Below, piece after piece: positions 1 through 58,547 of a stretch of DNA of 58,547 bases. A program made the translations under genes and the position numbers. Under the pieces are notes generated by a model. That model did no database searches. It was not told the DNA's origin and saw only the letters and a list, made by a program, of their open reading frames with translations. Source of the stretch: a phage. Within the stretch, counting starts at the first letter, position 1, and every line of letters begins with the position of its first letter. The stretch lies in the NCBI GenBank assembly GCA_027568095.1, contig GCA_027568095.1_4956.1. The stretch is one strand, 5' to 3'.

Positions 1-58
1 CTGCTCGTGCTGCTGATGCTGACATTAACAAACTGTTGGTGAAACTTTTCACTGAATA
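1..58 (+). CDS. 3' end of an ORF running off the window start (hypothetical; ...INKLLVKLFTE)
   Basis: Open frame from window edge to TAA at 56-58; next gene RBS follows. Confidence 0.2.
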
Positions 59-80
59 AAAATACTGGAGCGCGTGAAAC

Positions 81-263
81 ATGGGTGATAAACCAACTCT
101 GACACCGTGGCGGATCCGTTTAAATGGTGATGATATTAGAACCATTTACGCTTATCAGGATAAACCACGAAATTTAGCACTGGGGCAATACGCGCAATTA
201 TTCATGTTATCGTCCTGGCAGATTGTGCAACGCGCACTGGAAAAGATTAAAAGAGGTTATTAG
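81..263 (+). CDS. hypothetical small early protein (60 aa)
   Basis: ORF with GGAG about 10 nt upstream of ATG; tightly packed plus-strand array. Confidence 0.4.
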   Translation: MGDKPTLTPWRIRLNGDDIRTIYAYQDKPRNLALGQYAQLFMLSSWQIVQRALEKIKRGY

Positions 264-266
264 GTT

Positions 267-452
267 ATGTTTGATTACAGAAGTATGACCATATTTGAAT
301 GTTTAAATCTATTGGTAGCAACTGACCGTCCTGTACTTTGCGATGCAGATGAACAATGTGCGTATATTGGTGAGCTTGAGGAGGATGATATAACCATTGG
401 GGGAGGTGAATTTTTGCACCAGGTCATGGGGTCAAATAATGAATGTATATGA
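267..452 (+). CDS. hypothetical small acidic protein (61 aa)
   Basis: ORF with AGAGG RBS; 3-nt gap from upstream stop. Confidence 0.4.
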   Translation: MFDYRSMTIFECLNLLVATDRPVLCDADEQCAYIGELEEDDITIGGGEFLHQVMGSNNECI

Positions 453-756
453 TAATCAAAACATGTGGTTTATCCGCAAACCTACTTGTAGTGATAAATA
501 TAAAGCTCTTGATGTCCATCATTATATTGAACAATATGAGATTATAAATAAAACACCAAAAGGTTGGCGTGTTAAATGTCGTTACAGCGATAAAGGTCGT
601 GTGTTACTTAAAAACTCTTATCACTGTTTTTGTTCTGAAAAAGACGCGCTAGAATTCCTCGCAAATGAGGCCAACAACATGGCGGCGTTGTTAGATGAAC
701 GCAAATTAACATATGTTCGTCTATTGTGTGATTGTCGTGATGCGTTAAAAAGGTGA
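439..756 (+). CDS. hypothetical protein (about 105 aa)
   Basis: First ATG at 439 overlaps upstream stop; track ORF 397.. uses a TTG. Confidence 0.4.
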   Translation: MNVYDNQNMWFIRKPTCSDKYKALDVHHYIEQYEIINKTPKGWRVKCRYSDKGRVLLKNSYHCFCSEKDALEFLANEANNMAALLDERKLTYVRLLCDCRDALKR

Positions 757-763
757 TCGAACA

Positions 764-910
764 ATGAAACGCGCTATCATCAGCATTACAATTATTACAC
801 TTGTAATATACATGTTCAATATATCAACTAAGGAAAACATCGAAAAATTACGTTTAATTGCTACTATTAGTATGATTTCTTATTTGATAAACATGTGGCA
901 ATCAAAATAA
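764..910 (+). CDS. small hydrophobic membrane peptide (48 aa, below track cutoff)
   Basis: AAGGTGA RBS 7 nt upstream of ATG 764; predicted TM stretch IISITIITLVIYMF. Confidence 0.35.
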   Translation: MKRAIISITIITLVIYMFNISTKENIEKLRLIATISMISYLINMWQSK

Positions 911-1191
911 TGTGGAACATTTGTCATAAATCCGGGCGTGTACTGTTCACCACAAATGATGAACGGACCGCTATGAATCGTGCTAAATATGGGTGGAGGG
1001 TTAAAAAAGTGGATGAACATTTTGAAGTAGGTGAGATTTGGTTGTCACCTCGTGGTTATTTCTACAAAGTGGTTGATGTACAAAATAACCATGCGATTTT
1101 AAAAATGGGTACTCACGGATTAGGTAGAAAGATTAAACGTCGCAAGAATGCTACTAAAAACTGGCAGTTACATGTGGAGACATTGAAATGA
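895..1191 (+). CDS. hypothetical protein
   Basis: Track ORF (GTG start; alternative ATG at 910); weak RBS. Confidence 0.35.
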   Translation: MAIKIMWNICHKSGRVLFTTNDERTAMNRAKYGWRVKKVDEHFEVGEIWLSPRGYFYKVVDVQNNHAILKMGTHGLGRKIKRRKNATKNWQLHVETLK

Positions 1192-1283
1192 GTTTGCTTG
1201 GTTTAGTTAGTGCATTTGTAGTCGGTGTGGTAGCTGGAGCAATGTTAATGGTGTTGATTGTTGTACTGGCAATGCGAACTTAG
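1188..1283 (+). CDS. small single-TM hydrophobic peptide (31 aa)
   Basis: ATGA start/stop overlap with upstream gene; sequence MSLLGLVSAFVVGVVAGAMLMVLIVVLAMRT. Confidence 0.35.
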   Translation: MSLLGLVSAFVVGVVAGAMLMVLIVVLAMRT

Positions 1284-1409
1284 TTGGGAAAGGTGAAAAG
1301 TCAGTCGTTAACAACGTACCAGCCGAAACCCCTGTTAAATTATCGTAAATCCTATACCATCTTCACCAGTTCCACACTACCCTGAAATTATCAAACAGGA
1401 GTGTGGAAC

Positions 1410-1616
1410 ATGTTCAGATACGTTTTAAAATTACTCGCCATCATTGTAACCTGGCTAATCATACAATCCGGGTATGACCTTCGTGTTCGTAACCAATGCT
1501 CAGACTATCAACGCATTACACGAACTGCGACAATCTACAGTCACGGTATTTGTTACGCCGCAGATAGTGACGGTCAGTTTAAAATAATTCTTGACGGTTT
1601 ACACATTATCAGATAG
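1410..1616 (+). CDS. small membrane protein (68 aa)
   Basis: CAGGAG RBS 8 nt upstream of ATG 1410; N-terminal hydrophobic helix. Confidence 0.45.
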   Translation: MFRYVLKLLAIIVTWLIIQSGYDLRVRNQCSDYQRITRTATIYSHGICYAADSDGQFKIILDGLHIIR

Positions 1617-1651
1617 ACTTCAGTTTGTGTAAAACAACTGGAGTTATCACC

Positions 1652-1918
1652 ATGTTTAAAACTGGTCAACACGTAGAAATCACCAGTCCACGACTGTTAG
1701 AAATTCTCGCACGTCGCAAATCTCAACCGTTCGGTACTGTTGTAGCGGTCGATCCGCAAGCTGAATACCCGGTTAAAATTCGCATCATTGATGATACAGG
1801 GTTTCAAATCCCCTTCACGTTCGACGGTGAGCAGTGTGATTACACTTTCTCATTTACCATGAATGGTCATCATGACCATCGTAGCCTGACACCTGATTTA
1901 AAAGTGGTGAACGTATGA
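1652..1918 (+). CDS. hypothetical protein (88 aa)
   Basis: CTGGAG RBS 8 nt upstream of ATG 1652. Confidence 0.5.
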   Translation: MFKTGQHVEITSPRLLEILARRKSQPFGTVVAVDPQAEYPVKIRIIDDTGFQIPFTFDGEQCDYTFSFTMNGHHDHRSLTPDLKVVNV

Positions 1919-2070
1919 TTCTTGATTACGCAATTAAATTGTTAAGTTCCACTAACACTTTATGGAGTGTTCCACAACAACGAATCATTACTTACCGTAA
2001 ACAACAGCATCATAAAACAGGTATTGCAAAAGCCCGACGCGAGGCGAAGAAAAGAAGGAACAGGAAATGA
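1915..2070 (+). CDS. small basic protein (51 aa)
   Basis: ATGA overlaps with both neighbours (translational coupling); Lys/Arg-rich C-terminus. Confidence 0.4.
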   Translation: MILDYAIKLLSSTNTLWSVPQQRIITYRKQQHHKTGIAKARREAKKRRNRK

Positions 2071-2264
2071 CTGTGCACGAATCCGTGATTAAACAACAAG
2101 CAATTGAACAAGTATTGAAAGATTTAAAAATACTGAACGACGCCAGGTTAATAGCGGCGCGTTATGGTCACTGTCATATTCAGGTTGATTATAACGGTGC
2201 TGTTAAAATTGTAGAAGTCAAAGATTTAGTTGCTGAATATATTAAAAATGAAGGTGGTGTATGA
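2067..2264 (+). CDS. hypothetical protein (65 aa)
   Basis: GGAACAGGAA RBS; ATGA overlap with upstream ORF. Confidence 0.5.
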   Translation: MTVHESVIKQQAIEQVLKDLKILNDARLIAARYGHCHIQVDYNGAVKIVEVKDLVAEYIKNEGGV

Positions 2265-2458
2265 AACTAACAGAAGCACAAGATTATCAGCGTAGAATTT
2301 TAGATCTCATTAAACAGTTAAACCGCACGATACACGAAGCCTCAATCGTCGGAATTAATGTTGAACTTGATTTATACGAAGAACAAAAACTAAGTGGTGT
2401 AAACACTGTTGTTCTTGACGGAAAAGTTACCATCAAACCACAGGACATTGAACTATGA
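2261..2458 (+). CDS. hypothetical protein (65 aa)
   Basis: GGTGGTG RBS; ATGA overlap with upstream ORF. Confidence 0.5.
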   Translation: MKLTEAQDYQRRILDLIKQLNRTIHEASIVGINVELDLYEEQKLSGVNTVVLDGKVTIKPQDIEL

Positions 2459-3145
2459 ACTTCTTTAAAAACGCTATTATTTATCGTCTGACTAACACGA
2501 TGGCATTAATGGCCCAGTTACCAACGCTGGAAGACAGTCTGTGTGCGTTTCAATTCATGTGGTTCACAGGATATGGCGCGTACTGGATGGATTCCGGCAA
2601 CTGAACAACATCATACACTGGTTCACCAGGCTAACGGGTTGATCGTGGTTGATGCGTCTAGTGCTAAACGGGCTGAAGATGCGTTAGCGCTGTTGCGTAA
2701 ATCCTTGAGTAGTCTGCCTGTAGTCCCACTGACAACTGAAAACCCTGTTGAACTGACAACAACGGAGTGGGTACGTTCAGGAAACGCGCCAACAGGTTTT
2801 ACAATGGGTGACGCTGCTGAACTGAAAGCAGTCCTGACTGACGGCGGTGTTGCACGCGTTAAAAAACAGGATTTAACCAGTGATGAAATAGCCACACATA
2901 TTGAAGCCGGGAAAGTCGTTACAAAACTGGCGATGGACTGGCAGCAGCGGGTAACGTTTACGCTAACTGACAGCATGACGTTAAACCGTGTGAAATTCTG
3001 CGACGAACTGATGTGCCAGAACGACGATGTTGACCTTGAAGACAGTCTGGTACGATTCGACGCTGATTTTGTACTGATGACAGGTGAACTTTCAATGCTG
3101 ATTAAACAACTTATCACTGCTTTGGGTGGGGAGGCTAAACGATGA
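2455..3145 (+). CDS. rdgC: RdgC-like recombination-associated protein, reading frame interrupted by a 1-nt shift near 2540-2545
   Basis: N-terminus [13 protein letters not shown] in frame A from ATG 2455 (resembles the RdgC N-terminus as recalled); [11 protein letters not shown]...[28 protein letters not shown] in frame +1 (track ORF 2543..3145); frames join if one nt is removed in the TGTGTG tract. Confidence 0.5.
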
Positions 3146-3477
3146 AAACAGAACAGGAACGTATTATTCAGTGGTTATGCTCTGGTGAAACTGGTCTGAG
3201 TTCTAAAACGATGGTCTGCATTCACACAGGTAACGAAATGGGTGGTGAATGGGGATTTCGTGCGCCACAAGATGTTGCTGATTTTCGCCGTTGCTGGTTC
3301 CTGGTTGAAGCTGTACCGGAAATCAGAAACAGTTTTCCATTGATTGCTGAAAAGTGTCCGGCGTTTAAAGGCGTGATTGAAAACTGGGATGTTATTAGCG
3401 CAGCTTATGAACGTGAACGCGGATCCGGTAAATGTCCTGAAACGTATCGGTTACTGAAAGAAGCGTTGGGCGAATAA
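3142..3477 (+). CDS. hypothetical protein (111 aa)
   Basis: GGGGAGG RBS; ATGA overlap with upstream gene. Confidence 0.5.
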
Positions 3478-3486
3478 TGAGCATTA

Positions 3487-3510
3487 CCCCGGGTTAACCC
3501 GGGGTTTTTA
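3487..3510 (+). terminator. intrinsic terminator (CCCCGGG-TTAAC-CCCGGGG + T5)
   Basis: GC stem 7 bp followed by TTTTT immediately after stop of 3142..3477. Confidence 0.6.
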
Positions 3511-3524
3511 ACACGAGGGTAATA

Positions 3525-3728
3525 ATGATTGTTAAGTGTTCAGGTTTTACAAAAATTGCAGACCGTTACCGCGAACTATTTACGGTGGGTAAATGTTATC
3601 TGGTAGACCAAAAGTCTGAAAAAGTTTTCGACGACAACAGAAAACCACAACCATTCGATTTTGAAAAATTAGCTGTCAACGGTACACCCGGAATATACGT
3701 TCACTTCCAGAATATCGCCCGGAATTAA
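3525..3728 (+). CDS. hypothetical protein (67 aa)
   Basis: GAGGG RBS; stop codon lies in loop of a GCCCGG/CCGGGC hairpin. Confidence 0.45.
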   Translation: MIVKCSGFTKIADRYRELFTVGKCYLVDQKSEKVFDDNRKPQPFDFEKLAVNGTPGIYVHFQNIARN

Positions 3729-3826
3729 CCGGGCTTTCTAAAACGCTCTCTGACGAACTTAACACCCTACCCTGTACCATCGCACCACCCGACCCTGTTT
3801 ATCAAAAAAGCAAACGGTTTCCGGCG

Positions 3827-4462
3827 TTATTTAAGTGCCTTCTGATACAGTTGCGCGATGTCGTCGATAGTTGCACCTTCAGGAACACTCTGAACCACGT
3901 TTCCAACCACACCAGACAATTCCACACGGTCGATACTGTTCCCGGTGATCTTATCCAGTTGTTCAGACGCTTTTGCACGAGTTTTCGGGTCGAACAGTTC
4001 ACGTGTCACCAGAATGTATCCGCCCAGCATGTAACGTTTGTAGCAAACTACGTACTGTTGCAGATGACTGGGGATATCGTCGGTACTGTTCACCCACAGG
4101 TGTTTCGCTTCTGTGTCGTCTTCACCAGGAACGATTACGCGCTGACAATACGGTTCCAGTAATTCTTCAGCAGTGCTTGCTGCTCGTTTCCACCACTCGA
4201 CACGACTCGTTAACGATTCCCCGACAGACTCAAGCGCATGACTTCCCATCGCGTCCAGATAGTTCAACACCTTCGTATTCGACAGGAGACGGTGCGCGGT
4301 CGTTGCAGCCGCTGCGTCAGATGTGTGACCCGGATAAGCCTCTAAAACGCATCGCGTATTGCTGAACCCGTTATTGACACGATCTAACCACAGGTTGGCG
4401 AATTTGAGCTGTTCCGGCGACAACTCCAGAGCAGCCCTTTTAGCCCGGTCTGAAATTTTCAT
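3827..4462 (-). CDS. terminase small subunit-like protein (Terminase_2-type HTH motif)
   Basis: LSPEQLKFANLWL...GFSNTRCVLEAYPGHTSDAAAATTAHRLLSNTKVLNYL resembles the TerS HTH pattern; GGAG RBS 8 nt upstream of ATG 4462. Confidence 0.45.
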   Translation of the reverse strand: MKISDRAKRAALELSPEQLKFANLWLDRVNNGFSNTRCVLEAYPGHTSDAAAATTAHRLLSNTKVLNYLDAMGSHALESVGESLTSRVEWWKRAASTAEELLEPYCQRVIVPGEDDTEAKHLWVNSTDDIPSHLQQYVVCYKRYMLGGYILVTRELFDPKTRAKASEQLDKITGNSIDRVELSGVVGNVVQSVPEGATIDDIAQLYQKALK

Positions 4463-4960
4463 AAATTTGTCTCCCATAAATTTTAAATTAGTTTCCCACA
4501 GATACCCACGGGTTGTCTACACGCCCTGTTTTACAGCTAATACGATGTTAGTATTAAGTTTATAACCTGTCATGGTTTATAAACACATAATCCCAACAAT
4601 TTCAAAGACTTGCATAAAAACATAGATTACAATAGGTATCTCCCAGACTTTTATTTTAGCTCTATTTACAGCTTACACTACTCTAGTATTATCTCTATCT
4701 TTCTATACTACTTCTTATTTATATCTATGTTTTCTATGTTATCTATAAAAAGATAATAAAAAGAATAAGATAGAGAGGGGTTGGTTAAAAAATAAACATG
4801 ACGAAATCTATACCAATCTATGATTTTGATACTATGACAGGATTAACTGTAACACTAATACTATCATAGTGTTCTATCTTAGTATTAGCAGTTTGCGAGC
4901 AATCCTATGATAGTCAGTCGTTCTACCATAGGACTAGCTGTAACACTATGACAGGATTAC

Positions 4961-4988
4961 TTGCATAGCTCTCACCCCGTGGTAAAAT
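4961..4988 (+). promoter_or_regulatory. sigma70-like promoter for 5008 gene (TTGCAT-16-TAAAAT, TG-extended)
   Basis: -35 TTGCAT 4961-4966, -10 TAAAAT 4983-4988, then AAGGAGGG RBS and ATG 5008. Confidence 0.5.
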
Positions 4989-5007
4989 AAAAGAAAAGGA
5001 GGGTGAA

Positions 5008-5775
5008 ATGAAAAAGAATATTTTTAAAGAATTTGCTGATGCAATGGGTAGTTTACGCGAGGCTGTTGATTATCTTGCTAAACACGACGTTAAAATTTCA
5101 GTTGGTCGTTATAATGAATGGATGGCTGGCAAGCAGTACCCACTGGCTACCACGCTTAACGTCATCATGAAAAAACTTGGGTTACCGAATCTGGACCCGG
5201 TGATTGATGTTGGTGAGGTTGTTCTTAAACGCACAATACCAGTTACCGAACTGCGTCAGAAATTACCACACAGACGTTTTGCTAATAACTACTGGCAACG
5301 TGTCAGATACGTTGATTCACAGATCCTGGAAGCTGTTCACGGTCACGACGTGTGGACACGGTTTGAGGCGATGTGCGGTAATTTTGAATGTGCAAGATAC
5401 GTGTTACGCAGGAATTTAAACAAACACACAATTACTGACAGTTGGATTCAGAATGGTTTGCGCCGGGGCTGGATCCCGGAATGTGTAAACGTAATGGTCG
5501 ATTTGCTTGAAAAATACGAAGGCACTGGGACACCGTTTAACGTGATGGTTTGTGAACCACCTGTAGCACGAGTGGAACCACCTGTAGCACGAGTGGAAGC
5601 ACCTGTAGCACGAGTGGAAGCACCTGTAGCACGAGTGGAAGCACCTGTAGTCGATGTCAGCGATTTGAAGGAGAAAATCAGACTGTATGCGTTATCACAC
5701 AATCCTCATTGCGATGTAGATAATATGCCGGATGATGTTGTTTTGATGATGTATAAAGATATGATGGGCCAATGA
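5008..5775 (+). CDS. hypothetical protein with in-frame PVARVE tandem repeats
   Basis: Strong RBS; 21-bp repeat x about 4.6 encodes (E)PPVARVE units. Confidence 0.5.
   Translation: MKKNIFKEFADAMGSLREAVDYLAKHDVKISVGRYNEWMAGKQYPLATTLNVIMKKLGLPNLDPVIDVGEVVLKRTIPVTELRQKLPHRRFANNYWQRVRYVDSQILEAVHGHDVWTRFEAMCGNFECARYVLRRNLNKHTITDSWIQNGLRRGWIPECVNVMVDLLEKYEGTGTPFNVMVCEPPVARVEPPVARVEAPVARVEAPVARVEAPVVDVSDLKEKIRLYALSHNPHCDVDNMPDDVVLMMYKDMMGQ
5554..5655 (+). repeat. 21-bp tandem repeat (gaa[c/g]cacctgtagcacgagtg) x about 4.6, in-frame coding
   Basis: Direct inspection of 5554-5655. Confidence 0.8.
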
Positions 5776-5779
5776 AGAT

Positions 5780-5804
5780 AGCGGGGCTAACTACCCCGCT
5801 TTTT
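5780..5804. terminator. bidirectional intrinsic terminator between convergent genes
   Basis: AGCGGGG-CTAACTA-CCCCGCT + TTTT between stops at 5775 (+) and 5806 (-). Confidence 0.6.
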
Positions 5805-5805
5805 G

Positions 5806-6144
5806 TTAACAGAAGGGTTCGTTTTTCCAGTCACCATCCTGTTTAAGTATGTAAGGTTGATAATCTGTTTCACCCGTTTCAACATGTTCCAGATTACCCT
5901 GACGATTCGTTTTAAACTTACCCAATGGTAAATACTGACGCGGGAAAACGTTATGCCATTTACCGTATTCGGTATCTTTTCCATCTTTGTATTTAACGGG
6001 ACCACACGCTGAACATAATCGTTTACCTTTCCTTTCAGGTGCATATGACCAGTCGTATAATTTTTCAAAGAAGCCGTTAAATCCCTGAGAAGACAGAGCG
6101 GTGTTTTCAACACATCCACAGTTTTCACATTGAAACAAACTCAT
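5806..6144 (-). CDS. zinc-ribbon protein (CxxC...CxxC)
   Basis: ORF with CENCGC and CSACG cysteine pairs. Confidence 0.45.
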   Translation of the reverse strand: MSLFQCENCGCVENTALSSQGFNGFFEKLYDWSYAPERKGKRLCSACGPVKYKDGKDTEYGKWHNVFPRQYLPLGKFKTNRQGNLEHVETGETDYQPYILKQDGDWKNEPFC

Positions 6145-6207
6145 CGATACACCTCATAGAAAACGTGCGCTACATAGAGCGCACTGATGAATAGTATGAA
6201 CAGGTAG

Positions 6208-6462
6208 TTATTCACTTTTCAGGCACTCTATGCAAGTGTCGTTGATAAAGTGATGTTTGTGGTTGCTGAGGCTTTCGAACTGGCGGTTAGTCGTGTCACA
6301 ATCGTCTGCTATTTTGTCTAGTATCCCGTAAGAATGAGAAACTAGCGAATTAAACTCGTCATCACTGGTTACCGGTACAGGGACAAATCTAATCCCGACA
6401 TGTGCAAGACTATTTGCCATTTCAAGACATTTGCGTATTTCTACAGGCGATGCTTTATTCAT
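6208..6462 (-). CDS. hypothetical protein (84 aa)
   Basis: GGAG RBS 8 nt upstream of ATG 6462; abuts stop of HD gene. Confidence 0.45.
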   Translation of the reverse strand: MNKASPVEIRKCLEMANSLAHVGIRFVPVPVTSDDEFNSLVSHSYGILDKIADDCDTTNRQFESLSNHKHHFINDTCIECLKSE

Positions 6463-6464
6463 GA

Positions 6465-7034
6465 TCACAACTCCCCCATCGCTTTAACCAGTGCGTCGTA
6501 GTGTTTGTCAAACGCGGTCAACTGGACGTTCGTTAGTTTGTATTTGGCTTTAAACAATTCACGCTCAACAAGCGCGTATAACTCCTGATTACTTGCGTCT
6601 GACAGGTGAGCAAGCATGAGTTGTTTTTCAGCCAGGTACGTTACAGCAAACTTCGGATCATGTCGGACAATTGAAGATGTGTTATCCAGCAGATCACACA
6701 GTTTTATAGTTTTCACCACAGGTTCAGCCCGTGATAAATGGTCGATGTCCCGTGCTTTACGTTTAACACGGTTGCCGTGGTGTGGACGACTCACATCAGT
6801 AAGCTGATCAATATAACGTGCCACAGTCTCACCGAACTGCGAACACACATCACCCACGGTCACGGGAGTATCTTCAACGACGTCATGCAGCCAGGCAGCG
6901 GTAACCATATCCGGCGTACCACCATAGCGTTTAACCAGTTCAGCAACGTTCCGGCAGTGGTTCACATATGGGTCGTTGGTATACTTACGAAGTTGATCAC
7001 CGTGTGCTGCTGTTGCGAATTGTTCAGGTGTCAT
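6465..7034 (-). CDS. RelA/SpoT-type HD-domain hydrolase (small alarmone hydrolase-like)
   Basis: AAHGDQLRKYTNDPYVNHCRNVAELV...DMVTAAWLHDVVEDT matches the SpoT/Mesh1 HD hydrolase motif pattern; AGAGG RBS. Confidence 0.6.
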   Translation of the reverse strand: MTPEQFATAAHGDQLRKYTNDPYVNHCRNVAELVKRYGGTPDMVTAAWLHDVVEDTPVTVGDVCSQFGETVARYIDQLTDVSRPHHGNRVKRKARDIDHLSRAEPVVKTIKLCDLLDNTSSIVRHDPKFAVTYLAEKQLMLAHLSDASNQELYALVERELFKAKYKLTNVQLTAFDKHYDALVKAMGEL

Positions 7035-7189
7035 GATGGTTGTACCTCTGTTTGTTTTTCTGCCTTCAACACCATGCGAGAACCATCATCCAGTTCCCAC
7101 GCGATCTCACCACCTTTAACATCGCGCATTTTTGCCAGCATGATAGTTTTTGATAGTGGTGAAAAACCAAGTTGAAGTTTAGTGCTCAT
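7031..7189 (-). CDS. small protein (52 aa, below track cutoff)
   Basis: ATGA overlap with HD gene start; fills gap between 7192..7464 and 6465..7034. Confidence 0.35.
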   Translation of the reverse strand: MSTKLQLGFSPLSKTIMLAKMRDVKGGEIAWELDDGSRMVLKAEKQTEVQPS

Positions 7190-7191
7190 AT

Positions 7192-7464
7192 TCAATACCC
7201 TTTTAATTTTCTACACTCAGGACAGCGCCATCTACCTTTTTGGTAAACTCGCGCATGACCACGTTTACATTTATTGGTTACCAGTGATATACCGAGAAGT
7301 GACGCTTTAATGTGCACCGCTTCAACGTCACGGCGAAGGTAATACGCTATTTCGTCCGCACTGATCTTCCCCGCATTAATTTTTAATAACGCCAGATCTC
7401 GTGCGGACCATTTCAAACCGTTACGAGGGAATCTGTTAGTTGTATCAGTTGAATGTTCATACAT
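7192..7464 (-). CDS. hypothetical protein with C-terminal zinc ribbon
   Basis: ORF; C-terminal CKRG...CPEC. Confidence 0.45.
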   Translation of the reverse strand: MYEHSTDTTNRFPRNGLKWSARDLALLKINAGKISADEIAYYLRRDVEAVHIKASLLGISLVTNKCKRGHARVYQKGRWRCPECRKLKGY

Positions 7465-7977
7465 TCACCATCCTTTGCGAAGCTGTATGGCGAATTCACG
7501 AACTATTTTAATATCCTTGTCATCCCACAAAAGACCGTTTAAATAATCACCGAAAGTATCCACCCCCTGCGCCCGGACTTCAGCCAGGAAAGCATCGGTG
7601 GCTGGGGTGTCTGATTGCATAGACTTTGCGCGATAGTCATTCCACCCTCTTGCATACATGGGATTAACTTGCACTCCATCTTTTACGCAATATGCCTGCC
7701 CTCCACGGTTGATAACCTGGATTTCGTCCATAGCGCCAGACTTCAGCCTCGTATTCTCCGCCGCCAGCGCCGAAAACTTCTCGTGTGCCAACTTAACAGC
7801 TGCATCAGCCTGCTTAATTGACTCAATCGTTTTCTGTTGGTCTTCGGACAGAGCCGAAATCTTAGCCTCCGCTTCAGCAAATTTACGCACCAGATATTCA
7901 GCATTTGTTTCGTTAACCTTTAAATCTCGTGGGATGCATTTACCACGAAGAAAACCTTCCATTTCATATACAGTCAT
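7465..7977 (-). CDS. hypothetical protein (170 aa)
   Basis: GAGGTG RBS 6 nt upstream of ATG. Confidence 0.5.
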   Translation of the reverse strand: MTVYEMEGFLRGKCIPRDLKVNETNAEYLVRKFAEAEAKISALSEDQQKTIESIKQADAAVKLAHEKFSALAAENTRLKSGAMDEIQVINRGGQAYCVKDGVQVNPMYARGWNDYRAKSMQSDTPATDAFLAEVRAQGVDTFGDYLNGLLWDDKDIKIVREFAIQLRKGW

Positions 7978-8214
7978 TTAACGCACCTCGACATCAATCA
8001 TTAAATCTTCTGGTACTGTCACCACAACGCGGTCGTTTTCGCAAAATGGTGATAGCGGTTCCTCTTCCGGTTGTAAGCGAAGGGTAAGTGTTGCCCCGTG
8101 GTAATTGATATAACGCACCCAATACCAGTCGTTAAATACTTCAATCTTGTCACCCGGTTTAATATTACGGGCAACGGTTGGATTCATCAGTCGGATAGTC
8201 ATACTTTCACCCAT
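7978..8214 (-). CDS. hypothetical protein (74-78 aa)
   Basis: Two candidate ATGs (8214 or 8202); 8202 forms ATGA overlap with upstream stop. Confidence 0.45.
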   Translation of the reverse strand: MGESMTIRLMNPTVARNIKPGDKIEVFNDWYWVRYINYHGATLTLRLQPEEEPLSPFCENDRVVVTVPEDLMIDVEVR

Positions 8215-8423
8215 CCTTTACCACGGATACAACGAATCAGACCACGTTTTTTTAACGCTTGTAAACGGCGATCCAATACGCGAAATCCTTCATATTTAAC
8301 AGTTGCTAATTTTTCACATTCTTCACGAACATCACGAACAAAGATATTCATAAATTCTGTTGGGTGACCACCGATTTTATTTAAAATCAATTTGTCGAGT
8401 TTTTCATATTTGTTAGTTTTCAT
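8199..8423 (-). CDS. hypothetical protein (74 aa)
   Basis: GGCGGG RBS; operon context. Confidence 0.45.
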   Translation of the reverse strand: MKTNKYEKLDKLILNKIGGHPTEFMNIFVRDVREECEKLATVKYEGFRVLDRRLQALKKRGLIRCIRGKGWVKV

Positions 8424-8493
8424 AGTTACCCGCCTATTGATACAGTACGTACTTCTGGGTCATACGATGCTGAAAATTCGTCAGTAACATCTC

Positions 8494-8613
8494 TCACATA
8501 ACGAACGTAATTATTAAATTCACCCCCCCGTGATCATGGTATTTAATGATCACTGTTGCTTCTGGTGGCATTTTCTTTAATTGTTTAATCAACTCACGTA
8601 CTGTCACAGTCAT
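8494..8613 (-). CDS. small protein, possibly truncated at a C7/G7 homopolymer (8523-8529)
   Basis: ATGA overlap with upstream gene; with one extra G the frame would run to TAA at 8426-8428, abutting the next start. Confidence 0.3.
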   Translation of the reverse strand: MTVTVRELIKQLKKMPPEATVIIKYHDHGGVNLIITFVM

Positions 8614-8771
8614 TTCTTCTTACTCCCGGTTACTTTAGCAATCCAATAATTTTCATTAACGCTGGGAAAACTGTTATTGAACTTACACTGACGTTCTTCT
8701 TCTTTTGTCAACGGTTTAAATTTAGAACGACAGGTCAACGTACCGTAAATTGATGTTAAGTTGTCTGACAT
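8610..8771 (-). CDS. small protein (53 aa)
   Basis: GGAG RBS 7 nt upstream of ATG 8771. Confidence 0.4.
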   Translation of the reverse strand: MSDNLTSIYGTLTCRSKFKPLTKEEERQCKFNNSFPSVNENYWIAKVTGSKKK

Positions 8772-8947
8772 AAACTAGTCTCCTTTAGTGCGCAGGTGGT
8801 TTTTCCAGCGGTTTTGCGCCGCGCTGCGTTTATATTTACAAAGTAAAACGTCACCAGAATGTTTAAGTATTACTAACCATTTTCTATTACTGATTCGGAA
8901 TGGTCTATTCTTTTTAATAAATAAAAGTTTTGCCTTGCGGTTTTTCA

Positions 8948-9712
8948 TCACTGGTAATCCTTCAATGCTTTTAACGCTTCAAACTGTTCAGTCGTTAGTT
9001 CGATAAGAATTTTACCGTCTCCCCGAGGTGCCACAGACCATCCGCCACGGATTGCTTCCACTGCAGATCGTACCAGTTTAGCAGGCGGACGACGCGTGAC
9101 TACTGGTTCTTTATCACCTGCTTTAAACTGGCGAATGGCTGCTGATGCACTAATTTCACCGTTCTGAATACGACGTTTAAGTTCCAGTGGCATATCAAGA
9201 ATATTCAGTTGTTCGTAAACATGTTGGACGGTTTTACCAACCTGTGTAGCAATCTGCTCAACACTCATGCCATATGAACGGAAACGACCGTAAATAACAG
9301 CACGTTCAACAGGCGACCACGGTTTACCCTCGTTACCTTTTAACAGTGTCAGGGTCTGTTGCAGTTCGTCACCGGACGATTCAACAACGTCTACTGTCAG
9401 AATCGGCGTCCCGGCTTCAATAGCTGCTAACACGCCACGTAAACGATGCTCACCATCCTGAACATATGGAACACCGTCAACAACCTGTACCACGATGGGT
9501 GGAACGAAATCGCCGTTGGTATAAGCCTGACGAAAGTTTTCAATGTGTGCCAGTGCTGCTTCAGTTTCCCAGTAGTTGTCGGTAAACACACCGCGTGGGT
9601 TATGCCCTGGACGAATCTTGATAATACGCGGATCAATACGATACGCATTACCACGTTTTACATTGGTTTTATCGGTATCAGATAGCTTGCGAAGGGAGTT
9701 AATGTTAGCCAT
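8948..9712 (-). CDS. ParB-like nuclease domain protein with C-terminal HTH
   Basis: DGEHRLRGVLAA ParB/Srx-type motif; later SVEQIATQVGKTVQHVYEQL HTH-like. Confidence 0.55.
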   Translation of the reverse strand: MANINSLRKLSDTDKTNVKRGNAYRIDPRIIKIRPGHNPRGVFTDNYWETEAALAHIENFRQAYTNGDFVPPIVVQVVDGVPYVQDGEHRLRGVLAAIEAGTPILTVDVVESSGDELQQTLTLLKGNEGKPWSPVERAVIYGRFRSYGMSVEQIATQVGKTVQHVYEQLNILDMPLELKRRIQNGEISASAAIRQFKAGDKEPVVTRRPPAKLVRSAVEAIRGGWSVAPRGDGKILIELTTEQFEALKALKDYQ

Positions 9713-9746
9713 TTGTGTTTAGCCTCACGTGTGTTAACTGAGGCTA

Positions 9747-9775
9747 ATTATCGGGGAGGGTTGGCAATCTGTCAA
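9747..9775 (-). promoter_or_regulatory. conserved-family promoter (TTGACA-17-GATAAT) for ParB-like gene
   Basis: Reverse complement of 9770-9788 is AAAATAATTCTTGACA; -10 GATAAT at 9752..9747; overlaps stop of upstream gene. Confidence 0.5.
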
Positions 9776-9778
9776 GAA

Positions 9779-10141
9779 TTATTTTAAGAAGTTGGTCAGC
9801 GGTTCGAAACGTTTTATACAATCAGCAGGTACATAATCAGTGATTGACTCCCACGAAAAACGACCGGGTTTATGTTGTAAATTAGTAGCGTTTATAACAG
9901 CAACACACCATTCATCAACAGAACCACGATAACCCATTATTGATATAGCCTCAACAGGATTAAAGGTAATGAACACGGGGTGGAAACCGTATAAATTATC
10001 ATAACCACAGGAACGGATGGGAACACCTAACCCACGTTGAAAATCAAGATCACCACGAAGAAGTTTTATCCCCGGTACGATACCTTTCATCAGGATACTT
10101 TCACGGTTTTCCACTTTAGTAATATGATACGCATCAACCAT
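9779..10141 (-). CDS. hypothetical protein (120 aa)
   Basis: ORF start overlaps stop of upstream SLOG-like gene. Confidence 0.45.
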   Translation of the reverse strand: MVDAYHITKVENRESILMKGIVPGIKLLRGDLDFQRGLGVPIRSCGYDNLYGFHPVFITFNPVEAISIMGYRGSVDEWCVAVINATNLQHKPGRFSWESITDYVPADCIKRFEPLTNFLK

Positions 10142-10530
10142 ACGGAACCCACACAGTTAAACCAGCTTTTAACATGCGACGGTGCATATCAGCAGTACCA
10201 CGCCCACCGGGGAACACAACACCGTATGTAGGGCGTGGTTCACCCTCTAACATCGCCTGATTACGTTGATGACCTGCAACAGCGTTATAAGGCCCGTGCT
10301 TACCTTGTTTTACAACCGCACCTGGTACAGTCAGATCATCCCACGCTGCCGGGCAACTACGCACAGGAATACTGTGTAACTGCGCCCATTGCTTACACAG
10401 GTTATCAACACCTGACGCACCACCTTCAATTAGTTCGGTAATGGGGGAATTGTTTGTGAAGTAGTCCTAACGCGGAAAATACTGCTGTTCTGTCGTTGAA
10501 GTCACGACCACCTGTAACGACTATTATCAT
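10134..10530 (-). pseudogene. SLOG/DUF2493-like Rossmann-fold protein interrupted by a frameshift in a C5/G5 tract (10443-10447)
   Basis: ATG 10530 (ATGA overlap with MTase-like stop) gives MIIVVTGGRDFNDRTAVFSALGLLHKQFP then stop; +1 frame continues ITELIEGGASGVDNLCKQWAQ...FPGGRGTADMHRRMLKAGLTVWV. Confidence 0.5.
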
Positions 10531-11207
10531 TGTTTATTAGCCTCAAATACAGCGCGAGCAAAACCACGCGGGGTTAATGAACGTAACTGTTTAGTTGTTT
10601 CAGATTTACCACCCAGATATTTCCAGCCCCAGAAAAAGCCGATGTTAATCGGTCCGGGACGTTTTTCAGGCATTCTGAAACCGTTACCGAACCACAGACA
10701 CGTTTTCTTCGTGTACCCGTCAAACATCGGCATTTTAGGGTGAAAAGGTTTATCATCTGTTGTCATATAACCGCCATATTCCCATGGGTGAAAATAAGCG
10801 TCAGGTGTCCCCATCATTTCAGGACGCGATAAAGCACCGACAGGGTTTTCCACCATCCAGGGTACGTTATAACGTTCTCCGAGTTCCCGGATCAGTTTTG
10901 CGTTTGCCAATGCATACTGTAGTTCAGCGTCATCTCGGTCATGTTGCGAACCGCTTTGAGCAAACAGGGTGCAATCCGGAAAACCAAAAATAATTGACGG
11001 TAAAGGTGTTCCCAGTATTTCCTGCTTAATTGCAAATTGTGGGTCAATCCACTGATTAACGTAATGAAGATTTGGGTGATCAGCTTTAATAAAATATTCC
11101 CCGTGATTAGCGGAATCAGCATTAAAACAATAAACCTGATAACCATGTATCGCCCACGGTAAGCCCATAATCCCGGAACCATCGAATAACGACCAGACAA
11201 TTTTCAT
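10527..11207 (-). CDS. DNA methyltransferase-like protein (cytosine-C5-MTase-like motifs)
   Basis: LFDGSGIMG (motif I-like), GFPDC (PC-like), MVENPVGAL (ENV-like); assignment tentative. Confidence 0.4.
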   Translation of the reverse strand: MKIVWSLFDGSGIMGLPWAIHGYQVYCFNADSANHGEYFIKADHPNLHYVNQWIDPQFAIKQEILGTPLPSIIFGFPDCTLFAQSGSQHDRDDAELQYALANAKLIRELGERYNVPWMVENPVGALSRPEMMGTPDAYFHPWEYGGYMTTDDKPFHPKMPMFDGYTKKTCLWFGNGFRMPEKRPGPINIGFFWGWKYLGGKSETTKQLRSLTPRGFARAVFEANKQ

Positions 11208-11419
11208 CCTTCTGTCTCCTCGACGATCCGCGTGATTTTAACAGGCGCAATTGTTACTTTTCTACAATTGAAACCCTGATCGCGAAGTGCTTTAAGTGCA
11301 ACCCCAGCCATGTAAGTTGAACTGAACAGAGTAGCTTCACTGATATCGACCCAGGTAATCCGGGTATCAATATGTGCATAACGGTCTTCTTTTTTGATTA
11401 CAGCACCGAACTCAGTCAT
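11204..11419 (-). CDS. hypothetical protein (71 aa)
   Basis: ATGA overlap with downstream gene. Confidence 0.4.
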   Translation of the reverse strand: MTEFGAVIKKEDRYAHIDTRITWVDISEATLFSSTYMAGVALKALRDQGFNCRKVTIAPVKITRIVEETEG

Positions 11420-11609
11420 GATCGTTTTTCACTCCCCACATGCAAGCGCCAATTGATGCCGCAGCCGCTAATAATCCAAGACCAGCCAGAAACCACCACG
11501 GCGTTTCCGCATGATTACCACGTGTCATTAGTCCGACAATACAAGACGCGAGCGTTACGGACACAAGGAAAACAATAACAGTAATTAAACGGTCAAATAT
11601 GTTTTTCAT
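11412..11609 (-). CDS. small membrane protein (2 predicted TM)
   Basis: Hydrophobic segments ITVIVFLVSVTLASCIVGL and WWFLAGLGLLAAAASIGA. Confidence 0.45.
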   Translation of the reverse strand: MKNIFDRLITVIVFLVSVTLASCIVGLMTRGNHAETPWWFLAGLGLLAAAASIGACMWGVKNDHD

Positions 11610-11850
11610 GGTTTTTACCTTTCCTATATTCAGGATAGAATTTTGACATAGGCCATACCCAGAATTTAAAAATCATTTTGAAAGTATCTAATTGTGGGTA
11701 AGCATCAAACATACTCTGTTGATGTGTGTCCCAACCACTTTCGTCAGAATAATAAAAATCAATCATTTTTCTTTGTATGACAGCACAAATAATTATACGT
11801 ATAACGATGATTATCCAAAATACAAGTATGAAAATACTAGTTATTAACAT
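11593..11850 (-). CDS. small membrane protein (about 85 aa)
   Basis: First ATG at 11850 with GGAAG RBS; N-terminal TM ITSIFILVFWIIIVIRIIICAVI. Confidence 0.4.
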   Translation of the reverse strand: MLITSIFILVFWIIIVIRIIICAVIQRKMIDFYYSDESGWDTHQQSMFDAYPQLDTFKMIFKFWVWPMSKFYPEYRKGKNHEKHI

Positions 11851-12076
11851 GGTTTTTCTTCCAGTTCCATTCGCGACGTGCAGCCGCTGATGTTGTTTGA
11901 TAAGTGTGACCACAGGATTTACAACGACAGGTGTAAGCGTTTCCGTTTTTACCTGTTACATCAACATTTTCCCAGTTGCGTGTACCAAACCCTAATAAAT
12001 AATCACGTAGATTTCGCTCATAACATTTACTACAACGTAACGAACGAGTTCGACGACATGATCCACGACCACCCAT
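11837..12076 (-). CDS. zinc-finger protein (79 aa)
   Basis: AAGGTG RBS 8 nt upstream; Cys pairs CSKC...CRCKSCGH. Confidence 0.45.
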   Translation of the reverse strand: MGGRGSCRRTRSLRCSKCYERNLRDYLLGFGTRNWENVDVTGKNGNAYTCRCKSCGHTYQTTSAAARREWNWKKNHVNN

Positions 12077-12078
12077 TA

Positions 12079-12291
12079 TTAGTTCACCTTAGCCCACACA
12101 AGTTTATGAATAGACGTTCTGTATTTTCGCGCGGTTATATTAAAATCATGACCCTCGTGATAAATACTTTCGTGTTTCTTGAAGCTGTTAGCAATTAACG
12201 TGAAAGGTAATAGTTGCTTCAGACGATAAAAATAAAACCGTGTTCCGTTAGGACACTGTGAAAGTCTCATTAATCGGTAGCGTGGTTTCAT
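12079..12291 (-). CDS. hypothetical protein (70 aa)
   Basis: AAGGAG RBS 8 nt upstream of ATG 12291, downstream of promoter at 12323-12352. Confidence 0.45.
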   Translation of the reverse strand: MKPRYRLMRLSQCPNGTRFYFYRLKQLLPFTLIANSFKKHESIYHEGHDFNITARKYRTSIHKLVWAKVN

Positions 12292-12322
12292 AACAATCAC
12301 TCCTTGTTCACTTGATGTACAG

Positions 12323-12352
12323 ACTATAGCGCACACATCTGTAATTCGTCAA
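12323..12352 (-). promoter_or_regulatory. conserved-family promoter (TTGACG-18-TATAGT)
   Basis: Reverse complement of 12347-12365 is AAAATAATTCTTGACG. Confidence 0.5.
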
Positions 12353-12381
12353 GAATTATTTTACACATCCTTGTGCAATGA

Positions 12382-14736
12382 CTAACCGTTACTCGCAGGT
12401 GGGAAAGGCACTACATTAGCTGTTGACTGAAAAGGGAGAAGACGAATACCCCTGAAACCGTTTAGTCGAACGTTATTTATATTAACAACGTCTTTTTTCA
12501 CTTTACCACGAAGTGTGGATTTAAATGCCCGACTAAATGAAGTTTTAGTCATTGCTGGACCACCTTCCTGTGTTTTCCAGAGACGATAACGACCATATAG
12601 TTCTTCAGTGTGCACCTCACCATCAGATACCAATTCGCAACAATCTCTGATAAAACTTCTAAGTGGTGATTGTTGATCCATAATTTCCTGACGTTCTTCC
12701 AGACTTGCTTTTGGTTCAGTAAACCGTCCGTTAGCACGTAACCGTTGCAAACCTTCAATCGCCCAGTTACAGATCCCAGGTAGTTCTTTCATCAGTCGTG
12801 CTTCCAGAGTGGTGTCTTCACGACCCAGGAACGAAACGTTGAATGGCAGGATCAGCAAACGGTTAGCCATTGCACCGGAATCATCAGCAAATGCCGGGAT
12901 GTTGTTAGCAGCCAGTGTCATACGTCCCGGTAAACGACCGTTCCACGCACCTTTATACTTACGATTAACCGGAATCGCATCACAACCTGTAATAGATTTG
13001 AAACGGTCCAGAATTCGGTTGCGATCAGGCCCGGACACACTGTGAGCATCACCAATAAACAGCACAGATTTATCCAGCACAGTTTCAAGTACCGCATCAC
13101 TTGCTAAACCCTCCAGTGTGATCCCTGCATATGCTTCGTCACCTACCAGTGCCTGAATAATACGACCGATCGTACCTTTACCGGAACGTGGCGCACCAAT
13201 CAACAGCATCGCTTTCTGATAGTCATACGAGTTGACAAGCATATAACCCAGCCATTCCTGCAACAGTGCAATACGTTCCTGATCACCTTCCAGAGTTGTA
13301 TTAAGAAACTGTTCAAATGCTGGCGCACGGGCAAACGGATCGTAGCTATACGGTAAAATACTGGTCGTAAAGAAATCCGGGTTATGTGCATCACATTTGC
13401 CCGTGTGTACATCCAGTATTCCGTTCTGACAAACAATATAGTGTGATACATCAACGCCGGGCCATGTTCCAAGCTCACGATCAGCCCGTGTGAATAAATA
13501 CGACAATACCTTGTACGTACCATTGATCACGTCAGCTTTTGGTTCGCTGGCAAGCATTGCCATAGAAATTTGATGTTTCAGTTCATCTTCACTGACACGT
13601 TCCCACACGCGACCGTTGAACCGGTACGGCTGTTGCTGGACGAAAATCAATGTGTTGTTCGGATAATAATTATTAACGAACGTGGATGCGTTAACCGTGT
13701 GGTTTGAACCATATGCACCTTCACCGGGTTTCACACTCATGTACGCAGGTGTTCCACCATTAGGAACGATTGTAGGCGCTGGTGTGACTGCTTTCATCAG
13801 TTCTGGTGTCAGCGTCGGTTGACTACGATAAACCGTATCACAACGTTCCACAGCGCCCAGAATTGTGTTTTCACGGTAATCCTGACGATCTGTCCATTTA
13901 CCACGAACCAGTCCGGAACGGTTAAATAGACGTTCAATACGTTCGCAATCTTTCCCGGTCCAGAAAGCAAGGTGTGAGCACAGAGCAGCATCAGCGGCAG
14001 ATGCATTGTAGTCTTTTCCCTGGTCGCTGGGATATGACACAGACAGGCGTTCAACGTTTGCATTCCACAGATCCGCAAATGACGCTTTATTACCAAATAC
14101 TGAAGCAGCACTGGACGAATTTAACGCCATTTTAATCAGTTCATCATCGTCTGCCGGGCCTGACCAGTCATCACAGGGTGCTGTTGTCCAGCGTGCGGAA
14201 CGGTCTGAACGGATACGACCATACCGGGCAATAGAATCATGAATGCCCTGGGTATAATCAATATCAACATCACCATTACCCGTGAGCGTCATCGCGACGA
14301 AACGATCACGCCAGTACATTTCCAGCCCGGTTTTCTGGTCGTTCAGACTGTTAAAACCTTCCGGTATGCTGGTATAAGCACAGATGATATGCAAACCTGT
14401 TCCTGACTGACTGACTTCAGTGTAAGCATTTGGGAAACGGTTTACGAATTCATGCGCCAGTGGTGACCATGTAGCTGTTGCCTGATCTACCAGACAGTTA
14501 TCAACATCAATAAAGAAATAAGGATCGTTTTCTGTGAATACAAAACCAACACCAGACATACCGTACATTTGTGCCATACCTAACGCGGTGTGATAGTCAG
14601 ACCAGTCGTTAGGGTTAGTGGTACTGGCTTTATAACCGTGTACCGGGCTATATGGTACTTTCGTTGGTTTTGGACGATCGGCGACTGTCTCAAGTCGCCA
14701 CATGACCCACTGTTTACGGTTCAGTAACCCTTTCAT
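12382..14736 (-). CDS. DNA primase/helicase (primase-like N-terminus + P-loop NTPase helicase)
   Basis: 784 aa; Walker A GAPRSGKGT; GGAGCG RBS. Confidence 0.65.
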   Translation of the reverse strand: MKGLLNRKQWVMWRLETVADRPKPTKVPYSPVHGYKASTTNPNDWSDYHTALGMAQMYGMSGVGFVFTENDPYFFIDVDNCLVDQATATWSPLAHEFVNRFPNAYTEVSQSGTGLHIICAYTSIPEGFNSLNDQKTGLEMYWRDRFVAMTLTGNGDVDIDYTQGIHDSIARYGRIRSDRSARWTTAPCDDWSGPADDDELIKMALNSSSAASVFGNKASFADLWNANVERLSVSYPSDQGKDYNASAADAALCSHLAFWTGKDCERIERLFNRSGLVRGKWTDRQDYRENTILGAVERCDTVYRSQPTLTPELMKAVTPAPTIVPNGGTPAYMSVKPGEGAYGSNHTVNASTFVNNYYPNNTLIFVQQQPYRFNGRVWERVSEDELKHQISMAMLASEPKADVINGTYKVLSYLFTRADRELGTWPGVDVSHYIVCQNGILDVHTGKCDAHNPDFFTTSILPYSYDPFARAPAFEQFLNTTLEGDQERIALLQEWLGYMLVNSYDYQKAMLLIGAPRSGKGTIGRIIQALVGDEAYAGITLEGLASDAVLETVLDKSVLFIGDAHSVSGPDRNRILDRFKSITGCDAIPVNRKYKGAWNGRLPGRMTLAANNIPAFADDSGAMANRLLILPFNVSFLGREDTTLEARLMKELPGICNWAIEGLQRLRANGRFTEPKASLEERQEIMDQQSPLRSFIRDCCELVSDGEVHTEELYGRYRLWKTQEGGPAMTKTSFSRAFKSTLRGKVKKDVVNINNVRLNGFRGIRLLPFQSTANVVPFPPASNG

Positions 14737-14739
14737 AAT

Positions 14740-14913
14740 TTACGCTCCGAACTGACGTTCAGCAGCCATCAGTTTGACCAGGTTGATAGCAGATCGCCCG
14801 GTAAGCAGATTACGTTTAACATGAATTTCAGTAACGTTCAGACGTTTAGCAACAGCCTCAATACCGTGGTTATCAATCAGTTTTTGCAGACGTTCAATGC
14901 GTTCAGTATTCAT
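14740..14913 (-). CDS. small HTH DNA-binding protein (57 aa)
   Basis: ATGA overlap with upstream stop; VTEIHVKRNLLTGRSAI helix-turn-helix-like. Confidence 0.4.
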   Translation of the reverse strand: MNTERIERLQKLIDNHGIEAVAKRLNVTEIHVKRNLLTGRSAINLVKLMAAERQFGA

Positions 14914-15401
14914 TGTTTAATCCATTTTTCAAATTGTGAAGGATGAGTGATAAAGCGAAATTCACCACCCGCGTTTTCAACAATCGCACCGAAAGTGGCC
15001 TGTGCTTGTGCACGTTTATCACTGGGGATCATGTGCCAGTCAGGGCGTTTCATTTCGGCAGCAATAAAGATACCCACTTTAGAACCGACCATGTCTGGTG
15101 TAACGATTTTGGTTTTAATTCCGATATAGTCGCTTGACTTCATAACAGCGTTGATTTTCGCACTGGTGTTACCAAGACCATAACGAACCATCATTCCTTT
15201 TTCGTTTTTCAGAGCACCTGAGTTATTACGCCAGATACGTTGCCCTGCACGTGCCGCAATCAGTTCACACTCTTTACTGGTGGCGCTTTCACTTACACCG
15301 TCTTCGTGTGGTGTTCCGTCAGGCTGATAAAGAGCGTATAACTCGTACAACGCCATCTGACTAATACCGTGACGAATCGCCCATTGTTCAAGCGTTGTCA
15401 T
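14910..15401 (-). CDS. VRR-NUC-like nuclease
   Basis: SDYIGIKTK...IFIAAEMKRPD...Q pattern typical of the VRR-NUC PD-(D/E)xK fold. Confidence 0.45.
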   Translation of the reverse strand: MTTLEQWAIRHGISQMALYELYALYQPDGTPHEDGVSESATSKECELIAARAGQRIWRNNSGALKNEKGMMVRYGLGNTSAKINAVMKSSDYIGIKTKIVTPDMVGSKVGIFIAAEMKRPDWHMIPSDKRAQAQATFGAIVENAGGEFRFITHPSQFEKWIKQ

Positions 15402-15904
15402 AATGTTTTAGTCCCACTAGTAAGATATTTAATCTGGTGTAAACAGTCGTCTAACGCATTGTGATAAATACCGTCACGGATAAATTCTTTTGGGTTAATA
15501 CCCAGCAAATCAACTGCTGTACGAACATCACGAACATTCCAGAACTTCCACGGGCAACGAACACCAACCGCATTAAACCATGCTTCCAGAATAGTGATGT
15601 CGAATGTGGAACCATTGCCCCACGGTTTAGCATCATGCCAGATGAATTTGGCAAAATGTTTAGCAACCTGAACAGGATCGGCAGTACCACCAAAAGCATC
15701 TTTTTGTGCTTGTTCTGACTGCTGCGACCACCACTTCATAGTGTCAGGGTCTGTGTGACCATAAGCGAGCGCATTAAAACCCATTGATGCGTAAAACGTT
15801 TCACCAATATTACCCTGACGATCAAAGTAAACAGCGCCAATTGACAGCACTGCACAACCCGGTTTAGTACCACACATTTCAATGTCAATCATCAAATCAC
15901 GCAT
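15398..15904 (-). CDS. DnaQ-like 3'-5' exonuclease (DEDDh)
   Basis: Exo I DIEMCG, Exo II NGSTFD, Exo III YHNALDD. Confidence 0.5.
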   Translation of the reverse strand: MRDLMIDIEMCGTKPGCAVLSIGAVYFDRQGNIGETFYASMGFNALAYGHTDPDTMKWWSQQSEQAQKDAFGGTADPVQVAKHFAKFIWHDAKPWGNGSTFDITILEAWFNAVGVRCPWKFWNVRDVRTAVDLLGINPKEFIRDGIYHNALDDCLHQIKYLTSGTKTL

Positions 15905-15945
15905 TACAGTTCCTTACGTTTAAAATATTTCTATGCAGATTACCG

Positions 15946-17613
15946 TCAGATTAATGAACTTGCAACCCTTGCAGCGAGTTCATTAGCTTCACGAGTACGT
16001 AACCCCTGAGCACTAAGTACATCAACACCAAACACCCTGTAAAACATCTTGTAAGCGTCATCAACGGGTATACCTTTGTCACGCTGAATACCGGCCCATG
16101 TGGTAATCATGCTACGTAATTTACGCTGTGCATCGTTCATTGCCTGAATGTTTTTCATTGCACTGTAAGCTGCAACAGGGGGTGCACCAGCGTTTAACAT
16201 TTGTTCTTTTACCGCAACAGGATCACGGTCGATTATCACAACTGCCCGGCGTAATTCTTCCAGTTCTTCAGGTGTCAGTTCACGTAAATTACCTTCTACA
16301 CGATCCGGGCCTGAGCGTTCGGCTTTTTCAGGAATGTGACCACAATACGGGCAGCACGGAAGACCAGACGGATAAGGCTTCAGACACGGGGGAATACCGT
16401 TATCAGGATCACCCTTGTTTGTGCATGTTGTATTACTGTTCCCACTGCTGTTTGACGAACGACGGTCGCGGTCATCTAAAGACCAGTTGTAGTGCTGATC
16501 GGGAAGTGGAAAACCACGGGCCAGAAATCGACGAACATTACCGACTTTATCAATAATCAGTGCTTTTTTACCGGGTTTGAAACGCAATGGGCGACCCATC
16601 TGTTGTACAAACAAAGAGTAAGATTCAGTGGGACGGTCCATTACTGCACATTCCATTGCCGGGCAATCGTACCCTTCACCGAATAAATCGTTGTTACATA
16701 GCACGAGTGTTTTACGTCGTTCAAAACGTTCCAGAATATCTGCTCGTTCCTGATTGCTGTTTCGCGAACTGATCGCTTCTGCAGGAATGCCAGCATCGCG
16801 AAATTCTTGTGCAAGTGCTTCAGCAGAATCCACATCACACGTAAACACAACAGTGAGCAAACCGTCTGCATACGTTTTCCACGTACTGACGGTATCACCA
16901 ACGATGTTTGAATCTTCCATCGCTTTTTTTAACGCAGAGGGTTTGTAATCGCCCGTAGTATGAGAAATCATTTCTGCAGTTAATTCCAGGTCTGTTTCAG
17001 CCATAATCAGACGATAATCAGCCAGATGTTGTTGACTGATTAACTCACGCATTGACGGACCAATGATCATCTGATCTGCGTAACCTGACGCATGACGACC
17101 CAAGCCTTTACCGTCAGCACGGATCGGTGTAGCTGTAACACCCAGACCTTTAGCGTTAGGGAATTTTTCCCGGCAGTCTCCCCACTGTGTGCCACGCACC
17201 AAGTGATGCGCTTCGTCGCTGAATACAAGAGACACGTCGTTGTACCATCGTTCGTACTGTTTTGTTCTTAACGTTTGTGAACTGGTAATAACGATGTCAG
17301 CGCCGGGGGAATAGGTACTGTAACCAAGCGTTTTCATCTGCTGATTAGTCGCAAATTTAACAGTGTCTTTTTGCGCTATAAATCTGTGTGCTAACCCCTG
17401 ACGAGCAACAGCCATTGCGATTTGGCTAACCAGTTCTTTACGGTGCGCCTGAATGACTTTTACACCGTCGGATTTTACCAGTTCTGCAAGCGCTCGGGTC
17501 TTTCCTGCACCCGTGGGAAGCACAAGAATCACGTCATTAGCACCGTTCGACCATGCCTGGCGCACGTTGTTAACTGCATCTTGTTGGTAATAACGAAGTG
17601 GTTGTTGACTCAC
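15946..17613 (-). CDS. superfamily 2 DNA helicase (DEAH box) with C-terminal zinc ribbon
   Basis: LPTGAGKT (Walker A), FSDEAHH (motif II), CPYCGH; GTG start with AAGGA RBS. Confidence 0.6.
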   Translation of the reverse strand: MSQQPLRYYQQDAVNNVRQAWSNGANDVILVLPTGAGKTRALAELVKSDGVKVIQAHRKELVSQIAMAVARQGLAHRFIAQKDTVKFATNQQMKTLGYSTYSPGADIVITSSQTLRTKQYERWYNDVSLVFSDEAHHLVRGTQWGDCREKFPNAKGLGVTATPIRADGKGLGRHASGYADQMIIGPSMRELISQQHLADYRLIMAETDLELTAEMISHTTGDYKPSALKKAMEDSNIVGDTVSTWKTYADGLLTVVFTCDVDSAEALAQEFRDAGIPAEAISSRNSNQERADILERFERRKTLVLCNNDLFGEGYDCPAMECAVMDRPTESYSLFVQQMGRPLRFKPGKKALIIDKVGNVRRFLARGFPLPDQHYNWSLDDRDRRSSNSSGNSNTTCTNKGDPDNGIPPCLKPYPSGLPCCPYCGHIPEKAERSGPDRVEGNLRELTPEELEELRRAVVIIDRDPVAVKEQMLNAGAPPVAAYSAMKNIQAMNDAQRKLRSMITTWAGIQRDKGIPVDDAYKMFYRVFGVDVLSAQGLRTREANELAARVASSLI

Positions 17614-17649
17614 GTATCTTTCCTTCAGCTAATATCGAATCGTGAAAAA

Positions 17650-17694
17650 AGTTTAAAATAGTTCTTGACGCATTGCAACTTATTCCTCTAACAT
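17650..17694. promoter_or_regulatory. overlapping divergent promoter pair (plus TTGACG-18-TAACAT; minus TTGCAA-17-TAAACT)
   Basis: Conserved GTTTAAAATAGTTCTTGACGCATTGCAA block between divergent operons. Confidence 0.5.
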
Positions 17695-17727
17695 CTGCAT
17701 CAACGAAAGGCGAGTGTAAAATAATTC

Positions 17728-17756
17728 TTGACAGATTACACAACACCTTTTAAAGT
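17728..17756 (+). promoter_or_regulatory. conserved-family promoter (TTGACA-17-TAAAGT)
   Basis: AAAATAATTCTTGACAGATTACA motif upstream of 17789 gene. Confidence 0.5.
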
Positions 17757-17788
17757 TAGTGACAACCAAACAACAAGAGGAAAACGCA

Positions 17789-18550
17789 ATGTTCGAAGTT
17801 AAATTACTTGTAACTGCTCCGGGTCTGGAAACTGCGATCAACAATCTGGCAAATGCTATTGCGACTGGTGCAGCACCGCTCATGGCTGCACAGGGCGACG
17901 GTATCACTAAAGAAATCGTTTCTGTCGTTGCTGAATCACTGCCTGTTGTATCTGCAACAACTGAAGATATTGATGATAACGAAACCAGCACTGAAGAGTT
18001 CGACAAATGGGGTCTGCGTCACGATCCGCGTATCCACACTGACAGTAAATCTCTGAACAAAGGTGATGGTCTGTGGCGTCAAAAGAAAAAACTGGATGAA
18101 GCGTTTGTTGACGGTGTTAAACGTGAACTTATTGCTGAAGCAGTTGAAGCAGGGCGTTATACCGGACCTGCAGAACTTGCACCGGGTTATGTAGCACCTG
18201 TTGATCCTGCTCCAGCGGTTCCTGCCGCTCCGGTAGCTCCAGTTGTACCAGCAGCACCGGCTGTACCAGTCGAGCAACCTGTAACCACGGATCCGGCTAA
18301 AGTTTATAACACCCAGGTTCTTCAGTCAGCACTGATGCAGATGTTTGGACAAATTACGGGTGAACGTGCCGCGCCACTAAGTCAGCGGATCATGGGACTG
18401 TATGAAACTCAGAACGTGATGCAGATTGATGACCCGGTAAAACTGAAGTCTATCATCGAACTGATTGAACGTATTAACGCTACCCCAGCATCTGCTGAAG
18501 ATATTGTCGGTCAGGCTGAATCTGTTAAACAAATGGGTGGAGCATTCTGA
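17789..18550 (+). CDS. hypothetical protein with Pro/Ala/Val-rich linker
   Basis: GAGGAA RBS upstream of ATG 17789; first gene of plus replication block. Confidence 0.5.
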   Translation: MFEVKLLVTAPGLETAINNLANAIATGAAPLMAAQGDGITKEIVSVVAESLPVVSATTEDIDDNETSTEEFDKWGLRHDPRIHTDSKSLNKGDGLWRQKKKLDEAFVDGVKRELIAEAVEAGRYTGPAELAPGYVAPVDPAPAVPAAPVAPVVPAAPAVPVEQPVTTDPAKVYNTQVLQSALMQMFGQITGERAAPLSQRIMGLYETQNVMQIDDPVKLKSIIELIERINATPASAEDIVGQAESVKQMGGAF

Positions 18551-19695
18551 TGACCAGTCACGCTACCTTTAGTGCCAGTGGATCAAAACGTTGGTTAGCT
18601 TGTCCGGGTAGCGTTCAACTGTCACAGCGGATTGACTATGTAGAACCATCATCACCCAGTGCTGAAGAAGGTACAGCCGGACACTGGGTGTTAGAACAGA
18701 AGATTAAAGGCAAACCGCCATTAATGCCGTGTCTTGCTCCTAACGGTGTTCAGGTTACTGAAGACATGCATATTTACGCGGATGACTTTATAGCAGATGT
18801 TCTTTCAGTTGGTGCGAAACTTGATCCGCTGTTTTCAGAAGTTCGCATTCACATTGACTGGTTGTTACCCGGTCAGTACGGAACCTGTGATTATCGCTGG
18901 TATGACTTTAATACTGATACGCTTTATGTATGGGATTATAAATACGGTCATGTTGCAGTTGAAGCAGTTGATAATTCACAGGGGGTCTATTACGCACTGG
19001 ACCAACGTTGCATCGACACCGTTAAGCGCGTTGTGTTCACAATTGTTCAGCCACGGGCTTATCACCCACTCGGACCTGTAAGACGATGGGAGTTTAACCG
19101 GGCAACATTGATGGAATGGGCTGAACGATTTAAACACGGGTTTAACGAAGCACATAAACCAGACGCACCGTTAAATGTTGGTAGTCATTGTCATTACTGT
19201 CCGGCGCGTGGTATGTGTCCGGCGATGTATGAGAGGATTTTAGAATTGGCTACTGTTCTTGATGCACCACCATCACTTACGCCAGAAGAAGTAGCGCGTC
19301 GTCTGGCACTTCTTGAAGAACTGTATACGCGTTCTTCTGAAGCAAAAACAGCGTTACATACTCAGGGGTTACATTTCGTACGTATGGGTAAAGCTTTACC
19401 GGGTTTTAAACTTGCAACAAAGCAAACCAGACGTCAGCTTACGGACGAAGGAAAACTGATCGGTGCTGCACCTATGTTTGGTGTAAACCCTGAAACATTG
19501 TACGAACGTAAATTAAAACCATTGTTAACACTGGAAAAATCACTGCCTCCGGCACTTGTTGACATGTGTACGACAAAACCAGAAGGTCAGCCAGTTTTAG
19601 TACCTGACAGTGACCCGCGTAAAGGTCATAGCACACTGGCAGAATCTGTTTTTAATAAACCCGTGACGATGCCGACTGGCGCACGTCCACTTTAA
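18550..19695 (+). CDS. PD-(D/E)xK nuclease with C-terminal Cys cluster (Cas4/RecB-like)
   Basis: 381 aa; N-terminal WLACPGS and C-terminal HCHYCPARGMCPAMY cysteine cluster. Confidence 0.5.
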   Translation: MTSHATFSASGSKRWLACPGSVQLSQRIDYVEPSSPSAEEGTAGHWVLEQKIKGKPPLMPCLAPNGVQVTEDMHIYADDFIADVLSVGAKLDPLFSEVRIHIDWLLPGQYGTCDYRWYDFNTDTLYVWDYKYGHVAVEAVDNSQGVYYALDQRCIDTVKRVVFTIVQPRAYHPLGPVRRWEFNRATLMEWAERFKHGFNEAHKPDAPLNVGSHCHYCPARGMCPAMYERILELATVLDAPPSLTPEEVARRLALLEELYTRSSEAKTALHTQGLHFVRMGKALPGFKLATKQTRRQLTDEGKLIGAAPMFGVNPETLYERKLKPLLTLEKSLPPALVDMCTTKPEGQPVLVPDSDPRKGHSTLAESVFNKPVTMPTGARPL

Positions 19696-19710
19696 AAGAA
19701 GGTTAATAAC

Positions 19711-20610
19711 ATGGCACAGAAAGAATCTTTTGTAACTCCGGTTGGTCGTCTGGTTGGCGGTTCTTTTTTCGATATCAACACTCATGACCACGAAAATAAA
19801 CCGTTAGCACCTGAAAAACACAACTGGTGGGTTGGTCTGGCGTTTCCTAAAACAGCGGCGAACTGGTGGGAAGAACAAGGTGAACTGGGTGCGGTATTCC
19901 AGGCGATCATGCGAGCGGCTAACTCACACTATGTGAACGGCGAACCACAACAACCCACTTTCGCATGGAAAATTATTAATGGTGACGATCCGAAACATGC
20001 GAGTAAAACTGGTTATGCTGGTCACTGGGTAATTGGTTTCTCACGCAACGTGGCTATTGACGCGTGTCCGGTTTATAACGCAGCGTACCAGCTAGTTATT
20101 GATAAAAATCTGGCGAAAAAAGGTTATTATTACCGTATCAGCGGATCATCTGTTGCAAACGGTCGTACAGGTAATCAGGCTGGTGTGTATATCAACATGG
20201 AAATGGCGCAATTGCTTTATGCAGGTGAAGAAATCATTTCCGGTCCGGCTCCTGCTTCTGTGTTCGGTGCTGCTCCTGCAATGCCTGAAGGCGCACGTCC
20301 GATCGGCGTAACACCAGCGGCAGCACCTGTAGCAGCACCTGTAGCAGCGGCAGCACCTGTAGCAGCGCCTACACCAGCGGCAGCACCTGTAGCAGCGGCA
20401 GCACCTGTAGCAGCGCCTACACCAGCGGCAGCACCTGTAGCAGCGCCTACACCAGCGGCAGCACCTGTGAAGGTAATGACTGAAAAAGCAGGTGGTGCTA
20501 CTTACGAACAGTTTATTGCGCAAGGTTGGAACGATGAACAACTGATCGCTAATGGTTATATGGTAATGACCACCCCGGCCCCGAATTTTCTCAACGGTAA
20601 CGGTTACTGA
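19711..20610 (+). CDS. possible ssDNA-binding-like protein with PA-rich repeat linker and C-terminal FIAxGWND motif
   Basis: Follows the nuclease gene; (AAPVAAPTPA)n repeats then YEQFIAQGWNDEQLIANGY; SSB assignment is inference. Confidence 0.4.
   Translation: MAQKESFVTPVGRLVGGSFFDINTHDHENKPLAPEKHNWWVGLAFPKTAANWWEEQGELGAVFQAIMRAANSHYVNGEPQQPTFAWKIINGDDPKHASKTGYAGHWVIGFSRNVAIDACPVYNAAYQLVIDKNLAKKGYYYRISGSSVANGRTGNQAGVYINMEMAQLLYAGEEIISGPAPASVFGAAPAMPEGARPIGVTPAAAPVAAPVAAAAPVAAPTPAAAPVAAAAPVAAPTPAAAPVAAPTPAAAPVKVMTEKAGGATYEQFIAQGWNDEQLIANGYMVMTTPAPNFLNGNGY
20311..20468 (+). repeat. imperfect 27-30-bp tandem repeats (core gcagcacctgtagcagc), in-frame
   Basis: Direct inspection; core occurs about 7 times. 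Confidence 0.7.
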
Positions 20611-20690
20611 TAGTTACTGGAACTGGGACGACATACCGCTTTAAACAGACATGGGGTCATAGTGCCCCATTTACTTATCAGGGTTTTATT

Positions 20691-22547
20691 ATGTCAGATG
20701 CTTACGTTCACGATATTGAAAACTATCCTAATGTTTTTCTGTTCGGTGCTATTCACGCGTTAACTGAAACACCTTATATTTTTGAGATTTCACATCGTCG
20801 CGATGATCGTCAGGCTTTTTACTTATTCACGGAATATTTGCGTGAACATCGTGCTGAAGAAGTTGGTTATAACAATCTGGGTTACGACTATCCTGTTCAG
20901 CATTCTATTTTGAACAACATCATGTATATCACCAATGCAGACATTTATAAAAAAGGTGATTCGATAATTAACGCTGGTGATGAAAATCGTTTTGCTCATA
21001 TGGTGTGGGAAAAAGACTGGATAGTTCCCCAGCTTGATTTGTATAAAATTCATCATTTCGACAATCAGGCAAAACGAACAAGTCTGAAAACACTTGAATT
21101 CAATATGAGAATGGAAAACATTGAAGACCTCCCATTTACGCCAGGGACTTACTTAACCGATTCTCAAATTGATACGCTTCGTCAATATCTGATACACGAT
21201 TTGAAAGCGACTTTGATGTTTTATAAACACAGTAAAAAGCTGATCGATTTTCGTCGTGAACTTTCTGCTAAATACGGTCGTAATTTCATGAACCATAATG
21301 ACACGAAAATCGGTAAAGACTATTTCATTATGGAACTTGAAAAATCAGGTATTCAATGTTTCGAACCAGGTAGCAGAAAACCACGACAGACGCACAGACT
21401 ATCAATCGCATTGAACAGTGTGATTTTCCCTTATGTCCGTTTTGAACAGCCTGAATTTAATCGTGTTCTTAACTGGTTACGTCAACAGGTCATCACTGAA
21501 ACAAAAGGTGTATTCACAGATTTAAGCGCAGACATTAACGGGTTCTCGTTTGATTTTGGTACGGGTGGTATCCACGGGTCTATTGAGTCTCAAACTATCA
21601 GGTCCACTGAAAATTATGTGATCATCGATCTGGATGTAGCCAGTTTTTATCCAAACCTTGCAATTAGTAATGAACTTTACCCTGCACATTTGGGAAAACA
21701 ATTTTGCACCATTTATAAAAATGTTTACGACATGCGTTCCAGTTACCCGAAAGGTACACCAGAAAACGCAATGTTAAAACTGGCGTTAAACGGTGTGTAT
21801 GGTGACAGTAATAACGTATACAGTCCGTTCTATGATCCTGCTTACACAATGGCCATTACGATTAACGGACAGTTACTTTTGTGTATGTTGGCAGAAGAAC
21901 TTCTGAAAATCCCTGGTTTATCCATGATCCAGGCTAACACAGATGGTCTTACAGTTTACGTACCACGAGTATTTACCGGACAAGTAGAACAGGTTCGTCA
22001 CACGTGGGAAAAATTAACCAGACTCCAGCTTGAAGAAGCGATTTATGACGTGATGTTTATTCGCGACGTAAATAACTACATCGCTGTTTACGAAGGTGGT
22101 AAGAAAGTTAAACGTAAAGGTGCTTATTGTCACAGTGTTGATCTGGGTTGGCATCAAAACCACAGTATGCAGGTTGTTGCAAAAGCGGCTGAGGCAGCAC
22201 TGGTACACAATAAAGATATTCGTGATTTTATAACATCACACGAAGATATTCACGATTTCATGTTAGTGACGAAAGTACCGCGTAACAGTAAATTACTATG
22301 GGGTGATAAACAGGTTCAAAACATCACTCGTTATTATGTCAGTACAGATGGTGCACCGTTGACAAAAGTCATGCCACCACTGGCAAAATCACTGAAACTG
22401 AACCCTGACGCGCCTGAACGCCGTATGTCAGTGTGCAAAGGTTGGTTGACCACGGAGTGTAACGACATGAAACGTTTTAACCGGGCAACGCTAAATTATG
22501 ATTTTTATATCAAAGAAGCTGAAAAACTCGTTGCACCACTTCGGTAA
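20691..22547 (+). CDS. DNA polymerase, family B-like with N-terminal 3'-5' exonuclease motifs
   Basis: 618 aa; Exo I HDIEN, Exo III YLIHD; DLDVASFYPN (motif A-like), KLALNGVYG (motif B-like), NTDGL (motif C-like). Confidence 0.55.
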   Translation: MSDAYVHDIENYPNVFLFGAIHALTETPYIFEISHRRDDRQAFYLFTEYLREHRAEEVGYNNLGYDYPVQHSILNNIMYITNADIYKKGDSIINAGDENRFAHMVWEKDWIVPQLDLYKIHHFDNQAKRTSLKTLEFNMRMENIEDLPFTPGTYLTDSQIDTLRQYLIHDLKATLMFYKHSKKLIDFRRELSAKYGRNFMNHNDTKIGKDYFIMELEKSGIQCFEPGSRKPRQTHRLSIALNSVIFPYVRFEQPEFNRVLNWLRQQVITETKGVFTDLSADINGFSFDFGTGGIHGSIESQTIRSTENYVIIDLDVASFYPNLAISNELYPAHLGKQFCTIYKNVYDMRSSYPKGTPENAMLKLALNGVYGDSNNVYSPFYDPAYTMAITINGQLLLCMLAEELLKIPGLSMIQANTDGLTVYVPRVFTGQVEQVRHTWEKLTRLQLEEAIYDVMFIRDVNNYIAVYEGGKKVKRKGAYCHSVDLGWHQNHSMQVVAKAAEAALVHNKDIRDFITSHEDIHDFMLVTKVPRNSKLLWGDKQVQNITRYYVSTDGAPLTKVMPPLAKSLKLNPDAPERRMSVCKGWLTTECNDMKRFNRATLNYDFYIKEAEKLVAPLR

Positions 22548-22586
22548 ACCGTATAGAATTATTTAAAACTTATTGAGACGATAACA

Positions 22587-23123
22587 ATGCATACTTCACA
22601 CAAATTTGTAGCTGGTTCACCGATTGGTGTCTTTACTCCCGGTAAAATTTACAACCGTGTTGACGGGTTCACCCGTGATGGTCGTTCCCGTGGTTTTTAT
22701 ATTGATGACCGTGGTGAATTCCGTTTAACAGACGATGACATGTTCGAACCTGCAGAACAGATCCAACTTCGTTTACCACAGATGCCAATGTTCCCGGCCC
22801 GTCAGGAACGTCTGAAACTGGCTGCACGCTGGGGAACATCTGAAATCAGTATCAGTAACTGGTACAAAGTTGATGACCTGATGAAACCGTGGCGCATCAG
22901 TGACGCTATCTGTGGCACTCGTGTTCTTACAGAACCTAATACAACGACGTTTAAACCCGGTGAACTGGCTGAACTGGCTAATTCCCGTGGTTATCTATTG
23001 TCAGAACTATCCGTTCGTTGGGGATGGCATTACGGATGTGAAACTTTACACACTATCAGCACGGATCCGCGTCGTGTTGCACTTATCTGGGATATGTTAG
23101 AAGGGATGAATCGTCATGACTGA
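22587..23123 (+). CDS. hypothetical protein (178 aa)
   Basis: ORF in plus replication block. Confidence 0.5.
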   Translation: MHTSHKFVAGSPIGVFTPGKIYNRVDGFTRDGRSRGFYIDDRGEFRLTDDDMFEPAEQIQLRLPQMPMFPARQERLKLAARWGTSEISISNWYKVDDLMKPWRISDAICGTRVLTEPNTTTFKPGELAELANSRGYLLSELSVRWGWHYGCETLHTISTDPRRVALIWDMLEGMNRHD

Positions 23124-23457
23124 TTACAGTAAGATGGACGATAGAGATATTGATCGCCTTGTTTTGAAAGTTATTTACGGTGTTCATGCTGACGATAAAG
23201 ATATCCAAATTTGTTGGTCACGGGGCGGTTTCAAATATACCATTAATCCGACTGACGCAATGCCGATTATTATTGAAAATAAGATTAGCATTGCGTTTGA
23301 CACTAATGAAAACGAATGGTTAGCCTGGGGTGATTTTGAATTTGATCAATGTGGTTGGGATATGATTAACGAACCTACAATTTATTGTTCTCACGCTAAC
23401 CCACTCCGTGCCGCAATGATTGTGTTCTTACAGATGCAGGAAAACAACCATGATTAA
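23116..23457 (+). CDS. hypothetical protein (113 aa)
   Basis: ORF start overlaps upstream stop. Confidence 0.5.
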   Translation: MTDYSKMDDRDIDRLVLKVIYGVHADDKDIQICWSRGGFKYTINPTDAMPIIIENKISIAFDTNENEWLAWGDFEFDQCGWDMINEPTIYCSHANPLRAAMIVFLQMQENNHD

Positions 23458-23803
23458 ACTCTGTTACATTGCCGGGCCTTATCGTGCTGATTGTGCGCTT
23501 AAAACATCCCGTAACGTGTCGCGCGCTGAACAGGCAGGTAAACGACTTGCTTTACAACGTCCGGGATGGTTCCCGGTTATTCCTCACAAGAACACCGAAT
23601 TGTGGGACTTTGACGGCGGTTTACGCAATATACAACCTGAATACTACCTGTCAGGCACATTAGAAGTTATGCGCCGCTGTGACGCTATTCTGGTGCTTCC
23701 TGATTATCGTCGTTCATCCGGTACGCTGGCAGAAATTGCAGAAGCTGAACGTCTGGGTATTCCTGTGTATTACAGCGTGGAGAGTGTACCGGAACATGGC
23801 TAA
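23450..23803 (+). CDS. nucleoside 2-deoxyribosyltransferase-like (Rossmann-like) protein
   Basis: ATG 23450; MIKLCYIAGPY...DAILVLPDYRRSSGTLAEIAEAERLGIPVYY resembles the NDT-like fold pattern. Confidence 0.4.
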   Translation: MIKLCYIAGPYRADCALKTSRNVSRAEQAGKRLALQRPGWFPVIPHKNTELWDFDGGLRNIQPEYYLSGTLEVMRRCDAILVLPDYRRSSGTLAEIAEAERLGIPVYYSVESVPEHG

Positions 23804-24317
23804 AGACAACTGGGAAACACCGTGGGATTTTATTGATAACGTTTCTCGTGAATTCCCACTTGTTCTTGATGTGTGTACCGATGGTTCTAACGCTAAATGT
23901 TCGTTGTTTATCACTGATAGTCTGAATAAAGACTGGCATTCGATTGTTCAAAGTAATGGTGGTGGGTTCGTCTGGTGTAACCCACCGTACAGCGATCCGT
24001 CTCCCTGGGTTAATAAAATAATAACCACTGTTCATCAGGGAACTGGTTCGTTATTACTCGTAAACGCTATGACGTCTGCAGACTGGTTTCACAAAGCGCT
24101 GACACATTGTTCAGAACTATGGGTATTCAAAGGTCGTATTGCGTTTGTAGATCCTGATAACGGGTTACCAGCAGGAGGAAATGATCGTTCACAGGTAATG
24201 TTTATTTTCGACCCGTATCGTATCGGTGAATGTAAAACGAGATCTGTAAAAGTTTCTGACTATCAGAAAATAAAACGACAAGCGTACAGGAGTTATTGTT
24301 ATGTCCACAATCGTTGA
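23796..24317 (+). CDS. dam: DNA N6-adenine methyltransferase (Dam-like)
   Basis: ATG 23796; ETPWDFID...LDVCTDG and NPPY catalytic motif (VWCNPPYSDP). Confidence 0.6.
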   Translation: MAKDNWETPWDFIDNVSREFPLVLDVCTDGSNAKCSLFITDSLNKDWHSIVQSNGGGFVWCNPPYSDPSPWVNKIITTVHQGTGSLLLVNAMTSADWFHKALTHCSELWVFKGRIAFVDPDNGLPAGGNDRSQVMFIFDPYRIGECKTRSVKVSDYQKIKRQAYRSYCYVHNR

Positions 24318-24534
24318 ATTCAACCCTATGGATCCCGCAAAGCGCCCGACAGGACGCTTTGCAAGGTTGCCACAAACACGCGAACAGTTTTTTCCATTGT
24401 TGAACATGCGAGGGATTAAAACAGATCCACACGGGTTGATAGGAACATCCTTGTTCATGTACCGGACTGAATATCCGGTTCCCGCATCGTGGATTGAAGT
24501 ATCGGTTGAAGATTTACTTAAGACTGTCTACTAA
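24301..24534 (+). CDS. hypothetical protein (77 aa)
   Basis: AGGAG RBS upstream of ATG; converges on spanin genes. Confidence 0.35.
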   Translation: MSTIVEFNPMDPAKRPTGRFARLPQTREQFFPLLNMRGIKTDPHGLIGTSLFMYRTEYPVPASWIEVSVEDLLKTVY

Positions 24535-24762
24535 TGCATTATGCATAGTTGCACACTTGAAATAAATATCTAACCACTGGTCGTTAACATCTGTTGAATC
24601 ATTTCCTGTCAGACCGTTCAGCCGTGGAAGGTTTTCGGTCTGACACTTCTGAACTAATGCGGCCTGATAAACGGGCTTCTGCTTCGGTAACTCGTTCGTT
24701 GTACATGCGTTGATATTCAGAAGTAAGACACTCGTTACGAAAAACAGTATTAGTCTTTTCAT
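24514..24762 (-). CDS. outer-membrane spanin candidate (Rz1-like lipoprotein) embedded in the Rz-like gene
   Basis: Signal peptide with lipobox-like LNINAC; overlaps 24599..24997 in another frame. Confidence 0.4.
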   Translation of the reverse strand: MKRLILFFVTSVLLLNINACTTNELPKQKPVYQAALVQKCQTENLPRLNGLTGNDSTDVNDQWLDIYFKCATMHNALVDSLK

Positions 24763-24997
24763 GTCGTATTTCCACGATTTTAGTATTCTGTGACCAGTCA
24801 GCTAAACCACGAAGTACATCATCCGCCAGTTCCTGTTGTGCCTTTAACCGTTGTTGTTCCCGTTGTGCATCGTCTAAACGTTCCTGACGTTCTTCATTTA
24901 CCCGTGCTTTATATCCCGCGTGGTAACACGTATACGCACCAGCGCCTAATACCAGAACAGTTGCAACAACGGTGATTAACACACTACGGGTTGTCAT
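24599..24997 (-). CDS. inner-membrane spanin candidate (Rz-like)
   Basis: N-terminal TM then charged coiled-coil region; adjacent to endolysin. Confidence 0.5.
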   Translation of the reverse strand: MTTRSVLITVVATVLVLGAGAYTCYHAGYKARVNEERQERLDDAQREQQRLKAQQELADDVLRGLADWSQNTKIVEIRHEKTNTVFRNECLTSEYQRMYNERVTEAEARLSGRISSEVSDRKPSTAERSDRK

Positions 24998-25244
24998 TTG
25001 GTGTACCTCGTTGTTTATCTACAGCGATTTTTTTAGCACCAACATACTGACCTATACAGAAACCGAAATAGGTTAACAGCACTGTATCATCAAGTGTGCG
25101 GTCCACGGCCTGATAAATCAGAATACCTGTTACCACGAGGAAGCCTAAAGCCGCTTGTGCGCGGCTTAAAGAGATCCCCCCGGTTGTGTTACGTAATATG
25201 CTGAATTTGTCCATGATTGTCATCTCAGGCCGGATATTTCGCAT
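24984..25244 (-). CDS. holin-like membrane protein (2 predicted TM)
   Basis: Hydrophobic segments AALGFLVVTGILIYQAV and VLLTYFGFCIGQYV; immediately downstream of endolysin. Confidence 0.4.
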   Translation of the reverse strand: MRNIRPEMTIMDKFSILRNTTGGISLSRAQAALGFLVVTGILIYQAVDRTLDDTVLLTYFGFCIGQYVGAKKIAVDKQRGTPNDNP

Positions 25245-25617
25245 ATGGTAACTGGAAGTGTGGACCGTCTTTCAGTGTTTTCCAGTCACCACCCCATTCA
25301 ACAGGAATATTCAGTTCTTTCGCAGCCTGTTTAAATGCAGTGGCAATCTGTTCGTAATATTTCCATTCCCATGATCCGGCAGATGTAGGATAAGCAAATA
25401 CATCCACGGCGTGACCCGAAATATGGCGACTGTTCATCGTCTGACTTTTACCTGTAGCAACCAGTTGTCGTTGTCGTTCAACAGTTCGTAAACCTTCTGT
25501 GATACCGAAATCAACGGGTGATAACTGAAGTGCCCGACGCACGATTTTCACAAGATCCGGGTTAACCCCTTTCAGATTATTTTCACTTCTCTGACTGAAT
25601 TTAAAGTTACTCATCAT
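25225..25617 (-). CDS. endolysin, L-alanyl-D-glutamate peptidase (M15-like)
   Basis: HISGHAVDV and GGDW metal-binding motifs. Confidence 0.7.
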   Translation of the reverse strand: MMSNFKFSQRSENNLKGVNPDLVKIVRRALQLSPVDFGITEGLRTVERQRQLVATGKSQTMNSRHISGHAVDVFAYPTSAGSWEWKYYEQIATAFKQAAKELNIPVEWGGDWKTLKDGPHFQLPYAKYPA

Positions 25618-25934
25618 TTACTCCCGGTTTTACGTTGTTCCGCTTTCAAACCTTCAATAACAACTTTCAGGTCATTTGTTGACTGTGTTAGTTCTTTAAC
25701 ACTGGTGAGAATTTCAGCATTCTGTGTGGCTTGATATTCGATTTTGATATCGTGAACATCAACACGAGATTCAACACGCTTTGCCAGATTAAGAGCCTCA
25801 TGCGCATAAGTTTTTGCATCTGCAATATCTTTTTCGTTAGAATTGATTTGGTTTTGGGTTACCCCATAACCTACCAAACCTGTAGCTACAAATGCTATTA
25901 CAGGCCAATACCTTAATAATGAGTTATCAGACAT
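25614..25934 (-). CDS. lysis-associated membrane protein (holin/antiholin candidate)
   Basis: N-terminal TM WPVIAFVATGLVGYGV followed by coiled coil; first gene of lysis cassette. Confidence 0.4.
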   Translation of the reverse strand: MSDNSLLRYWPVIAFVATGLVGYGVTQNQINSNEKDIADAKTYAHEALNLAKRVESRVDVHDIKIEYQATQNAEILTSVKELTQSTNDLKVVIEGLKAEQRKTGSK

Positions 25935-25960
25935 TGTTCTACACTCCAGGAGACTTAAAG

Positions 25961-28279
25961 ATGGCTAACTGTAATGATTATATCAGTGCTGATGATTTGA
26001 AAACAGGCAAACAAGCGATTTTACATATTGAACACGTTGCAAAAAGTCGTGATGCGAACGGTAATCACTCTGCTGAAGTTACTGATGAAATCCGAGGTGA
26101 ACAAATCACAAACCCCACATTAGACGGTTTTTTCTCATCCATCACTCTTAAACCTGTAGATGGTTCTTTTGAAGACGGTGGGGTTTTAAGACATCGTTGG
26201 GAAACTTTATTATATAAAACGAATCGTTCATTTTATCAATGGTTAGGTGATCTGCCAAAAACAGTACCTGCAGGCAGTAGTCCATTTGATGAATCCGGGC
26301 AGTTAATCATGGGGTGGCGAGATGCTACTGATTTATCTCAGGCTGCTGTAAATAAAAACACATATAAACCGTTATTCATTCACAAAGAAACCGGATCCTT
26401 TACATCCGGGGGTAAAGCTATAAGTAAGATATCAGCACTATATAACCCACAGGATGAAATGTATTACACGCCTAAAACAGGTTCTGTTACCGTACTGCCG
26501 GGTTCAGTTCCAGATTCATCCTGGGTTTGTGTTGGTATCCTGGGGAGATATGAAATTGGTGATTTGCGAAACTTCAAAGCTGTTGGCGATGGTGTGTCTA
26601 TAGATACGCAATCTTTTATATTAGCAATGACATGTGCAAACTTTTTTAAAAATCGGGTGATCGTTCCTGGTGGGTATACGTTTGTTTGTGACAAGATGCA
26701 ATTCAGCAACATCAACAATGTGACAATCGAGGGAACCGGGTGTATCAAAATGATCAGCGAGCGTACAGGTGCTTTTTACTATGCTGATGGTGCCCAGATT
26801 ACATTTATCAACAGCTCAAATGTTAAAATCATTGGTATCGAATTTGACGGTAACAGGTCTGGATCGCCTCAATATACAGGTTTCAACCACGGTATACAGT
26901 TTGTCACGGGTACTGGTGATTTCCGTTCAAATAATGGCGGTGACGTAAAGAAAAATAAAAATATTTATATTAGTAAATGTCGTTTCCACGATCAGGGTAG
27001 TTATAATTCTGGTATAGATAAATTCGGTGACGGAATTTATCTATTTGGGTGTGATGGGGTTGTGATTGAAAATAACGAATTTGTTGATATTGGTCGTTGG
27101 GGTGTTGCTTCCTCAGATTGTTTCAATGTTCGAATTATCAATAATTATCACAATTGCTCTAAAATAGGAACAGTTGCATTAGGTTTTGTTGATATTGAAA
27201 ACGAATCAACAGATAACACAAATGGTTCATACTCTCACAATATCGTAATTTCTGGAAATACGATATGCGGTTTTGGTCAAATTCTTGTTAGTGGTGGTAA
27301 CAATAGTGAAAACAATCTTGGTGCTAAACATTACCTTAGAAACGTGACTATCACCGGAAACTCACTTCTTATTGAGTCAAACACCCATGAGACCGCGTCG
27401 TATATGACAAACCTTGTGTTTATTGGTGTTGCTCCTTTCTGTAATGTTGTGCCAACAACGTCGGCACAGGCTATCGACAACTCGAATATCGTTATCTCAA
27501 ATAATACGCTCAAATGTTATATCCCATCTAATTTGTCGATTGGTACAGGCATTAGTGGACAAGGAACCGGTTTTTCATCAGGTATATTCAATACTGTTAA
27601 CGGTGTGGTAATTAAAAACAATACCATTTTTGGTTTCGAAAAAGGTATACAGGCTGAATCACCAATTGTTTCAACGGGTTATACATTTACAAACGTACTT
27701 ATTGCCAATAATACGATTGATTGTAATGGTCTAACAAACTCCATTGGGATCCGAACTGCATCAACACAGCTTGTAGGTGTCAGCATTCAATCTAATATTA
27801 TCAGGAACGCCGTAACACGAGGTATTTCTGTTGAAGATGGTCGTGAAATCGGCGCAATAGATAGTTATGTTATGATTTCAGACAATGAAGTTTATTCCAA
27901 TATAGGCACAAATTATTTTGCAAATATCTACCGTGCAAGTTTCCAAGGTAATGGCTCCCGAGGTGGAGCGCTGGTTCTCGACGCCACAGTAACCAACATG
28001 GATAAAGATTACGGCAATACCTGGAACCATATTTTACGTGAAATAAATGGTTTTACTGTTAACAGTATGTCTCAAATAACACAGGATGCAATCGATATTG
28101 GGTCACAAACCAGATTCGGTTACACAGTACAACTTATACCGCCATTTAATCTTGAAGGTGCTCAGTCATCAGCAATGGTAACTGGCCCCGGACTAGCCAG
28201 GGCATTTATTACAAATATGTCAGGTTCCCCCGTAACTAAAGCTACTGATATATGGCATATGGTCGTTGAGAAACATTAA
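25961..28279 (+). CDS. tail fiber/tailspike with parallel beta-helix-like repeats
   Basis: ATG 25961 with CCAGGAGA RBS; about 770 aa; recurring N/G/I-rich repeats. Confidence 0.5.
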   Translation: MANCNDYISADDLKTGKQAILHIEHVAKSRDANGNHSAEVTDEIRGEQITNPTLDGFFSSITLKPVDGSFEDGGVLRHRWETLLYKTNRSFYQWLGDLPKTVPAGSSPFDESGQLIMGWRDATDLSQAAVNKNTYKPLFIHKETGSFTSGGKAISKISALYNPQDEMYYTPKTGSVTVLPGSVPDSSWVCVGILGRYEIGDLRNFKAVGDGVSIDTQSFILAMTCANFFKNRVIVPGGYTFVCDKMQFSNINNVTIEGTGCIKMISERTGAFYYADGAQITFINSSNVKIIGIEFDGNRSGSPQYTGFNHGIQFVTGTGDFRSNNGGDVKKNKNIYISKCRFHDQGSYNSGIDKFGDGIYLFGCDGVVIENNEFVDIGRWGVASSDCFNVRIINNYHNCSKIGTVALGFVDIENESTDNTNGSYSHNIVISGNTICGFGQILVSGGNNSENNLGAKHYLRNVTITGNSLLIESNTHETASYMTNLVFIGVAPFCNVVPTTSAQAIDNSNIVISNNTLKCYIPSNLSIGTGISGQGTGFSSGIFNTVNGVVIKNNTIFGFEKGIQAESPIVSTGYTFTNVLIANNTIDCNGLTNSIGIRTASTQLVGVSIQSNIIRNAVTRGISVEDGREIGAIDSYVMISDNEVYSNIGTNYFANIYRASFQGNGSRGGALVLDATVTNMDKDYGNTWNHILREINGFTVNSMSQITQDAIDIGSQTRFGYTVQLIPPFNLEGAQSSAMVTGPGLARAFITNMSGSPVTKATDIWHMVVEKH

Positions 28280-30804
28280 TCATCCTGATAATAACGTGCA
28301 TCGTAGTTGATGCACGTTAAACCTACCTGATAGTTATTGTCTCTTCCTGACGGTTCCATACTCTGAACAAGCATTGCTAACTTGCTACGTTCATTATCAG
28401 CACGGATAATATACGCTGTACGATCGCGTAACCACCCCGTGTAAATTTCTTCAGATGGTTGATAAGCCATTACAACTGAAAATTCATCATTCCCGGCAGT
28501 TACAGGAATGTTTTCAAGTGTTCCCAGTCGGTGTGTTAACGTTATGCTGTATGTATTACCCGTGGTGAACGTAACAGGATCGCTGAGAATAAGCGTTAAA
28601 CCGTCAACGTCAACTACGACACCTTCGTGTTGTTTCATACGGGTGTTATCAATCATGTCCACGCGCATACCCGGGGTAGCCTGTAACCCGATACTAAGCG
28701 CTGTACATTCATGGGTGATACGTTGATAACGTAACTTATTCATCTCACGATTAGCGCGAATGTTTGCAAGATATCGCGACTGACACGCAACAAGATCTAT
28801 CTTATTAAGGTTTGTTTCTTCACCTTTGGTTACATACAAATATGATTTTTCATCGTGGTCGAAGTATTTAACCTGAACACCAGTGTATTCTTTAGGTGGT
28901 GCGAAAGAACGTGTGCGTTTGTCACTGTCAGGAATTTTAAACGCATGACCAAACTGCATTGCGGACTGGTCTTGCGGTAATTCAGGCCAGAAATACAATA
29001 CACTACCGATCTGATACGGTTTAATGTTCACCGTGTTACAGATAGTGTCCAATCCTTCTTCGTACGTCGTACTGTTGTTATCAAATGTATAGCCAACTTC
29101 AATTGCTCGTTGGTCACCAAAATATTCAAGAATTTGTGCCTGAACAGCATATAAAGCATCACGATCAATGGTGTCTAATGTGCGACGACCAAATAAAGGA
29201 TCTGTGTGCATTGACAATACAACGTCTGCAAAATTACTACTTGCAACACCGTTATACACACGGGTTGCAATCATGTTTAATTTACGTTCTTTTTGTTTCA
29301 GTGCCGCATTTGTTGCTTTCGTCACTGTATGGATCAATGTCACATCACCATAGGAACGCGGGGAAACGTTCGTGATAGCGTACAAATCGCGCCACTTGAT
29401 GTTGTCAACAACAGACCCTTCGAAGTCTTTGTCTGTATTTGACAGTCGTCTTACAGACACGTTGACAGGGCCGTCAAAAGGGTTGTCCACAATTAATGAA
29501 TTACCTACAGCTTCTGTATAACGACCGCGGACAGACATAGAGTGTGTCACATTCGCTTTCACACCATTAGGATCTGACAACACTACCTGGAAATCACAGG
29601 TAAACGGATAAATGTCGCCATCAGTTTTATACACGCCATTTTGTGCATAAAGGTTAATCATCAACTTATCCGCACTATCAATCAGATAAGGCCCGACAAT
29701 ATACGGCGTGGTACTGTCAAGAGACGGTAAAAACTTGTATAAAATACTTCCACTTCCTTCAGTGGTTTCAAGTTCCCAGTAACCATCGTTTCGCAAATAA
29801 GCCTGTGTATACGCAGCCTGACCACTTTCAGATAGAGCATCCCAACCATCACGACCATTAGTATCAATGATTAACGTATTCTCACCTGCATAAATAACAT
29901 CATATTCACCGGACAGGTCATTGCGTACATACGTGTTTAACGGTAACGTATTAGGTGTAAAACTGTAAAATTGTGATAAACGAATTTTACTACCGATTGG
30001 TGCACGTTCCGACCAGTCAATCGTAGTGTTATCATCACTGGTAATCGTAGTGTCAATTTCACCAGTGCTGTAAATTTTAAAACTCGCTTTGCTGATATCA
30101 GCATAGTTTGGTGGCTTGACTTCAGATCCGTCTGCTTCGTTCGATGACTTAGCAACCATGATCGGAAAAGTGTTAATATCAATTGCACCACCGATATTCA
30201 TATATGGAGAACCATACCCTGGTGCATTACCTTTTTTATAAAAGTCTAATTTTTCACCGCTGATATTTACAGCAGGTGTAATACCGTCACGAACGTCTTC
30301 GACTTCGTATTCACCAGCGCCCAGACACAGGAACTGAACTTCATATTCTGTTCGGTCAATAAAGATTCGGTAGTCCATTAACAGGTCAGGATATGCCAGT
30401 ACACGACCACGGATATCAGAAATACGTTCGCCCGGTCGTGAAGCGTTGGTACGCCCCTGAAGCGCGTTGTTAGACGATGCTGAACGTGAATTCTTAAGGT
30501 TAGCCGACGCACTGGTGCTCGGCATGAATAATTTTAAAATGGGGTTTAAAATTGCGCCTATAACTTTTGTTATTGCACTAACCACTCCACCTTTTGGTAG
30601 TTCATAAATATGATAAACAGCGTCAGGATCAGTCAATACGCTGGGGTCAGTAACCCACTTTTGGGTGATGTTCTCATCGTTTTTATAAATCAATAACCCA
30701 CGCGGACGAACTGTACCCACGGGCCAGCGTTTTAGCATCCATTCACCAAAGTCAACGTTATCAGCGTGTTCAACAGGATTAGTGTGATAGATGACTTTAG
30801 ACAC
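28276..30804 (-). CDS. large tail tip protein (lambda J-like position)
   Basis: 842 aa; last gene of tail module after K/L/M-like genes. Confidence 0.45.
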   Translation of the reverse strand: MSKVIYHTNPVEHADNVDFGEWMLKRWPVGTVRPRGLLIYKNDENITQKWVTDPSVLTDPDAVYHIYELPKGGVVSAITKVIGAILNPILKLFMPSTSASANLKNSRSASSNNALQGRTNASRPGERISDIRGRVLAYPDLLMDYRIFIDRTEYEVQFLCLGAGEYEVEDVRDGITPAVNISGEKLDFYKKGNAPGYGSPYMNIGGAIDINTFPIMVAKSSNEADGSEVKPPNYADISKASFKIYSTGEIDTTITSDDNTTIDWSERAPIGSKIRLSQFYSFTPNTLPLNTYVRNDLSGEYDVIYAGENTLIIDTNGRDGWDALSESGQAAYTQAYLRNDGYWELETTEGSGSILYKFLPSLDSTTPYIVGPYLIDSADKLMINLYAQNGVYKTDGDIYPFTCDFQVVLSDPNGVKANVTHSMSVRGRYTEAVGNSLIVDNPFDGPVNVSVRRLSNTDKDFEGSVVDNIKWRDLYAITNVSPRSYGDVTLIHTVTKATNAALKQKERKLNMIATRVYNGVASSNFADVVLSMHTDPLFGRRTLDTIDRDALYAVQAQILEYFGDQRAIEVGYTFDNNSTTYEEGLDTICNTVNIKPYQIGSVLYFWPELPQDQSAMQFGHAFKIPDSDKRTRSFAPPKEYTGVQVKYFDHDEKSYLYVTKGEETNLNKIDLVACQSRYLANIRANREMNKLRYQRITHECTALSIGLQATPGMRVDMIDNTRMKQHEGVVVDVDGLTLILSDPVTFTTGNTYSITLTHRLGTLENIPVTAGNDEFSVVMAYQPSEEIYTGWLRDRTAYIIRADNERSKLAMLVQSMEPSGRDNNYQVGLTCINYDARYYQDD

Positions 30805-31156
30805 TTTTCATTCTCCAGAACGTGATTTCTTTATGTGCGGTCTTAATTATACTTAAAGGTGATCTGATTGTCTGTCCTGGTGAATCACCCGGTGGTTGAT
30901 AACAATGATGAACCATTCCGCAATCCCACACGCCAACATGAAAACCGCCTGAATATCTGTTCTTCATCAGTACAAGCGCGCCTTGTTCCGGTGTGGTAAT
31001 TGGTGAAAAACGTTTTCGCATCCATCTAACAAACGCAATATCCCATTCATCACCTGAAACAGTTTTCAATACGTATGGGTAGTTATGGATCTGATACCAC
31101 TGACTAACCTCGTGTGTACAATTCCATTTGTCAATATCGTAGCGATCGCCGATCAT
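30797..31156 (-). CDS. tail assembly protein (lambda K-like position)
   Basis: Position in tail module; Cys/His-containing HVGVWDCGMVHHC segment. Confidence 0.4.
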   Translation of the reverse strand: MIGDRYDIDKWNCTHEVSQWYQIHNYPYVLKTVSGDEWDIAFVRWMRKRFSPITTPEQGALVLMKNRYSGGFHVGVWDCGMVHHCYQPPGDSPGQTIRSPLSIIKTAHKEITFWRMKSV

Positions 31157-31671
31157 GTTGCATACGCCAGCAGTGTAGGAAAACGTTCAAACGTATATAA
31201 TTCACCTGTCCCAGCAAAATTCGTAATAGGTGGTGACGCTGTAAACGTACAACCCTGTGGTTCAGTAGTAATATCGCCAGATTCCAGAAGATATGGTCCA
31301 TCCTGAATATCAGACATGGAACCATCTTCACGGTAAACAAACGTTCGCAACTCAACAGATGGTTTTTCATTACTGTCAAGAGGAATTAAGTCCAGATATA
31401 CACCAACAACTTCATTCAAATCCTGAATAGTGAATGAATAATCCTGTGATAAATCGTTTTGTTTATTCGCCTTCTTGACGGACATCGGAACGTATTCATA
31501 CTCGTATTCCTTACCGTCTTCATGCACAGCGACAAACCCCGGATAAACACTGGTGATGTATATCGGATTGGGCCATGAACTATGGTTCAGTTTCACACCG
31601 TCAACAACACCTTTACCTGTTGTTGCGACCGTTAATAATTCACGCAGTTCGTCTTTCATTCTGGTGTCCAC
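31153..31671 (-). CDS. minor tail protein (lambda L-like position)
   Basis: Position and size. Confidence 0.4.
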   Translation of the reverse strand: MDTRMKDELRELLTVATTGKGVVDGVKLNHSSWPNPIYITSVYPGFVAVHEDGKEYEYEYVPMSVKKANKQNDLSQDYSFTIQDLNEVVGVYLDLIPLDSNEKPSVELRTFVYREDGSMSDIQDGPYLLESGDITTEPQGCTFTASPPITNFAGTGELYTFERFPTLLAYAT

Positions 31672-32159
31672 GCGTTATTTAAGAGTAAACCAGTATCAAT
31701 GATTTCTTTAAGGTGACAAGCAGCGTAATCACCATGACATTTAGTAAGTAACAATCGTGATGCCATTGCGCAACGGTCGATTACCGGAACAGCTTGCAAC
31801 TGTAGATCGACAGATCCTTTCCATCCTACAACAGAGGATGACGGGTTACTGACAATCTGAACAACGTGTTCCTGAATCAAACCATTCACAAACAATTGCA
31901 TCACAAACCGCTTACTACCTTCAGCGATTTCCAGATTGTAAAAGTCGTCCCACCACTGAAGCATCGCGGGACTATATAACTGAATTGTACACGATACCTG
32001 AGCAGGACCACCAAAGGCGCTACGACCTAACCGTGATAGCGTCCCGGAAATATCAGATTTAGTTACACCCCACGGTGGGCTATAACTGTAATTATCACGT
32101 TCAGGTAACACCATTTTCGCGCCGTACTCAAGCCGTGGTAAATCATCTGTATTGCTCAT
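31656..32159 (-). CDS. minor tail protein (lambda M-like position)
   Basis: Immediately downstream of tape measure gene. Confidence 0.4.
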   Translation of the reverse strand: MSNTDDLPRLEYGAKMVLPERDNYSYSPPWGVTKSDISGTLSRLGRSAFGGPAQVSCTIQLYSPAMLQWWDDFYNLEIAEGSKRFVMQLFVNGLIQEHVVQIVSNPSSSVVGWKGSVDLQLQAVPVIDRCAMASRLLLTKCHGDYAACHLKEIIDTGLLLNNAWTPE

Positions 32160-35062
32160 TATATTTTCCTGTTCGCATCATAGTTAGACCTGAACGCTTT
32201 ATTCGTCTGACTGTACGGGTCGTTCCATTGTGCCGCTGATTGTCGTGGGAATTCTTCACCAATGATAAGCACAACATCATCCCGTGTTAATCCTTGTTTC
32301 ACCTGAACACGTTCACCACCGTAATTATGAACCTGAATATTAGGTGAAGAACCACCTTCAGATCCGGGTGTATACGTACCACGGTTCATTGCTTCCAGAG
32401 TGCTACGATAACGACTGGTAGCCTGTTTGGTACTGACAAACTCACCGTTACTTAAACGTGCATTTATACTGTCACTCTGACCTGTACCCGGCCCTTTAAC
32501 ATAACCGCCCGTTGCAAAACCTGTTGCAGCCACAGACTGAATGTTACCCAACACGCTTGTTCCGTATGATAAAGCTTGTGCAATGAATGGAATATTCGCC
32601 GGGAACGGCAACGCCATAGCCTGACTAACCGCTGTCCACAGGTTAATACTTGCCTGTGCGATACTAAAGGCTTTAGACAGTGCAAACATCGCTTTATACG
32701 CGTTTGATTGCTCACCTTTAGATTGTGCCAGACCAGCAGCCATTTGACCCAAAAAATCAGCACTGGATTGTAGCAACAAGCTGTAGTTAGCATTTGCAAG
32801 ATTCATACGGGCTTGTTCCCCGGCCTGTTGAATCTGCGTTTTCATATCCTGATATTGTTGCTCGTTGATTAAATCTTGTTCACGGGCTTGTTGTATGACA
32901 GTAAGGCGTTGTGCTTCCTGCTGATTAACCTGATCAACCTGTGATTGATACGGGTTTAACTCACCCTGTACATCGGTTTGTACCTGTGAAACCTGACCAG
33001 CTAACTGTTGCGCCTGCTGTTGACGTTGCAATGCAGCCACATGTGCATCAACAGCGGCACGTTCAGCATCCGTCGCGTCTTTATTCAGTCGCGACTGTGC
33101 TTCTGCTTGTTGTGAAGCCAGCGTTAACTGTTGACGTACCTGATATTCTTTCTGATACGTTGCTGTAAGTTGTTCAACAGACGACCCCTGTGTTAAAGCA
33201 ATCTGAACCTGTTCGCGTGCTAACTGAACATCATAATTACCAGCATTGATTTTATCCTGAAGTGTTTTCAGGTATTTCTGGTTAGCAGCCTGATTACGTT
33301 CCAGTTCTTTCTGTGCACGTTTAGCTGCAGATTCTGCATTCTTCTGGTTTTTTTGATTTTCTTTATATTCTGCCTGTTGTTTCAACAATGCGGCATAATC
33401 TGCAATCTGTTCCTTTGTTGCTTTGTTACCCAGTTTCTGACTTGCTGCCAGTTCATAGTTACCGTCAGCAAGCGCCTGGGTATAGGTGATCTGTTCTTTC
33501 AGGTTTTTAATCTGTTTTGCAGATTCGGCATCAGGACGTCCGGCAGCCTGAGCAGCCGTAATACTCGCCTGTAAAGTGCTTGCCTGATTTGCAAGATTTT
33601 CAGCAATACCCTTACCCAACGGAGTAGCCTGAACAACCCCTCGTTGTGCTTCTGCTTGTTGTTTTGTTAACTGAATATCAAGTTTTTTAAGTTCGTTTAA
33701 TTTCTTCTGTGCAGCGCTGGTGTCACCAACAAATTTTGTATACCCACCAATTGATTGTGTTGTATATCCACGCTGAATTTGTGCTTCCAGATCTGCAATT
33801 TCTTTCAGATTGGCTTCACGTTTTGCGGTAACACTGTTCAGATTGTTAGTGGCTTGTGCCAGTTTGTCAGCACCTGCAGCGGCTTTTATTAACTCTGTTG
33901 TACCCGATACACCACCTGCTAACAGGTCCAGGAATTTAGCCAGGAATTTAGATGCGCCAATCTGTTGATCGAGTTCAGCGATAGCCACGGACAGGTTATT
34001 ACGTAACGCAGTGGCAGACTGGTCTACAGAACGAGGAAGTTTATCGAACTGTGCGCTGATTTCATCAGTCGCGTTGTTTAACAGCAACAATTTATCACGG
34101 GTAATTTCACCATCAGAACCTAACTGTTTAAGTTCCCCCGTGGTGACACCCATTTGTTTAGCCAGCACCTGAAGAACAGTTGGTAACTGTTCCGACACAG
34201 ATCGGAATTCATCCCCCTGCAAACGACCAGATGCAAATGCCTGTGATAATTGATAGATAGCAGCAGATGCTTCAGCACTGGATGCGCCAGATACACGGGC
34301 CATTTTTTGCAGGTTGTCGGTAAACTGCAAAATAACCTGATTACTAATCCCGGCATCTTTACCAGCAGCGGCAAAACGCTGAAAACTATTTGCCACAGCG
34401 TCAATATCTGTACCAGCACGATTAGCCTGTTGTACTAATTGCGCAAAAATCTGTTGTGATTCAACCGACGTTGATGTGTACAGATTGATGCGACTCTGTA
34501 GCAGTTCAACTTTCGTTGCAGTATCTACAAACGCTTTACCCCAGTCGTAAAGTGACCCTGCAATCTGTAAACCAACAAACGCTTTTGCACCAGTGACAAG
34601 TGTTTCAAGAGCGCCTTTAGTTTTTTGTGTTGATTGATTAGTGTTATTCTGCTGATTATCAAGTTTTTTAAGACTGTTAGTCAGATCGTCAATTGCTTTC
34701 TTTTCATCAGCAGTTGCTTGTTTGATAATTTTGGCTAATTCAGCAAATTTCTGTTGATTATTAACAGTCTGACCAGCCGCACGAGCAGCAGCACCCTGTG
34801 TTGCTAACAGGCGTGATTGTTCCTGTGCTGCTTCACGAGTAGCCCTAGCTACAGCAACAGCTTTAGCAGCCTGATTAGCTTGTTGTTGTGCCAGTTGCTG
34901 TGCTGCTTTTGCAACCTGCTGTTCAGCCACAGATAACTGATTAGCAGCCTGTGCTGCTGCTATGGTTGATTTTTCAGTCTGATCTAACTGACTGTTAAGA
35001 TTATTAAGATTGCGGTCAGCCGAACCGGTATCAATCTTAATATCAATAGGATATTGTGCCAT
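32159..35062 (-). CDS. tail tape measure protein
   Basis: 967 aa, Ala/Gln-rich helical sequence; downstream of G/GT chaperones. Confidence 0.7.
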   Translation of the reverse strand: MAQYPIDIKIDTGSADRNLNNLNSQLDQTEKSTIAAAQAANQLSVAEQQVAKAAQQLAQQQANQAAKAVAVARATREAAQEQSRLLATQGAAARAAGQTVNNQQKFAELAKIIKQATADEKKAIDDLTNSLKKLDNQQNNTNQSTQKTKGALETLVTGAKAFVGLQIAGSLYDWGKAFVDTATKVELLQSRINLYTSTSVESQQIFAQLVQQANRAGTDIDAVANSFQRFAAAGKDAGISNQVILQFTDNLQKMARVSGASSAEASAAIYQLSQAFASGRLQGDEFRSVSEQLPTVLQVLAKQMGVTTGELKQLGSDGEITRDKLLLLNNATDEISAQFDKLPRSVDQSATALRNNLSVAIAELDQQIGASKFLAKFLDLLAGGVSGTTELIKAAAGADKLAQATNNLNSVTAKREANLKEIADLEAQIQRGYTTQSIGGYTKFVGDTSAAQKKLNELKKLDIQLTKQQAEAQRGVVQATPLGKGIAENLANQASTLQASITAAQAAGRPDAESAKQIKNLKEQITYTQALADGNYELAASQKLGNKATKEQIADYAALLKQQAEYKENQKNQKNAESAAKRAQKELERNQAANQKYLKTLQDKINAGNYDVQLAREQVQIALTQGSSVEQLTATYQKEYQVRQQLTLASQQAEAQSRLNKDATDAERAAVDAHVAALQRQQQAQQLAGQVSQVQTDVQGELNPYQSQVDQVNQQEAQRLTVIQQAREQDLINEQQYQDMKTQIQQAGEQARMNLANANYSLLLQSSADFLGQMAAGLAQSKGEQSNAYKAMFALSKAFSIAQASINLWTAVSQAMALPFPANIPFIAQALSYGTSVLGNIQSVAATGFATGGYVKGPGTGQSDSINARLSNGEFVSTKQATSRYRSTLEAMNRGTYTPGSEGGSSPNIQVHNYGGERVQVKQGLTRDDVVLIIGEEFPRQSAAQWNDPYSQTNKAFRSNYDANRKI

Positions 35063-35120
35063 GTTGATTAACCTTTTCGTGAAGCATGTACACAGTTTAA
35101 CATGTTAACCATAATATATG

Positions 35121-35143
35121 AAAAAGCCCGGAACTAACCGGGC
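35121..35143 (-). terminator. intrinsic terminator/attenuator between tail chaperone and tape measure gene
   Basis: GCCCGG-AACTAA-CCGGGC hairpin with T-run on minus strand. Confidence 0.45.
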
Positions 35144-35149
35144 TTATGT

Positions 35150-35419
35150 TTATTTTTCTTCATCTGGCGTAGTTCGCACGGACCGCAATGTTATTAACAA
35201 TTTCCAAAGGAACTGTACATCAACGTTGTATACCTGTGCGTAACGTTCACAGGCAACCCAATCGCTATTTATTAGGTCAAGATAAGCATACCAGTAAAAA
35301 ACAGCGTCAGGTCGTAATTTAGGTCGTTTCTGTACAACAACTGGAACGGGCATACCACGCGCAGCCGCCCCTTGTGCAACCCAGTCCAGGTCATCACCGC
35401 CTGTCTTATTAGTCCACAA
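35150..35419 (-). CDS. tail assembly chaperone T-like segment (expressed as fusion by -1 frameshift)
   Basis: Frame continues from slippery site at 35434-35442 into this ORF. Confidence 0.6.
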   Translation of the reverse strand: MWTNKTGGDDLDWVAQGAAARGMPVPVVVQKRPKLRPDAVFYWYAYLDLINSDWVACERYAQVYNVDVQFLWKLLITLRSVRTTPDEEK

Positions 35420-35430
35420 GAGGAAGTCAA

Positions 35431-35853
35431 TCAGTTTTTTTCAATCTGTTTCTCCCATTCGTCCTGGAAGAATGTGGAATTAATTGCAAACTGAATAACA
35501 CGACTATAGATCACCTTACCGAAACGTTCATCACTTAACAGTTCAATAGCTTCTTTAACACTAAACGGTTCCGGTTTGTCATCTTCACCAATCAGTTTCC
35601 AGTCCAGCATGAGAACGTTAGCCACGAACTTAATGCCTTCTGGTGTATATTCCTGATTCCACAGTTTTTCAAAGAAGTTTTCAGGTAACACACCATTCTG
35701 TTTCACATAGTCTGCGACGGTTGCATTATATACCTGGTTAGTGGTATCCAGGTTCAACACTGTGATACTGAAATTTTCGTTTAAGATCAGTTCGGCAGAA
35801 GACTTCAGCACCAGTGGAGAAAGTGCTTTTTTCAGATGGTCAAACTTTGACAT
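35431..35853 (-). CDS. tail assembly chaperone (G-like)
   Basis: Between major tail and tape measure genes; ends QIEKN* at slippery site. Confidence 0.6.
   Translation of the reverse strand: MSKFDHLKKALSPLVLKSSAELILNENFSITVLNLDTTNQVYNATVADYVKQNGVLPENFFEKLWNQEYTPEGIKFVANVLMLDWKLIGEDDKPEPFSVKEAIELLSDERFGKVIYSRVIQFAINSTFFQDEWEKQIEKN
35434..35442 (-). other. programmed -1 ribosomal frameshift slippery site (A_AAA_AAC)
   Basis: Minus-strand GAAAAAAAC at the G-like stop; -1 frame reads KKLIDFLLWTNKTGGDD into 35150..35419. Confidence 0.65.
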
Positions 35854-35914
35854 GGTTTTTACCTTTTATGTAGTAGACGATTAGATAATAATAGTTCTGT
35901 ACAAATTACGCAAC

Positions 35915-35938
35915 AAAAAAGCCCGGCGTTAACCGGGC
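35915..35938 (-). terminator. intrinsic terminator after major tail protein gene
   Basis: GCCCGG-TTAACG-CCGGGC + T6 on minus strand. Confidence 0.6.
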
Positions 35939-35958
35939 AACCACTACCATCCACCATG

Positions 35959-37416
35959 TCATGCTGTAGGCAAGTACGGGAACAAGCTGAACCCAATCAT
36001 AAAACCGATCGACTCTTCTTCGTGGGCGTTACCGGACACAGCGACTTTCACTTTTTCGCCCGTTGCAAGGTTCTTGGAACCGTCACCCATTGTCATCGCA
36101 GGGATGTTAACCACGATTGCACCATCACCGTTTACCCCGGCAAGTTCGAAGTTGACTGTTGCGTTGTTACGGATCGCAGCCAATACAGCACCGTTCGTCA
36201 TCACCGTTTCAGTTTCCATCGTGATTTCCAGGTTACCAATGTTAGTAAACGCAGCACCCATCACGCCCATCACGTTTTCACCTGACACGTTGTTATTCAC
36301 GGTGATAGTAACGTCTTTCAGGAACGTACTAAGACCACTATCATCAATCCCGGTCAGTCGTACACGGTTCAGGTTCGTTACGGTGTTGTACGCTTCGTTA
36401 GCCACGAATTCAGCATACCCGGAACCCGGTAGCGCTGTTTCTGACGGTGCTGATAAATCCTGTGCAACAAACGTCAAATCCATTGTCATTTTTTCAGTCA
36501 ACGGCGCGTTGATCGTCATCTGGTTTGCAGCTACAGCACGAGCATATTCATAAATAACAGGTGTCGTGTTGTAACGTGCTTCCATTGTGTATTCAGTTTT
36601 CACGAACTCTGCAGAATCAACAGGAACGTTTCGAACAAAACTGGAAACAAATAAACGAACAGCTTTACCCGTACCTTCTTCAGTAGTGAATTCACTGTTA
36701 GCGAGAGTCAGAACATGATCGCCAACCATAGTTACACGGGCCATTTTACTGGTAACCGACTGTGTTAGACCGTCAATATAAATATACTGGCCCGGTACTA
36801 AACCCAGTGTGGAAAAATCCAGGGTGGTAGACGTCAACTGGCCATTACTATTAACAGCGATATCACCAGACGTTGCTGCATAACCCACGAGATACAAACG
36901 AGCTTCAGCAGGCGGTGACGCTTCGGCAGTAAGCCCTGACACGTTGATGGCAGTAGTAGTACTATCAGCACCTACTGTTTTCAAACCGTTGTTTGCAGCC
37001 AGTGTAAAACCTGTCGCATAAACAAGAGCACCTTCAGGTAATGCCGCATCAAGAGTAGTAACGTTATAAGCGTCAGCGCCAACACTGGTAACGTCAATAT
37101 CAATTGCACCAGCACCGACCCATTTACTATAAAGGAATCCGTCACCCCAGTAGCGGAACGTATCAAGTGTCAGGTCTGTCTGAAAACCCGGTGCAACTTC
37201 AACGTTAGTTACTGTGCCTTTACGTGCAGATCGGTCCGTACTAATCGGTGTACGCTGAGTTTTTGTAATATCAGCACTGTAAGAACTGATTTCATTCGGT
37301 TGTTGAACCGTCCAGGGTGTACCAGAAACAGGTTCACAGACTTTTGCCACACTGAGTCGTGTTGCGTTTACGTCAGCCGCAGGTGTTTGCGAACATTTAA
37401 AAATTGATTCAGCCAT
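35959..37416 (-). CDS. major tail protein
   Basis: 485 aa; upstream of chaperones; followed by terminator. Confidence 0.55.
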   Translation of the reverse strand: MAESIFKCSQTPAADVNATRLSVAKVCEPVSGTPWTVQQPNEISSYSADITKTQRTPISTDRSARKGTVTNVEVAPGFQTDLTLDTFRYWGDGFLYSKWVGAGAIDIDVTSVGADAYNVTTLDAALPEGALVYATGFTLAANNGLKTVGADSTTTAINVSGLTAEASPPAEARLYLVGYAATSGDIAVNSNGQLTSTTLDFSTLGLVPGQYIYIDGLTQSVTSKMARVTMVGDHVLTLANSEFTTEEGTGKAVRLFVSSFVRNVPVDSAEFVKTEYTMEARYNTTPVIYEYARAVAANQMTINAPLTEKMTMDLTFVAQDLSAPSETALPGSGYAEFVANEAYNTVTNLNRVRLTGIDDSGLSTFLKDVTITVNNNVSGENVMGVMGAAFTNIGNLEITMETETVMTNGAVLAAIRNNATVNFELAGVNGDGAIVVNIPAMTMGDGSKNLATGEKVKVAVSGNAHEEESIGFMIGFSLFPYLPTA

Positions 37417-37452
37417 TGTTCTAAGCCTCGTTTGATTGCAATCATTCGTAGT

Positions 37453-37878
37453 TTAATATATTTCTTCGTATTCGTAACTAAGTACGACGTTCGTTAAAAA
37501 CCACGCGTTATCACGACCCTGATGACGAATATCAACACTCGTGTAAATTAACGGGCGGTCCTGCCAGACACCTTCAAATAATTTTGCAAGCCGATCCGCA
37601 ATGTCAATGCTTAAAGTGTCCATGCCATACTGAGCAGGCGTGCGTACCTGTAAAAAAACGTTTCCTGTTCTTAAACGACGGCGACAAACACCTTCCCCAC
37701 CCAGCGTGGTTATTGTCCACGGACCGGGATTATGTGTCAGAATCAGACCGGGTTTTTCTGTAGTGTCATCAGGGAGTTGACCAGAAGCAATTGTAAATCT
37801 GTCAGGCGTAATTTCCACGGGGAGGTTCGCCAGAACGCGATTATAAACAATTCCTGAAACATCTGAGAGTGTCATCAC
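37453..37878 (-). CDS. tail terminator-like protein
   Basis: Position immediately upstream of major tail gene. Confidence 0.4.
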   Translation of the reverse strand: MMTLSDVSGIVYNRVLANLPVEITPDRFTIASGQLPDDTTEKPGLILTHNPGPWTITTLGGEGVCRRRLRTGNVFLQVRTPAQYGMDTLSIDIADRLAKLFEGVWQDRPLIYTSVDIRHQGRDNAWFLTNVVLSYEYEEIY

Positions 37879-38345
37879 TGATTAAACCTCACCATTATTC
37901 CGGCTTTTAATATAGCACGTTCGACAAACCCGGAAGGTGTCTGTGTACTGCTACCACCATTGAGAACCCCAATGTAAGGAGCGTTGTTAGTAATATGCAG
38001 TTCCTGACCATTAACTTTAATACTGCTGATAGTGACCGTATCCTGTTCGATACGCGCTTTACTGGCTTCAACATTACCTGTTGGTGTATCAGGACTATTA
38101 GCGGGTTGTCCCTGATCGAACCACCAGTTGTTGCTTGCCCAGCCTGTATCCACAGGTGTACCGTCAGGTGGTTCACTGACAAGAATATTACGTAACGTCA
38201 AGACATACCGGATGACTTCACGATCGGTAAAATCTCGCAGGTCAGCTTTAATGTCCTTAAAGACACCTGTTATCCGGTTTATATCGTTAACGTTAGCCTT
38301 AGCCATATCAGGCCGCTCCAACAGGGTGAATAAATGCCATATCAT
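37875..38345 (-). CDS. tail completion/neck protein
   Basis: Position in head-tail joining cluster. Confidence 0.4.
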   Translation of the reverse strand: MIWHLFTLLERPDMAKANVNDINRITGVFKDIKADLRDFTDREVIRYVLTLRNILVSEPPDGTPVDTGWASNNWWFDQGQPANSPDTPTGNVEASKARIEQDTVTISSIKVNGQELHITNNAPYIGVLNGGSSTQTPSGFVERAILKAGIMVRFNQ

Positions 38346-38685
38346 CCCCTAACAATCGTGGGTTTTGACGATCAAGAAGGCGATATTCTTTACCACGTTC
38401 ATCAACCACAACATCACCCCGATCAGGAACAAATCGTGGTTCAAAACTCTGACTATCCATAATTACCATCGTTGTGGTTATTCTGGTCATAGTAGTCGGA
38501 TCCCACTTTTCTAATGGGTAAATATAACCACGACAGGTGTGTGATTCAGTAACGGTTGTACCCGGTAATGTAGGATTAGACGGGTTGGGAACTGTTGTCA
38601 CACGTTTTACCGTCAAATCCTCACCTACTTCAGCAAGTGCACGAGTAACACCGTTCAGGACACTTTGACGTTTGTCTGTCATCAC
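38308..38685 (-). CDS. head-tail connector protein
   Basis: Position. Confidence 0.4.
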   Translation of the reverse strand: MMTDKRQSVLNGVTRALAEVGEDLTVKRVTTVPNPSNPTLPGTTVTESHTCRGYIYPLEKWDPTTMTRITTTMVIMDSQSFEPRFVPDRGDVVVDERGKEYRLLDRQNPRLLGDDMAFIHPVGAA

Positions 38686-39093
38686 CGTTCACCCTCGTTA
38701 AGTGCACGACCACCGCTTTCAAGTGTTACAGGTGGGTTGTCGAACTGACCACGTTGAATAGCAGGTTGCATACCAGCGCCAGTTAATGTAGCTCCACCAA
38801 CACCCATAAAACTACCTAACAAACCGCCACCTGAATCAGCGCCAGTATTAATACGTAAAATAAAATCTTTTTTAAGTTTATTCCAGGCGTCTGCTGACTG
38901 ACTACTGCTGAGTGAGATCGGACCTACTTTAATATCAGTATCGTTGCTGGCAATAGACGCCATATAATCACAGAGAGCGACGCAAATACTGAGAGGATTT
39001 GTATAACCGTTGTCAATGTACCACTGAATTTGTTCATCAGTAACATCAGGGACACTGATCAAATAACGAATACCTTCAACTGTAATAGCCATG
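38682..39093 (-). CDS. head-tail adaptor protein (start at MAITVEG)
   Basis: AGGTGA RBS 4 nt upstream of ATG 39093; track ORF extension to 39266 would read through an intrinsic terminator. Confidence 0.4.
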
Positions 39094-39129
39094 TGATCAC
39101 CTGTGAGAAATGTTTTCGTTATATTAGCA

Positions 39130-39155
39130 CGAAAAAAAGCCGTCTTAAACAGACG
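39130..39155 (-). terminator. intrinsic terminator (GCCGTCT-GTTTAA-GACGGC + T7)
   Basis: Perfect 6-7-bp GC stem followed by TTTTTTT on minus strand. Confidence 0.65.
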
Positions 39156-39720
39156 GCAAATGACTCTGGGTGATAATGATGGTTTTACATAACTGGTCAT
39201 CCACACCTGACGTCCCAACATACCCCTATGCGTGACACGTGAATAACCAGTTATGTAAAACGACACGCAGTTCAGGATGTTTCACAACATGCTTTATCCA
39301 CGATTTGCGGCTTTCCCGCCAGCAAGATAAGGATCACCTCCTTATCAGCGAGTGTTTGGGTTGCAGTGGTTGGTGTTGAACTCCAACTTGAGGCTACCCA
39401 TCCTAGCCCGAAGCTAGGTGCTCACCTCTGAGCGTTAGCGCATCAACCTGCGCATTCACCACAACGATAAGAGCACTGAGATGTATGATAATCGTCGCAG
39501 CACCACTTTAAACAACTCAATGCTCTTACCTGTTGTGTGCCCGTTATTAATCACACCGGGCCAGTGCGCCGAATTTATTTACAAGGAATCGGAAGACCTT
39601 GCTGACTTACAGGCTATTACGCCGCCATCAGAAAACGTTCTTCGTTTGCATTTATCTTTGTGGTCAGTTTCTAAAAAGTCCGCAAAGTCGCCACGAAAAC
39701 TATCTACAACTAACAATAGG
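39156..39720 (-). other. ORF-free, highly structured region inside late operon (candidate noncoding RNA/regulatory element)
   Basis: Stops in all minus frames; 15-bp inverted repeat, UUCG-loop hairpin, 14-nt copy of 16S rRNA 3' end (plus 39329-39342). Confidence 0.3.
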
Positions 39721-40074
39721 TCAAGAATAGTTATATGTCAAGCCTTGTGATTCACACCATTCAGCAGCGGCACTTTTACTACTAAACGATTCTGAATTCA
39801 TCGGCATACCCATAACATAAACGTTATAGGTTTTTGGCGCATCACGTCGAATTTCAGCAGCTGTGGTTGATGCCGATTCTTCGGTTGCTACAGTCACTGG
39901 TTCTTCAACAGTCGCAGTAGCTGGTTCAATGTGGCGCATACGCACAAGGGCATTTAAAACAGCCGGGGTAGCTTTTGATGTTGATACTTTATCGCCAGCG
40001 GACATCTGTTTACCGTTCCATAGCATCGGACGGGTGAAAACATATTTCAGTGACGGATCATATGAATTACGCAT
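39721..40074 (-). CDS. hypothetical head-associated protein (117 aa)
   Basis: GAGGT RBS 7 nt upstream of ATG 40074; directly after capsid-gene terminator. Confidence 0.45.
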   Translation of the reverse strand: MRNSYDPSLKYVFTRPMLWNGKQMSAGDKVSTSKATPAVLNALVRMRHIEPATATVEEPVTVATEESASTTAAEIRRDAPKTYNVYVMGMPMNSESFSSKSAAAEWCESQGLTYNYS

Positions 40075-40089
40075 GATTTTAACCTCATG

Positions 40090-40115
40090 AAAAAAGGGGC
40101 AGCATAAGCCACCCC
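40090..40115 (-). terminator. intrinsic terminator after major capsid gene
   Basis: GGGGTGGC/GCTGCCCC hairpin + T6 on minus strand. Confidence 0.55.
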
Positions 40116-40136
40116 TTAATGATACCACAGTTGTTA

Positions 40137-41156
40137 TTAAACCGCGTCGTAGAACAGAACGCCCAGGTCAGGTGCAACCATCTGAACATCAATGGCAAAT
40201 TCCGCTTCAACGAAATTACCACGGCGACCTTCAACACCCGGATAGGTGCGGATAGACGGACCGTTGTTAACACCCAGATCAATGTAATCGTTCCACACGA
40301 AGCCAGCAGCAGCAACAGGTTTCATGTTACCAACAGTCGGTTCGACATAGTTGAGCATCAGCACACCAGTTTTAGCAAACTGGAAGTCTGACAGCGGATT
40401 ACCGTTACTGTCTTCAACGCCATCAGCAGCCATGTTGACCACGGACTGCATGATTTCCAGTTCGTCAACTTCCAGCAGTGCAGCCAGTGCCTGTTTAGTC
40501 ACGATGCCCGGATTCTGAGTGGTAGAACCACCGTTAATGCGGTCAATAACAGCCGGGCTACGGGTCAGTGCGTCATACACGTCCAGCGTCATCAGTGCTT
40601 TGTTCCAGCGACGACCACCGGATGCCAGAGAGAACGCAACACGACGTGACAGGACATCACCGATCGGATCGGCGTTCGCATTAGACCATTTCAGGAATTC
40701 GCCCGTGGACGGAGACGCGTCTTTGCCCTGGAAATCAAGACCCCATTTACCAGCGGTCAGGAATTTTTCAGCAAAATCCACTTCTTTGTTGATCAGTAAC
40801 GCATCTGTGGTTACTGCTGATGCTTCCATATCCAGTTGCTGACCGTTCTGAACGTTTGCACGTTTTTTGTCAGAAATGAAGATGCGGATCGCATCGTCAT
40901 CAACGGTATAACCCTGGTTTTTGGTTTTATAACCAATAGTATTAGCAACACCATCTTCGGCACGTTTGGAGTTAACCGGACGACCGAAATACCCTTTCGG
41001 GTAAGTCAGAAACTTACCAGCAGCCTGATTAACAGGGACTACCGGGAAATAACGAGTACCGACAAACAGTGACGTATCCTGCCAGTAACTTACAGAAAAG
41101 TTAGACAGGAATGTATCTGGTGCGCCAACGTCGCGAAAATTCTGTTTGTAACTCAT
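40137..41156 (-). CDS. major capsid protein
   Basis: 339 aa; follows decoration-like and scaffold-like genes; followed by terminator. Confidence 0.55.
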   Translation of the reverse strand: MSYKQNFRDVGAPDTFLSNFSVSYWQDTSLFVGTRYFPVVPVNQAAGKFLTYPKGYFGRPVNSKRAEDGVANTIGYKTKNQGYTVDDDAIRIFISDKKRANVQNGQQLDMEASAVTTDALLINKEVDFAEKFLTAGKWGLDFQGKDASPSTGEFLKWSNANADPIGDVLSRRVAFSLASGGRRWNKALMTLDVYDALTRSPAVIDRINGGSTTQNPGIVTKQALAALLEVDELEIMQSVVNMAADGVEDSNGNPLSDFQFAKTGVLMLNYVEPTVGNMKPVAAAGFVWNDYIDLGVNNGPSIRTYPGVEGRRGNFVEAEFAIDVQMVAPDLGVLFYDAV

Positions 41157-41159
41157 TGG

Positions 41160-41570
41160 TTATGCTCCTTTAGAATACGGTGCAATAAGTAATGCGGTAA
41201 CTACCTGGTTTTCAGCAGTGGCACCAGTTTGAGAAATAGCCACAACCAGTTGTTCAGCAGTAGCGGTCTGGAATCGTCCGTCAGCACCAACAGCAAGTTC
41301 GACACCTGTACCGAACGTTGCAGATGCTTTTACTGGTACAAATTTTTCTTTTTCGTTTACCAGGTCGAAGAATACACCAGCAGTGGCATCGTCAACAGCT
41401 ACACCGTCGATACGACCGCCAGCCGTTGGGAGTTTGTATTTAGGTACACACTGATTAGTGTCACCTAAACTGGTATCCAGAACAAGGCCAACACCTGCCG
41501 AAATAGCCACGGATGCAACGGCACGGGTCGGGCGCTCATAGTTCCAGTAGATTTTGCTGTTCTTAGACAT
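41160..41570 (-). CDS. head decoration-like protein
   Basis: 136 aa immediately upstream of capsid gene. Confidence 0.35.
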   Translation of the reverse strand: MSKNSKIYWNYERPTRAVASVAISAGVGLVLDTSLGDTNQCVPKYKLPTAGGRIDGVAVDDATAGVFFDLVNEKEKFVPVKASATFGTGVELAVGADGRFQTATAEQLVVAISQTGATAENQVVTALLIAPYSKGA

Positions 41571-42829
41571 TATTCGTCACCTCGCATCGCTTCGATTGCT
41601 TCCTGACCTTTTTTAGTTGCAGAAATAGCTTGCATGGCCTGGGTGCGTGTTTTACCCGGATTTGCTTTCAACCATTCGTTGATCATGTCTTCCAGTGCAC
41701 TGGAACCTTTACCACTACCATTCGGCGCGGCTGGCTCTTTACGTGCTTTCCAGAGTTCGTCGGCCTGTTTGAGTTTTTCAACCAGGAATTTACGATCCGC
41801 TTCCGGTAAACGCTCAAGAGTCATAACCATCTGGGTTTTCTGTACCATTTCACCCGGGATGTGTGCGAAATCAGTGTTCACGGTTTCTTTAGCTTTCGCC
41901 AGTGCCGCTTCGGTCTGTGCTTTGCGAAGTTGTTCGTCCTGAGATTTCAGAACGTCATACATCGGACCAGCTACAGATTTCTGAACAACCTGACCAGCAA
42001 TCGTGGTAAATGATTCATCAGCCTGTTTAGCCATCGTCACGAGGGCATCGCGAGCAGTCGCATCCATTTTACGGAATGCTTCCTGATCAGATTCAGGCAG
42101 AGAATTATGATACGCCTTATGGACGTCGTTCATCTCAGCCAGGGCTTTGTATTTTTCCAGTTCGGACATTTCGATTTCCTCTGCCGTTTTTAAAACTTGA
42201 GGTACTTCCTGGTCCGGGTGTAATTTTTTCCACGCGGATCGGACTTTGTTTTTCACACCTGCTAAATCGGCTTCAGGGATTTCAACTTTGTTACCGCGAT
42301 AACCCGGACCTAATGCAGCAAGTGCAGCGCCTACAATACGCGCATCAGGTTCACCGCCAGGGGTAGCTGTTAAACGAAGTTTCCAGGTTGAAGGTTTTTC
42401 TGGATCTGGTACATATGCATAATCAGATGCCGGGAAAACTTCACCGTCTTCAGTTTTACCACCTTTCGCTTTATTCATCGAAATACCAGCGGCCTGTTGC
42501 AACGTTATAATATATTCATTTACCGCGTCACGCAACGCTGCTTGTTTATCGGTAATAGAATCATCTTTTGCAATATCCTCTGCTGCTTCATAAAGCGCAT
42601 CGTTCAACATCCACGAATTAGAGAGGAAATCGCGAACTTTCTGTTCAAGTTCTTTTTCAGCCAGTGCTGCACTAAATGTTGACTTTAAAAGAACAACAGC
42701 AGGCGGTTCTGAATGTGATTTAAGAACAAGAGCATTTGCTCCCTCGTGAGCAGGTTTTGTCACGCCGGACAGAAAACCGATCTTCATCGATTTAGCGCGG
42801 CGTAAATGATTAGTACCATCTGTACGCAT
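41570..42829 (-). CDS. capsid scaffolding-like protein
   Basis: 419 aa, charged helical composition; position upstream of capsid gene. Confidence 0.4.
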   Translation of the reverse strand: MRTDGTNHLRRAKSMKIGFLSGVTKPAHEGANALVLKSHSEPPAVVLLKSTFSAALAEKELEQKVRDFLSNSWMLNDALYEAAEDIAKDDSITDKQAALRDAVNEYIITLQQAAGISMNKAKGGKTEDGEVFPASDYAYVPDPEKPSTWKLRLTATPGGEPDARIVGAALAALGPGYRGNKVEIPEADLAGVKNKVRSAWKKLHPDQEVPQVLKTAEEIEMSELEKYKALAEMNDVHKAYHNSLPESDQEAFRKMDATARDALVTMAKQADESFTTIAGQVVQKSVAGPMYDVLKSQDEQLRKAQTEAALAKAKETVNTDFAHIPGEMVQKTQMVMTLERLPEADRKFLVEKLKQADELWKARKEPAAPNGSGKGSSALEDMINEWLKANPGKTRTQAMQAISATKKGQEAIEAMRGDE

Positions 42830-43239
42830 TATTCCACATCCTCATAATATGCAGTTCCACCGATGCTGTATCCAGTATATTCACCAGTCTGAAACTTTTT
42901 CAAAACTTCGTCATCAGTTATCAACGTACCAACAATGACGCCTGTCTGATCCAGTTTATCAACCAGACCAAAACTTGCCGCAATGTCTTCAGTCATCGGG
43001 AACGCAAACACAACTTTCCCAACAGGTTGTTCATTGTGCATATTGTCCATGATGCGCTGATCAGAATTCATGAAGTCCAACCATGCTTTCAGAGTGACAT
43101 CCTCGGGAAATTGCTCGTTGTCCGTGTCTGTGTAAATTTCTAACTGGCCTGTCTCCTGATTACGTTTTTTACAGATGCTACCCCAACCGAATACCATACG
43201 TAGTGAGTTGTCAACCTTATTAACTTTTACGTTAATCAC
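42829..43239 (-). CDS. hypothetical head-module protein
   Basis: ORF; translationally coupled to neighbours. Confidence 0.4.
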   Translation of the reverse strand: MINVKVNKVDNSLRMVFGWGSICKKRNQETGQLEIYTDTDNEQFPEDVTLKAWLDFMNSDQRIMDNMHNEQPVGKVVFAFPMTEDIAASFGLVDKLDQTGVIVGTLITDDEVLKKFQTGEYTGYSIGGTAYYEDVE

Positions 43240-43583
43240 GGGGATTGTCCTCGTATTGTTTCAACATGACTAAATTCTAACATTTCAGATGAATAATTGC
43301 ACTGGTGATACACGCTGTTTACAACGTTACCGAATATCTCAGAAAGATTCTTGATCGGTTCAACAGCAGTCGTTACTGGTTCAACAGTAGTCATTACTAG
43401 TTCAACACCGTCCAGATGTTCAGCAACAACCTGGAAAAAAACTGTATTAGTTTCACGGTCAATAATTACCACTGTGCTGGAACTATCTTCAACAATGCTG
43501 AATGAGTAGTCGTAACGATCACCGTGAATTTTACGGGCGCGACGAATGAATTCGTCTGTAGCAACTCTGATGTTCGGATCCAT
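43236..43583 (-). CDS. hypothetical protein (115 aa)
   Basis: AGAAGGG RBS 8 nt upstream of ATG 43583; downstream of promoter 43614-43642. Confidence 0.4.
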   Translation of the reverse strand: MDPNIRVATDEFIRRARKIHGDRYDYSFSIVEDSSSTVVIIDRETNTVFFQVVAEHLDGVELVMTTVEPVTTAVEPIKNLSEIFGNVVNSVYHQCNYSSEMLEFSHVETIRGQSP

Positions 43584-43613
43584 ACAATCAACCCTTCTTG
43601 TTTTCTTAACCAC

Positions 43614-43642
43614 AGGGTAGTTGTGTCGGTGTAATCCGTCAA
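43614..43642 (-). promoter_or_regulatory. conserved-family promoter (TTGACG-17-TACCCT)
   Basis: Reverse complement of 43637-43655 is AAAATAATTCTTGACG. Confidence 0.5.
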
Positions 43643-43941
43643 GAATTATTTTACGTATAGATTCATGGGAAGTATGCGACTCCCTATACCTTTTAAACCT
43701 CTCCTACTTGCAGCAACTTTTACTACTTATACTACTCTTCTGTTTATCTATGTTTATTATGTTTTCTATAAAAAGAATAAGATAGAGAGGGGTTGGTTAA
43801 AAAATAAACATGACGAAATCTATGAATTTATGATCTACTAATACAGATTCAGTATTAGCTGTAACTCAAAATCATGAAACCCATGTAAAACCATGTACAG
43901 TTAGTACACGTTCTGTATTAGCTGTATCTTTAAAATAATTC

Positions 43942-43970
43942 TTGACGGATTACAGACGGTAGGGTATCTT
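43942..43970 (+). promoter_or_regulatory. conserved-family promoter (TTGACG-17-TATCTT)
   Basis: TAAAATAATTCTTGACGGATTACA upstream of 44017 gene. Confidence 0.5.
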
Positions 43971-44016
43971 TATCTCGGGAAGCGGCAATGGGTCGCTGGT
44001 GAATGAGGATGTGAAA

Positions 44017-44400
44017 ATGGGAATGTATACCGAATTAGTGTTGAAGTGTCAGATTAAAGCAGATGCACCTGTGGATGTGAAAGCTATTATTGCACACATG
44101 TTCTGTGGTGAAAAAGAACCAGAGAAACTACCACAACATAAGTTTTTCAGTCTTCCCAGATGGAATTTTATTGGTAGTTGTAGCAGTTTTTATCATCACC
44201 CGGAAGTAATAAATAGTTGTCCTAAATTTGATTACACCGATACTCAATATATTTTTAGTCGTAGTGATATTAAAAATTATGATAGTGAAATTGAACAATT
44301 TATCGACTGGTTGAAACCATATGTTGATGCTGAAGATGGTACATGCATTGGTTGGACTTGGTATGAAGAAGACTTACAACCAACATTAATCATTAAATAA
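44017..44400 (+). CDS. hypothetical protein (127 aa), accessory island
   Basis: GAGGA RBS 7 nt upstream of ATG 44017; AT-rich coding sequence. Confidence 0.45.
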   Translation: MGMYTELVLKCQIKADAPVDVKAIIAHMFCGEKEPEKLPQHKFFSLPRWNFIGSCSSFYHHPEVINSCPKFDYTDTQYIFSRSDIKNYDSEIEQFIDWLKPYVDAEDGTCIGWTWYEEDLQPTLIIK

Positions 44401-44415
44401 CTCCGAGACACTAAA

Positions 44416-44796
44416 ATGAAGAAACTGATTCTATGCGCAATGTTAACAACCCTGACAGCCTGTGATAACGCTGCTGATGTTGCCAGTCGTAACGTTGCAA
44501 CCGCTGCAGCTAACTTTGAAGTAAATCGTCGTATCGTTTTCTATAACGTTCGTAACGGTGAGTATCTTTTGTCTATCGAAGGTCGTTGTGCCCGTGAGAA
44601 CACTAGCAAAGAGATCGAAATCACCTGTAAAACTGGTCCGAATGACGTTAAGAAACACTTTATGGGGTTAACCACGGAGGTAACTTATTTCATTGAACAA
44701 ACAGACCCTTCACCAACAGATCAGTATCGTTATCGTGTTACGTTTAACCCGATGCAAATTCTCCCGGATCTAAATATCCGTCACCCTGGGGAATAA
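44416..44796 (+). CDS. lipoprotein (signal peptide with lipobox LTAC)
   Basis: MKKLILCAMLTTLTAC N-terminus. Confidence 0.55.
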   Translation: MKKLILCAMLTTLTACDNAADVASRNVATAAANFEVNRRIVFYNVRNGEYLLSIEGRCARENTSKEIEITCKTGPNDVKKHFMGLTTEVTYFIEQTDPSPTDQYRYRVTFNPMQILPDLNIRHPGE

Positions 44797-44799
44797 CCC

Positions 44800-44901
44800 A
44801 TGGGTAAAAAGAAAAACGGTGAACTGGCGAAGAACTTCACACGTCTGGAAACCAACATCAAAATGTCTTATTGTCCGTTCTGCGGGGAGAAACAGGAATG
44901 A
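44800..44901 (+). CDS. small protein (33 aa) with CPFCG motif
   Basis: GGGGA RBS 8 nt upstream; below track cutoff. Confidence 0.3.
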   Translation: MGKKKNGELAKNFTRLETNIKMSYCPFCGEKQE

Positions 44902-45047
44902 CCATTGATAAGCGTAAAAAACGGCGTGCACATAGAAAAGCCGCTAAAAATCTTTTGAAAAATGGCGGTTTGTTTAACGGTTTTAGTGCCCCCGGTTCAA
45001 CGTTCTTCTGCATTGCTCAATGGCACTTAAAACAGTCGCGTGTTTAA
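44898..45047 (+). CDS. small basic protein (49 aa)
   Basis: ATGA overlap with upstream small ORF. Confidence 0.3.
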   Translation: MTIDKRKKRRAHRKAAKNLLKNGGLFNGFSAPGSTFFCIAQWHLKQSRV

Positions 45048-45068
45048 ACCAGAACAGGAGTAACAGCT

Positions 45069-45299
45069 ATGGGAATGAAACAAATATGGGATGGTAAAAA
45101 CCTTCCTCCCGTTGGTTGTGAAGTGTTGATCCATCTGGCAAGCATTAACAAGTGGGTGGCACGAACTGTTCAGGGTTATGAAATATGGCCTTCTGTTTAT
45201 GAAAACGATACTGCACATCACAGGATAAACATAAAATTTGAAGATAATGTTCGTCTGTTATGTGATGTGCGACCTCTTGACTGGCGTGAACCTGATTAG
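45069..45299 (+). CDS. hypothetical protein with WDGxxLPPVG motif
   Basis: AGGAG RBS; shares N-terminal motif with 49700..50179. Confidence 0.45.
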   Translation: MGMKQIWDGKNLPPVGCEVLIHLASINKWVARTVQGYEIWPSVYENDTAHHRINIKFEDNVRLLCDVRPLDWREPD

Positions 45300-45375
45300 C
45301 CCAATGAACCTATATCTTGCTTGACCACTTAACCTCCTGTTGCTAATATTGAGTTAAACAACAGGAGGTTTTATT

Positions 45376-46299
45376 TTGACTAAACGAAAAACAGAACATG
45401 AAAGACTTTCAGAGATTTCAGAAATTTGCAAAGGTACTATTTATCATTTTGTTAGATTCTTAAATGGTTACAAGAATGCATCAAGTAGACTAATAATGCA
45501 TTGTCAAAAACATGGTGAATGGGAAACATCCTCTGATTTGATAGTGAATGGTAGAAATTTTTGTAAGAAATGTAGTAATGAGAACATAGCACTAAAAAAT
45601 AGTATAGACCAAAAAGAATATGAAAAACGTATCACTAATATTTGTAACTCGCGAGGTTATAAATTTATAAAATGGATTGAAAATTATCATGGTGTTCGCA
45701 CAAAAGCATTAATAGAATGTACTAAACATGGTCAGTGGGTGTCTTCCGGCAACAACATTACTATAAATAAAAGTTTCTGTAAGAAATGTTATTTTGAAAA
45801 TAAAAAGACACCATTACATATAAGAGAAAAAGAGATAAATGAAAAATGTTTGTCATTAAATTATGAATTTTTGGGTTGGGTCAATGGGTATGTTAATCAA
45901 TACAGTAAGATAAAAATTAAATGTCAAAAACATGGTGAATTTATAACAACACCTACAACATTATTACATACTGGCAGACGTTGTGCAGGTTGCGCTACAA
46001 CAGGTTTTAAAATCAAAAACAAAGCTAGCTTATATGTTTTAAGATCTCTATGTGGTAGTTATGTTAAAATAGGTATTAGCAACAATGTTGAAAATAGAAT
46101 AAAAATATTGAAGAAAAGAACACCTTTCGAATTCAATGTTATTGAAATATATAATTCTGATGGTAAAACCATTCGTTCACTTGAAAAAGATTTTCATTCT
46201 CATTTTGAGTCAGCAGAGTTGACTGGGTTCGATGGTTGTACTGAGTGGTTAAAATGGAATCCAAATATAACCACTCTAATACGTATAATCACGGGATAA
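45376..46299 (+). CDS. GIY-YIG/T5orf172-like nuclease domain protein with three Cys-rich repeats
   Basis: C-terminal LYVLRS...YVKIGIS...R...E pattern; three CxKHGxW...CKKC repeats; visibly AT-rich. Confidence 0.5.
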   Translation: MTKRKTEHERLSEISEICKGTIYHFVRFLNGYKNASSRLIMHCQKHGEWETSSDLIVNGRNFCKKCSNENIALKNSIDQKEYEKRITNICNSRGYKFIKWIENYHGVRTKALIECTKHGQWVSSGNNITINKSFCKKCYFENKKTPLHIREKEINEKCLSLNYEFLGWVNGYVNQYSKIKIKCQKHGEFITTPTTLLHTGRRCAGCATTGFKIKNKASLYVLRSLCGSYVKIGISNNVENRIKILKKRTPFEFNVIEIYNSDGKTIRSLEKDFHSHFESAELTGFDGCTEWLKWNPNITTLIRIITG

Positions 46300-47248
46300 C
46301 ATTTATATCTTGAGGGAGAGAATAAGCAACCCTGCAACGGCAATTAATCACATTCGCTGCACTACCGTTAGGATCACGAGGGAACATAAGTGGTCCTAAC
46401 GGCGTTGAAAACGGTCTGTCCATTGGTATCCAACCATTCGTTTCACCTGTGGAAATATGCGCGTCACGTGTCCGACCATCCTTCCTATACAACCAACGTT
46501 TTAATAATTCATTACTGATCGACCCCGTAACCTGACCCTGACGAATAGCCTGGTCCTGACCAACGGATATAGCACGAAGTGATTCAGTACGCGCTATTGT
46601 CTCTGTACGCTGTTTTACGTAACGCAAGCGTGTCTGTTCGATTATCTGGTCAATCTTCGCCTGTGATAGTTTCCCGGCACTTACAGCGTTCTTTGCACTG
46701 TCTGTAACAGTGGTCAGACTATTCACATAACCTGCTTCACCTTTTTCCAGTGCTGATCGCAGACGTTGAACCGTCATTTCCTGCCGTGTGGTTAACCCTA
46801 TTGATGATCGAAAATCACGGGCTATCTGACGCGGATTTCGTCCAGTTACCACACCTTGGTTAACAGCAATCTGAACAGCTTTGACTGTTTCGTCACTGAC
46901 TTCACGGATCAGTTGTCCGACATAATTGTTGATGTATGTACTGACCTGTGGGGTGACCAGACTGAACACAACCGGACCTGTTACAGCCGCTTTCGGTAGA
47001 ACCTGAACGACTACACGACCTGATTCGGCGATCGCATCTTCAATAACCGGGCGCAACTGTGCACTAAGTTCATCAGGGAGTGTTTCAAGAATGGGAAGTA
47101 ATCCGGCAATACCCTGAGTTTCAATGATGTATTCCAGGTTAGCTAACGACTCACTACGACGCACGTTTTCCCACACGACATCAAGTGCTTCGCGAATGCG
47201 AGCGTCATACTTGTCTGAAATATCCGGGTATGGGTCTTTAGTAGCCAT
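46289..47248 (-). CDS. head morphogenesis protein (Mu F-like position)
   Basis: 319 aa between portal and scaffold genes. Confidence 0.45.
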   Translation of the reverse strand: MATKDPYPDISDKYDARIREALDVVWENVRRSESLANLEYIIETQGIAGLLPILETLPDELSAQLRPVIEDAIAESGRVVVQVLPKAAVTGPVVFSLVTPQVSTYINNYVGQLIREVSDETVKAVQIAVNQGVVTGRNPRQIARDFRSSIGLTTRQEMTVQRLRSALEKGEAGYVNSLTTVTDSAKNAVSAGKLSQAKIDQIIEQTRLRYVKQRTETIARTESLRAISVGQDQAIRQGQVTGSISNELLKRWLYRKDGRTRDAHISTGETNGWIPMDRPFSTPLGPLMFPRDPNGSAANVINCRCRVAYSLPQDINVIP

Positions 47249-47254
47249 AAAAAA

Positions 47255-47286
47255 GCCTCAGTTAACACACTGAGGCCGATTATATC
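47255..47286 (-). promoter_or_regulatory. TG-extended -10 (TGATATAAT) followed by GCCTCAG/CTGAGGC hairpin and U6 abutting the start codon
   Basis: Minus strand reads cgTGaTATAATcggCCTCAGtgtgttaaCTGAGGcttttttATGgct. Confidence 0.45.
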
Positions 47287-47291
47287 ACGTG

Positions 47292-47425
47292 TTACGGGCG
47301 TGGAAGATTACGTTTTTCAGTTCCCTGAATGCGGTTCTTAACTTCGCGGATCTGTTCTTCCAGAAACTGTAACGCTTTTTGCGCTCGTTCGTAGTCTATT
47401 TCAAGTTCACGTAATAATTTTTCAT
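47292..47425 (-). CDS. small coiled-coil protein (44 aa)
   Basis: ATGA overlap with upstream HTH gene stop. Confidence 0.3.
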
Positions 47426-47616
47426 CTTTTGTCACGAGTATAACGTCCTTTAAAACCGGGTCTGACCATCAACTTACCATTCACCACCGCGTGAAATTCA
47501 CCATTGGTGTCATCCATATATTTATAAACTGTCGCTTTGTTACACCCAATCCGCCTGGCAAGTTCTGTCACGTTGCCATAAACGGTGGGTAGTAATTCAG
47601 AAATAGTTTGAACCAT
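47422..47616 (-). CDS. small HTH DNA-binding protein (64 aa)
   Basis: VTELARRIGCNKATVYKYM helix-turn-helix. Confidence 0.5.
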   Translation of the reverse strand: MVQTISELLPTVYGNVTELARRIGCNKATVYKYMDDTNGEFHAVVNGKLMVRPGFKGRYTRDKR

Positions 47617-47831
47617 TATAATAGTTCCCCTCTGTCACGTGCCACACGTTCGATTAACCGAATCGTGGCAGACCGTTTATCACCGTCATAAGGTTCTTCA
47701 TAACGAAGATCATCTGTAAAAACGATCTGTTCACGGTCACAGTGAATAACAATAATGTCGTATTTAACCAGAAGGTCGAATGCTTGTTCACCGTTCATTG
47801 TTAAGATATTCCTCTGCGTGTAATGCAGCAT
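47616..47831 (-). CDS. small acidic hypothetical protein (71 aa)
   Basis: ORF; operon context. Confidence 0.4.
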   Translation of the reverse strand: MLHYTQRNILTMNGEQAFDLLVKYDIIVIHCDREQIVFTDDLRYEEPYDGDKRSATIRLIERVARDRGELL

Positions 47832-48606
47832 AGCTGATCAAGTCTTCCAGACTGTCACGATGTGGTGTTTCAGTGTTGGAATAGAAACGAACCGCTTTTA
47901 ACAACATCAGAAACAACCACCCTTCGCCCGGTGTTAAGTCGCGCCCGGTAATTGTGTTAAACGCAGCAACGATTTTAGCTGACGAACGTTCCTGACCAGA
48001 CGTGTCATACTGCTTACCACGTTCTGTCAGTAGCTGTTCAGCCTGTTTCAGTAAGTCAGACGCTGTTGATGGTTGTTGAACGGGTGTGAATGTACACCGA
48101 CAATTTGACGGTGGTGTTGGTCTAGGTGCACTGGTTACTGTTGATGGTTGCTGAACAGGTGTGAATAGATGCGCCAGGTGTAAGTCTGCTAATGACTGTT
48201 GTTCATATTTTGTTATTTCATCATTGGTGCGAACAGCATAACCATGTTCGACTAACTGGTCGTCATTCCACCCATTTGCAATGAATTCGTCATAAGTGTT
48301 CTCACGGGCTTTCGGTGTCATAAACAGTTTTGTTTTGACAGGTGTTGCAGGACCACAAGGGCGTTTTTCAAAGATTTCAAAGTCATCAGCATTCTCCATG
48401 ATTTGTGGCGGATTTCTTAAAATTGGTGCGTGAATTGAACCATCAGACCATGCAAAAGTGTTTGTTGTCTTATTAAGAACAACACATGTAGCCCAGTCTG
48501 GCGCTTCACTCCAGTCTACTTGTTGTGTTTTCATTCGATAGTCAAGTGATTGTTTTTCACTTTCAGCATCATATGCAGGTATGTTCCACGGTTGTTCAAA
48601 CATCAT
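47788..48606 (-). CDS. hypothetical protein with internal FIAxGWNDxQL motif and TPVQQPST repeats
   Basis: YDEFIANGWNDDQLVEHGY matches C-terminus of 19711..20610; duplicated FTPVQQPST. Confidence 0.5.
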   Translation of the reverse strand: MMFEQPWNIPAYDAESEKQSLDYRMKTQQVDWSEAPDWATCVVLNKTTNTFAWSDGSIHAPILRNPPQIMENADDFEIFEKRPCGPATPVKTKLFMTPKARENTYDEFIANGWNDDQLVEHGYAVRTNDEITKYEQQSLADLHLAHLFTPVQQPSTVTSAPRPTPPSNCRCTFTPVQQPSTASDLLKQAEQLLTERGKQYDTSGQERSSAKIVAAFNTITGRDLTPGEGWLFLMLLKAVRFYSNTETPHRDSLEDLISYAALHAEEYLNNER

Positions 48607-48634
48607 TTATTCCTCATTGGTTAACGTTGACAGA

Positions 48635-48679
48635 AGTTTAAAATAATTCTTGACACATTGCAAGCGGTCACACTAACAT
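48635..48679. promoter_or_regulatory. overlapping divergent promoter pair (plus TTGACA-18-TAACAT; minus TTGCAA-17-TAAACT)
   Basis: Same conserved block as 17650-17694. Confidence 0.5.
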
Positions 48680-48713
48680 TTGTCACGAACGAAACACACT
48701 GAGGAATCAAACA

Positions 48714-48881
48714 ATGACTAATGAAGATGTTGCTAAACAATTGCGAGAAATCGCGGATCTGATTGATAGTGGTGAACTTTTACCAATTCGTGTCCGTAAA
48801 TACACCGAGATTTTAGATCGACAAGGTTCTCTTGAAATTGATTTTTTACTAGTAAAACAAGAGGAATTAAACAATGACTAA
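48714..48881 (+). CDS. small protein (55 aa)
   Basis: GAGGAA RBS 7 nt upstream; overlaps dUTPase start. Confidence 0.4.
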   Translation: MTNEDVAKQLREIADLIDSGELLPIRVRKYTEILDRQGSLEIDFLLVKQEELNND

Positions 48882-49377
48882 CCTGTATATCAAAAAACTA
48901 ACACCCCACGCTGAACTTCCGACACGTGCAACACCAGACAGCGCAGGGTTAGACGTTCGTGCTTGTCTGTGGGAAGAATCGGTAACCATATTCACAGAAT
49001 CAGGCGCTAAAGTGGAACGTCCGGTTGTTGCTGGAACAATCGCATTATGGCCCGGCGACCGCGCTATGATCCCCACTGGTCTGAAAATGTCAGTTGATAA
49101 CGGATATTGCATTAAATTTTACCCACGTTCCGGCATGAGTCTTAAACACGGTTTGTCACTGATCAACTGTGTGGGTATCGGTGATCGTGATTACAAAGAA
49201 GAATACTACGTTACGCTGACTAACCACGGGAAGAAATTACAGACTATCGCAGACGGTGAACGCGTTTGTCAGCTTATGGTTGAACGTGTCGAACCTGTTA
49301 ATCTGGTTGAAGTGGAAGAATTACCAGATGTTGATAGTCAGCGTAATGGCGGGTTTGGATCAACAGGACGGGTGTGA
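48874..49377 (+). CDS. dut: dUTP pyrophosphatase (dUTPase)
   Basis: Motifs ATPDSAGLDV, GIGDRDYKEEY, RNGGFGSTGR. Confidence 0.85.
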   Translation: MTNLYIKKLTPHAELPTRATPDSAGLDVRACLWEESVTIFTESGAKVERPVVAGTIALWPGDRAMIPTGLKMSVDNGYCIKFYPRSGMSLKHGLSLINCVGIGDRDYKEEYYVTLTNHGKKLQTIADGERVCQLMVERVEPVNLVEVEELPDVDSQRNGGFGSTGRV

Positions 49378-49703
49378 TGAACAATCGTGATTTATTAGTC
49401 AACGCAGCACGGGCTGCTGAAATCCAGGGTAAATATTACGTCGCGTACGACGAACGTTACATAAACGAAGGTATTGATATAGGTAATGGTCGCCTGTGGA
49501 ACCCTCTTACACGTAATGAGGATGCTTTCAGTCTGATGGTTAACATGTACATGGATCTGGATGTTCGTGACAACGAAGTGACGGTTAATAACCCTGACAC
49601 CGGCGTTAATTATAAGCAACCAGTTAGACACGGAGAAGACCGTGAAAAAGCAACGCGTTTAGCGATCGTCAACTGTGCAGCAATTGTGGGATCATATTTA
49701 TGA
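49374..49703 (+). CDS. hypothetical protein (109 aa)
   Basis: ATGA overlap with dUTPase stop. Confidence 0.5.
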   Translation: MMNNRDLLVNAARAAEIQGKYYVAYDERYINEGIDIGNGRLWNPLTRNEDAFSLMVNMYMDLDVRDNEVTVNNPDTGVNYKQPVRHGEDREKATRLAIVNCAAIVGSYL

Positions 49704-50179
49704 AAAGTTTTTGTGAAAAACACATGCGTGATAACAGTGATCAAAAACATGGTATTTGTCCTGACTGTGTGAATGAAAAACAACAATGGGATGGTGAAGG
49801 TTTACCACCTGTCGGTACAGTATGCGAGTGGTTAGCAAGCGTTGATCACGATTGGGTAAAGGTGACGGTATTAGGTCGTCATGGTGATGATATATGGTTA
49901 AAGCCTGATGACGGTACACAATCGTTTATTGTAGGTGACGCGGAAAACTTCAGACCTATTCCGAATGAACGTGAAAAGGCTATTGATGACCTAGTTTATG
50001 TTTTAATTAGTCATTATGGTGATTCTAAAGGTTCTGAATCTTATATTAAACTTGCGTCAGCTATGTATAACGCAGGGTGGCGTAATTACAACGAACAACC
50101 CGGTTTTGAGTGGCGCTATGTTTGTAAATGTTGTGGTACTCGTGTTCAACCAGGTCAGGAACTTAATCATGGGTGCTAA
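49700..50179 (+). CDS. hypothetical protein with WDGxxLPPVG motif and Cys pairs
   Basis: QQWDGEGLPPVGTVCEWLASV; N-terminal CPDC and C-terminal CKCCG. Confidence 0.5.
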   Translation: MKSFCEKHMRDNSDQKHGICPDCVNEKQQWDGEGLPPVGTVCEWLASVDHDWVKVTVLGRHGDDIWLKPDDGTQSFIVGDAENFRPIPNEREKAIDDLVYVLISHYGDSKGSESYIKLASAMYNAGWRNYNEQPGFEWRYVCKCCGTRVQPGQELNHGC

Positions 50180-50430
50180 CTATGACGATATTTAAAAACG
50201 CAATGGGCGATACTGTCGCGTATCTGCCGAAAGTCATTATTGCAGATCCATCCTGTGTTGATTACCCACACAGCAAGCAATCTGAAGCGACCTACAACGA
50301 CCTGTGCGCTGATATAATGCGTGGTTGTGACATCGGTATTGAACGACTTCAGAAACTTCGGGAGGAATACGAAAAACGGTCTGTACAGGCCGCAATGGGC
50401 TTACCGCCTGTATACGATAATTTAAAATAA
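50173..50430 (+). CDS. hypothetical protein (85 aa)
   Basis: ORF overlapping upstream stop. Confidence 0.45.
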   Translation: MLTMTIFKNAMGDTVAYLPKVIIADPSCVDYPHSKQSEATYNDLCADIMRGCDIGIERLQKLREEYEKRSVQAAMGLPPVYDNLK

Positions 50431-50433
50431 TTC

Positions 50434-50462
50434 TTGACGGATTACACAAGGACGTGTAACCT
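50434..50462 (+). promoter_or_regulatory. conserved-family promoter (TTGACG-17-TAACCT)
   Basis: TTTAAAATAATTCTTGACGGATTACA; overlaps stop of upstream gene. Confidence 0.5.
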
Positions 50463-50492
50463 ACAAACATCAAAACAAAGGAGGACACAATC

Positions 50493-50837
50493 ATGTTATT
50501 CGCTATTTTATGGGTTCTTTTCTCTCTGGTTGTCGCGGGTGTTGCCAAACAAACAGGTCGTAACCTTGGTGTATGGTTCTTTATCGCATTTCTCACAAGT
50601 CCTGTGATCGGTGGTCTGATTCTGCTAATCGCATATCTGTTTAACGGTAAGGTCGTAAGGGAACAACCGAAAGTGGTAACCACGGGGATGTTCAGCAATT
50701 ACCTTGCAGCCTATAACTATGTCAATGAACATTACACCATTGACACTGACTACCGGGCAGAAGCAGCCAGTGACCTGTTTAAGTATGCTACCTGTCGCGA
50801 GGACTGTGATAAACTGATCGCGAAGTACGTTAACTGA
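50493..50837 (+). CDS. membrane protein (2 N-terminal TM + soluble domain)
   Basis: Hydrophobic segments LFAILWVLFSLVVAGVA and VWFFIAFLTSPVIGGLILLIAYLF. Confidence 0.5.
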   Translation: MLFAILWVLFSLVVAGVAKQTGRNLGVWFFIAFLTSPVIGGLILLIAYLFNGKVVREQPKVVTTGMFSNYLAAYNYVNEHYTIDTDYRAEAASDLFKYATCREDCDKLIAKYVN

Positions 50838-50852
50838 CAGGAGAAAACTTAA

Positions 50853-51185
50853 ATGCGTTTTGAAATTCTTGAGCTTGTTAAATATGACAAGACTGCTGCT
50901 GAAATTCTGGTTGATGCAGTTGCTGACAACGAAGTGAAATTTAAACTACTTAACAAAGTCTGGAAATACATTGTAACCACGACTATTGTTGAGCAAGCAT
51001 CACAGTTTAAGGAAGTCGTTGCTGATATGTACGCGTTCACTGGCGATGATGAGGTTAAACTACAACTGCTTGATAAAACGCTGGAACGTGCGATCAACAA
51101 CAGTTATCCGTTACAGACTCGTATTCAGACTGCTGTTGATGAAGCGAGTAAATTACTGTCAATCGTGCAACCTGAAACTAAGTAA
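50853..51185 (+). CDS. hypothetical protein (110 aa)
   Basis: ORF followed by terminator. Confidence 0.5.
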   Translation: MRFEILELVKYDKTAAEILVDAVADNEVKFKLLNKVWKYIVTTTIVEQASQFKEVVADMYAFTGDDEVKLQLLDKTLERAINNSYPLQTRIQTAVDEASKLLSIVQPETK

Positions 51186-51190
51186 AATTA

Positions 51191-51213
51191 AGGGACCAGT
51201 AACGGTCCCTTTT
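51191..51213. terminator. bidirectional intrinsic terminator (GGGACC-AGTAAC-GGTCCC + T5)
   Basis: Between convergent stops at 51185 (+) and 51218 (-). Confidence 0.65.
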
Positions 51214-51217
51214 TCAT

Positions 51218-52573
51218 TCAGTCGTCAATAGACGGTAATCCGTCCCCTGCTTTATCAATCCCCGTAATAGGTAGACCCGCCTCTTTATATACGTATTCCT
51301 GAAGGTCTGGATCCGGGAATACAGGTGCGCCAGCTTGTGCTAAACGAGCAAGTGCCGTAGTCAACGTTTCGATACTGTCTTTACTGATTGACCCGGCACG
51401 AATCGACGGGCGGTATTCATCAGGAAATGCGTTTAATGACCATAACTGTGGTATTAACTGACGATTAACACATTCTACAATGCTATCAATACGTGATTGC
51501 ATTGCGCGGATCCATAATTCAGTACGACTACCCAGGTTAGCATTATTCCCGGTATTACCACCCGTTCCGAAAAACATGAAATCTGCCAGTAACGCGCGGG
51601 CAATACTGGTATCCAGGCGTTTAATCGTCCGGTCAATATCCACAGAACTGGTCTGGTTAGGTGTAACGAATTCCAGTTTCACCTGTTGTTCACCACCGTA
51701 CGTGGTAACACCTGTTTCGTTATCATAACCCGTGATATACGGTTTAGAATAAATCACCAGTCCTGATTGTTCATTGCGTTTGATATTGGCAACAATGTTT
51801 TCATAGTTATCAATCATCGCCTGTGCTGCCTGACGCTGTTGTTCAGGAACGTTGGGGTCATTAGCCGCTTTCTTAATATCTGCGTTAACAGTAATTACCG
51901 GGAACCCTGTACCACGTTCGGCAAGTATGGATTCGATTTCCATATTCACTTTTTTGTAGTACCACGGGCGATAAGCTGTGCGCAGTAGTGATAAACCTTC
52001 CGGGTTACCTTTATTCGGACTTGAAATCAAATGAAGCGAACGGTCACGCGTGATTAACGTCGTTGTACCCTGGTTAGGTGAACGTTGATAAATACCACGA
52101 ACATAACCTGTTGGTTCTTCAATATCCCATCCAGCAAGCGTTTCAGGTGCTACAGGAACCAGACGGGCAATACCCACTGTACCGTCATCAAGGTCTTTCA
52201 CCCAAATGTCATACCAACCCCAGCCGAACACATCAACATCTGTCCACGTCTGAACGAATGCGGACCATGTATCATCAGGGAGTGCACCACGCGGATCACC
52301 CATTTTATTTTCAATAGCGTCCTGTAACCATTCTGAATAACGAATAGCTTCTGGATCATCTTTGTCAGACGGGTCAAAAATCCACTGTACAGAACGATAA
52401 ACGCTACTCATGGCGAATAACACACCGCCAATAGTTTCGTCGTTTTCAGCCATCTGGCGAAGGATGCGACGGCCTTGTTTACCGTTCAGTTTAGGAAGGA
52501 AATCGTCGTTTACCTGGTTGCCTGTTCGACTGTAACCGGCAACTGCTAGTTGTTCGAATTGTTGATCAGCCAT
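51218..52573 (-). CDS. portal protein
   Basis: 451 aa; position between large terminase and head morphogenesis genes. Confidence 0.5.
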   Translation of the reverse strand: MADQQFEQLAVAGYSRTGNQVNDDFLPKLNGKQGRRILRQMAENDETIGGVLFAMSSVYRSVQWIFDPSDKDDPEAIRYSEWLQDAIENKMGDPRGALPDDTWSAFVQTWTDVDVFGWGWYDIWVKDLDDGTVGIARLVPVAPETLAGWDIEEPTGYVRGIYQRSPNQGTTTLITRDRSLHLISSPNKGNPEGLSLLRTAYRPWYYKKVNMEIESILAERGTGFPVITVNADIKKAANDPNVPEQQRQAAQAMIDNYENIVANIKRNEQSGLVIYSKPYITGYDNETGVTTYGGEQQVKLEFVTPNQTSSVDIDRTIKRLDTSIARALLADFMFFGTGGNTGNNANLGSRTELWIRAMQSRIDSIVECVNRQLIPQLWSLNAFPDEYRPSIRAGSISKDSIETLTTALARLAQAGAPVFPDPDLQEYVYKEAGLPITGIDKAGDGLPSIDD

Positions 52574-52655
52574 GTTCTACAGGCTCCATACGGTTTACGG
52601 TTCTTAACGTATGTTATATCAGTGATGGTTTTTTTGCACGGTGTTAAAATAATTC

Positions 52656-52684
52656 TTGACGAATTACAAACGTACGATTATGCT
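52656..52684 (+). promoter_or_regulatory. conserved-family promoter (TTGACG-17-TATGCT)
   Basis: GTTAAAATAATTCTTGACGAATTACA upstream of 52716 gene. Confidence 0.5.
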
Positions 52685-52715
52685 TTAGTCATCAAATGAA
52701 CGAAGGGTGATAACT

Positions 52716-53027
52716 ATGAAACCGAATGAAAATATTACACAACTGGATATTGCTTTTGGACCTAAAAACATTGCTGAATTCCTCCCGACGATGGGTAGTA
52801 TTCCGAAAGAATTTTTCGAAGATTCTAACCCGTGGAATCAGTGGATCAGCAAATGGTTTTTCAATGGTCTGAAAGAATACGCGGTTGCTGTTAAAGGTGT
52901 GGATTTTAAACAGGCCCACGCACACATCAACGTGATTCTGGGTAGTTTCGAACCTAAACACGAACATAAAATTGCCGGGTGTGCGTATCTCGCGTCAATG
53001 TGGTTTGTAGAAGGAACCGTTAAATGA
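52716..53027 (+). CDS. hypothetical protein (103 aa), accessory island
   Basis: AAGGGTGA RBS upstream of ATG 52716. Confidence 0.45.
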   Translation: MKPNENITQLDIAFGPKNIAEFLPTMGSIPKEFFEDSNPWNQWISKWFFNGLKEYAVAVKGVDFKQAHAHINVILGSFEPKHEHKIAGCAYLASMWFVEGTVK

Positions 53028-53326
53028 CATATGAGAATTACAAACAATTTCTGACTGTTCAGGGTATGTCATGTATGGCTCGTTATATGGGTACGGGTGT
53101 TGAAACAGGCTGTCATATGTTCAACGTTAATAACGGTTTGAATATTGAAATAACAATAGATGGTGAAAGAGTATTAGCAGATGCATCTGTAGTTATCCCT
53201 GGTTTAATGAATCCTGTATCAACTGGTAAATTCAGTCAACCGTGGTCAAATCAGGCGTTTATTAATCAATGTAAACGTTTGACACGGATGAAACATTTAT
53301 TAGGTGAATCACTCAAAGAGGAATAA
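53024..53326 (+). CDS. hypothetical protein (100 aa)
   Basis: GAAGGAA RBS; ATGA overlap. Confidence 0.45.
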   Translation: MTYENYKQFLTVQGMSCMARYMGTGVETGCHMFNVNNGLNIEITIDGERVLADASVVIPGLMNPVSTGKFSQPWSNQAFINQCKRLTRMKHLLGESLKEE

Positions 53327-53328
53327 TC

Positions 53329-53664
53329 ATGAACCATGTAAATGCTATTCGTTGTAATGATGAATATCAGTGTTCGCATTGTGGTAAATCGTGGGATATC
53401 CACGAAGAAGCGCCAGATTGTAAAATGACACTGGCTAGTGCAGATGTGTATAAAACGGTCAATTATTTTGGTTTGTCTTTAACTGTTCCTGAAGATATTG
53501 ACTATATAGCCACGAATAGTTACGGGGTTGTTTACGGGTATTTTAGTGAACCAGAACTCTGTGATGAATTTTGGGATAATCGTCGTTACGGTATCCCAAA
53601 AGTGAGGCTTGCAACTGTAAACCTACACGGTCTGGACTGGACGGAGACTCTAAGAGAATGTTAA
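53329..53664 (+). CDS. hypothetical protein with CxxC pair (111 aa)
   Basis: AGAGGAA RBS; CSHCG motif. Confidence 0.45.
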   Translation: MNHVNAIRCNDEYQCSHCGKSWDIHEEAPDCKMTLASADVYKTVNYFGLSLTVPEDIDYIATNSYGVVYGYFSEPELCDEFWDNRRYGIPKVRLATVNLHGLDWTETLREC

Positions 53665-53819
53665 TTGGTTATGTACTGGTGCTTGTTCTGCATGGTGTGA
53701 CTATTGAACCTGTGACAGAACGCATCATGACGTTCGAACAGTGTCAGGGTGCGTTACAAGCTGAACAAGCTTACAACCCTGGTAAAATTTACGGGTGTGC
53801 TGAAGTTTATCGGGACTAA
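53658..53819 (+). CDS. small protein with hydrophobic N-terminus (53 aa)
   Basis: Start overlaps upstream stop; MLIGYVLVLVLHG. Confidence 0.3.
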   Translation: MLIGYVLVLVLHGVTIEPVTERIMTFEQCQGALQAEQAYNPGKIYGCAEVYRD

Positions 53820-53824
53820 TCATT

Positions 53825-54100
53825 ATGGAATACATGTACATTGCTTTTTCATTTCTGTTAATGATTGTTGTCGTTATTACAACTGAGAAAAAAGAACAAG
53901 GGGTGATAGGGTTAGCAGTTGCTCTGATTCGTGTTCTTTCAATCATGTTGCTGGTAACCAGTTTTTCAATTGCTTTTGACATCGTGGAATTACAAAGCGA
54001 TTATTACGGTTTTGTGAAAATTCAACATCAACTAACATACGCCGTCATATTCGGTTTAGGTTCTGTTAGCCTCGCTGTTCTTTCATCTTTCAGACGTTGA
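53825..54100 (+). CDS. small membrane protein (about 3 TM)
   Basis: Three hydrophobic segments. Confidence 0.45.
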   Translation: MEYMYIAFSFLLMIVVVITTEKKEQGVIGLAVALIRVLSIMLLVTSFSIAFDIVELQSDYYGFVKIQHQLTYAVIFGLGSVSLAVLSSFRR

Positions 54101-54125
54101 AAAAAGCCCCGGAACTGTCCGGGGC
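54100..54125 (-). terminator. intrinsic terminator (GCCCCGGA-CAGT-TCCGGGGC + T6) ending the TerL-portal accessory operon
   Basis: Perfect 8-bp stem; T-run on minus strand. Confidence 0.55.
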
Positions 54126-54312
54126 AAAGTCGATCAGTAAAATACAAAAGGCCTAAACGTGAACGCGGAAAACTGTAACGGTACTATGAACGGACTGGTA
54201 AACCCTCTGAAAACGGCCTGAGTATGTGCAATCTGTGACTGAAGAAGACCAAATTGCGTAGCAGGACTTCCCAGACAACACGATGTTCTACAACACATAA
54301 TAACCCCCTTTT

Positions 54313-54567
54313 TTACGCTTTTTCTGACTCTTTAAGACCTAAAACGGCAATTACTTTTACAGCGATACGTTGCGCCAGGTCTAACTGTTGCTGGCTCAAT
54401 TTCCCGGTAGCCATCACTGCCATGATCCCACTCATTGAACCCAACGCTTTAAAATCGTTAAATGCCGACTTCATGATCACTTCTTGACTGTGACCTTCGT
54501 CTACGATCACGTGTGCGCGTAACCCCAGACTTTCGACTACTTTGTCTACCCCTTCATTCTTCGTCAT
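54313..54567 (-). CDS. hypothetical protein (84 aa)
   Basis: ORF overlapping upstream gene end. Confidence 0.4.
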   Translation of the reverse strand: MTKNEGVDKVVESLGLRAHVIVDEGHSQEVIMKSAFNDFKALGSMSGIMAVMATGKLSQQQLDLAQRIAVKVIAVLGLKESEKA

Positions 54568-55072
54568 CTTCGTTTACCTTATTTTTGGCTACTTTTGGTT
54601 GCTCACGAGGATTCAGAATTTCTTTATCAATCATCGGGGGCCACGGGCTGATATTTTCACGGGTTTCCACGGGTTCCGGTTCTGTACCTAAAAACTTACT
54701 GACAAATTCACCAGCAAAGTGAGAAGTATCGCTGACATAAACATGCATCCTGTCTAAATCAGCCTGACTAATTGAATTAGGTGCAATATTAATTTTAAAT
54801 TGATGGAAACCAACATACATCACATTAATCGGTCGTTCGATTGTCCCCGGCGTTGGGGGGATTACACCCATAATCCAACAGTAATGAACGCGACCATCTC
54901 CCATCGGTTCGCAACCCGCATTAAGCCAGCTTACTTTCTGATGGGGAAACATCGTTGTTGAGTCAGTGGCATCCCGACGTAATGACCACTCCACACCACC
55001 AATGTTAATAGTGCTTCGCGGTTTCATACCGTTAAATTGAGTGACGCCCATACCTGAGTTAATGTTCTGCAT
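54554..55072 (-). CDS. hypothetical protein (172 aa)
   Basis: AGGAAA RBS 5 nt upstream of ATG. Confidence 0.45.
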   Translation of the reverse strand: MQNINSGMGVTQFNGMKPRSTINIGGVEWSLRRDATDSTTMFPHQKVSWLNAGCEPMGDGRVHYCWIMGVIPPTPGTIERPINVMYVGFHQFKINIAPNSISQADLDRMHVYVSDTSHFAGEFVSKFLGTEPEPVETRENISPWPPMIDKEILNPREQPKVAKNKVNEDDEE

Positions 55073-55088
55073 GTCGGTTTCCTGTTAG

Positions 55089-55445
55089 TTACATCTTTTT
55101 AAGCGCGTGGATACAGGCTGCAGCCAGATCCGTTAGCTCTTTTTTAATACCAGACGTCGAACCTTCGGTTTTTTCTTCCATCAGTTCGCGATATTCCATT
55201 TCAACAATGGACATCATCCCGCCGGGCTTATCGTGGTACGACGCCCAAGTCGAAGGAGGGTTATCCATACGTGCTTTAACATGGGCCATAGCTGAACCAT
55301 GTTCGCCAGCATAGCTATCATGATGAAATACTCCCATTGCTGGATGATGCCCGTGGTGATAATGATGGTGATGATGAATCTCTACATCTTCCTCTTCATC
55401 GTCATCATCGTCTTTCTTAATAACGTAATACGGTTTGTAATGCAT
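55089..55445 (-). CDS. histidine-rich acidic protein (118 aa; DDDDDEEEDVEIHHHHHYHHGHHP)
   Basis: AGGAGA RBS 7 nt upstream of ATG 55445 (track ORF begins at an upstream TTG). Confidence 0.5.
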   Translation of the reverse strand: MHYKPYYVIKKDDDDDEEEDVEIHHHHHYHHGHHPAMGVFHHDSYAGEHGSAMAHVKARMDNPPSTWASYHDKPGGMMSIVEMEYRELMEEKTEGSTSGIKKELTDLAAACIHALKKM

Positions 55446-55495
55446 ACTCTTATCTCCTGTTAAAGCGCCCCGGAAAGAGGCGCTCAATTAACTAA

Positions 55496-56191
55496 TTAGC
55501 AGCAACCAGTTGGAGGAGTCGGAGGAGTAGGCAGTTTGAAGTTAACCAACTGTTCGACCTGGTTAATTTTGCAATTCAGTTGTGCAGTTTGCGCCAACTG
55601 AGAATTAGCAAAACGAGATTCCTGAAGCTGAGATTTCAGGTCACAAATCAGAACAGCCTGAGACTGTGCGAACTGGTCACGGATCAGTGCACGAGTTGCT
55701 TCCGCCTGACGTTCGATATTCAGGTTAGTTTCGCAGCAACACTTCTCAGCCGCTAATTGTGCCTGGAAAGAACGAGTCAGTGCCGCAGTTTCAGACGCAC
55801 AGATCGCATTGGTCACAGTGTTAGTACCATTCTGAATTTGTGTATTCAGACCTGCAAAACCTTGTACAGATGCCAGCAGGTTTTGTGTGTTCTGTTGAGT
55901 GATACCGTTAAAAGTGGAAGCTGCAGCGCGTTCAACGGTCAGGTTTGTACCATTCTGACCCTGAATGGTCTGAAGAGTACCGTTATTGATGGCTTGCAGA
56001 ATAGCGTTGGTATCTACAGAGGCTTGAACTTCTACAGGACCACCAAAGTTACCGCGACCACTCCAACCGTTACCGCCACCCCAACCGTTACCGAACCAGG
56101 AACCGATAAGACCACCGATACCACCTCCAAGTGCAGCCGCGCCAGCTTCACCGCCGAAACCGCCAGTGGGAACTAAAGTCATGTCAGACAT
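55496..56191 (-). CDS. glycine-zipper / N,Q,T-rich protein with C-terminal coiled coil and terminal Cys pair
   Basis: AGGAG RBS 7 nt upstream; N-terminus GGFGGEAGAAALGGGIGGLIGSWFGNGWGGGNGW; C-terminus ...PTPPTPPTGCC. Confidence 0.5.
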   Translation of the reverse strand: MSDMTLVPTGGFGGEAGAAALGGGIGGLIGSWFGNGWGGGNGWSGRGNFGGPVEVQASVDTNAILQAINNGTLQTIQGQNGTNLTVERAAASTFNGITQQNTQNLLASVQGFAGLNTQIQNGTNTVTNAICASETAALTRSFQAQLAAEKCCCETNLNIERQAEATRALIRDQFAQSQAVLICDLKSQLQESRFANSQLAQTAQLNCKINQVEQLVNFKLPTPPTPPTGCC

Positions 56192-56315
56192 GTTGAAACT
56201 CCTGTGAGAGAATGTTAATTAACTGTAACCGATTGGTTACTTACAGGAGTATAGACCTGTTACATTAATCTAACAGGTAATTTACAAACATTTATAATGT
56301 AATTTGTCAAGAATT

Positions 56316-56345
56316 AAAAAGAAAACGGGCGGGAATAATCCCGCC
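56316..56345 (-). terminator. intrinsic terminator after large terminase gene
   Basis: GGCGGG-ATTATT-CCCGCC hairpin followed by U-rich tract on minus strand. Confidence 0.5.
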
Positions 56346-56353
56346 ACACTGTT

Positions 56354-58123
56354 TTAAAAAATGTCACCATATTCAGGAGTACCAACAGGATTCACACCAC
56401 CAGTAAATGGTTCTTCGACAAATTCAGTGCGTTTTGGTGATAGTGCAATAACCGCAGCATCGAAAAAGTTTGGCGATTTACTCCCATTTGGTTTCTTGTC
56501 AATCACAATCTTCCCGGCACCGTTACTTGTATACGTTGGCTGGCTTAACTCAGCTTCTAACCGTTGTGCATTTTCCAGTGACGGATCAATCAGAATGATT
56601 TCGTCTGGATCCTGTGGTTGACCTTCCACATACCATTTATAAATACGCTGACAGCGCAGACGTAACGCCCATGATGCCTGCGCTTTATAATTTGAAAAAT
56701 AATCTTTGTTTGATTTACGGTCTTTGTCACCAGGTTTTGTACCACCGATAATATCACCACCCGGATCCACAACTTTTCCATTCGGTAACCACGGGCGCAC
56801 ACGGAAGCGTAAAGTATCTTTACGGTCGTTTGCCGCTACTTTAACGCCTGTACCAACACCGTTAACTTCGTACCAATATTCATCAACACCCAGCATATTA
56901 GCCATCGTCAACATTCCTGGTGCAGCCAGTTCAGCGCCCCTGTGGTCAAGCTGTAGATGTGTCAGGAATACACCGTGAGCAATTACCAGTGCACTTGCAT
57001 CTTCACCACCGTCTGCGGCATCCTGTCCGGCGATACGTTGACCTGTTGGTGTAAGTAGTCCGTTAGCTTTGCGCCATTCTGTGTCACGGAAAGCGTCAAA
57101 AGCAGCACGTACCCATTCAGCTTTAATCAGTACACCCTGAACAGCAGCGGCATAGTCGCGATCGACTTCCTGTGCGAAAATATGCTGTAAACCTTTTTCA
57201 GCGAACGATTGTTTTTCTCGCTTATACCATTCGTCATCTTTAGCCGGGTGATCACGCCAGTCAAGAACCATTACACGCAATTTACCACGGGGTAATTTCT
57301 TGCCCGGTTCCCATTCCAGACCAGCTTTACGGTTGCGATAAAAAACGTTACCAACACCGTTAACCGAACTGATATCAATACGAACGTTGGTGTTAGCTGA
57401 CAACGACGCTTCAATCAGTTCAGGACGATCTACGTGTGCTGCCTCGTCGAGAAAATAGACAGATTTACGACCACCACGACCGATGTTATCGCCAGCTTCA
57501 CCAGTAATTGTTGCACCGTTTTCAGGGTTTATACATTTCATGTAAACCAGATGGTCTTTTTCACGCAGACCGACCGGGCGTAATTCCGGTGGTAATGCGC
57601 GGATAATCTGGCGAATCTTTTCAAAAATACTATCCGGGTCGCCCAGTTTATCAACAAGCTGCTCTTTACGTGATCCCCAGCCAACTGAAGAACCGGGACG
57701 ATACAGCCACGCCCACACGGACAAACCACAGGCTACCCAGGTTGCGCCATAATCTCGCGATTTTTCCCAAAGTCCCTTCTCTTTGTCTTCAAGCGCTTCA
57801 TAAACAAACTGAACCATGTCGATCTGACGTTCGAAAAGGCAGAAAGGCATGTTAGGCGGGTATTCAGTACCAACGTTACGCGGGTCATAAGTAAACGCCC
57901 AGTCGAGAATGAATGCCACCGGGTTTGTTTCGTAATACTTTTTCAGTACTGGGACAATTGCCCGATCCGTGCGCATACGATTTAACAGGTTAATGCGGTC
58001 AATGTAACACTGTTTGTAATCCGGGCGTGGCTGACCTTTTCGCCAGATACGTTCGTCGTTTGCGTAGGCATCACGCCAGCGCGGGTAATTATGAATATTT
58101 CCAGTAAACTTATTCATGATCAT
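56354..58123 (-). CDS. terL: terminase large subunit
   Basis: 589 aa; YFLDEAAH Walker B-like segment; position upstream of portal. Confidence 0.6.
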   Translation of the reverse strand: MIMNKFTGNIHNYPRWRDAYANDERIWRKGQPRPDYKQCYIDRINLLNRMRTDRAIVPVLKKYYETNPVAFILDWAFTYDPRNVGTEYPPNMPFCLFERQIDMVQFVYEALEDKEKGLWEKSRDYGATWVACGLSVWAWLYRPGSSVGWGSRKEQLVDKLGDPDSIFEKIRQIIRALPPELRPVGLREKDHLVYMKCINPENGATITGEAGDNIGRGGRKSVYFLDEAAHVDRPELIEASLSANTNVRIDISSVNGVGNVFYRNRKAGLEWEPGKKLPRGKLRVMVLDWRDHPAKDDEWYKREKQSFAEKGLQHIFAQEVDRDYAAAVQGVLIKAEWVRAAFDAFRDTEWRKANGLLTPTGQRIAGQDAADGGEDASALVIAHGVFLTHLQLDHRGAELAAPGMLTMANMLGVDEYWYEVNGVGTGVKVAANDRKDTLRFRVRPWLPNGKVVDPGGDIIGGTKPGDKDRKSNKDYFSNYKAQASWALRLRCQRIYKWYVEGQPQDPDEIILIDPSLENAQRLEAELSQPTYTSNGAGKIVIDKKPNGSKSPNFFDAAVIALSPKRTEFVEEPFTGGVNPVGTPEYGDIF

Positions 58124-58193
58124 CGGTCCGTTTGTAACTGTTCTGTACAGTTTACCATGGGTGACAGGTGGTGACAGAGATTTAAAATAATTC

Positions 58194-58222
58194 TTGACAG
58201 ATTACAGAGGTGGTGTCAGACT
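58194..58222 (+). promoter_or_regulatory. conserved-family promoter element (TTGACA, weak -10)
   Basis: TTTAAAATAATTCTTGACAGATTACA upstream of 58248 gene. Confidence 0.35.
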
Positions 58223-58247
58223 CTGATTATCAACTGAACGGAGGGTT

Positions 58248-58547
58248 ATGAGTATGAAAATCACTAAACAAGAACTGAAAAACTTTGGTGCATGTCAGGA
58301 AGGTTTTAAACGTTTCATCGTTCAGACTAACAATACTGATGAACCGGTTGAAGTTATTAGTCTAATCGGCGGTGAAAATACCGTTTCAGACTTGTTATGG
58401 TTAGCCGGGAAAATTTTATCAAAAGAAAAAATCGTTCGGTTCGCTTGTGATTGTGCTTTGTTGAACATCGAATTGATTCGACCTTACATGAATAACTTTA
58501 ATCTGATTCAGGATTTTCTTAATAATCCATCACAGAATGCTGCTGCT
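58248..58547 (+). CDS. 5' part of an ORF running off the window end (hypothetical)
   Basis: GGAGGG RBS upstream of ATG 58248; open to window end (100 codons). Confidence 0.35.
   Translation, partial: MSMKITKQELKNFGACQEGFKRFIVQTNNTDEPVEVISLIGGENTVSDLLWLAGKILSKEKIVRFACDCALLNIELIRPYMNNFNLIQDFLNNPSQNAAA

What the first reader, a model, noticed from the sequence alone, without database searches (positions are those of the whole stretch)
43614..43998. Second divergent control region carrying the same 54-bp element plus its own short repeats
Besides the conserved-family promoters on both strands (43614-43642 minus; 43942-43970 plus), this region contains the duplicate of the 54-bp element (43767-43823) preceded by a similar TACTACT...TCTATGTTT AT-rich segment, and local repeats (TATTAGCTGTA at about 43852-43862 and 43915-43925; CATGTAAAACCATGTACA). 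It marks the boundary between the head genes and a plus-strand accessory island.
Basis: seen in the sequence. Interest (0 to 1): 0.45.

Follow-up and report, generated by a model that had tools for sequence, protein, structure and literature searches.

The report
Twin origin-like AT-rich sites, 9NA-like phage
The flagged region is one of two copies of a conserved module found in every 9NA-like phage examined (an easily melted AT-rich core next to repeated binding sites for a phage-specific DNA-binding protein), and it most likely acts as a replication-origin-like assembly site rather than just a promoter spacer.

Summary
A 56-nt exact repeat lies at 43768-43823 and 4756-4811. Two family promoters face outward and two 33-nt local repeats are present. 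The window is a whole Sashavirus/Nonanavirus (9NA-like) genome.

The repeat is not a private duplication. A ~115-125-nt core occurs exactly twice per genome in the window, 9NA and Klebsiella phage phi_KPN_H2. It consists of a pyrimidine-rich tract, three tandem 9-mers and a purine-rich block. The two cores are the two least stable duplex stretches of each genome.

Beside each core lie repeated binding sites (iterons), dyad-symmetric in 9NA and at locus 2 of the window. Their sequence differs between phage groups but matches between the two loci of one genome, although the loci are 39 kb apart. It also tracks the N-terminal domain type of the gene next to locus 1 (5008-5775). That gene encodes a protein modelled as two XRE-like HTH domains.

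ORF and RNA readings fail.

Best reading (about 0.42): twin origin-like sites, as in SPP1 oriL/oriR. SPP1 oriR sits at the same map position, between the gp7-like gene and the scaffold gene, with morons. The main rival (0.3) is operator-controlled divergent transcription only. No function is demonstrated. It is a new member of a known kind, of moderate interest.

The parts
43614..43654 (-). Leftward family promoter for the head operon: UP-like AAAATAATTC, -35 TTGACG, 17-nt spacer, weak -10 TACCCT
   Evidence: 15-mer at 43638-43652 (-), one of 11 copies against 0.21 expected. Perfect inverted repeat with 43931-43954. It did not pass the strict sigma-70 scan.
43697..43809 (+). Conserved AT-rich core, copy 2: pyrimidine-rich tract, three 9-mers, purine-rich block. 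Candidate DNA-unwinding element
   Evidence: nhmmer profile hit, E 3e-22, with exactly 2 hits per genome. 43724-43784 is the second least stable 60-bp duplex of the genome, z 3.67.
43746..43772 (+). Three tandem 9-mers: ATCTATGTT, TATTATGTT, TTCTATAAA
   Evidence: Read from the sequence. The equivalent TATCTATAC x3 is present at both loci of 9NA and of the other groups.
43768..43823 (+).
   Evidence: 100% identical to 4756-4811. Homologous copies in the relatives differ from it by 1-6 nt. It is the locus-2-type block, 76% identical to 9NA locus 2 against 55% to 9NA locus 1.
43838..43865 (+). Iteron 1: dyad CTAATAC-N7-GTATTAG followed by CTGTAAC
43866..43900 (+). Conserved inter-iteron spacer with tandem AAACCCATGT/AAAACCATGT
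   Evidence: D2. Conserved in relatives and recognisable in 9NA.
43901..43928 (+). Iteron 2: TTAGTAC-N7-GTATTAG followed by CTGTATC. It abuts the UP element of the rightward promoter
   Evidence: Start-to-start spacing from iteron 1 is 63 nt (D16).
43929..43970 (+). Rightward family promoter for the accessory island: TTGACG-17-TATCTT
43665..43841 (+). 58-aa ORF across the core, judged not to be the conserved function
   Evidence: The 58-aa form depends on an 11-bp deletion private to this genome. The ATG-started frame is broken in L019. Locus 1 has no start codon, and no equivalent ORF exists in 9NA, L091 or phi_KPN_H2.
4682..4797 (+). Conserved AT-rich core, copy 1 (partner locus)
   Evidence: nhmmer E 8e-26. 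4712-4772 is the least stable 60-bp duplex of the genome, z 4.24.
4756..4811 (+). 56-nt exact repeat, copy 1
4530..4563 (-). Inverted iteron left of core 1; contains GTATTAGCTGTA on the minus strand
   Evidence: D2, I1.
4665..4698 (-). Second, degenerate inverted iteron abutting core 1
   Evidence: D2 (74% to 4530-4563).
4832..4971 (+). Three 26-nt direct iterons right of core 1 (4832-4857, 4923-4948, 4946-4971). The last ends 37 nt before the HTH gene
   Evidence: D1. They share ATTARCTGTAAC with the locus-2 iterons.
5008..5775 (+). Gene for a 255-aa protein modelled as two XRE-like HTH domains. The N-terminal domain is exchangeable. Candidate iteron-binding protein

Best explanation
The region is copy 2 of a twinned, origin-like nucleoprotein site.

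Anatomy. Each copy has an easily melted AT-rich core of about 120 bp: a pyrimidine-rich tract, three tandem 9-mers and a purine-rich block. Beside the core lie repeated binding sites (iterons). Locus 1 (4478-5007) sits next to the gene of a protein modelled with two HTH domains (5008-5775). It has iterons on both sides of its core, in opposite orientations. Locus 2, this finding, sits in the late region between the SPP1-gp7-like head gene and the protease/scaffold/capsid operon, together with moron genes. It has two iterons on one side.

Proposed mechanism. The HTH protein binds the iterons at both loci. Binding, helped by transcription from the flanking promoters, opens the core so that the phage helicase and P4-type primase can load. 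Locus 1 would be the main origin. Locus 2 would be a second origin or a protein-bound fork barrier, as proposed for SPP1 oriR. The same binding would also regulate the neighbouring promoters.

Shown: the anatomy, its conservation, two copies per genome, minimal duplex stability, and covariation between loci.
Inferred: which protein binds, that the core melts, and that replication starts there.
For: 1. Copy number and conservation. There are exactly two core copies per genome in the window, 9NA and phi_KPN_H2. Both loci are present in every related contig examined.

2. Duplex stability. The two cores are the two least stable 60-bp duplexes of the window (z 4.24 and 3.67). They rank first and second at 120 bp in 9NA, and first and second in the first 50 kb of phi_KPN_H2 (z 4.7 and 4.6).

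3. Iteron types sort by phage group and occur at both loci:
- AACAYN3RTGTT occurs only in the 9NA/L010 group. In 9NA all nine dyads with at most 1 mismatch lie in the two loci.
- CYTACCAR occurs only in the L007/L011/phi_KPN_H2 group.
- ATTARCYG occurs in the window and the Sasha-likes.
In the window GTATTAGCTGTA occurs 3 times, only at the two loci. Five of the six matches to ATTAGCTGTAAC with at most 1 mismatch lie there.

4. Covariation with the neighbouring protein. Iteron type tracks its N-terminal domain type. Window and Sasha-like proteins share the C-terminal part but have swapped N-domains, and their locus-1 iterons differ accordingly. Against 9NA it is the most diverged of seven proteins compared: 45%, versus 58% for the DNA polymerase and 81-92% for terminase small subunit (TerS), ParB-like protein, primase, helicase and protease.

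5. Fold. The N-domain is modelled as a Cro/XRE-type HTH. The central domain is a weaker match to the same fold.

6. Precedents.
- SPP1 has two origins of similar organisation (repeats plus an AT-rich unwinding element) bound by one protein. oriR lies in the late region with three morons, interrupting the virion gene order (PMC6316719).
- SaPI origins have iterons in opposite directions on each side of a central AT-rich region (PMC9371898).

7. Not a general promoter operator. None of the other 9 family promoters carries a core, the 12-mer iteron or an iteron match with at most 1 mismatch.
Against: - There is no experimental evidence of initiation, melting or binding.
- XRE-type HTH proteins are overwhelmingly transcription regulators, and the protein matches no known initiator or replisome-organiser family (no Pfam hit).
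- No DnaA boxes or exact IHF sites lie in either locus.
- Within the Sasha-like clade covariation is only partial. The window and the Sasha-likes have different N-domains but the same locus-2 dyad. A conserved second domain or another protein must therefore be invoked for locus 2.
- The C-terminal parts of the ParB-like protein and of the primase also diverge between groups, so the binder is not pinned down.
- The extremes of cumulative GC skew coincide with the two loci, but gene orientation alone explains this.
- The one detailed paper on these phages (Zeng et al. 2019, PMC6819911) could not be read.
Confidence: 0.42

Rival explanations
1. Transcription control only. The iterons are operators for an XRE-type regulator that represses its own gene and the locus-2 early island, and tunes the TerS (terminase small subunit) and head operons. 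The AT-rich core is bendable spacer DNA, or a site for a host nucleoid protein, that helps looping between operators.
For: - XRE/Cro fold of the neighbouring protein.
- Dyad-symmetric sites typical of dimeric HTH repressors.
- Iteron 2 abuts the UP element of the rightward promoter. The last locus-1 iteron ends 37 nt before the HTH gene.
- In 9NA an inverted iteron lies just upstream of the TerS start.
- The only two strict Fis-consensus matches in the window lie in the two 56-mers.
Against: - Only 1 of the 11 family promoters has adjacent iterons.
- It does not explain why a ~120-nt core is conserved across groups with different iteron types, occurs exactly twice, and is the least stable DNA of three genomes.
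- Locus 1 has no family promoter, yet it carries the same module.
- The Fis match is not conserved in 9NA or phi_KPN_H2.
Confidence: 0.3
2. Packaging signal. The repeats and bent AT-rich DNA are the pac site recognised by the small terminase, whose gene adjoins locus 1. Locus 2 would be a second pac-like site.
For: - Locus 1 lies directly upstream of the TerS gene.
- 9NA-like phages package by pac-directed headful packaging.
- Arrays of repeats in bent DNA are known for SPP1 pacL (my own knowledge).
Against: [quoted passage not shown]
- The window's TerS is 100% identical to that of L003 and L004, although their locus-1 right iterons are a different type.
- Locus 2 is about 19.5 kb from locus 1 round the circle, in the head genes.
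Confidence: 0.07
3. A small gene. The core encodes a short membrane peptide (ORF 43665-43841, annotated as a hypothetical protein in KarinMuster) or a small RNA.
For: - A 43-aa ORF (MGSMRLPIPFKP..., a hydrophobic stretch followed by KKIIKRIR) is intact at locus 2 of KarinMuster and L015-L018.
- My hand count of window against L016 gives about as many silent as replacement changes.
Against: - The 58-aa form in the window arises from a private 11-bp deletion.
- L019 has a +1 frameshift in the ATG-started frame.
- Locus 1 has in-frame stops and no start codon, and there is no equivalent ORF in 9NA, L091 or phi_KPN_H2.
- Most substitutions inside the 56-mer change the amino acid.
- RNA folding is no better than shuffled sequence, z +0.96 and -0.46.
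- There are no Rfam or tRNA hits.
Confidence: 0.05
4. Functionless leftover of a duplication, kept similar by gene conversion.
For: - Locus 1 of the Sasha-like clade carries a locus-2-type purine block.
- The same polymorphisms recur at both loci across genomes, so exchange between loci does occur.
Against: - Both copies are retained in Salmonella, Escherichia and Klebsiella phages whose TerS is about 81% identical.
- The iterons covary, and the copy number is strictly two.
Confidence: 0.03

Closest known systems
Bacillus phage SPP1 oriL / oriR (bound by gp38)
   Same: - Two distant sites of similar organisation, each with repeats plus an AT-rich unwinding element.
- One site is at the gene of the binding protein.
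- The other lies in the late region together with moron genes, interrupting the virion gene order (PMC6316719). By my own knowledge of the SPP1 gene order this is between gene 7 and the scaffold gene. Locus 2 here lies between the SPP1-gp7-like gene (46289-47248; the 9NA homologue is annotated as similar to SPP1 gp7) and the protease/scaffold/capsid genes.
   Different: - No detectable homology between the 5008-5775 product and any replisome-organiser family. Its domains are XRE-type HTH.
- Locus 1 is beside the gene, not inside it.
- The hosts are Gram-negative.
- No binding or initiation data exist.
SaPI replication origins (Rep helicase plus iterons)
   Same: A central AT-rich region has iterons on both sides pointing in opposite directions, with specificity matched between protein and site (PMC9371898). 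Locus 1 has inverted iterons on the left (4530-4563, 4665-4698) and direct ones on the right (4832-4971).
   Different: - SaPI iterons are 5-6 nt and are bound by the winged-helix domain of a self-loading helicase.
- Here the units are about 26 nt, and a dyad is clear only in part of them (9NA; window locus 2 and left of locus 1).
- The candidate binder has no ATPase domain.
- Locus 2 has iterons on one side only.
Lambda ori (O-protein iterons plus an AT-rich region) and P4 ori/crr
   Same: - Dyad-containing iterons lie next to an AT-rich stretch with purine/pyrimidine strand asymmetry.
- In lambdoid phages the specificity sits in an exchangeable N-terminal domain of the initiator.
- P4 needs two separate iteron regions and has a P4-type primase, as these phages do.
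(All from my own knowledge.)
   Different: - Lambda ori lies inside the O gene and is single.
- The P4 iterons are bound by the primase-helicase itself.
- None of this was tested here.
Cro/CI-type repressor-operator regions
   Same: An XRE-type HTH fold and dyad-symmetric sites beside promoters.
   Different: - The phage is virulent (PMC4153490).
- The protein is modelled with two HTH-like domains and a repeat-rich tail.
- The sites flank a conserved, minimally stable core, and they occur at two loci rather than at the other 9 family promoters.

Membership tests
Iteron-type replication origin with unwinding element (SPP1 oriL/oriR-like pair) | Array of repeated protein-binding sites specific to the replicon | tested here: met
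   Iterons are confined to the two loci and their type is group-specific.
Iteron-type replication origin with unwinding element (SPP1 oriL/oriR-like pair) | Adjacent AT-rich region of low duplex stability | tested here: met
   The cores are the two least stable stretches in the window, 9NA (at 120 bp) and phi_KPN_H2. Actual melting was not tested.
Iteron-type replication origin with unwinding element (SPP1 oriL/oriR-like pair) | Two sites of similar organisation, one at the binder's gene and one in the late region | tested here: met
Iteron-type replication origin with unwinding element (SPP1 oriL/oriR-like pair) | Origin-binding protein belongs to a known initiator or replisome-organiser family | tested here: not met
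   No Pfam family at E <= 0.01, and PHROG function unknown. The fold is XRE-type HTH.
Iteron-type replication origin with unwinding element (SPP1 oriL/oriR-like pair) | Replication initiates there, or the site supports protein-dependent replication | not testable with these tools
   Needs marker-frequency, 2D-gel or plasmid assays.
XRE/Cro-type repressor-operator control region | Regulator with an XRE-type HTH domain | tested here: met
XRE/Cro-type repressor-operator control region | Dyad-symmetric operators overlapping or abutting the regulated promoters | tested here: inconclusive
   Dyads are present, and iteron 2 abuts the UP element of the + promoter. Only 1 of 11 family promoters has such sites, and the promoter of the HTH gene was not found by the scan.
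XRE/Cro-type repressor-operator control region | Binding changes transcription | not testable with these tools
   Needs reporter fusions or RNA-seq.
pac site (small-terminase recognition) | One site per genome giving one set of packaging-initiation ends | tested here: not met
   There are two copies per genome, including 9NA, whereas 9NA DNA shows a single pac fragment.
pac site (small-terminase recognition) | Cleavage sites mapped at the element | not testable with these tools
   The Zeng et al. 2019 mapping could not be read and no raw reads are available.
Small protein gene or small RNA | Reading frame or RNA structure conserved among copies and relatives | tested here: not met
   ORF; RNA folding; Rfam.

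The most novel reading that the evidence does not exclude
9NA-like phages of enterobacteria run a two-site replication system like SPP1's, built from unrelated parts. A protein with two XRE-type HTH domains reads bipartite iterons. Its exchangeable N-domain reads the variable half and its conserved second domain reads the constant TAGCTGTAA-like half. The protein opens a conserved core at locus 1 to start replication. It sits on locus 2, in the head-gene region, as a second origin or fork barrier that triggers the switch to concatemer synthesis. This would be convergent evolution, down to the same map position of the second site.
Probability: 0.2. Interest if true: 0.62.

Novelty: new member of a known kind. 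Interest (0 to 1): 0.47.

Why it matters
The replication and gene-control biology of 9NA-like phages (Nonanavirus, Sashavirus) is essentially unstudied. The records examined annotate nothing at these loci, or only a hypothetical CDS.

If the reading is right:
- It gives candidate origins and a candidate origin-binding protein for a phage group now used in biocontrol and in the BASEL collection.
- It offers a natural set of swapped specificity domains with matching DNA sites for studying protein-DNA recognition.
- It provides a second, independent example of the SPP1-type pair of origins, which makes the proposed theta-to-sigma switch testable in E. coli and Salmonella.

If it is only an operator region, it still defines a regulator and its sites.

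Tried and rejected
- Exact 30-mer scan of IMG/VR for the 56-mer core found 0 hits, because relatives differ by 1-6 nt. Protein-anchored retrieval was used instead.
- Rfam at gathering scores and the tRNA scan found nothing.
- RNA folding of the core on both strands was no better than shuffles.
- A shared-8-mer matrix between locus 1 and locus 2 across genomes was too noisy because of common AT-rich words. It was replaced by explicit iteron patterns.
- No DnaA boxes (at most 1 mismatch) and no exact IHF sites lie in the loci. A strict Fis match lies in the window's 56-mers only and is not conserved.
- A CCCGTGGTnAA motif near several gene starts does not form a general promoter class. No shared late-promoter motif was found upstream of the TerL, portal or MuF-type units.
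- Cumulative GC skew peaks and troughs at the two loci, but this was set aside as confounded by gene orientation.
- Record ends of Sasha, Sergei and Solent fall inside locus 1. These were considered as physical ends or assembly breaks. The 9NA record, made from a circular contig, also starts inside its locus-1 core, so an author's choice of start point followed by later records is the simpler reading. This is an inference.
- Zeng et al. 2019 (PMC6819911) is not held. Other papers citing it give no pac coordinates.
- hhalign of the N-domain against the central domain gave only E 0.015 and probability 3%. That is weak on its own.

Full report
**What the window is.**
The 58,547-bp window is a complete genome of a 9NA-like siphophage (Sashavirus/Nonanavirus). 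The finding region with its flanks (1 kb) is 95% identical to Escherichia phage KarinMuster_Bas82. The virion genes lie in canonical order on the minus strand, interrupted by plus-strand islands of small genes. The 9NA authors noted the same layout (PMC4153490).

**Observation.**
The repeat is real and slightly longer than reported.
- 43768-43823 equals 4756-4811, 56 nt at 100%.
- A further 41 nt upstream match at 85%.
- Two members of an 11-copy promoter family (AAAATAATTCTTGAC, 0.21 copies expected by chance) face outward at 43638-43652 (-) and 43932-43946 (+). They form a perfect 24-nt inverted repeat.
- Two 33-nt units lie at 43839-43871 and 43902-43934, and each contains GTATTAGCTGTA.
- On the left is the head operon: a 125-aa ORF, an XkdF-type protease, then scaffold and capsid genes. 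On the right is a plus-strand island: phrog_4334, an RDF-like VG64 protein, and a T5orf172/CapR endonuclease-like gene.

**Not a private duplication.**
I compared both loci across these relatives:
- locus 1: IMG/VR loci L003-L012;
- locus 2: L015-L019 and L087-L091, several from the same contigs as the locus-1 set;
- GenBank records of Sasha, KarinMuster and BDX09P1;
- 9NA itself and Klebsiella phage phi_KPN_H2.

All share one architecture at both loci. In order it runs:
1. a leftward promoter;
2. a CATAGATT-like box;
3. a pyrimidine-rich tract of about 70 nt;
4. three tandem 9-mers (TCTATGTTW in the Sasha-likes, TATCTATAC in 9NA);
5. a purine-rich block;
6. iterons;
7. a rightward promoter.

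A profile of the ~125-nt core finds exactly two copies per genome:
- window: 4682-4797 and 43697-43809;
- 9NA: 16003-16125 and the record junction;
- phi_KPN_H2: 18245-18366 and 1604-1693.

**The exact 56-mer is a clade-specific overlay.**
The purine block comes in a locus-1 type and a locus-2 type. In the Sasha-like clade, including the window, locus 1 carries the locus-2 type: 76% identical to 9NA locus 2 against 55% to 9NA locus 1. This indicates an old conversion between the loci. In the relatives the two copies within one genome differ by a few nucleotides (my comparison; 4 differences in BDX09P1). The window's two copies are identical. The window alone lacks an 11-bp tandem unit (ATAAAAAGATA) at locus 2.

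**Coding and RNA readings fail.**
- The 58-aa ORF 43665-43841 depends on that private deletion.
- The 43-aa form in the relatives has its ATG-started frame broken in L019. It has no start codon at locus 1 and has no counterpart in 9NA, L091 or phi_KPN_H2.
- RNA folding is no better than shuffled sequence.
- Rfam and the tRNA scan find nothing.

**The cores are the least stable DNA of the genome.**
By nearest-neighbour energies, the two least stable 60-bp duplexes of the window are 4712-4772 (z 4.24) and 43724-43784 (z 3.67). In 9NA the two cores rank first and second at 120 bp. In the first 50 kb of phi_KPN_H2 they rank first and second (z 4.7 and 4.6).

**Iterons covary between the two loci.**
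Three iteron types sort cleanly by phage group, and each occurs at both loci of a genome although the loci are 39 kb apart.
- AACAYN3RTGTT (as TAGTTnCAnATAACAC-N3-GTGTTA) occurs only in 9NA and L010/L091. In 9NA all nine dyads with at most 1 mismatch lie in the two loci.
- CYTACCAR occurs only in L007, L011, L087, L089 and phi_KPN_H2.
- ATTARCYG occurs in the window and the Sasha-likes.

In the window the 12-mer GTATTAGCTGTA occurs three times, only at the loci. Five of the six matches to ATTAGCTGTAAC with at most 1 mismatch lie in the two loci, which together make up 1.6% of the genome. Locus 1 has inverted units left of its core (4530-4563, 4665-4698) and three direct 26-nt units on the right (4832-4971). 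Locus 2 has two units on the right only.

**Candidate binding protein.**
The gene right of locus 1 (5008-5775, 255 aa) has no Pfam hit and only 12 homologues among 5.8 billion proteins.
- The N-domain type follows the iteron type across the groups.
- Window and Sasha-like proteins share the C-terminal part but have swapped N-domains, and their locus-1 right iterons differ accordingly. BDX09P1, which shares the window's locus-1 right region through the first codons of this gene, shares its iterons.
- Against 9NA this is the most diverged of seven proteins compared: 45%, versus 58% for the DNA polymerase and 81-92% for TerS, ParB-like protein, primase, helicase and protease.

Caveat: the window and the Sasha-likes share the same locus-2 dyad despite different N-domains. 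Locus 2 may therefore be read through the constant half-site by the conserved domain, or by another protein. Linkage alone could explain the covariation at locus 1, but it cannot explain the agreement between the two unlinked loci.

**Mechanism.**
The anatomy fits an iteron-type origin with an unwinding element, present twice.
- SPP1 is the closest precedent. Its two origins, oriL and oriR, have similar organisation (direct repeats plus an AT-rich unwinding element) and are bound by one protein. oriL lies at that protein's gene. oriR lies in the late region with three morons, where bound gp38 is proposed to stall forks and trigger the switch to concatemer synthesis (PMC6316719).
- Locus 2 here occupies the equivalent map position, between the SPP1-gp7-like gene and the scaffold and capsid genes.
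- SaPI origins show the same layout as locus 1, with iterons pointing in opposite directions on both sides of an AT-rich centre (PMC9371898).
- None of the other 9 family promoters carries the core or an iteron match with at most 1 mismatch. This argues against a plain promoter-operator role.

Against the origin reading: XRE proteins are usually regulators, no initiator family is matched, no DnaA or IHF sites are present, and nothing has been tested experimentally.

**Rivals.**
- Transcription control only, 0.30.
- pac site, 0.07. It is disfavoured because 9NA has both copies but gives one pac fragment, and because TerS is identical in genomes with different locus-1 iterons.
- Small gene or small RNA, 0.05.
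- Functionless remnant, 0.03.

**Verdict.**
The feature is real and conserved. It is probably a bifunctional nucleoprotein site. It is a new member of a known kind (iteron plus unwinding-element sites, paired as in SPP1), and of moderate interest.

Noticed in passing
window 43236-43613 (-): A 125-aa ORF at the head of the head operon carries a KIHGDRYDYS motif. The same motif pulled in about 60 distant viral loci. The ORF is absent from 9NA, where locus 2 directly precedes the protease gene. It looks like an inserted accessory gene with a CapR-like domain.
   Followed up: partly
window 45376-46299 (+): A 307-aa protein with three CapR stretches plus a MUG113/T5orf172 domain (PHROG: endonuclease) lies in the island right of the finding. 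KarinMuster's island lacks it, which suggests a mobile endonuclease gene.
   Followed up: no
window 44416-44796 (+): An RDF-like protein (Pfam Phage_VG64, phrog_478, 'recombination directionality factor') is encoded in a phage with no integrase and a virulent lifestyle.
   Followed up: no
window 5542-5667: 21-nt tandem repeats lie inside the HTH-protein gene and encode PVARVEA units. The copy number varies among homologues (P0003 has more), and the units are absent from the 9NA-type proteins.
   Followed up: partly
window 20285-20498: A 10-copy array with alternating 18- and 12-nt spacing lies inside ORF 19711-20610. By position this is the gene annotated as a Gp2.5-like annealing protein in KarinMuster, a correspondence I did not check.
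   Followed up: no
window 4783-4797 and 43795-43809: GGTTAAAAAATAAAC fits a strict Fis consensus (GNNYAWWWWWTRNNC). These are the only two matches in the genome, both inside the 56-mers. The match is not conserved in 9NA or phi_KPN_H2.
   Followed up: partly
window 43766/43767 (site of an 11-bp deletion): Only this genome lacks the ATAAAAAGATA tandem unit at locus 2. KarinMuster, BDX09P1 and L015-L019 all carry it. The deletion fuses a frame and creates the 58-aa ORF.
   Followed up: yes
window, whole genome: Cumulative GC skew has its maximum near 5-6 kb (locus 1) and its minimum near 43-44 kb (locus 2). This is probably a by-product of gene orientation.
   Followed up: partly
window 56218-56229 (+): This is the only iteron-like match (ATTAACTGTAAC, 1 mismatch) outside the two loci. 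It lies in the intergenic stretch upstream of gene 55496-56191 and is possibly chance.
   Followed up: no
window 17655-17669 and 17718-17732 (+): Two family promoters lie in tandem, 63 nt apart, between the start of the minus-strand helicase gene and the plus-strand replication genes.
   Followed up: no
L092 (IMGVR_UViG_3300036785_000282), upstream of the protease gene: A distant relative (protease 72% identical) also has an AT-rich stretch followed by its own repeats (GTTTCAC...GTGTCAC and ATACCGGAACGGTAT palindromes) at the locus-2 position.
   Followed up: no

What the first reader, a model, noticed from the sequence alone, without database searches (positions are those of the whole stretch)
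45376..46299. AT-rich GIY-YIG/T5orf172-like nuclease gene with three Cys-rich repeats, overlapping the end of a head gene
The C-terminal 90 residues match the GIY-YIG-related T5orf172 pattern (LYVLRS...YVKIGIS...R...E), preceded by three tandem CxKHGxW...CKKC modules (likely zinc-binding DNA-recognition repeats). The gene is visibly more AT-rich than its surroundings and its 3' end overlaps the convergent head-morphogenesis gene, consistent with a recently acquired homing-endonuclease-like element.
Basis: partly seen in the sequence, partly recalled or inferred. Interest (0 to 1): 0.4.

Follow-up and report, generated by a model that had tools for sequence, protein, structure and literature searches.

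The report
Free-standing T5orf172 homing endonuclease gene
This is a selfish "homing" nuclease gene of an already described phage family, inserted into the last codons of a head-assembly gene; related phages carry the untouched site, the occupied site or a deletion scar, which points to where the nuclease probably cuts.

Summary
ORF 45376..46299(+) encodes 307 aa from a TTG start. It has three CapR-type zinc modules and a C-terminal T5orf172/MUG113 (GIY-YIG-fold) nuclease domain. Its GC is 29% against 43% for the window, and it overlaps the convergent Mu-F-like head gene by 11 nt.

The window is a 9NA-like (Nonanavirus/Sashavirus) coliphage. The locus occurs in three states among relatives:
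- **Naive:** at least 14 phages or contigs lack the gene and keep an invariant head-gene 3' end, AAACTGTACTGTACCC.
- **Occupied:** every carrier has a 993-bp cassette between TATATCTTG repeats, plus a 17-bp, mostly synonymous, recoded patch directly beside it. This holds in both an E. coli and a Klebsiella lineage.
- **Scar:** four contigs have lost about 923 bp of the gene but keep its last ~77 nt and the patch.

The gene is under purifying selection (dN/dS 0.11). It is also more similar between two coliphages than their flanks are (p = 7e-6).

Best reading: an active free-standing homing endonuclease that cuts the naive head-gene end, with carriers protected by the patch. The cassette brings a promoter-like site and a hairpin that sequesters its Shine-Dalgarno sequence.

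This architecture was described by Barth, Dunham and Seed (2023), so it is a new member of a known kind. Cleavage and homing are untested.

The parts
45069..45299 (+). Conserved 76-aa ORF of unknown function (PHROG 26831). It forms the left homology arm. In naive phages its stop overlaps the stop of the head gene by 4 nt.
45296..45318 (-). Relic of the ancestral head-gene 3' end (codons ...D I G S L G stop), now non-coding and stranded to the left of the insert.
   Evidence: Alignment with empty sites. The relic is also present in the Klebsiella-lineage carriers.
45311..45319 (.). Left copy of the 9-bp direct repeat TATATCTTG that brackets the insert. Eight of its nine bases, TATATCTT, occur once in the naive site.
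   Evidence: (D12, spacing 993).
45321..45349 (+). Sigma-70 promoter-like site carried by the cassette: TTGACC, 17 nt, TAATAT, with TG at -15/-14. The -10 hexamer lies in the hairpin loop.
   Evidence: 9 of 12 matches, but the number of such sites in the region is no greater than chance. Both hexamers are kept in KP13-27 as TTGACT and TAGTAT.
45331..45370 (+). RNA hairpin with 12-bp arms, AACCUCCUGUUG and CAACAGGAGGUU. The 3' arm contains the Shine-Dalgarno AGGAGG (45363-45368), and a U-rich tract follows.
   Evidence: I3. Free energy -19.5 to -21.2 kcal/mol, z about -3.4. The arms are identical in the Klebsiella lineage although the loop differs. An RNA starting at 45355, a few nt downstream of the predicted -10, folds no better than shuffled sequence.
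45376..46299 (+). Homing endonuclease gene, 307 aa, TTG start.
   Evidence: (PHROG 681 'endonuclease', 8e-66).
45406..45576 (+). CapR-type zinc module 1 (aa 11-67). Inferred ligands C43, H46, C63, C66.
45619..45789 (+). CapR-type zinc module 2 (aa 82-138). Inferred ligands C115, H118, C135, C138.
45823..45996 (+). CapR-type zinc module 3 (aa 150-207). Inferred ligands C183, H186, C203, C206.
46021..46296 (+). T5orf172/MUG113 nuclease domain with a GIY-YIG fold (aa 216-307). Y220, K231, G233, R241 and E290 are invariant.
46223..46303 (+). The 3' part of the gene that survives in the deletion-scar alleles. It includes the 11 nt that now encode the end of the head protein.
46289..46299 (.). The 11-nt antisense overlap. 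The new head-protein end (N V I P stop) is encoded by cassette DNA, partly opposite the last codons of the endonuclease gene.
46304..46312 (.). Right copy of the 9-bp direct repeat TATATCTTG.
46312..46328 (-). Recoded patch in head-gene codons 307-313 (V A Y S L P Q here, V Q Y S L P E in naive phages). Twelve of its 17 nt differ from the naive sequence (46303 is the 13th carrier-specific site). It is the proposed immunity determinant; the corresponding naive sequence CTTC[CT]GG[CT]AAACTGTACTGTACCC is the proposed target.
   Evidence: No naive-type site occurs anywhere in the window.
46289..47248 (-). Head morphogenesis gene (Phage_Mu_F / SPP1 gp7-like). It is the host gene and forms the right homology arm.

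Best explanation
The ORF is a free-standing homing endonuclease gene of the T5orf172 type. It is not encoded in an intron or an intein. It sits in a 993-bp AT-rich cassette inserted into the last codons of the head-morphogenesis gene of a 9NA-like coliphage.

Shown here:
- The protein has three CapR-type zinc modules (C-x2-H...C-x2-C) followed by a GIY-YIG-fold nuclease domain with conserved Arg241 and Glu290.
- The cassette is present in some relatives and absent from most.
- Every carrier, and every deletion scar, has a 17-bp recoded stretch of the head gene directly beside the insert.
- The gene is under purifying selection.
- The gene is more similar between two coliphages than their flanking DNA is.

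Inferred:
- During mixed infection the protein binds the naive head-gene end (about CTTCCGGCAAACTGTACTGTACCC) through its zinc modules, and the nuclease domain cuts there.
- The broken genome is repaired from the carrier genome. The 76-aa ORF plus relic serves as the left homology arm, and the head gene beyond the patch serves as the right arm. Cassette and patch are therefore copied together.
- Carriers do not cut themselves because the patch destroys the site.
- Expression is kept low. The start codon is a weak TTG. A hairpin pairs the Shine-Dalgarno sequence in read-through transcripts and may also terminate them. A promoter whose -10 lies in the hairpin loop would give transcripts that lack the 5' arm and can be translated, as described for I-TevI, SegB and MobE.
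- Because cassette DNA now supplies the last four codons and the stop of the essential head gene, the element cannot be removed cleanly. This would explain why the scar alleles keep its last ~77 nt.
For: Domains and fold.

Sporadic presence at one site. Carriers are the window, PDP46, KP13-27, L012-L017, L020, L021 and L028. Naive sites are Bas82, AVIO78A, 536P12, PJ16, BDX09P1, SP069, Sasha, 9NA, Carvaje and L024-L026.

The substitutions specific to carriers are confined to 46303-46328: 13 sites in those 26 nt. SNPs beyond that point are mosaic and unlinked to the gene. The patch has the same boundaries in the Klebsiella lineage, whose flanks are otherwise lineage-specific.

The patch changes five codons synonymously, including a serine switch from AGT to TCT. 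It also carries one amino-acid change (Q to A) shared by both lineages and a second (E to Q) in the coliphage lineage only.

No allele combining the gene or its remnant with a naive site was found in any collection scanned.

dN/dS is 0.11 in both the DNA-binding and the nuclease parts, over dS of about 1.

Cassette plus patch differ at 7 of 1009 positions between the window and PDP46, against 35 of 1000 in the adjacent head gene (Fisher p = 7e-6).

Four deletion scars share one junction.

Hairpin and promoter.

Literature: the T5orf172 nuclease Odn cleaves DNA in vitro, and changing the conserved Glu abolishes this (PMC8263062). The CapR zinc domain binds DNA, and mutating its four Cys abolishes binding (PMC8096241). 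T5orf172 genes with repeated CapR-type modules cluster near essential phage genes (PMC10448857). RBS-sequestering hairpins with internal promoters are described for T-even endonuclease genes (PMC2988022).
Against: - No cleavage or homing has been shown for this protein. According to PMC10448857, homing has not been verified experimentally for the ICP1 T5orf172 genes either.
- The patch could be DNA carried along from the original donor rather than an immunity determinant. Linkage alone cannot separate these readings.
- Gene and head gene show similar divergence between the two lineages (81.0% and 78.6% nt identity). That also fits long vertical residence with repeated loss.
- The promoter match is only 9 of 12, and such matches are no more frequent in the region than in shuffled sequence.
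- The hairpin arms show no compensatory changes, because they are invariant.
- A paralogous gene at another site has no such hairpin.
- The equivalence of R241 and E290 to the I-TevI catalytic residues could not be established by profile alignment.
Confidence: 0.72

Rival explanations
1. The gene is a nuclease kept because it benefits the phage, not because it homes. It might cut competing phages or satellites, as ICP1 Odn does, or exclude markers of co-infecting relatives. Its position beside the head gene would then be incidental.
For: Purifying selection on both domains (dN/dS 0.11) fits a beneficial function equally well. A T5orf172 nuclease with a swapped DNA-binding domain does serve as an anti-satellite weapon (PMC8263062). 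There is a weak match to a PADLOC candidate defence family.
Against: Most close relatives do without the gene, and four contigs have deleted it. The tight association with a recoded stretch of the phage's own essential gene is what self-targeting avoidance predicts. Marker exclusion and homing are in any case the same mechanism seen from two sides (PMC2988022).
Confidence: 0.13
2. The gene is a homing endonuclease, but the 17-bp patch is only a fragment of donor DNA from the original insertion. The true recognition site would lie elsewhere, for example spanning the insertion point so that the insert itself disrupts it, or further into the head gene.
For: Free-standing T4 endonucleases often cut hundreds of base pairs from their gene (PMC2988022). 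The AGT-to-TCT serine switch and a three-base codon change look more like imported sequence than stepwise mutation.
Against: Recombination has scrambled every other flanking polymorphism, starting within 5 bp of the patch. Yet the patch stays linked to the gene or its remnant in two lineages separated by dS of about 1. That persistence calls for selection. The naive counterpart is invariant at synonymous sites across phages only about 77-80% identical (head-gene identities), as expected of a homing target.
Confidence: 0.2
3. The protein acts mainly as a DNA-binding regulator, CapR-like or like I-TevI autorepression. It would bind near the convergent gene ends or at its own promoter, with nuclease activity lost or irrelevant.
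For: The CapR domain was first characterised in a transcriptional repressor derived from such endonucleases (PMC8096241). The retained left half of the old site lies immediately upstream of the -35 hexamer.
Against: The nuclease domain is intact. Its motif residues are invariant and it is under the same purifying selection as the binding domain (dN/dS 0.10). CapR itself lacks the nuclease domain.
Confidence: 0.05

Closest known systems
T5orf172 homing endonuclease genes with repeated CapR/DUF723/DUF4379 zinc-finger modules (ICP1 gp165, gp130, gp174 and others; T5-like, Plateaulakevirus and VpaJT-like phages), described by Barth, Dunham and Seed 2023 (PMC10448857)
   Same: N-terminal tandem CapR-type zinc modules followed by a C-terminal T5orf172 domain. 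Free-standing and AT-rich. Placed beside an essential structural gene. Sporadic among relatives. Shows shuffling between paralogues.
   Different: The host group is 9NA-like siphoviruses of Enterobacteriaceae. I did not find this group named in the parts of that paper I read. Here the empty site, the occupied site, the recoded patch and a deletion scar are all available, so a specific target can be proposed.
Free-standing GIY-YIG endonucleases of T4 (SegA to SegG), which show 'intronless homing' (PMC2988022)
   Same: Intergenic or gene-end placement, targeting of a neighbouring conserved gene, co-conversion of adjacent sequence, and tight control of expression.
   Different: The domain order is reversed: in the Seg proteins and I-TevI the nuclease is N-terminal. 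The DNA-binding modules are different. The proposed target lies 0-25 bp from the insert rather than hundreds of base pairs away. The gene is convergent with its target gene and overlaps it.
I-TevI, I-TevII, I-TevIII, T4 SegB and Aeh1 MobE translational control (PMC2988022)
   Same: A hairpin pairs the ribosome-binding site in read-through transcripts, and a promoter inside the hairpin region would give translatable RNA.
   Different: The promoter here is sigma-70-like rather than a T4 late promoter. The whole arrangement is predicted, not mapped.
ICP1 Odn (gp88), an origin-directed T5orf172 nuclease (PMC8263062)
   Same: T5orf172 nuclease domain with conserved Arg and Glu, and modular targeting through a separate N-terminal DNA-binding domain.
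   Different: Odn uses a RepA_N domain and attacks a satellite. This protein uses CapR modules and appears to target an allele of its own phage's head gene.
PLE CapR repressor (PMC8096241)
   Same: The zinc-dependent DNA-binding domain family (PF21817).
   Different: CapR is a single domain without a nuclease and has a CxxC...CxC motif. Here there are three modules with CxxH...CxxC, fused to a nuclease.

Membership tests
T5orf172 / MUG113 domain (Pfam PF10544, PF13455; GIY-YIG clan) | Profile score above the curated gathering threshold | tested here: met
   MUG113 scores 45.5 bits against a cut-off of 22.3. T5orf172 scores 27.2 bits against 20. Both on the isolated C-terminal 98 aa.
GIY-YIG nuclease superfamily | GIY-YIG fold: a beta-hairpin carrying the two motifs, then a helix with the catalytic Arg | tested here: met
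GIY-YIG nuclease superfamily | Conserved catalytic Arg and Glu | tested here: inconclusive
   R241 and E290 are invariant in 16 homologues, and R241 lies in the first helix after the hairpin. Residue-level equivalence to I-TevI R27 and E75 could not be shown: hhalign probability was 0.9%, using an I-TevI sequence recalled from memory. The equivalence rests on the published T5orf172 alignment in PMC8263062.
GIY-YIG nuclease superfamily | Site-specific DNA cleavage | not testable with these tools
   Needs purified protein and naive or patch-bearing substrates.
CapR homology domain (PF21817) | Profile score above the gathering threshold for each repeat | tested here: met
   35.6, 37.0 and 34.4 bits against a cut-off of 24.2, with each module scanned alone.
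CapR homology domain (PF21817) | Four zinc ligands, given as CxxC...CxC in CapR (PMC8096241) | tested here: inconclusive
   Three Cys per module are invariant (C43/C63/C66, C115/C135/C138, C183/C203/C206). The second ligand position is His here (CxxH) and varies among homologues. Zinc binding was not tested.
Homing endonuclease gene (functional class) | Presence/absence polymorphism at one defined site among close relatives | tested here: met
Homing endonuclease gene (functional class) | Site altered in carriers and intact in non-carriers | tested here: met
   The 17-bp patch is perfectly associated with the gene or its remnant in two lineages. That the patch is the recognition site is inferred.
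Homing endonuclease gene (functional class) | Evidence of horizontal spread: the element is more similar than its flanks | tested here: met
   7 of 1009 against 35 of 1000 differences, window versus PDP46, p = 7e-6. Between the E. coli and Klebsiella lineages the gene and the flank diverge equally, so spread across that gap is not shown.
Homing endonuclease gene (functional class) | Above-input inheritance in mixed infection | not testable with these tools
   Requires phage crosses.
Intron- or intein-encoded endonuclease | The ORF lies within a self-splicing element of the host gene, on the same strand | tested here: not met
   The gene is on the strand opposite the head gene and lies beyond its 3' end. 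It is free-standing.
Hairpin-plus-internal-promoter control (I-TevI, SegB, MobE type) | A stable hairpin pairs the ribosome-binding site | tested here: met
   A 12-bp stem includes AGGAGG. Free energy -19.5 to -21.2 kcal/mol, z -3.4. Conserved in KP13-27. This is a prediction only.
Hairpin-plus-internal-promoter control (I-TevI, SegB, MobE type) | A promoter inside the hairpin gives transcripts that lack the 5' arm | tested here: inconclusive
   TTGACC-17-TAATAT has its -10 in the loop and is conserved in both lineages. However, consensus matches in the region are at chance frequency and no transcription start is mapped.

The most novel reading that the evidence does not exclude
The naive, occupied and scar alleles together identify the natural target and immunity sequence of a CapR-module T5orf172 endonuclease. 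In the literature I could search, no such enzyme has a mapped target or verified homing.

If the 24-bp naive head-gene end is cut and the patch protects, this phage group would become a tractable system: Bas82 is a naive, cultivable partner and PDP46 a cultivable carrier. It could be used to read how tandem CapR zinc modules specify DNA sequence.

It would also allow a test of whether an element that supplies the last codons of an essential gene makes itself hard to delete.
Probability: 0.5. Interest if true: 0.45.

Novelty: new member of a known kind. Interest (0 to 1): 0.32.

Why it matters
T5orf172 genes with tandem CapR-type zinc modules are common in phages. A tblastn search found relatives in 786 phage records, mostly from Vibrio, Escherichia, Salmonella, Klebsiella and Aeromonas phages. 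They are still called homing endonucleases only on genomic grounds (PMC10448857).

This locus gives a concrete, cheaply testable prediction: a 24-bp substrate, a natural resistant variant and a natural deletion derivative, with cultivable phages on both sides. The result would not change how homing is understood. It would supply a first target for this enzyme type and a clear example of the invasion, fixation and decay cycle in a siphovirus structural gene.

Tried and rejected
- **PDB sequence search:** a profile of 16 homologues found no meaningful relative.
- **Foldseek against PDB:** nothing at E <= 0.001. Only SLX1 had a useful probability. Weak matches of the tandem alpha-beta-beta-beta-alpha modules to tandem dsRBD proteins are not significant.
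- **NCBIfam and PADLOC:** NCBIfam gave no hit. PADLOC gave one weak partial hit to PDC-S57, which I did not take as evidence of a defence role.
- **Terminator scan:** it reported none, because the hairpin loop exceeds the tool's 8-nt limit. A terminator role for the hairpin is therefore only suggested by the U-tract.
- **Generality of the hairpin:** it is absent upstream of the 43%-identical paralogue in L018.
- **Paralogues in the window:** none.
- **Naive-type target in the window:** none within 3 mismatches.
- **Genome collection scan:** the gene-end/junction sequence gave no hits, so there is no sign of it in bacterial genomes.
- **Intron or intein origin:** rejected on strand and position.
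- **Recent acquisition from outside the phage group:** not supported between lineages, since the gene and the head gene diverge equally between the E. coli and Klebsiella lineages.
- **The 9-bp flanking repeat:** not significant as a repeat, since 13 families of at least 9 bp occur in 1.25 kb. It matters only because it coincides with both junctions defined from the empty sites.
- **9NA genomics paper (PMC6819911):** not held in the library.
Full report
**1. The observation**

The region 45376..46299 on the + strand is an open frame of 307 codons starting with TTG. AGGAGG lies at 45363-45368, seven bases upstream. The N-terminus aligns with the N-termini of homologues, so the TTG start is credible.

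Pfam finds three stretches of the CapR homology domain (PF21817, E 8e-23). At residues 225-297 it also finds MUG113 (PF13455, 5e-11) and T5orf172 (PF10544, 2.6e-5). Scanned separately, each of the three modules exceeds the CapR gathering score (35.6, 37.0 and 34.4 bits against 24.2). The C-terminal 98 residues exceed both nuclease-domain cut-offs. PHROGs places the protein in phrog_681, 'endonuclease' (8e-66).

Module 3 reads CQKHGEF...CAGC. The modules are 27-34% identical to one another and show at the DNA level as a repeat with spacings of 216 and 204 nt (D1).

The gene is 29.4% GC with GC3 of 20%. The window as a whole is 43.3% and the neighbouring head gene 47.3%.

Its last 11 nt overlap the 3' end of the convergent gene 46289..47248(-). 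That gene is a Phage_Mu_F / SPP1 gp7-like head-morphogenesis gene.

**2. The protein**

A search of the large protein collection returned 20 relatives. All carry the same combination of CapR/DUF723/DUF4379 and MUG113/T5orf172 domains.

In an alignment of 16 of them, three Cys per module are invariant. So are L219, Y220, S224, K231, G233, I234, S235, R241, E270, T289, E290 and W291 in the nuclease domain.

An AlphaFold model built from that alignment has mean pLDDT 85. Its low pTM of 0.46 is as expected for independently folded modules on a string. Each zinc module is helix, three strands, helix. The C-terminal domain is a beta-hairpin, a helix carrying R241, a strand, a helix, and so on.

The CapR domain is a zinc-dependent DNA-binding domain; mutating its four Cys abolishes binding (PMC8096241). 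T5orf172 genes with several such modules, located near essential phage genes, were catalogued by Barth, Dunham and Seed (PMC10448857).

**3. Genomic setting and the empty site**

The window is a 9NA-like (Nonanavirus/Sashavirus) coliphage. Its closest records are Escherichia phages PDP46, KarinMuster_Bas82, 536P12, AVIO78A and PJ16, at 96-98% identity.

PDP46 has the gene (99.3% aa identity) and the other four do not. In Bas82 and AVIO78A a conserved 76-aa ORF ends 4 nt inside the end of the head gene.

Alignment of the junctions shows the following:
- The window carries 993 extra bases between two copies of TATATCTTG, at 45311 and 46304.
- Eight of those nine bases (TATATCTT) occur once in the empty site.
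- The ancestral end of the head gene (codons G S L G stop) is stranded to the left of the insert as a non-coding relic at 45296-45318.
- The head protein now ends N V I P stop, encoded by cassette DNA, partly opposite the last codons of the endonuclease gene.

**4. The target-site signature**

All nine naive reference phages read ...ATATCTTC[CT]GG[CT]AAACTGTACTGTACCC... at the head-gene end, encoding R V Q Y S L P E D I G S L G. These phages come from Escherichia, Salmonella and Klebsiella and are only about 77-80% identical in this gene.

All carriers read ...ATATCTT[GC][AT]GG[GA]AGAGAATA[AG]GC[AG]ACCC..., encoding R V A Y S L P Q/E D I N V I P.

In an alignment of seven coliphages, the positions where the two carriers differ from all five non-carriers are 13 sites within 46303-46328, plus one isolated site at 46999. 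From 46333 onwards the polymorphisms are mosaic and unrelated to the gene. The window and PDP46 themselves differ at 46333, 46340 and 46352.

The patch has the same outer boundary (ACCC) in the Klebsiella-lineage carrier KP13-27. Downstream of the patch, KP13-27 is identical to the naive Klebsiella phage Carvaje.

The patch replaces five codons synonymously, including Ser AGT to TCT and Leu TTG to CTC. It changes Q to A in both lineages, and E to Q in the coliphage lineage only.

No naive-type site exists elsewhere in the window.

A short recoded stretch that stays linked to the gene while recombination scrambles everything around it is what a self-cleavage immunity determinant should look like. 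This is an inference, not a demonstration.

**5. A third allelic state**

Scanning IMG/VR for the patch, and metagenomes for the gene-end/junction sequence, gave these results:
- More carriers: L020, L021 and L028.
- Four contigs with a deletion scar: L022, L023, L030 (a 54.8-kb contig) and L031. In these the stop of the 76-aa ORF (...CCTGATTAA) is joined directly to CTGGGTTCGATGG..., the last ~77 nt of the endonuclease gene (window about 46223 onwards), followed by the patch and an intact head gene.

All four scars share the same junction, so they descend from one deletion of about 923 bp.

These alleles show three things:
- The nuclease is dispensable for the phage.
- The patch outlives the gene.
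- The part of the cassette that supplies the head-protein end is retained.

Scanning for the naive sequence gave three more naive contigs, plus 9NA itself. No allele combines the gene or its remnant with a naive site.

**6. Selection and mobility**

Between the coliphage copy and the KP13-27 copy, dN/dS is 0.11 (0.11 in the DNA-binding part, 0.10 in the nuclease part) at dS of about 1. The head gene gives 0.06. The protein is therefore maintained by selection and is not a decaying relic.

Nucleotide identity between these two lineages is 81.0% for the gene and 78.6% for the head gene. The element is therefore old at this site, and no recent jump between the lineages is indicated.

Between the window and PDP46, cassette plus patch differ at 7 of 1009 positions, against 35 of 1000 in the adjacent head gene (Fisher p = 7e-6). 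This fits recent spread of the cassette onto different coliphage backgrounds, or a sweep with flanking recombination.

The 80%-identical version occupies the same site in all six places shown of the 17 contigs that carry it.

A 43%-identical paralogue occupies a different site, between tail genes, in Salmonella 9NA-like phages. That site has no such gene in the window.

**7. Expression signals carried by the cassette**

Immediately inside the left junction lie TTGACC (45321-45326) and, 17 nt on, TAATAT (45344-45349), preceded by TG.

A 12-bp inverted repeat, AACCTCCTGTTG at 45331-45342 and CAACAGGAGGTT at 45359-45370, pairs the Shine-Dalgarno sequence. TTTTATTTT follows it.

As RNA, the hairpin folds at -19.5 to -21.2 kcal/mol with z about -3.4. 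An RNA starting at 45355, a few nt downstream of the predicted -10, folds no better than shuffled sequence.

In KP13-27 and the metagenomic copies both arms are identical while five loop positions differ, and both hexamers are kept as TTGACT and TAGTAT.

This matches the arrangement reviewed for I-TevI, I-TevII, I-TevIII, SegB and MobE (PMC2988022).

The limits of this evidence are:
- Promoter-like matches are at chance frequency in the region.
- The arms show no covariation.
- No transcription start is mapped.
- The paralogue in L018 lacks a hairpin.

**8. Most likely mechanism**

The zinc modules bind the naive head-gene end and the GIY-YIG-fold domain cuts there. The break is repaired from a co-infecting carrier genome, which copies the cassette and patch together. 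Carriers are immune because of the patch. Expression is restrained by the TTG start and the hairpin.

The parts list, distribution, patch linkage, selection and scar alleles are shown here. Binding, cutting, the exact target, homing and the regulatory logic are inferred.

The rival readings are scored in the rivals section: a beneficial nuclease, a patch that merely hitch-hiked, and a regulator.

**9. Comparison with known systems, and verdict**

The architecture, family, genomic habits and paralogue shuffling all match the T5orf172/CapR endonuclease genes already described (PMC10448857). This is a new member of a known kind.

What is added here is the host group, a fully resolved insertion site, a candidate target and immunity pair, a natural deletion scar and a candidate control element.

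In the searchable literature I found no experimental verification of homing, and no mapped target, for this enzyme type. The locus is therefore a good experimental entry point.

Interest is modest, at 0.32.

Noticed in passing
window 46160-46290, compared with L018 3760-3897: The last ~130 nt of the endonuclease gene are 92-97% identical at the nucleotide level to the 3' end of a paralogue. That paralogue (P0011, 43% aa identity overall) sits at a different site, in the tail module of Salmonella 9NA-like phages. The rest of the two genes is only 30-60% identical. This looks like recent gene conversion or domain shuffling between paralogues.
   Followed up: partly
L018 3001-3897; 9NA KJ802832 21718-22506; equivalent window region about 37450-38700: This phage group has a second T5orf172/DUF723 endonuclease site, between tail/neck genes and on the opposite strand. 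It is occupied in 9NA and some Salmonella contigs. No such gene is present in the window.
   Followed up: partly
window 43630-43653 and 43931-43954: A perfect 24-nt inverted repeat, TGTAATCCGTCAAGAATTATTTTA and its complement, with 277 nt between the arms. It lies in the intergenic region between divergent gene blocks and is conserved in relatives. Each arm contains TTGACG, so these may be paired divergent promoters or operators. A 33-nt direct repeat (43839 and 43902) lies between the arms.
   Followed up: no
window 44416-44796 (+): This ORF matches Pfam Phage_VG64 and PHROG 478, annotated 'recombination directionality factor'. It begins MKKLILCAMLTTLTAC, which looks like a lipoprotein signal peptide with a lipobox. 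The RDF label therefore seems doubtful.
   Followed up: no
window 44800-45068: The block of small ORFs to the left of the cassette is a mosaic with indels among close relatives. The window lacks about 325 bp that Bas82 has, and PDP46 has extra ORFs. Divergence from PDP46 here rises to 34-48 differences per 200 nt.
   Followed up: partly
L028 (CYGL01002343.1) 1-330 and 3531-3700: This carrier contig has inverted copies of the gene remnant, patch and head-gene end at its ends, with a different junction (at about aa 276). It is either an assembly chimera or a second, independent deletion allele. This was not resolved.
   Followed up: partly
window 45376-46020 (protein aa 1-215): Each CapR module is predicted as helix, three strands, helix. 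Foldseek's weak, non-significant top matches are tandem dsRBD proteins (Loqs-PB, R2D2, TRBP). No solved structure of this DNA-binding domain was found.
   Followed up: no

What the first reader, a model, noticed from the sequence alone, without database searches (positions are those of the whole stretch)
54313..56353. Accessory operon between large terminase and portal: glycine-zipper protein, histidine-rich acidic protein and two unknowns
TerL ends with its own terminator (56316-56345), then a four-gene minus-strand operon follows before another strong terminator (54100-54125). Gene 1 (55496..56191) has a Gly-rich N-terminus with GxxxG-type glycine zippers and aromatic residues (bacteriocin- or membrane-insertion-like), an N/Q/T-rich middle, a coiled-coil segment and a C-terminal PTPPTPPTGCC tail. 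Gene 2 (55089..55445) is a poly-acidic, His-rich protein (DDDDDEEEDVEIHHHHHYHHGHHP), suggestive of metal binding. Genes 3-4 are unknown. TerL and portal are normally adjacent, so this is an inserted accessory module. The leader (56221-56285) also has two perfect palindromes (GTAACC-GATT-GGTTAC; CCTGTTA-N8-TAACAGG) that look like operator sites.
Basis: partly seen in the sequence, partly recalled or inferred. Interest (0 to 1): 0.6.

Follow-up and report, generated by a model that had tools for sequence, protein, structure and literature searches.

The report
Mobile five-gene phage accessory operon
The genes between the terminase and portal genes form a self-contained, dispensable five-gene operon of unknown function that has moved between unrelated lytic phages of enterobacteria; its main product is a glycine-zipper protein with one very long helix that matches nothing characterised.

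Summary
The window is a 9NA/Sasha-like siphovirus. After the TerL terminator come a promoter region, g1 (231 aa), a weak hairpin, g2, g3, g4, a missed Cys-rich g5 (54 aa), and a strong terminator.

- **Mobile cassette.** g1-g2-g3-g4 keep strict order in more than 60 phage loci from at least six lineages. The cassette lies after lateral-tail-fibre genes, after TerL, or alone. It carries its own -10-like box and a hairpin at the predicted mRNA 5' end.
- **Restricted to phage records.** It is absent from 5,426 complete E. coli genomes.
- **Dispensable.** PDP46 and 9NA carry independent deletions, and g1 is split in several isolates.
- **g1.** A disordered glycine-zipper N-terminus, one predicted helix (residues 61-219), an invariant CCC motif and a Pro-rich tail.
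- **g2.** The conserved part weakly resembles MazG/AF0060; the His-rich tract is variable.
- **g3-g5.** g3 has no known fold. g4 and g5 match nothing.

Best guess, at low confidence: an infected-cell, membrane-associated accessory complex for phage competition or lysis timing, not a virion part or fibre chaperone. Function is untested.

The parts
56354..58123 (-). Large terminase subunit (TerL), upstream neighbour; not part of the cassette
   Evidence: PHROG phrog_2/5989 terminase large subunit and weak Pfam Terminase_6N. Annotated TerL in relatives.
56328..56345 (-). Intrinsic terminator after TerL (the hairpin also reads as a terminator on the + strand)
   Evidence: 7-bp stem with 6 GC pairs, followed by a T-run. 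One end of the PDP46 deletion lies inside it, at GGGAT.
56296..56322 (-). Copy of the phage's own repeated promoter element (TTTTTAATTCTTGACAAATTACA; -35 TTGACA at 56305-56310), with a poor -10 at the canonical spacing
   Evidence: About 12 copies of TAAAATAATTCTTGAC(R)nATTRCA occur in the window, mostly ahead of small-gene clusters. This is the copy upstream of g1. The simple sigma-70 scan did not call it.
56256..56277 (-). Palindrome 1, CCTGTTA-N8-TAACAGG; not conserved
   Evidence: Read directly. The arms are broken in PJ16, AVIO78A and KarinMuster.
56248..56253 (-). -10-like hexamer TATACT carried by the cassette
   Evidence: A TAnAnT hexamer lies 6-7 nt upstream of the G of the GTRRC arm in 15 leaders read by eye, spanning Nonanavirus, both Queuovirinae genera, Drexlerviridae, eiAU and Yersinia X1. 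No transcription start site was mapped.
56225..56240 (-). Conserved leader hairpin GTAACC-AATC-GGTTAC, probably at the 5' end of the operon mRNA
   Evidence: A hairpin of at least 5 bp lies 19-41 nt before the ATG in 39 of 39 unique leaders, against 65% of shuffles, with 20 distinct arm pairs. In a 16-sequence alignment 96% of cells pair, A-U changes to G-C compensatorily, and slid controls pair 21-58%.
55496..56191 (-). g1: 231-aa protein with a glycine-zipper N-terminus, one long helix, a CCC motif and a PTPPTPPTGCC tail
   Evidence: phrog_9288, unknown function. 204 homologous clusters and 131 50%-identity representatives. AF2 predicts residues 1-60 as disordered and 61-219 as a single helix, with pLDDT up to 92. 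There is no Pfam, NCBIfam, PADLOC or PDB match.
55464..55484 (-). Weak hairpin between g1 and g2 (AGCGCC-N9-GGCGCT followed by TTT), a possible attenuator
   Evidence: Read. Annotated as a rho-independent terminator in AVIO78A. The scan did not call it.
55089..55445 (-). g2: 118-aa protein with a variable acidic/His-rich N-terminal part and a conserved C-terminal helical domain (weakly MazG/AF0060-like)
   Evidence: phrog_9157. Alignments A3 and A7 give P64 and W67 invariant, and E84, E103 and C111 invariant or nearly so. The best PDB hit is 2p06 AF_0060, E 0.01 and 0.095. Pfam PRA-PH or MazG hits 6 of 14 relatives weakly.
54554..55072 (-). g3: 172-aa alpha/beta protein with an acidic disordered tail and no known fold
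54313..54567 (-). g4: 84-aa helical protein whose start overlaps the end of g3
   Evidence: phrog_7239. Conserved in the same position in 65 ORFs. There is no informative PDB or Pfam match.
   Evidence: phrog_25697, E 1.9e-7. 93-100% identical in Nonanavirus relatives and 40-45% in Seuratvirus (KurtStettler gp28). A GGGGG RBS precedes it.
54106..54125 (-). Intrinsic terminator ending the operon
   Evidence: 8-bp stem with 7 GC pairs, then TTTTTT.

Best explanation
**Shown.** This is an autonomous, horizontally mobile, non-essential accessory operon found in phage genomes and viral contigs and not in the bacterial chromosomes searched. It has its own promoter region, a hairpin at the predicted 5' end of the mRNA, five genes and a terminator.

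**Inferred mechanism, low confidence.**
- g1 is made in excess over g2-g5, because a weak hairpin after g1 attenuates readthrough.
- g1 associates with the host cytoplasmic membrane through its N-terminal glycine-zipper segment. Its roughly 160-residue helix oligomerises into a stalk of about 24 nm, cross-braced at the invariant CCC.
- The conserved Arg after the hydrophobic segment and the acidic N-flank favour an N-out/C-in topology. The stalk and its Cys-rich tail would then face the cytoplasm.
- There it would bind the signal-peptide-less partners: g2 (MazG-like helical domain with a His/acidic tail), g3 (novel alpha/beta protein), g4 and g5.
- The complex would act inside the infected cell, not in the virion. 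Its benefit would matter in nature but not in pure lab culture. The most plausible roles are exclusion or handicapping of co-infecting phages, or tuning of lysis timing.

No step of this mechanism has been tested experimentally.
For: **Autonomy and mobility.**
- g1-g2-g3-g4 keep strict order in 61 of 124 fetched loci, and more are recognisable by eye.
- The cassette occurs in Nonanavirus/Sashavirus, Seuratvirus, Nonagvirus, Drexlerviridae, Eiauvirus and the Yersinia phages P400 and X1.
- Its neighbours differ: TerL, a lateral tail fibre, head genes, or replication genes.
- g1 DNA is 79% identical to KurtStettler, an otherwise unrelated Seuratvirus.
- A -10-like box plus a 5' hairpin travel with the cassette.

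**Dispensability.**
- PDP46 lacks window 54430-56334, joined at a GGGAT microhomology.
- 9NA lacks about 55001-56055.
- g1 is split in AVIO78A, S113, JakobBernoulli, Fulano1, SeppeHuegi and Skure.

**Not found in host genomes.**
- There is no match in 5,426 complete E. coli genomes.
- A scan with one motif from distant g1 homologues found only one MAG fragment in 185,579 species-representative genomes.

**Not needed for canonical lysis or for a lateral fibre.**
- KarinMuster, a close relative, has its own holin, endolysin and Rz/Rz1.
- Nonanavirus has a single tailspike-type receptor-binding protein (PMC11990801).

**Membrane association.**
- The (G/A/S)xxxGxxxG zipper is present in 81 of 82 family members.
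- The N-flank has mean net charge -1.4 to -1.8 and the C-flank +0.4.
- Distant homologues have plainly hydrophobic cores such as WWIVIFLIFAMFGW.

**Early-type expression in this phage.** g1 is preceded by a copy of the promoter element that otherwise heads small-gene clusters.

**Soluble partners.** No TM-grade segment was found in g2-g4.
Against: - The hydrophobic segment is marginal for classical membrane insertion. The summed Hessa dGapp is +2 to +6 kcal/mol, and none of 82 sequences falls below zero. g1 could instead be soluble with a low-complexity head.
- In five of seven contexts the cassette lies next to, and in the same direction as, late structural genes. In T5-like phages g1 alone follows the L-shaped fibre gene. 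That would suit a virion fibre.
- Conserved Cys clusters (CCC, terminal GCC/GCCGC, Cys-rich g5) are more typical of proteins cross-linked outside the cell.
- The phage-consensus promoter copy has a poor -10, and no transcription start is mapped.
- No homologue has any experimental record.
- Exclusion functions are usually single proteins and also occur in prophages, where this cassette was not found.
Confidence: 0.35

Rival explanations
1. g1 is a dispensable virion appendage (a whisker, head fibre or fibre-associated stalk). It would be a trimeric helical fibre cross-linked by the CCC ring and the terminal Cys after release. g2-g5 would be assembly factors or minor partners.
For: - g1 is predicted as a long helix of about 24 nm.
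- Cys clusters are invariant.
- A Cys-rich small partner recurs: g5 here, and a 130-aa Cys-rich ORF next to distant homologues.
- The cassette lies directly after S74-bearing lateral fibre genes in Drexlerviridae, Seuratvirus and T5-like phages, and after tail genes in eiAU.
- In KurtStettler, g1 is fused in frame to a fibre protein.
- Loss in laboratory stocks is classic for non-essential fibres.
- An attenuator after g1 would suit the stoichiometry of a structural protein and its chaperones.
Against: - A hydrophobic glycine-zipper N-terminus is unusual for a fibre.
- There is no similarity to any fibre, decoration or whisker protein by sequence or fold.
- In Nonanavirus, P400 and X1 the cassette is not next to tail genes.
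- In this phage it carries the promoter type of the small-gene clusters.
- Seven virion protein bands were reported for phage TLS, and none was assigned to a g1-like protein (PMC11447400). This is weak evidence: only SDS-PAGE was used, and I did not check that TLS itself carries the cassette.
Confidence: 0.22
2. g1 is a membrane-permeabilising protein (an auxiliary holin, viroporin or microcin-like toxin) whose zipper forms pores. g2-g5 would restrain or time it, giving a lysis-inhibition-like or toxin/immunity module.
For: - Glycine zippers are typical of channel-forming peptides. This rests on general knowledge (VacA, pinholin, microcin V), not on a test here.
- g1 has the overall layout of a class III holin: about 220 aa, one N-terminal hydrophobic segment and a large C-terminal domain.
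- From my own knowledge, the T4 holin gene t also follows the tail-fibre genes.
- Recurrent loss in picked plaques would fit rapid-lysis-type mutants.
- The cassette was found only in phage records.
Against: - There is no homology to any holin, antiholin or bacteriocin family.
- The N-terminal MSDMTLxPTGG does not fit the double-glycine leader consensus, and no exporter or C39 peptidase is present.
- KarinMuster, a close relative, already has a full lysis cassette.
- An early-type promoter would be dangerous for a pore former.
Confidence: 0.15
3. g1 is a lateral tail fibre chaperone or a sugar-binding protein, as annotated in some GenBank records (PJ16, KurtStettler, PaulSarasin, JakobBernoulli).
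For: GenBank product names and position downstream of lateral fibre genes.
Against: - In KurtStettler gp24 the Peptidase_S74 chaperone domain is residues 208-259. The g1-like part is a separate C-terminal fusion beginning at about residue 293.
- g1 itself has no S74, lectin or carbohydrate-binding match.
- S74 fibres fold with their own intramolecular chaperone.
- The cassette occurs where no lateral fibre gene is adjacent (X1, P400) and in Nonanavirus, which has a single tailspike-type receptor-binding protein.
Confidence: 0.03
4. The operon is a metal-handling module built around the His-rich g2 and the Cys-rich g1 and g5 (metal sequestration or delivery).
For: - His runs recur in g2 of several lineages.
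- Invariant Cys are present in g1, g2 (C111) and g3 (C65).
- The MazG-like acidic residues could bind Mg2+.
Against: - The His tract varies in length and is absent in some members, for example the 81-aa and 99-aa forms.
- There is no match to any metallochaperone or metal transporter family.
- This reading leaves the long g1 helix and g3/g4 unexplained.
Confidence: 0.07

Closest known systems
Phage morons and accessory gene cassettes (for example the lambda and HK97 morons; T5 llp next to its receptor-binding gene)
   Same: It has its own promoter and terminator and lies between core modules. It is present or absent among close relatives, is exchanged between unrelated phages, and is dispensable for plaque formation.
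   Different: It has five co-transcribed genes rather than one. It is found in phage genomes and viral contigs but not in bacterial chromosomes, so it is not a lysogenic-conversion function. No product resembles any known moron product.
All-alpha NTP pyrophosphohydrolases (MazG / HisE PRA-PH / AF0060-like, PDB 2p06), compared with g2
   Same: The best and only recurring remote hit. It aligns over the whole conserved ~70-residue region, including the P..W turn, an E-x-x-E-like pair (E84, E87) and E103-x-x-D106.
   Different: Scores are far below family thresholds. The window protein itself has no Pfam hit, and none of 113 relatives carries a precomputed Pfam domain. The domain is shorter than a full MazG four-helix unit and carries a His/acidic disordered N-terminal extension.
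Bitopic coiled-coil membrane proteins of phages: phi29 p16.7, lambda Rz i-spanin, T4 holin T (comparison from my own knowledge)
   Same: The layout of g1: a short N-terminal tail, one hydrophobic segment, then a long helical domain with conserved Cys.
   Different: There is no sequence or profile similarity. The hydrophobic segment is a Gly-rich zipper of marginal hydrophobicity. KarinMuster, a close relative, has its own holin and spanins. No DNA-binding or o-spanin-binding end domain is evident.
Glycine-zipper membrane-active peptides (microcin V/colicin V, VacA N-terminus, Cdz bacteriocins) (comparison from my own knowledge)
   Same: Repeated GxxxG in an Ala/Gly/Leu/Ile segment followed by aromatic residues.
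   Different: g1 is 231 aa with a 160-residue helix. It has no double-glycine leader consensus, and no exporter or immunity gene is recognisable.
5'-terminal stabilising stem-loops of E. coli mRNAs (the ompA type), compared with the leader hairpin
   Same: A short GC-containing hairpin predicted to start at or next to +1, conserved with compensatory changes and a variable loop.
   Different: The transcription start is not mapped, and a palindromic protein-binding site cannot be excluded from sequence alone.

Membership tests
Moron-like autonomous accessory cassette | Own promoter and terminator flanking the genes | tested here: met
   Terminators lie at 56328-56345 (upstream) and 54106-54125 (downstream). 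A promoter-consensus copy and a conserved -10-like box with hairpin precede g1. No transcript was mapped.
Moron-like autonomous accessory cassette | Variable presence among close relatives and different genomic neighbourhoods | tested here: met
   PDP46 and 9NA carry deletions. Seven different contexts were found.
Peptidase_S74 intramolecular tail-fibre chaperone (the basis of the 'lateral tail fiber chaperone' annotation) | S74 domain (PF13884) in the protein | tested here: not met
   g1 has no Pfam hit. In KurtStettler gp24 the S74 domain maps to residues 208-259, outside the g1-like part.
MazG / all-alpha NTP pyrophosphohydrolase (g2) | Profile match at or above the family threshold | tested here: not met
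   The window g2 matches no Pfam family. Six of 14 relatives give weak PRA-PH or MazG hits (best E 3.7e-4). PDB 2p06 scores E 0.01 and 0.095.
MazG / all-alpha NTP pyrophosphohydrolase (g2) | Conserved acidic EXXE...EXXD metal-binding residues on paired helices | tested here: inconclusive
   E84 and E103 are invariant or nearly so. E87 and D106 are mostly conserved, with D/E substitutions. No structure or activity is available.
Class II microcin / double-glycine bacteriocin (g1) | Double-glycine leader with consensus hydrophobic positions, plus a dedicated C39-ABC exporter and an immunity gene | tested here: not met
   The N-terminus MSDMTLVPTGG has Pro at -4 and Thr at -7. No ABC or C39 protein is in the operon. 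The mature size would be about 220 aa.
Spanin (i-spanin or u-spanin) (g1) | Required lysis component with an o-spanin partner or lipobox; restricted to Gram-negative hosts | tested here: not met
   KarinMuster, a close relative, has separate Rz-like and o-spanin genes. g1 is deleted in viable phages and has no lipobox. Distant homologues occur in low-GC contigs next to an AgrB-like gene.
Holin (class III, T4 T-like) (g1) | Holin family profile match; the sole or essential holin of the phage | tested here: not met
   There is no Pfam or PHROG lysis hit. A separate holin is annotated in KarinMuster, and g1 is dispensable.
Virion structural protein (head, portal vertex or fibre) | Homology to known structural families | tested here: not met
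   PHROGs places all five proteins in 'unknown function' families. PDB and BFVD searches give nothing.
Virion structural protein (head, portal vertex or fibre) | Presence in purified particles | not testable with these tools
   I found no virion proteome of a cassette-bearing phage in the literature I could read.
Histidine-rich metal-binding proteins (g2) | A conserved His-rich tract | tested here: inconclusive
   His-rich stretches recur, but they vary in length and position and are absent from some members.

The most novel reading that the evidence does not exclude
g1-g4 could be an undescribed infection-stage machine of lytic phages. It would be a membrane-tethered, Cys-braced helical stalk about 24 nm long, or alternatively an intermediate-filament-like head-rod-tail polymer, with three dedicated soluble partners. 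It appears conserved from enterobacterial siphoviruses to phages on low-GC viral contigs. It might sense or block superinfection, set lysis timing, or organise the infected cell by a mechanism unrelated to known Sie, Rex, lysis-inhibition or cytoskeletal systems.
Probability: 0.3. Interest if true: 0.75.

Novelty: new variant of a known kind. Interest (0 to 1): 0.5.

Why it matters
The cassette is one of the more widespread blocks of 'dark matter' in well-used E. coli and Salmonella phage collections, including BASEL isolates in Drexlerviridae and Queuovirinae and 9NA-like phages. It has four to five co-inherited proteins with no known relatives, its own regulatory signals, and clear evidence of transfer between phage families and of repeated loss in culture.

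That combination usually marks functions that matter in nature, such as competition, host envelope variation or persistence, and that are invisible in standard assays. Natural deletion mutants (PDP46, 9NA) and tractable hosts make it directly testable.

The work also corrects misleading annotations ('lateral tail fiber chaperone', 'sugar-binding protein', and 'TerL' for g3 homologues) that are spreading through databases.

Tried and rejected
**Family and structure searches that gave nothing useful.**
- Pfam, NCBIfam and PADLOC scans of all five proteins. The PADLOC GajA hit for g4 (E 0.004, 58 residues) was judged to be chance.
- Profile searches against PDB sequences for g1, g3 and g4. The g4 hits to de novo TIM barrels are a short repeated-motif artefact.
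- Foldseek of the g1 model gave only vimentin at E 4.4, which is not evidence.
- AFDB50 was unavailable.

**Attempts to strengthen the g2-MazG link.**
- A deeper g2 profile did not strengthen it.

**Literature.**
- Searches found no study of these proteins.
- The key 9NA paper (PMC6819911) and the PY100 virion proteome paper (PMC2223727) are not held.

**Other dead ends.**
- An alignment of very distant g1 homologues was too divergent for a locus search.
- Hydrophobic residues in the g1 helix showed no 3.5-residue peak, so 'canonical coiled coil' was dropped.
- An anti-Shine-Dalgarno pairing seen in the window leader was not seen in the one other lineage I inspected (Seuratvirus L012), and I dropped it.
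- Spanin, holin, fibre chaperone and classical bacteriocin were considered and rejected as memberships (see the membership tests).
Full report
**What the window is.** The 58,547-bp window is a complete or nearly complete genome of a 9NA/Sasha-like siphovirus (Nonanavirus/Sashavirus). The region 54000-56400 is 92-93.5% identical to Sashavirus 536P12, AVIO78A, PJ16 and KarinMuster (Bas82), and 89.5% identical to Sasha. The g1 protein occurs verbatim in a 58,547-bp contig filed under Escherichia albertii.

**Check of the observation.**
- TerL (56354-58123, minus strand) ends in a GC-rich hairpin with a T-run at 56328-56345.
- Then come g1 (55496-56191), g2 (55089-55445), g3 (54554-55072) and g4 (54313-54567, overlapping the end of g3).
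- A strong terminator lies at 54106-54125.
It has a GGGGG ribosome-binding site, hits phrog_25697, and is conserved in all Nonanavirus relatives and, at 40-45% identity, in Seuratvirus.
- A weak hairpin at 55464-55484 separates g1 from g2. AVIO78A's authors annotate it as a terminator. It would lower expression of g2-g5 relative to g1.

**It is a conserved, mobile cassette.**
- The decisive result came from relatives. In the Seuratvirus KurtStettler and the Drexlerviridae phages PaulSarasin and damhaus, proteins of the same sizes and order follow the lateral tail fibre gene. Their identity to the window proteins is 61-88%.
- A scan of viral contigs, with local tblastn and HMM searches, showed the order g1-g2-g3-g4 in virtually every close locus and in 61 of all 124 fetched loci.
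- In more distant GC-rich contigs, g2- and g3-like ORFs still follow g1. For example, in L054 the motif 'EFVNKLFGYDPQPERERENW' corresponds to g3's 'EFVSKFLGTEPEPVETRENISPW'.
- The neighbourhoods differ widely:
  - after TerL in Nonanavirus;
  - after an S74-bearing lateral fibre in Drexlerviridae, Seuratvirus and T5-like Epseptimavirus, where only g1 is present;
  - after tail genes in Edwardsiella phage eiAU;
  - as an isolated unit between head genes and small genes in Yersinia phage P400;
  - between small genes and dam/ssb in Yersinia phage X1.
- g1 DNA is 79% identical between this phage and KurtStettler, whose genomes are otherwise unrelated. This indicates fairly recent horizontal transfer.
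- The cassette was not found in any of 5,426 complete E. coli genomes. A motif scan of 185,579 species-representative genomes, using one pattern from distant g1 homologues, found only one MAG fragment. It is therefore not a prophage conversion module.

**It is dispensable.**
- PDP46, whose flanks are 94-98% identical to the window, lacks window 54430-56334. The junction is a GGGAT microhomology between the TerL terminator and g4. This removes the promoter, g1, g2, g3 and half of g4.
- The laboratory phage 9NA lacks about 55001-56055. It retains a 62-aa g1 stump, the C-terminal 116 aa of g3, and intact g4 and g5.
- g1 is split into two ORFs in AVIO78A, S113, JakobBernoulli, Fulano1, SeppeHuegi and Skure.
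- In KurtStettler a deletion has fused g1, minus its first ~15 residues, to the end of an S74 fibre protein. That fusion explains the 'lateral tail fiber chaperone' label.
- Either the gene is neutral or costly in culture, or its Gly-codon runs are mutation-prone. In either case it is not core morphogenesis.

**Regulatory signals.**
- The window contains about 12 copies of a promoter-like element, TAAAATAATTCTTGAC(R)nATTRCA. Most head clusters of small genes.
- One copy (-35 at 56305-56310) sits between the TerL terminator and g1. Its -10 is poor at the canonical spacing.
- Further downstream, a -10-like TATACT (56248-56253) lies 7 nt before the hairpin GTAACC-AATC-GGTTAC (56225-56240).
- This pair is the cassette's own signature. 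In 15 leaders read by eye, from Nonanavirus, both Queuovirinae genera, Drexlerviridae, eiAU and Yersinia X1, a TAnAnT hexamer lies 6-7 nt upstream of the G of the GTRRC arm.
- All 39 unique leaders have a hairpin of at least 5 bp lying 19-41 nt before the ATG. The same is true of 65% of shuffles, and there are 20 different arm sequences.
- In a 16-sequence alignment, 96% of cells pair, against 21-58% when the partner is slid. Two pairs switch between A-U and G-C.
- The loop length varies from 5 to 7 nt in that alignment. Together with the position at the predicted +1, this fits a 5'-terminal mRNA-stabilising stem-loop better than an operator. Sequence alone cannot exclude a palindromic binding site.

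**The proteins: g1.**
- g1 (phrog_9288) has 204 homologous 90%-identity clusters and 131 representatives at the 50% level.
- Conserved features are:
  - the N-terminus MSDMTLxPTGG;
  - a Gly/Ala/Leu/Ile segment with a perfect GxxxGxxxGxxxG zipper, followed by SWFGNGWGG;
  - a Q/N/T-rich region containing QGFAGLNT;
  - an invariant CCC followed by ETNLNIERQ;
  - LICDLK;
  - the tail KLPTPPTPP, ending in GCC, GCCGC or no Cys.
- AlphaFold2 with 42 sequences gives residues 1-60 as disordered and a single helix from 61 to 219. pLDDT is 77-92 for residues 120-210 and 50-70 for residues 60-120.
- Hydrophobic residues show no 3.5-residue periodicity, so 'canonical coiled coil' is not established.
- Distant homologues (phrog_16490) keep the same plan, with an obviously hydrophobic core (WWIVIFLIFAMFGW) and Cys-rich tails (…CNPYQSYNYTGCNGGCNCGSF). 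They occur in low-GC contigs beside an AgrB-like gene.
- By a Hessa-type sum, the best 19-residue window is +2 to +6 kcal/mol in all 82 sequences. The segment is therefore a marginal transmembrane helix and looks more like a membrane-active or self-associating zipper.
- Flanking charges are -1.4 to -1.8 on the N side and +0.4 on the C side, with a conserved Arg. This would favour an N-out/C-in topology.

**The proteins: g2 to g5.**
- g2 (phrog_9157): the acidic/His-rich N-terminal part varies between lineages. The conserved part is the C-terminal ~65 residues (P64, W67, E84, E103, L107, AAAC111).
  - Its only recurring remote match is the all-alpha NTP-pyrophosphatase fold. PDB 2p06 (AF_0060) scores E 0.01 and 0.095, and Pfam PRA-PH or MazG hits 6 of 14 relatives weakly.
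  - None of 113 relatives has a precomputed Pfam domain.
  - I treat this as a lead, not a membership.
- g4 and g5 match nothing.

**What it probably does.**
- Shown: an autonomous, mobile, dispensable operon found in phage records and not in host genomes. Its major product is a zipper-plus-long-helix protein.
- Inferred: g1 associates with the cytoplasmic membrane and oligomerises into a stalk of about 24 nm (159 residues at 1.5 Å each). The soluble g2-g5 bind to that stalk. The complex acts in the infected cell.
- Points in favour:
  - the hydrophobic zipper;
  - the lack of signal peptides on the partners;
  - the early-type promoter copy;
  - independence from any lateral fibre, since Nonanavirus has a single tailspike-type receptor-binding protein (PMC11990801);
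  - a complete separate lysis cassette in the close relative KarinMuster;
  - loss in culture.
- The role I find most plausible is competition with co-infecting phages or control of lysis timing. I give the whole model about 0.35.
- The main rival (0.22) is a dispensable virion fibre with assembly factors. It is favoured by frequent adjacency to fibre and tail genes, by the Cys clusters and by the stoichiometry signal.
- A pore-forming or lysis-timing toxin (0.15) and a metal-handling module (0.07) are possible.
- The annotated 'fibre chaperone / sugar-binding' function is essentially excluded (0.03).

**Comparison with what is known, and verdict.**
- In kind, this is a moron-like accessory cassette. 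In content it resembles nothing characterised.
- All five families are already catalogued as 'unknown function' in PHROGs, so the genes are not new to databases. As far as the accessible literature shows, their linkage, mobility, regulatory signature, dispensability and restriction to phage records have not been described.
- I rate it a new variant of a known kind, of moderate interest (0.5). The details needed correction: gene number, which part of g2 matters, which palindrome matters, and what the baseline synteny is.

Noticed in passing
window + strand 1586, 17660, 17723, 43937, 48645, 50429, 52651, 58189; - strand 56315, 43647, 12357, 9780: About 12 copies of a phage-specific promoter-like element, TAAAATAATTCTTGAC(R)nATTRCA followed about 17 nt later by TAnnnT. 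Most lie upstream of clusters of small ORFs. They look like the early promoter set of 9NA-like phages.
   Followed up: partly
window 4756-4811 and 43768-43823 (with flanking 4713-4753 / 43736-43776 at 85%): A perfect 56-nt direct repeat 39 kb apart. It includes an RBS-like GAGAGGGG and an ATG, as if two genes share the same leader and start.
   Followed up: no
window 20285-20498 and 5542-5667: Tandem in-frame repeats with periods of 12/18/30 nt and 21 nt, rich in GCAGCACCTGTAGCA. They presumably encode Ala/Gly/Thr-rich repeats in large genes that I did not characterise.
   Followed up: no
window 53825-54100 (+): A 91-aa ORF convergent on the cassette terminator encodes an obviously hydrophobic protein with several membrane-spanning-like segments. 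The Solent record lists a 'putative integral membrane protein' somewhere in this region, but I did not check which ORF carries that label.
   Followed up: no
L127 (phage PDP46) 3921-3928, corresponding to window 54430/56334: A clean 1.9-kb deletion of the cassette at a GGGAT microhomology. It leaves a 46-aa chimeric ORF made of the g4 C-terminus. This is a natural knockout usable as a control.
   Followed up: yes
L001 (KurtStettler, Bas22) 8002-9534: gp24 is an in-frame fusion of an S74-chaperone-bearing fibre protein (S74 at residues 208-259) to a g1 homologue lacking its first ~15 residues. This is the origin of the misleading 'lateral tail fiber chaperone' annotation.
   Followed up: yes
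L077 2841-6946 and L095 2723-7073 (IMG/VR low-GC contigs): Distant g1 homologues sit in a conserved block with four other ORFs. These are an AgrB-like membrane protein (Pfam AgrB, E 1.5e-6), a 130-aa Cys-rich protein starting with a CX3CX2C motif, a 182-aa protein that looked g2-like by eye but was not detected by the g2 profile, and a 120-aa protein with a Cys...His...Asp pattern suggestive of a papain-like peptidase. All are PHROG 'unknown function'.
   Followed up: partly
GenBank records Salmonella phage 36 (KR296690), JLBYU41 (OK272479), herni (NC_049823): Homologues of g3 are annotated as 'TerL' or 'putative TerL protein'. This is apparently an annotation error.
   Followed up: no
window 56241-56253 versus 56201-56209: The sequence CTCCTGT just upstream of the leader hairpin is complementary to the g1 Shine-Dalgarno region ACAGGAG. 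Transcripts reading through from TerL could therefore mask the g1 ribosome-binding site, while transcripts starting at the hairpin would not. I did not see this pairing in the one other lineage I inspected (Seuratvirus L012).
   Followed up: partly
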